17,831 nt of DNA from Candidatus Venteria ishoeyi. GTDB lineage: Bacteria > Pseudomonadota > Gammaproteobacteria > Beggiatoales > Beggiatoaceae. The translations under genes were made by a program, and so were the position numbers. The notes beneath the pieces were generated by a model. The model saw only the letters and a list, made by a program, of their open reading frames with translations, did not search any database and had not been told where the DNA came from. The stretch's first letter is position 1, and each line of letters starts with the position of its first letter. Positions 1 through 17,831 of this stretch are shown piece by piece. The stretch covers positions 1-17,831 of the forward strand of contig NZ_JAUCGJ010000033.1 of the NCBI RefSeq assembly GCF_030378065.1, written 5' to 3'.

Positions 1-141
1 ATTTTTCAAACTTAATCCTATTTTTGAGCAGCAAATTGTGTCTTAAAGTGGTATAAAAACCAAGCTATACTTTGAAAAAGCAATCGCCCAACCTTATGAT
101 AAAGTTTATAATTTTTTGTACGACTACCAGAAAGGGAAAAT

Positions 142-786
142 ATGATGCATAAAATATTATCAATATTCTATTGTCTGGCACTATTGCTACCATTAAACAG
201 CAGTTTCGCCAGAGAAGTGAATATTACCGCAGATCTGCCCAGTATTATCGTAAAACATCAGGGAAAAACGGTTATTATTGAGCGTAGCCAGGATACGATG
301 AATAGCATTATGCCGGATTTTGCATTGACTTCACGGCCTTGTCCACCATTGTGTATCCAACCGATGCAACTGGCCACCGGTGTGGAAACCGTGGCGGAGC
401 TTGAGGTGCTGGATTATCTGCAACGCTGGCATCAGGGTGATGACACGATTTTAGTGGTGGATTCACGGGTTGCGAATCAGTTTAAACGCAGCACCATTCC
501 CGGAACGCTTAATATTCCCTGGACTGCGCTCAGCGGCAGCGCGAATCCGATGGAGATCAGCGAAATTTTAAGTAACCGGTTTAATGTGGTGGAAATGGAA
601 GGTTTATACGACTTCAGTCAGGCAAAAACCTTGGTAATGTTTTGTAATGGCGCATGGTGTGGGCAATCGCCTAATAATATTAAAGTGCTGCTGAAATATG
701 GTTATCCTGCGCATAAGATTAAATGGTATCGTGGTGGTATGCAGGACTGGGAGTCTTTTGGTTTAACCACCGTGAGTGGAAAATAA
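142..786 (+). CDS. Secreted/periplasmic rhodanese-like (sulfurtransferase-fold) domain protein
   Basis: 214-aa ORF with AAGGGA RBS about 6 nt upstream of the ATG. N-terminal signal peptide MMHKILSIFYCLALLLPLNSSFA. C-terminal rhodanese-type catalytic-loop Cys context (MFCNGAWCGQSP) and WYRGGMQDW. Confidence 0.75.
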   Translation: MMHKILSIFYCLALLLPLNSSFAREVNITADLPSIIVKHQGKTVIIERSQDTMNSIMPDFALTSRPCPPLCIQPMQLATGVETVAELEVLDYLQRWHQGDDTILVVDSRVANQFKRSTIPGTLNIPWTALSGSANPMEISEILSNRFNVVEMEGLYDFSQAKTLVMFCNGAWCGQSPNNIKVLLKYGYPAHKIKWYRGGMQDWESFGLTTVSGK

Positions 787-810
787 TAAGCAGAGTTCGA
801 CGCAGACTTC

Positions 811-833
811 TTTCAGCGCATAATGCGCTGAAA
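811..833 (+). terminator. Perfect 23-nt palindrome (TTTCAGCGCAT-A-ATGCGCTGAAA) 25 nt after the rhodanese stop; possible hairpin terminator or attenuator
   Basis: Read directly: 11-bp arms are perfectly complementary. The AAAAA run after the hairpin on the plus strand is not a U-tract, so terminator function is uncertain. Confidence 0.3.
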
Positions 834-970
834 AACGTCTCCGTCTCACGCTGAGTCGTTGTTAGCGTTTACGCTATTTTCTTAAAAAACCTTACACCAA
901 CTTCAAGCTAAGGAGTGAGGATAAAATAAATACAGAAACTGGGCGCAGGATTTTTATTCATTTTCAAGGC

Positions 971-1010
971 GTGAAAACAGGTGCATAGCAAGCTATGTAA
1001 CTGTTTTCAC
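971..1010. promoter_or_regulatory. 40-nt nested palindrome (GTGAAAACAG-gtg-CATAGC-aa-GCTATG-taa-CTGTTTTCAC) about 80 bp upstream of the low-complexity protein gene; candidate operator or 5'-UTR hairpin
   Basis: Outer 10-bp arms and inner 6-bp arms are perfect inverted repeats. It lies in the 306-bp intergenic region between the rhodanese gene and the ORF starting at 1093. Confidence 0.3.
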
Positions 1011-1092
1011 AACGTAGAAAATGGAGAAAAAGACCAGCCAGGTTGCTGAAGTTATAAAATTCTCACTCCTAAGTAGTAGCAGGAGTATTAAA

Positions 1093-2181
1093 ATGATTAA
1101 GCATAAGTATTTATTGATGATTGCCGTATTTGGCACCAGCGCGTTGCCCGAATTGGTCAGTGCATTTAATTTTGGCGATATGATGCCTTTTTTTTCAAAT
1201 AATAATAATAATAACCGCGATGATTATGAGCAACAATATGGTTATCCGCCACATCCTGGTGGGCCTTATGGCTGGGGTGGACCCGGCGCTTATCCACCCG
1301 CTGCTTATGGACAACCCTATGCGCCGCCAGGTTATGCTCACTGGCCCCAACCCCCTCAACCTCAGGGCGCAGGTAGCCGCCCTAACAGCAATACAGCCGG
1401 ACAAGGCAGTAATAATCCGTATGCGCCACCACCACCGCCGCCAGTGATGGATAATGATAATAATGCAACGATTACCCGCCAACATACAATCAGTGGCAGG
1501 CCTGGTAATCAGCAGCATTCATATTCTTATTCGTATAATTATTCCCGTCAGAATCCCGCTCAGCCATTAGTGCGTGGCATGGAAGGGGGGCGCTCCTCCG
1601 GGACTAAGCCTTTAAGCAATGCTGAAGCACCCGCTTATAAACCGGGCGAACGGCCTGCACCAGACAGCTTCAGAAGCCATCGTGGTGGTCGTAGCGGCAT
1701 GGGCATGGGCGCACCTGATTCGCGTTCATCTTATTCCAGAAATTATAGCGGCAGCGGCAGTGGCATGGGTTCAGGTTCCCGTTCCGGTTATTCCCGCAAT
1801 GATGGCGGCATGAGATCATTTCAGCCTTATCCACCCGCATATCCAGGACATCAGGGCGGCATGGAACCCAGCCGTTTTCCAGCTAAGCAAGACCCACGCA
1901 GTAGCGACAATGCAGGCAACGCACCACCTGCCAGTTATTATGCCGGGCCGGGTTACGCGCAATCCGGGCCACCTGCGCAACGTACTCAGCCACCCCAGTC
2001 ACCGACCAGCAGTCGTACAAATACACCGAAAAAGGTACTGAACCCGAACACCGGGCAGGTGGAATATGATTATAAGCCACCTGCCAGCGGCGTATATAAC
2101 GCGCCAACCGGCAGTCAATACGCACCGCCTGCGGGCAGTGCTTTTGTACCGGAGCAAACCTATCCCGGACAATATCAATAA
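1093..2181 (+). CDS. Secreted low-complexity Pro/Gly/Tyr/Ser/Asn-rich protein (intrinsically disordered, FUS-like composition), unknown function
   Basis: I prefer the start at 1093 (MIKHKYLLMIAVFGTSALPELVSA, a classic signal peptide with AXA-like cleavage VSA|F), with AGGAG 7 nt upstream. The six-frame ORF opens at 1021. The rest of the protein is low complexity (YGYPPHPGGPYGWGGPGAYPPAAYGQPYAPPGYAHWPQPPQP, SYSYSYNYS, GSGSGMGSGSRSGYSR) with no recognisable globular domain. Its stop overlaps the next gene's ATG (TAATG). Antisense ORFs here are artefacts of low complexity. Confidence 0.6.
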   Translation: MIKHKYLLMIAVFGTSALPELVSAFNFGDMMPFFSNNNNNNRDDYEQQYGYPPHPGGPYGWGGPGAYPPAAYGQPYAPPGYAHWPQPPQPQGAGSRPNSNTAGQGSNNPYAPPPPPPVMDNDNNATITRQHTISGRPGNQQHSYSYSYNYSRQNPAQPLVRGMEGGRSSGTKPLSNAEAPAYKPGERPAPDSFRSHRGGRSGMGMGAPDSRSSYSRNYSGSGSGMGSGSRSGYSRNDGGMRSFQPYPPAYPGHQGGMEPSRFPAKQDPRSSDNAGNAPPASYYAGPGYAQSGPPAQRTQPPQSPTSSRTNTPKKVLNPNTGQVEYDYKPPASGVYNAPTGSQYAPPAGSAFVPEQTYPGQYQ

Positions 2182-2699
2182 TGAGTTATATCCAACGCAA
2201 GGCCATCTATCAGGGTCACATCGTTGATGTGGGTCTGGAAACTTTTCAACCGGAAGGTCATGAGCCGTTTGAATTTGAAATTGTGCGTCATCCCGGTGGG
2301 GCGGCAGTGGTCGCCTTAAATGAACAAAATCAGGTGTGTTTATTGCGCCAGTATCGTCCAGCGGTAAATGGCTGGATTTGGGAGATTCCCGCAGGTAAAA
2401 TTGATTTTGAAGAACCACCACGGCAAACAGCAGAACGCGAACTGCAAGAAGAAGTCGGTTTACAGGCGAATGACTGGGATGACTTGGGGGATATGTTCAG
2501 TTCCCCCGGTTTTTGTAATGAGATAGTCTCCTTATATCTTGCCAGAACGCTGACCCAAGGCGCGCACAACCGTGAGCCACATGAGTTGATGGAAGTGCAT
2601 TGGGTTGATTTCAGCACCGCGCTGGAATGGGCGCAAAGCAATAAAATACGTGATGCTAAAACAGTGATTGCTTTATACCGGAGTCAGGCTTTGCTTTGA
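2181..2699 (+). CDS. Nudix hydrolase (ADP-ribose pyrophosphatase-like)
   Basis: 172 aa. Nudix box GKIDFEEPPRQTAERELQEEVGL (GX5EX7REUXEEXGU pattern). Start overlaps the upstream stop, implying translational coupling. Confidence 0.85.
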   Translation: MSYIQRKAIYQGHIVDVGLETFQPEGHEPFEFEIVRHPGGAAVVALNEQNQVCLLRQYRPAVNGWIWEIPAGKIDFEEPPRQTAERELQEEVGLQANDWDDLGDMFSSPGFCNEIVSLYLARTLTQGAHNREPHELMEVHWVDFSTALEWAQSNKIRDAKTVIALYRSQALL

Positions 2700-2797
2700 G
2701 TATCATTTAAACTGTGACAGACTCCTCGCGCACGCATTGACGTTTTTTGGATTTATCCTGTTCTGTCAACATTTCACTCAAACAAGGATGTTTTATT

Positions 2798-3673
2798 ATG
2801 ATTCGCAGCATGACCGCTTTTGCCCGTATCAGCACCCAGACACAATGGGGCGAAGTTTGCTGGGAATTACGCGCAGTGAATCACCGTTATCTGGAAATCA
2901 GCCCACGTTTGCCTGAAGAATTTCGGGTACTGGAAACCCGTTTGCGCGAGCGGATTGCGCAATTATTAAAACGTGGCAAACTCGATTGTACCTTGCGCTT
3001 TCAAACCGATACCGCAACCGTTGGTTTTCGCTTAAATCATACCCTGGTGCAACAGCTATTAACCGTCAGTACGGAATTGGCAGTGCTCAGTGACAACCCA
3101 CAAAAACTATCCGCGCTGGATTTGCTGAACTGGGCGGGCGTGCTTGAAGTGCCTGCCCCGGATATGGATAGCCTTAGCACACCAATTATGGCAACCCTGG
3201 ATAAGGCATTGCAGCAATTGCTCGCACATCGTGAGCGTGAAGGTGCGCAGATTCTGCGTATGATAGAACAGCGTTGTGAGGCTGTTACCCAGGAAATCAG
3301 CAAGGTTCGCGCCCAGTTACCGGAAATTATTAAAAGGCAACGGGAACGCACCAAAGCGCGTTTAAGTGAACTGGAACAAAACCTCGTCCAGGAACGCAAT
3401 CTTGATCGTCTGGAACAGGAAATGGTGTTTCTGGCGCAAAAAATTGATGTGGCAGAAGAACTGGATCGGCTGGATGCGCATGTTTTAGAAGTGCAGCAAA
3501 CCCTGAAAAGTGACAAAGCCATCGGGCGGCGGCTGGATTTCCTGATGCAGGAACTCAACCGCGAAGCCAATACCCTGGCTTCAAAATCCATTGACACGCG
3601 CACAACAATGGCCTCAGTCAATCTTAAGGTGCTGATTGAACAAATGCGGGAACAGGTTCAGAATATTGAGTAG
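2798..3673 (+). CDS. yicC: YicC-family stress-induced protein (YicC N- and C-terminal domains)
   Basis: Internal start MIRSMTAFAR is the canonical YicC N-terminus, with AAGGAT RBS upstream. About 291 aa, typical for the family. Coiled-coil-rich C-terminal half ending ...KVLIEQMREQVQNIE as in YicC. Confidence 0.88.
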   Translation: MIRSMTAFARISTQTQWGEVCWELRAVNHRYLEISPRLPEEFRVLETRLRERIAQLLKRGKLDCTLRFQTDTATVGFRLNHTLVQQLLTVSTELAVLSDNPQKLSALDLLNWAGVLEVPAPDMDSLSTPIMATLDKALQQLLAHREREGAQILRMIEQRCEAVTQEISKVRAQLPEIIKRQRERTKARLSELEQNLVQERNLDRLEQEMVFLAQKIDVAEELDRLDAHVLEVQQTLKSDKAIGRRLDFLMQELNREANTLASKSIDTRTTMASVNLKVLIEQMREQVQNIE

Positions 3674-3785
3674 TCAGGCCTCACAATCAAACAGAGAAGA
3701 GACTATAAGTATATTTTATAGCATGAGAATACTTGGTATGCGATAATAATAATGACCACATAATAAATTTGTAACGGAGAAAATC

Positions 3786-4082
3786 ATGGAAATCAGGTGC
3801 TTAATTAGAAGCGATGGCAATATATACGTTGCTATGAGCCTAGATTTTGGGTTAGCCGCACAAGCAGAAAGCATCGCCGCTGCAAAAGGTAAACTTGAAG
3901 CGCAAATCGAAGAGTATATCCGTGAGGCTTGCGAGCAAGATTCAGCATATAAAAGCAAGCTATTAGCCAGAAAAGGTCCGTTTAGTTGGTTCATAATCTA
4001 CTACTTGGCAAAACTGCACATAAAAAGCAGAGAAATACTCGCGTTCACTGAAAGAAAGCCAACTTGCATTGGACATGCGTGA
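3786..4082 (+). CDS. hicB: HicB-like antitoxin (N-terminal RNase-H-like HicB domain; atypical C-terminal tail)
   Basis: GGAGA RBS. Residues 1-50 (IRSDGNIYVAMSLDFGLAAQAESIAAAKGKLEAQIEEYIREA) fit the HicB_lk_antitox pattern (..GYvA.vpdlPGcxtqGeTxEEAxxnxxEAIelxLE). The gene sits in an AT-rich islet immediately upstream of a HicA-like ORF. The C-terminal 40 aa are not recognisable and may be degenerate. Confidence 0.5.
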   Translation: MEIRCLIRSDGNIYVAMSLDFGLAAQAESIAAAKGKLEAQIEEYIREACEQDSAYKSKLLARKGPFSWFIIYYLAKLHIKSREILAFTERKPTCIGHA

Positions 4083-4091
4083 GCGACTTAG

Positions 4092-4373
4092 ATGTTCTTT
4101 AGAAAAATTCCATCTCTCACATATAGGGATGTAATTAAAGGCTTGAAAAAACTTGGTTTTGAAAAGAGAAAAAATAAATCCACTGCGCATGAGCAATGGG
4201 TTGCAAATGATCCATTTAGGAAGGTTACTGTAGATAAACACATTGCCCCATTCTCAGAATTCCTCATAAAATCAATGGCGAAACAGGCCGGGGTTTCGAC
4301 AAACGAGTTTTGTAGTCTATGTAAAAATAAGAAATATAAACCATCTACCACGCCATCCCCTGAATCTGAATAA
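4092..4373 (+). CDS. hicA: HicA-family mRNA-interferase toxin (YcfA-like)
   Basis: 93 aa. LTYRDVIKGLKKLGFEKRKNKSTAHEQWVANDPFRKVTVDKHIAPFSEFLIKSMAKQAGVSTNEF matches the HicA consensus (kelikllekdGwelvrqkGSHhxfxhpdxxxvtvPxHxxkdlkxgtlksilkqagl), including the His of the GSHH region. It lies 9 bp downstream of the HicB-like ORF. AT-rich context. Confidence 0.6.
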   Translation: MFFRKIPSLTYRDVIKGLKKLGFEKRKNKSTAHEQWVANDPFRKVTVDKHIAPFSEFLIKSMAKQAGVSTNEFCSLCKNKKYKPSTTPSPESE

Positions 4374-4424
4374 CCCTCGCTCAAATAATACTTCTAAATC
4401 AAGCCTGACAAGATGCTGTAGCCA

Positions 4425-4451
4425 CTCCAAAACCGTGATGTGGTTTTGGAG
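4425..4451 (+). terminator. Hairpin CTCCAAAACC-gtgatgt-GGTTTTGGAG downstream of hicA-like gene
   Basis: Perfect 10-bp inverted repeat with 7-nt loop, about 50 nt after the stop at 4373. No clear U-tract follows, so it is a weak intrinsic-terminator candidate. Confidence 0.25.
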
Positions 4452-4599
4452 CGATGAGCTTAGTCGGTATGTGGATTTGACTCAGGAACAGGAAATAAAG
4501 CACTTATAGACTTTCAGACAATTAATTTCCTATGGTTCTTAAAATGCTCCTTTATGGTTTGAACCAGAAAGAATCTCAATTATTATTTCAGGAGGACGT

Positions 4600-6426
4600 A
4601 TGTGTGGCATAGTCGGCGCTGTTGCAGAACGGGATGTTGTTCCAATTTTACTTGAAGGTCTGCGAAGACTGGAATACCGGGGTTATGACTCCGCAGGACT
4701 GGCTGTTATCAGCGAGGGCCAGTTGCAACGGCAACGGGTCAGTGGCAAGGTGCAGGGATTGAGTGATGTGCTGCAAAAGCAACCACTACGCGCCAGCACC
4801 GGCATCGCCCACACGCGCTGGGCCACCCACGGCAAACCCAGTAACGCCAATGCCCACCCGCATATCGCGCAATCAATTGCGGTGGTGCATAACGGTATTA
4901 TCGAAAACTACCGGGAATTAAGAGCGCAGCAGCAGGCGCGTGGTGTGGTGTTCAGCTCAGAAACCGATACCGAAGTGATCGTCCACCAAATTCATTATTA
5001 CAGCCAACAGGGTCAGGATTTACTGCAAGCCGTACAAAGCACACTGCAAGACTTAGAGGGCGCTTATGCCTTGGGTGTCATCAGCCAGGAGGAGCCGGGG
5101 CGTTTGATTGCCACCCGTTGCGGCAGCCCTTTAGTGATTGGCGTGGGCATTGGCGAGCATTTTATCGCCTCGGATGTGGCGGCTTTATTACCCGTCACCC
5201 AGCGCGTGCTGTTTCTGGAAGAAGGCGACATTGCCGATATTCAGCAAAATGATTTTGTATTATACGATGCAGCCGGACAAAATATCAGTCGTAAAATACA
5301 TACCAGCACTCTACAGGCTGATGCCGTAGAGCGTGGTGAATACCGCCATTACATGCTCAAGGAAATTTACGAGCAGAGCCGCGCCGCCGCCGATACCCTG
5401 GATGGACGTTTGAGCCAGGATCATGTACTGGAAGCGGCTTTAGGCCCCCAGGCTGAAAAACTGCTGGAAAATATTCAGGCAATACAAATCATTGCCTGTG
5501 GCACCAGCTATCATGCCGGCATGGTGGCGCGCTACTGGCTGGAAAGTATTGCCAAAATCCCCTGTAATGTAGAAGTTGCCAGTGAATTTCGTTATCGCAA
5601 TCCACTTGCCAGCCCCAACACGCTGGTGGTAACAATATCCCAATCCGGTGAAACCGCTGACACCCTCGCGGCCTTAAAAGAAACTCAGCGCCTGGGATTT
5701 GGCCCCAGTCTGAGTATTTGTAATGTACCGGAAAGCGCGTTGGTACGTGCATCTGATCTGGTCTTGATGACCCGCGCAGGCCCGGAAATCGGCGTGGCCT
5801 CCACCAAGGCCTTCACCACTCAATTGATTGCCTTATTGCTACTGACATTGATTATTGCCAAACGGCGCGGCCTGGAAGCGGCGGAAGAAACCCGCATCGT
5901 ACACAACCTGCAACAATTGCCGACCTTAATCAATCATGCCTTACAACTCGATGAGCGTATTGAAGCACTGGCGGAACAATTTGCCGATAAACACCACGCC
6001 TTGTTTTTAGGCCGTGGCATTCATTACCCGATTGCCATGGAAGGCGCGCTGAAACTCAAGGAAATTTCCTATATTCACGCTGAAGCCTATCCTGCCGGAG
6101 AACTCAAACACGGCCCCTTGGCCCTGGTTGATAATAATATGCCGGTGGTTGCCGTTGCCCCCAATGATGCGTTGCAGGCAAAACTGAAATCCAATTTACA
6201 AGAAGTGGAAGCGCGTGGTGGAGAAATGCTGATTTTTGCCAATCACCAGGGATTTTTAGAAAACCTGGAAAATGTGCAAGTGATAGAACTGGGTGAAATT
6301 GATGACATCATCTCACCGATTATTTACACCATCCCCCTGCAATTATTATCCTATCATGTCGCCTTGATCAAAGGCACAGATGTGGATCAGCCGCGTAATC
6401 TGGCAAAATCTGTGACGGTGGAATGA
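4600..6426 (+). CDS. glmS: Glutamine--fructose-6-phosphate aminotransferase (isomerising)
   Basis: 608 aa. N-terminal MCGIVGAV with catalytic Cys2 of class-II glutamine amidotransferases. Two SIS domains. C-terminal ...KSVTVE. GGAGG RBS. Confidence 0.97.
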   Translation: MCGIVGAVAERDVVPILLEGLRRLEYRGYDSAGLAVISEGQLQRQRVSGKVQGLSDVLQKQPLRASTGIAHTRWATHGKPSNANAHPHIAQSIAVVHNGIIENYRELRAQQQARGVVFSSETDTEVIVHQIHYYSQQGQDLLQAVQSTLQDLEGAYALGVISQEEPGRLIATRCGSPLVIGVGIGEHFIASDVAALLPVTQRVLFLEEGDIADIQQNDFVLYDAAGQNISRKIHTSTLQADAVERGEYRHYMLKEIYEQSRAAADTLDGRLSQDHVLEAALGPQAEKLLENIQAIQIIACGTSYHAGMVARYWLESIAKIPCNVEVASEFRYRNPLASPNTLVVTISQSGETADTLAALKETQRLGFGPSLSICNVPESALVRASDLVLMTRAGPEIGVASTKAFTTQLIALLLLTLIIAKRRGLEAAEETRIVHNLQQLPTLINHALQLDERIEALAEQFADKHHALFLGRGIHYPIAMEGALKLKEISYIHAEAYPAGELKHGPLALVDNNMPVVAVAPNDALQAKLKSNLQEVEARGGEMLIFANHQGFLENLENVQVIELGEIDDIISPIIYTIPLQLLSYHVALIKGTDVDQPRNLAKSVTVE

Positions 6427-6466
6427 GCATCAGTTATCACTCGCTGTTTAACAGGCAATAGAATAG

Positions 6467-7093
6467 ATGTATTTAACAATTCTTCGACATGGTGAAACCG
6501 ACTGGAATGCCACAGGTCGGATTCAGGGACAGCAAGATGTTGTGCTGAATCAACGGGGTATCCAACAAGCTCAGGCAGCGGCTGCCTATCTCAAAGCGCA
6601 ACAGGTTGATGCTTTATATAGTAGTGATTTGCGCCGCGCCCTGGAATCAGCCCAGCCCTTGAGTCAGCAATGGCAACTGAAAATCCGTCCATTGCCTGAA
6701 TTACGGGAGTGGAAACTGGGGATTTTGGAAGGCTTGTTAAGGACGGAAGCCGCGCAACAATATCCCCAGGTCTATCCGGTGTATGATGAGCAACAAGCTG
6801 ATGGCCTTATCCCCGGCGGTGAAACTATTCGCCAACGATACCAACGCGCAATCAACTGTATTGAGCAACTGAGTAAGCACCACCCAAATGAACACGTATT
6901 AATTGTGACGCATGGGGGAATTTTGGATAACTGGTATCGTTATGTTCACCAGATTCCATTAGAGCAAGCGCGGGACTGGGTACTGCATAATGCGGGTATC
7001 AGTCAATTTCAAAAAATTGGGCAGCAGTGGCAGACCTTATCCTGGAGCCAGACTGAGCATTTGCAGGAAATAGGGGCTATGGCTTATTGGTGA
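6467..7093 (+). CDS. Histidine phosphatase family protein (phosphoglycerate mutase-like, GpmB/SixA-type)
   Basis: 208 aa. N-terminal LRHGETDWN (RHG catalytic motif). Downstream DLRRALESA and VTHGG motifs typical of the histidine phosphatase superfamily. Confidence 0.8.
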   Translation: MYLTILRHGETDWNATGRIQGQQDVVLNQRGIQQAQAAAAYLKAQQVDALYSSDLRRALESAQPLSQQWQLKIRPLPELREWKLGILEGLLRTEAAQQYPQVYPVYDEQQADGLIPGGETIRQRYQRAINCIEQLSKHHPNEHVLIVTHGGILDNWYRYVHQIPLEQARDWVLHNAGISQFQKIGQQWQTLSWSQTEHLQEIGAMAYW

Positions 7094-7185
7094 GCCTGGA
7101 AAATATTTACTCACTCCAAGCCCAGTTCTGCCAACGGCGCGTAATCTTCAGGCAGTCTCAAGTTCAGGTTCAAAGTCTCAGCTTT

Positions 7186-7219
7186 ACGGATAACACCCCT
7201 TCGGAGGGGTGTTATCCGT
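7186..7219. terminator. Bidirectional rho-independent terminator hairpin between convergent genes
   Basis: Perfect 15-bp stem AC(GGATAACACCCCT) / (AGGGGTGTTATCC)GT with a TCGG tetraloop and GC-rich stem base. T-run follows on the plus strand. It lies 92 nt after the plus-strand stop at 7093 and 117 nt after the minus-strand stop at 7336. Confidence 0.55.
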
Positions 7220-7335
7220 TTCCCAGGTTCCTACGCGGGAATACTCCAGCACGGTAGGGCGCATAAGCTTCAGCGTCATGCGCCATATGTGGTGCCAAAC
7301 CAAAATGGCGAATGCTACACTTCCCCTCTAGACAA

Positions 7336-16000: not shown

Positions 16001-17831
16001 TAGTTCTTCGCCAAGACCTAAGTCATCATCCAATTCTGGCAGGCTTTCTGTGCTGGCACCTTGTAATAACTGTCCAGACAAGTCTGCCACTTGTTCCGCT
16101 GTCAGTGGATTGGGCCACTGTGAGGCTTGCAGATGCGCAGCCAAGGCTGCGGCATTTTCCTGCGGTGCGGTTAAATAATCCAGCACCAGACCCGGCCAGG
16201 TTTCCAACTGTGTCTGCGCCGCGCTGCGAACAGCTTGATCTTCCGCGCTTAATGCCAGCAGATTATCATTAATAAAACTGCAAACTTCTTGCAAACCAAC
16301 CAAACCAGCTTGTTCTGCCGCATCCAGAATATCTTGTAAATGCGTGGTGTAAGTTTCCAGAGCTTCAAAGAAAACATCATTACTATTATCCATGGATACA
16401 ATATTCTCAAGCGCGTTTGATAAAGGAATAGCAGCGTCTGTTAAGGCCGCTGTAATTGAATTGACAACAGATTCTGGAATATTACCCGTTGCAACTGCTT
16501 CTTCAGCGGGCAGAAATTCATCAAACTCAGGTAATTCATCACCCAAATCATCTGTAAGTGTATCCAGAGCGGGCGCATTGTCTGCACCGGTCTCAACTTG
16601 CAGCAGTTGATCGTACAACTCCAGACTTTGTTCCATTGGCAAGGGGGTTGGCCAATGTTCATTTTGTAGATTCTCCAGCACAGCAGCCGTATTGGCTTCT
16701 GGAGCATCCAGGTAAGCTTGTAAGACATTGGGCCAGTTGTTAAAGATATCTTCAGCAGCTTGCCTTTCCTCCAGCGGCAACATACCCAGTGCTAACACGT
16801 TATTACTCAGAATAGTGCAAATTTCTTGTAAGCCTGATAGTTCCGCAGCATCCACTGCATCCATAAAAGGTTGCATTGTTTCAGCGTAATTGCTAACGGC
16901 TTCAAGCAAGGTTTCACTTTCATCTTCTGCCGATAAAATATCTGCTAATGCTGAGGATAAAGGGGCTGATATATCCGCTAAACTTGCTATAACTGCTTGT
17001 AACTGCCCATTTGACTGAGGTGTTGCAGTTGTTTGCAGTGGTGCTGCTAAATTGCTGTTTAAATCATTAACTTGTTCTTCTGTCAGTGGTATTGACCAGG
17101 CAGGTGATTTTAAGTGGCTGATTAAATGTTCTTTTTGCTCATCAGGATCGAGCAGATAATCTAATACAACAGCAGGCCAGGCTTCTAATAAGTTTTGCGT
17201 GGATTGACGCTCATCGGCTTCCAGCATGGAAAATGCCATAACATTTTCATTAATAAAGGCGCAAATACTGTTCAGTCCGGCATGTTCTGCGGCTTCAGCA
17301 GCAGACCAGAATAGCTGCAAAGCTTCAGTATATTGCTCAAGTGCAGATAATTGGCTATCACTGCCTGACTCTGCCTGGACTAAGGTGCTCAGTGAGGTGG
17401 ACAATATATCAGCAGTGCTGACAAGCACATCACTTAAGGCGGCAAATATATCAATGTCACTTGCTTCTGCAATTTCTGCGATTGTTTCAACATTGCTTTC
17501 ATCAGTCGTTTCTAAATCGGGTAGTGCTTCGTCCTCGGCTAAATCAAGTTCACCTAAATCAGCTAAACTTTCTTCTTCGCCTAAGTCCAGTTCATCAAAT
17601 TCAGGCAAGCTGTCTGCTTCGTCTAATTCGTCTAAACCCAAATCATCAAGTTCAGGCAATGTTTCCTCTGTGAGTTCAACATCCAGTGCTGCATCCTGCT
17701 CAATAACAGGCTCTGCTTGCAGGGTTTCAGTCTCTTCCAACTCTTCCAAATCGGCTAAGCTGTCTGCTTCATCTAAACCCAAATCATCAAGTTCAGGCAA
17801 TGTTTCCTCTGTGAGTTCAACATCCAGTGCT
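13007..17831 (-). CDS. Hybrid CheA-CheY histidine kinase of ChpA/PilL type (Hpt-P3-HATPase-CheW-REC), N-terminal repeat region; 5'-partial (continues beyond window end)
   Basis: The annotated 'M' at 17800 is really a TTG Leu inside an open frame that runs to the window edge. Hpt motif VAHTLKGSANIIGIKGIASVAHHLEDILEYL. Dimerisation start TLRVPTRTIDNLLRLVGEMS. HATPase_c (DPLMHILRNSVDHGME...GRGVGMDVV). CheW domain. C-terminal receiver HIMIVDDSLSVRKSL...MLVDMEMPRMNGIEL...YLTKP. N-terminal four ~100-aa repeats plus acidic PELDDLGL linkers. Followed by two cheW-like genes. Confidence 0.85.
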   Translation of the reverse strand, partial: ALDVELTEETLPELDDLGLDEADSLADLEELEETETLQAEPVIEQDAALDVELTEETLPELDDLGLDELDEADSLPEFDELDLGEEESLADLGELDLAEDEALPDLETTDESNVETIAEIAEASDIDIFAALSDVLVSTADILSTSLSTLVQAESGSDSQLSALEQYTEALQLFWSAAEAAEHAGLNSICAFINENVMAFSMLEADERQSTQNLLEAWPAVVLDYLLDPDEQKEHLISHLKSPAWSIPLTEEQVNDLNSNLAAPLQTTATPQSNGQLQAVIASLADISAPLSSALADILSAEDESETLLEAVSNYAETMQPFMDAVDAAELSGLQEICTILSNNVLALGMLPLEERQAAEDIFNNWPNVLQAYLDAPEANTAAVLENLQNEHWPTPLPMEQSLELYDQLLQVETGADNAPALDTLTDDLGDELPEFDEFLPAEEAVATGNIPESVVNSITAALTDAAIPLSNALENIVSMDNSNDVFFEALETYTTHLQDILDAAEQAGLVGLQEVCSFINDNLLALSAEDQAVRSAAQTQLETWPGLVLDYLTAPQENAAALAAHLQASQWPNPLTAEQVADLSGQLLQGASTESLPELDDDLGLGEELPEIEEELPALDELDELDETPDTEAEDVEGAAPEGEISLGNTEMLAMLQGEIEDSKEDLNENLQKFCQTDSSDPEFANIAENYTDLVQRLADAADMMGLPGLQQVCELIIDNAKQLAEKDQAARASSQSVLAQWPDLVIAYLQAPTDNVINLLNHLRESEWPAPLPDEQAHQLLNNLSQSSGMEEEEPEPSRETQAKPEDVNISPPADVNQDLLDAFLEEAPINAAEFTAALQRIVKNPVPEDVKLGQRVAHTLKGSANIIGIKGIASVAHHLEDILEYLAENAVPPPKPLTDTMIEAADTLEIMIDALLGKEEPPENAVTVLQEVLDWANRIDQGQLDVSEEELAKRKAELEKAASAAPVAAKPAAAGAGAAAPAGEAEQTLRVPTRTIDNLLRLVGEMSISIGQIQERLGQAMQNTKNLNSQEMQVQQKSYDLETLVDVQDISGRQRHRQIGDDADKEVDTEEEQASDDGDFDSLEFEQYNELHSLTHSFIETIADSRELGSTILDDLSSLDGMFIQQERLQKELQQVVMTTRMVPIKNITARLERIIRQTCRATDKQAEFSIIGGDILMDGDVLTKLTDPLMHILRNSVDHGMETPDERIAAGKQEGGSVVLNCFRQGNSIVVRCEDDGKGLNFEKIRGLAVERELIKETQELSPKELGRLIFIPGFTTKGGVTQISGRGVGMDVVHTSIKDLKGSVDIDSVPGKGTMISLTLPMSLVTEHALLIKVGKERFALPTSYLSQALASDAGKFKKVGNEISFHMEKNAYPVITLAELLHMPNVQPVTLTDERSLVLVEEEGKTTAVIVDALLDSRDLVSKTMGRYVQNVKGIAGASILGDGSVVALLDLPSLLRSPAKSISLSMSSSAGAEAADDIGIPHIMIVDDSLSVRKSLSQLVEDQGYETLLAKDGLEAIEMMGKTRPNVMLVDMEMPRMNGIELTAHVRANAATNDIPICMITSRTTEKHRTLAKDAGVSEYLTKPYQETDLLQFINASLKK
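17604..17831. repeat. Intragenic direct DNA repeat (copies about 17604-17690 and 17752-17831, period about 150 bp) encoding the acidic LPELDDLGLDE...LDVELTEETLPELDDLGL linker repeats
   Basis: Read directly: tgtctgcttc(g/a)tctaaacccaaatcatcaagttcaggcaatgtttcctctgtgagttcaacatccagtgct occurs twice nearly identically. One copy has a 9-bp insertion. The second copy runs off the window. Confidence 0.7.

Follow-up and report, generated by a model that had tools for sequence, protein, structure and literature searches.

A species-restricted low-complexity protein with a signal peptide, under strong purifying selection in Candidatus Venteria ishoeyi, and its comparison with sulfur-globule proteins

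The Pfam family SGP (PF17228) of sulfur-globule proteins includes SgpA, SgpB and SgpC of Allochromatium vinosum as well as ALG67575.1 of Beggiatoa leptomitoformis. The globule proteins known so far are exported by the Sec pathway, lack domains and have repetitive sequences; some of them are lineage-restricted, and the Sgp proteins of A. vinosum have been described as extremely hydrophobic (PMC10386293). A further protein of the same organism, SgpD (Alvin_2515), is Sec-exported and globule-associated, is not homologous to SgpA-C, is almost confined to Chromatiaceae and is repetitive with regularly spaced prolines (PMC10386293). For the Beggiatoaceae, experimental support exists for only one small SGP-type protein (PMC7356093), and the globule protein of Beggiatoa leptomitoformis (ALG67575.1) was recognised only from its signal peptide and its Pro-rich low complexity (PMC7356093). 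Little is known about how the large colourless sulfur bacteria organise their stored sulfur. Candidatus Venteria ishoeyi stores sulfur in periplasmic globules, and sulfur globules have been observed in its filaments (PMC5728499).

We analyzed a stretch of 17,831 nucleotides from this organism (the window), in which the product of one gene is recorded as “hypothetical protein QUF61_11845” of Candidatus Venteria ishoeyi (MDM8547178.1 / WP_289681855.1) and is referred to here as the orphan. The gene and the features around it are as follows:

142..786, + strand: upstream, co-directional rhodanese-domain gene (PF00581, E = 4e-10; weak NCBIfam rhodanese-type matches)
900..1086, + strand: imperfect palindrome or long hairpin of ~187 nt, directly upstream of the orphan gene and ending in the Shine-Dalgarno sequence
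1081..1085, + strand: Shine-Dalgarno AGGAG, read from sequence, 7 nt 5' of the ATG at 1093
1093..2181, + strand: coding sequence of the orphan, a low-complexity protein predicted to be exported (ORF list; 362 aa, 362 codons)
1093..1164, + strand: Sec-type signal peptide, residues 1-24, read from sequence, with a predicted cut at A24/F25
1165..1362, + strand: aromatic Gly/Pro block, residues 25-90 (FNFGDMMPFF, poly-Asn, YGYPPHPGGPYGWGGPGAYPPAAYGQPYAPPGYAHWPQPPQP)
1198..1214, + strand: (AAT)n microsatellite encoding poly-Asn (Tandem Repeats Finder), with 6 versus 7 Asn between strains
1510..1812, + strand: Ser/Tyr/Arg/Gly/Met block, residues 140-240 (SYSYSYNYS ... RGGRSGMGMG ... SYSRNYSGSGSGMGSGSRSGYSRNDGGM)
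2029..2070, + strand: predicted small beta-hairpin, about residues 313-326 (KVLNPNTGQVEYDY; AlphaFold2 (AF2) strands 314-316 and 323-325)
2179..2183, + strand: TAATG stop/start overlap with the NUDIX hydrolase gene (2181..2699), read from sequence

The coding status of the gene was assessed by comparison with strain GCA_900099115.2 (L001), whose DNA is 99% identical and which served for the dN/dS estimate; homologue searches recovered only the orphan itself and its allele. The two strains differ by eight synonymous third-position changes and one non-synonymous change, the latter being the conservative substitution V12I inside the signal peptide. The sequence-only reading had proposed this frame as coding and had named a frameshift in relatives as evidence against it; the second strain is unshifted, and the only indel is a single in-frame codon (3 nt) in the poly-Asn (AAT)n tract. 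Apart from this codon, the 338 mature residues show no amino-acid change against eight synonymous changes between the two strains. The resulting values (dS 0.033, dN 0.0012, dN/dS 0.036; P = 5e-5 against neutrality) derive from only nine substitutions between two very close strains, and glmS in the same window has an equal dN/dS ratio. The gene is thus under strong purifying selection.

The open stretch comprises 386 codons compared to a maximum of 237 among 500 shuffles, and the other five frames contain 9-32 stops each. Antisense coding was ruled out, since the antisense frame sharing third positions, which also gives 8 synonymous to 1 non-synonymous changes, is interrupted by 30 stops. Both GC3 (0.43) and the synonymous-codon score (0.145) lie inside the range of neighbouring native genes, ruling out a foreign origin, and the raised GC content (53%) is due to codon positions 1 and 2, i.e. 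to amino-acid composition. Based on the low dN/dS, the native codon usage and the closure of the other frames, we are nearly certain that 1093..2181(+) is a real protein-coding gene of Candidatus Venteria ishoeyi, as had been proposed. An alternative upstream ATG at 1021 would give a 386-aa reading of the same ORF; we placed the start at 1093 because AGGAG lies 7 nt before it and because the NCBI annotation of both strains begins there. At the 3' end, the suggested coupling to the next gene is visible as the TAATG overlap with the start of the NUDIX gene, whose product carries the NUDIX domain PF00293 (E = 1.9e-19).

Direct reading of the N-terminus reproduces the tripartite layout of the canonical signal peptide that had been claimed, with a charged n-region (MIKHK), a hydrophobic h-region (YLLMIAVFGTSAL) and a c-region (PELVSA) carrying small residues at -3 (V) and -1 (A), in agreement with Sec/SPase I processing. 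AF2 places helices over this segment at residues 6-13 and 18-23. Export across the inner membrane by the Sec pathway is therefore probable, and the signal peptide would be removed after Ala24. Other export or sorting classes find no counterpart in the product: Cys is absent from the entire protein, so there is no lipobox; the n-region lacks a twin-arginine motif of the Tat type; the C-terminus (...YPGQYQ) and the single predicted hairpin do not show the traits of an outer-membrane beta-barrel; and neither a transmembrane segment nor a known peptidoglycan-binding domain was found.

The whole product of 362 aa is dominated by P (15.7%), G (13.0%), S (11.0%), A (8.6%), Y (8.0%), N (7.2%), Q (6.6%) and R (5.5%). 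Its mature part (338 aa, 36 kDa, pI 9.4, GRAVY -1.24) is of low complexity along its entire length, and all motifs quoted by the sequence-only reading were recovered (YGYPPHPGGPYGWGG, poly-Asn, PPPPPP, SYSYSYNYS, GSGSGMGSGSRSGYSR). Pro and Gly together make up 30% of the mature residues, ILVFMC sum to 7.8% and L, I and V to 3.3%, and the 20 Arg and 18 Asp and Glu residues are scattered along the chain. The aromatic block at residues 25-90 is rich in P (22.7%), G (15.2%), Y (12.1%), F (6.1%) and W (3.0%), and the block at residues 140-240 holds 13 of the 20 Arg, two YSRN, two SGMG and three GMG motifs.

Domain searches and the AF2 model detected no globular domain, in keeping with the earlier claim that none is present. 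The AF2 model, calculated from the single sequence without an alignment and hence weak evidence on disorder, has a mean pLDDT of 46 and a pTM of 0.16. In the same weak evidence, the hairpin block reaches a pLDDT of 65-68 versus ~44 elsewhere and is the only predicted structure apart from the signal-peptide helix. Considering the strong hydrophilicity, the Pro and Gly content, the scarcity of ILVFMC, the low pLDDT and the lack of any domain match, the mature product is very probably disordered and without a folded domain. Short motifs recur more often than composition would predict, with 19 repeated 4-mers compared to 3.5 +/- 1.9 in shuffles (among them three YAPP, two YSRN and two SGMG). Tandem repeats of the DNA were excluded as the source of the low complexity, since Tandem Repeats Finder reported nothing beyond (AAT)5.7 and three runs of hexamers with 2.5-3.7 copies.

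Next, we searched for relatives of the orphan. A word-indexed search of 5.8 billion proteins and a full HMMER search against 1.84 billion representatives returned only the protein itself and its allele, and nothing beyond chance was obtained from Pfam, NCBIfam, PHROGs, PADLOC or the PDB, where the closest chance-level matches were Serglycin (E = 0.5-0.7) and an MBP-trigger factor fusion chain (E = 0.17). By these searches, the protein has no detectable homologue outside Candidatus Venteria ishoeyi. A search space of about 15 billion proteins without a homologue might point to a gene that is young, lineage-specific and of little or no function, having arisen de novo or by runaway divergence, and that is kept mainly for 3'-end coupling or read-through to NUDIX-yicC. 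The TAATG overlap would fit such an origin, as would the existence of NUDIX-bearing relatives that lack the orphan gene and the large palindromic element just upstream, which suggests a rearranged region. However, a dN/dS of 0.036, at the level of glmS, together with native codon usage and a well-formed signal peptide and ribosome-binding site, which are unlikely in a non-functional ORF, makes this explanation quite improbable. Whatever its function, the gene bears on how disordered orphan genes persist, being a clean example of a species-restricted and wholly low-complexity orphan that is constrained like a housekeeping enzyme.

Because the host is a sulfur bacterium, we compared the orphan with the Gly/Tyr/Pro-rich sulfur-globule proteins. 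Both combine a Sec signal peptide with a domain-less low-complexity mature part in a gammaproteobacterial host that stores sulfur globules, and in both of them G, P and Y are over-represented and L, I, V, E, K and C under-represented. This match is qualitative: the mature orphan contains 13.6% G, 16.6% P and 8.3% Y, compared to 24.6%, 12.5% and 14.8% in SGPs and 5.8%, 4.8% and 2.6% in the other proteins of the window. The part nearest to SGPs in composition is the block at residues 25-90. On the other hand, the mature orphan (338 aa) is 3-4 times longer than the SGPs collected here (70-135 aa) and far poorer in Gly and in Trp (0.6% versus 9.4%). It contains more Ser, Asn, Gln and Arg, has a cationic character and is much more hydrophilic (GRAVY -1.24 versus -0.74). 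It also lacks the SGP landmarks, namely the AWWG mature N-terminus and the GDF-[NG]-[MF]-S-[MF]...G-R-G or GDFNMSMGGGGRG-type core. In SGP alignments A-W-W is invariant and followed by G in most members, and a Trp/Gly-rich block is present as well, whereas the mature orphan starts with FNFGDMMPFF and contains two Trp residues.

Profile searches led to the same result. No match to Pfam SGP was found at E <= 1 with the full-length protein or at E <= 10 with the mature part. With a custom HMM of 26 SGP sequences and the bias correction switched off, the orphan scored 22.5 bits, a value equalled or exceeded by 28% (142/500) of locally and 8% (38/500) of globally shuffled copies, and the sole weak alignment (residues 42-78) was equalled by shuffled copies as well. 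The resemblance is hence purely compositional, this control ruled out the N-terminal block as a diverged SGP domain, and on the evidence of these profiles the orphan is not an SGP homologue. A remnant SGP gene was likewise absent at E < 0.1 from the six-frame translation of both strands of the window and of L001. Searching the protein database with the SGP profile gave 25 matches, none from Venteria; a single NCBI-sourced match of initially unclear origin was traced to another genome. As the known Beggiatoa proteins were missed too, this negative result is weak. A pattern search based on a Beggiatoaceae-centred SGP alignment yielded 18 SGP loci, which belong to Chromatiaceae, Thiotrichales and further gammaproteobacterial MAGs and do not include Venteria; since Beggiatoa itself was not returned either, the absence of an SGP from Venteria is not demonstrable from this search.

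The gene neighbourhood adds a positional likeness. Of the five nearest genomes that carry the NUDIX gene, four (L003, L005, L007, L030) have a PF17228 SGP gene one to two genes upstream of NUDIX. The encoded proteins score 17.7-30.7 bits against a Pfam cut-off of 26.7, which two of them exceed, and they likewise combine a signal peptide with a body rich in Gly, Tyr and Pro. In Venteria, the orphan gene is directly upstream of NUDIX and is itself preceded by the rhodanese gene, whose product has a signal-like N-terminus (MMHKILSIFYCLALLLPLNSSFA) and is probably a periplasmic sulfurtransferase-like protein. While the NUDIX-proximal position is thus shared with the SGP genes of relatives, those genes lie on the opposite strand and diverge from NUDIX, whereas the orphan gene is on the NUDIX strand. 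Two different sets of flanking genes surround the relatives' SGP genes, one of them being common to three of the four genomes, and synteny is otherwise poor.

Taken together, we tentatively favour a role of the orphan in the coat or matrix of the sulfur globule, as a functional analogue of Sgp proteins and not as a homologue, although this remains a possibility rather than a likelihood. The protein would be a multivalent structural polypeptide of a periplasmic matrix or coat, with the sulfur-globule envelope as the likeliest site. The aromatic Gly/Pro block (residues 25-90) might bind the hydrophobic sulfur surface or an SGP layer, and the long cationic Ser/Arg/Gly/Pro/Gln tail might extend as a hydrated brush, keeping the globules stable or apart from one another. 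SgpD provides a precedent for lineage-specific, non-homologous globule proteins. Its two confidently predicted alpha-helices, proposed to be coiled-coil-like (PMC10386293), have no counterpart in the orphan's mature part, and no similarity to SgpD emerged from whole-database searches, which gave only the orphan itself.

In a more far-reaching version, which we consider rather unlikely, the orphan would represent an unrecognised, non-homologous class of globule-coat proteins with a “diblock” layout, in which an aromatic anchor adsorbs zero-valent sulfur and a cationic disordered brush sets globule size, spacing or access, supplementing or replacing the canonical SGP of other Beggiatoaceae. If true, globule envelopes would consist of fast-evolving, compositionally convergent disordered proteins, possibly forming a condensate-like periplasmic coating. 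Association with globules would in any case make the orphan the second component, without homology to the first, and would illustrate a low-complexity scaffold outside the bacterial cytoplasm. Practical value is limited, and the organism is uncultured.

The sequence-only reading had described the product as FUS/RGG-like and as a possible condensate-forming, adhesive or matrix protein. In FUS-like low-complexity and RGG domains, [G/S]Y[G/S] and RGG repeats are closely packed and charged residues are otherwise few; such domains undergo phase separation, and the FUS low-complexity domain is much less proline-rich than the orphan. Part of the resemblance stands: the block at residues 140-240, to which the description best applies, contains Arg/Gly/Ser stretches and [S/G/N]-Y-[S/G] motifs (three SYS, three YSR and a GYS), the latter restricted to about residues 140-236, and follows a disordered, multivalent “sticker-spacer” grammar like that of the FUS low-complexity (SYGQ) and RGG regions. 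Other traits fit less well, with only one true RGG, 16% Pro and a cationic pI of 9.4. Compared to the nuclear or cytoplasmic FUS family, moreover, the orphan is predicted to be exported, its charges are scattered and it has no RNA-binding domain. No evolutionary relationship between the two is known, and the FUS-like or condensate description can be read as a loose analogy.

A bacterial parallel is CsgF, an extracytoplasmic curli assembly factor that forms condensates in vitro depending on aromatic (Phe) residues (PMC10133297). CsgF, however, is encoded in a conserved operon with the defined partners CsgG/CsgB, and the orphan shows neither such a context nor similarity to CsgF. With at least one extracytoplasmic bacterial condensate documented (CsgF), the orphan could also belong to the envelope or extracellular matrix and have nothing to do with sulfur storage. 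It might then contribute to the sheath, slime or adhesion of the gliding filament, or act as a cationic spacer at the peptidoglycan or outer membrane, through multivalent Tyr/Pro/Arg contacts and possibly as a condensate or gel. A signal peptide on a cationic, disordered, Tyr/Pro/Arg-rich chain with motif recurrence beyond composition would suit this role in a filamentous mat-former. Yet the anchoring and sorting features (Cys or lipobox, transmembrane segment, C-terminal aromatic outer-membrane protein signature, peptidoglycan-binding domain) are missing, no secretion-system or matrix genes were found nearby, and published descriptions of Venteria filaments call them narrow and non-vacuolated and do not mention a sheath, so that this alternative is possible rather than likely.

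The extreme hydrophilicity and disorder, the recurrent G-M motifs (RGMEGG, SGMGMG, SGMGSG, GGMRS, GGMEPS) and a habitat with steep sulfide and oxygen gradients could further suggest a soluble periplasmic protectant or buffer, such as an entropic bristle, a hydrophilin-like protein, a holdase-like chaperone or a Gly-Met/Tyr redox or metal buffer. We regard this as unlikely, given that the Met content of the mature protein (2.7%) hardly exceeds that of the window background (2.3%), that His- or Met-rich metal motifs, Cys and known chaperone features are lacking, and that the gene context lends no support.

Directly upstream of the gene, the palindrome contains nested inverted repeats (908-944/1037-1073, 951-965/1017-1031 and 971-989/992-1010). 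It is single copy within the window, and no credible Rfam family was assigned to it. The region 900..1086 could correspond either to a structured leader or to an intergenic element of palindromic type. The leader RNA is predicted to fold with an MFE of -71.8 kcal/mol (z = -9.1), and in this fold GGAGU at 1082-1086 pairs with ACUUC at 900-904 at the base of the hairpin.

The orphan gene occupies 1093..2181 (+), a 362-codon reading frame without interruption, within the gene order signal-peptide-bearing rhodanese, orphan gene, NUDIX, YicC, HicB, HicA and GlmS. The following features of this neighbourhood are relevant here:

142-786, + strand: rhodanese-domain gene; product with a signal-like N-terminus and, in its active-site region, CNGAWCGQS
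1081-1085, + strand: Shine-Dalgarno sequence AGGAG, at a 7-nt spacing from the ATG at 1093
3786-4373, + strand: HicB-like/HicA toxin-antitoxin pair between yicC and glmS

Because of this Shine-Dalgarno sequence, which the sequence-only reading had also pointed out, and because both public annotations begin at 1093, this ATG was taken as the start rather than the one at 1021, from which the same frame is already open. The database entry MDM8547178.1 / WP_289681855.1, labelled "hypothetical protein QUF61_11845", is an exact match (100% identity) to the product.

A real, native and strongly constrained gene that is restricted to one species is firmly supported. The species has a second assembly (GCA_900099115.2), which shows 99.1% identity across 7.7 kb. 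Eight of the nine substitutions in the ORF are synonymous, all at third positions (P of at least 8/9 under neutrality = 5e-5). The lone amino-acid replacement, V12I, is conservative and lies inside the signal peptide, and the lone indel is a whole AAT codon within a poly-Asn run. For the two strains, dS was 0.033, dN 0.0012 and dN/dS 0.036 (Nei-Gojobori), with 8 synonymous and 0 non-synonymous changes in the mature low-complexity part; glmS in the same window gave an equal ratio (17 synonymous, 2 non-synonymous). GC3 (0.43) and synonymous codon score (0.145) fall inside the range of native neighbours, the raised GC of the gene being contributed by codon positions 1 and 2. This is unlike the HicB-like/HicA pair, whose atypical codon score (-0.13 versus 0.10-0.28 in adjacent genes) and low GC suggest recent acquisition. 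The remaining five frames across the ORF contain 9-32 stops, including 30 in the antisense frame sharing third positions with the sense frame, and the open stretch of 386 codons compares with a maximum of 237 among shuffles of the region. The proposed coding frame held in the second strain, and neither a conserved antisense frame nor a frameshift, both named beforehand as refutations, was seen there. The gene also overlaps the next one, as the orphan stop and the NUDIX hydrolase start share TAATG. A young gene of marginal function, retained for its coupling to NUDIX, is the reading to which we give least credence, and the dN/dS speaks against it.

The sequence features of the product support an exported, essentially structureless protein. 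The signal peptide claimed earlier reads as a textbook Sec signal, made up of an n-region (MIKHK), h-region (YLLMIAVFGTSAL) and c-region (PELVSA; Val at -3, Ala at -1). The mature part (338 residues, 36 kDa, pI 9.4, GRAVY -1.24) consists largely of P (16.6%), G (13.6%), S (11.2%), Y (8.3%), A (8.3%), N (7.7%), Q (7.1%) and R (5.9%), with only 3.3% Leu+Ile+Val and no Cys. Repeated 4-mers are enriched (19 versus 3.5 +/- 1.9 in shuffles) and recurring short motifs include YAPP (three times), YPPA, PGYA, YSRN and SGMG, while repeats at the DNA level are trivial microsatellites only. All motifs quoted in the sequence-only reading occur in the product. Its label "FUS/RGG-like" applies to part of the grammar in residues 140-240 and is otherwise overstated, because the product has a single RGG, contains 16% Pro and carries charges all along the chain.

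In agreement with the predicted lack of a globular domain, no domain, family or structure match above chance was found in Pfam, NCBIfam, PHROGs, PADLOC or PDB, and a single-sequence AlphaFold2 model (mean pLDDT 46, pTM 0.16) contained no secondary structure other than the helix of the signal peptide and, at residues 314-325, a small hairpin. Within the mature part, only the surrounding segment KVLNPNTGQVEYDY (residues 313-326; window 2029-2070, +) is both free of low complexity and modelled with a degree of confidence (beta-hairpin, pLDDT 65-68); it may represent a short binding motif. We infer a multivalent structural polypeptide of the periplasmic compartment. A soluble, protective, disordered periplasmic protein appears unlikely.

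When 5.8 billion clustered proteins were searched by word index, the only match was the query cluster, which includes a 363-aa allele, and in a full HMMER search of 1.84 billion representatives of ~15 billion proteins the product matched itself only. This orphan status is notable together with the strong constraint. What is new is a protein without relatives, so far annotated only as hypothetical; its type, an exported structural protein of low complexity in a sulfur bacterium, has known precedents.

Ca. V. ishoeyi is an uncultured, filamentous, non-vacuolated sulfide oxidiser of the Beggiatoaceae, in which intracellular sulfur globules have been observed (PMC5728499; PMC11920609). The rhodanese protein matches the PQQ-associated CXXCW-motif family TIGR03865 only weakly (31 bits, cut-off 128) and is probably a periplasmic sulfurtransferase-like protein. 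We compared loci that hold the closest homologues of NUDIX, which share 63-69% identity with it. Of the five nearest genomes, four, which are related uncultured Gammaproteobacteria/Thiotrichales, have an opposite-strand gene of 102-112 codons just upstream of NUDIX:

L003, 4377-4685, - strand: divergent gene of sulfur globule protein (SGP) type
L005, 4521-4838, - strand: divergent SGP-type gene
L007, 4301-4624, - strand: divergent SGP-type gene
L030, 1243-1581, - strand: divergent SGP-type gene

The SGP gene adjoins NUDIX in three genomes, with one methyltransferase gene intervening in L030, and the arrangement was found in two different flanking contexts. The products carry a signal peptide ending AQA|WWG and a mature part with abundant Trp, Gly, Tyr and Pro. 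Of the three that were re-scanned with Pfam SGP (PF17228), two passed the gathering cut-off; for the fourth (L030) there is a precomputed weak match only. The four clearly share a family with ALG67575.1 of Beggiatoa leptomitoformis. That protein was picked out solely by a "cleavable N-terminal peptide" and "regularly spaced prolines", and its disruption abolished globule formation and lithotrophic growth (PMC7356093). The Thiotrichales MAG BB31 has at least two SGP genes (L007 and a further locus, L015).

A custom HMM from 26 SGP sequences was used to score the orphan protein and 1000 shuffled versions. With the HMMER composition correction on, the score was negative; with it off, the protein reached 22.5 bits, a score matched or beaten by 142 of the 500 copies in which shuffling was confined to 30-residue windows. 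The sole aligned stretch (residues 42-78) therefore reflects composition and was rejected as homology. No SGP landmark (AWWG start, Trp/Gly block, GDFNMSM...GRG core, 70-135-aa size) occurs in the product, and six-frame translation of the window and of the matching locus in the second assembly gave no SGP-like ORF. SGP profile and pattern searches returned no canonical SGP from Venteria; they also missed known Beggiatoa proteins, a sensitivity too low to conclude on a Venteria SGP. Like SGPs, the orphan protein is enriched in G/P/Y and depleted in aliphatic residues, Glu, Lys and Cys, whereas it has far less Trp (0.6% versus 9.4%), far more Ser, Asn, Gln and Arg, and is more hydrophilic. The most specific hypothesis the evidence allows, which we put forward tentatively, is a coat or matrix protein of the sulfur globules that is not homologous to SGPs. 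In this model, residues 25-90, the aromatic Gly/Pro block, would bind sulfur or SGPs, and a hydrated brush would be formed by the cationic Ser/Arg/Gly/Pro/Gln tail. A surface or matrix/adhesive protein without connection to sulfur is a rival reading of nearly the same, low probability. SgpD of Allochromatium vinosum, which is Sec-exported, located on globules, not homologous to SgpA-C and nearly confined to one family (PMC10386293), is a further precedent for such a lineage-restricted globule protein.

Most of the gap between the rhodanese and orphan genes is occupied by an imperfect palindrome of ~187 nt (900-1086, +). Inverted repeats in the window include:

908-944/1037-1073, 951-965/1017-1031, 971-989/992-1010: nested repeats of the ~187-nt palindrome
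791-853: second hairpin, 31-nt arms, 81% complementary, 1 nt between arms
863-885: GC-poor, terminator-like short hairpin and T-run, after the second hairpin
12871-13009: long inverted repeat whose 27-nt arms are 81% complementary and separated by 85 nt

As RNA, the ~187-nt palindrome has a predicted fold of -71.8 kcal/mol (z = -9.1), in which the base of the hairpin pairs with the Shine-Dalgarno sequence of the orphan gene. It has no Rfam match, no second copy within the window and one SNP between strains (position 982), and could be either a structured leader occluding the Shine-Dalgarno sequence or a MITE/REP-like element. The second hairpin begins 5 nt past the rhodanese stop codon and contains three of the five intergenic SNPs between strains. 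The repeat at 12871-13009 covers the entire gap between a CheW-like gene and a ChpA-like histidine kinase gene, and long palindromes between genes may be typical of the Venteria genome. Elsewhere in the window, 7336-9840 (-) encodes an unusual bacterial MVP-like protein of 834 aa, with a major-vault-protein shoulder domain (PF11978, precomputed annotation of the second assembly) and a long, Gln/Ala/Glu-rich, coiled-coil-like C-terminus.
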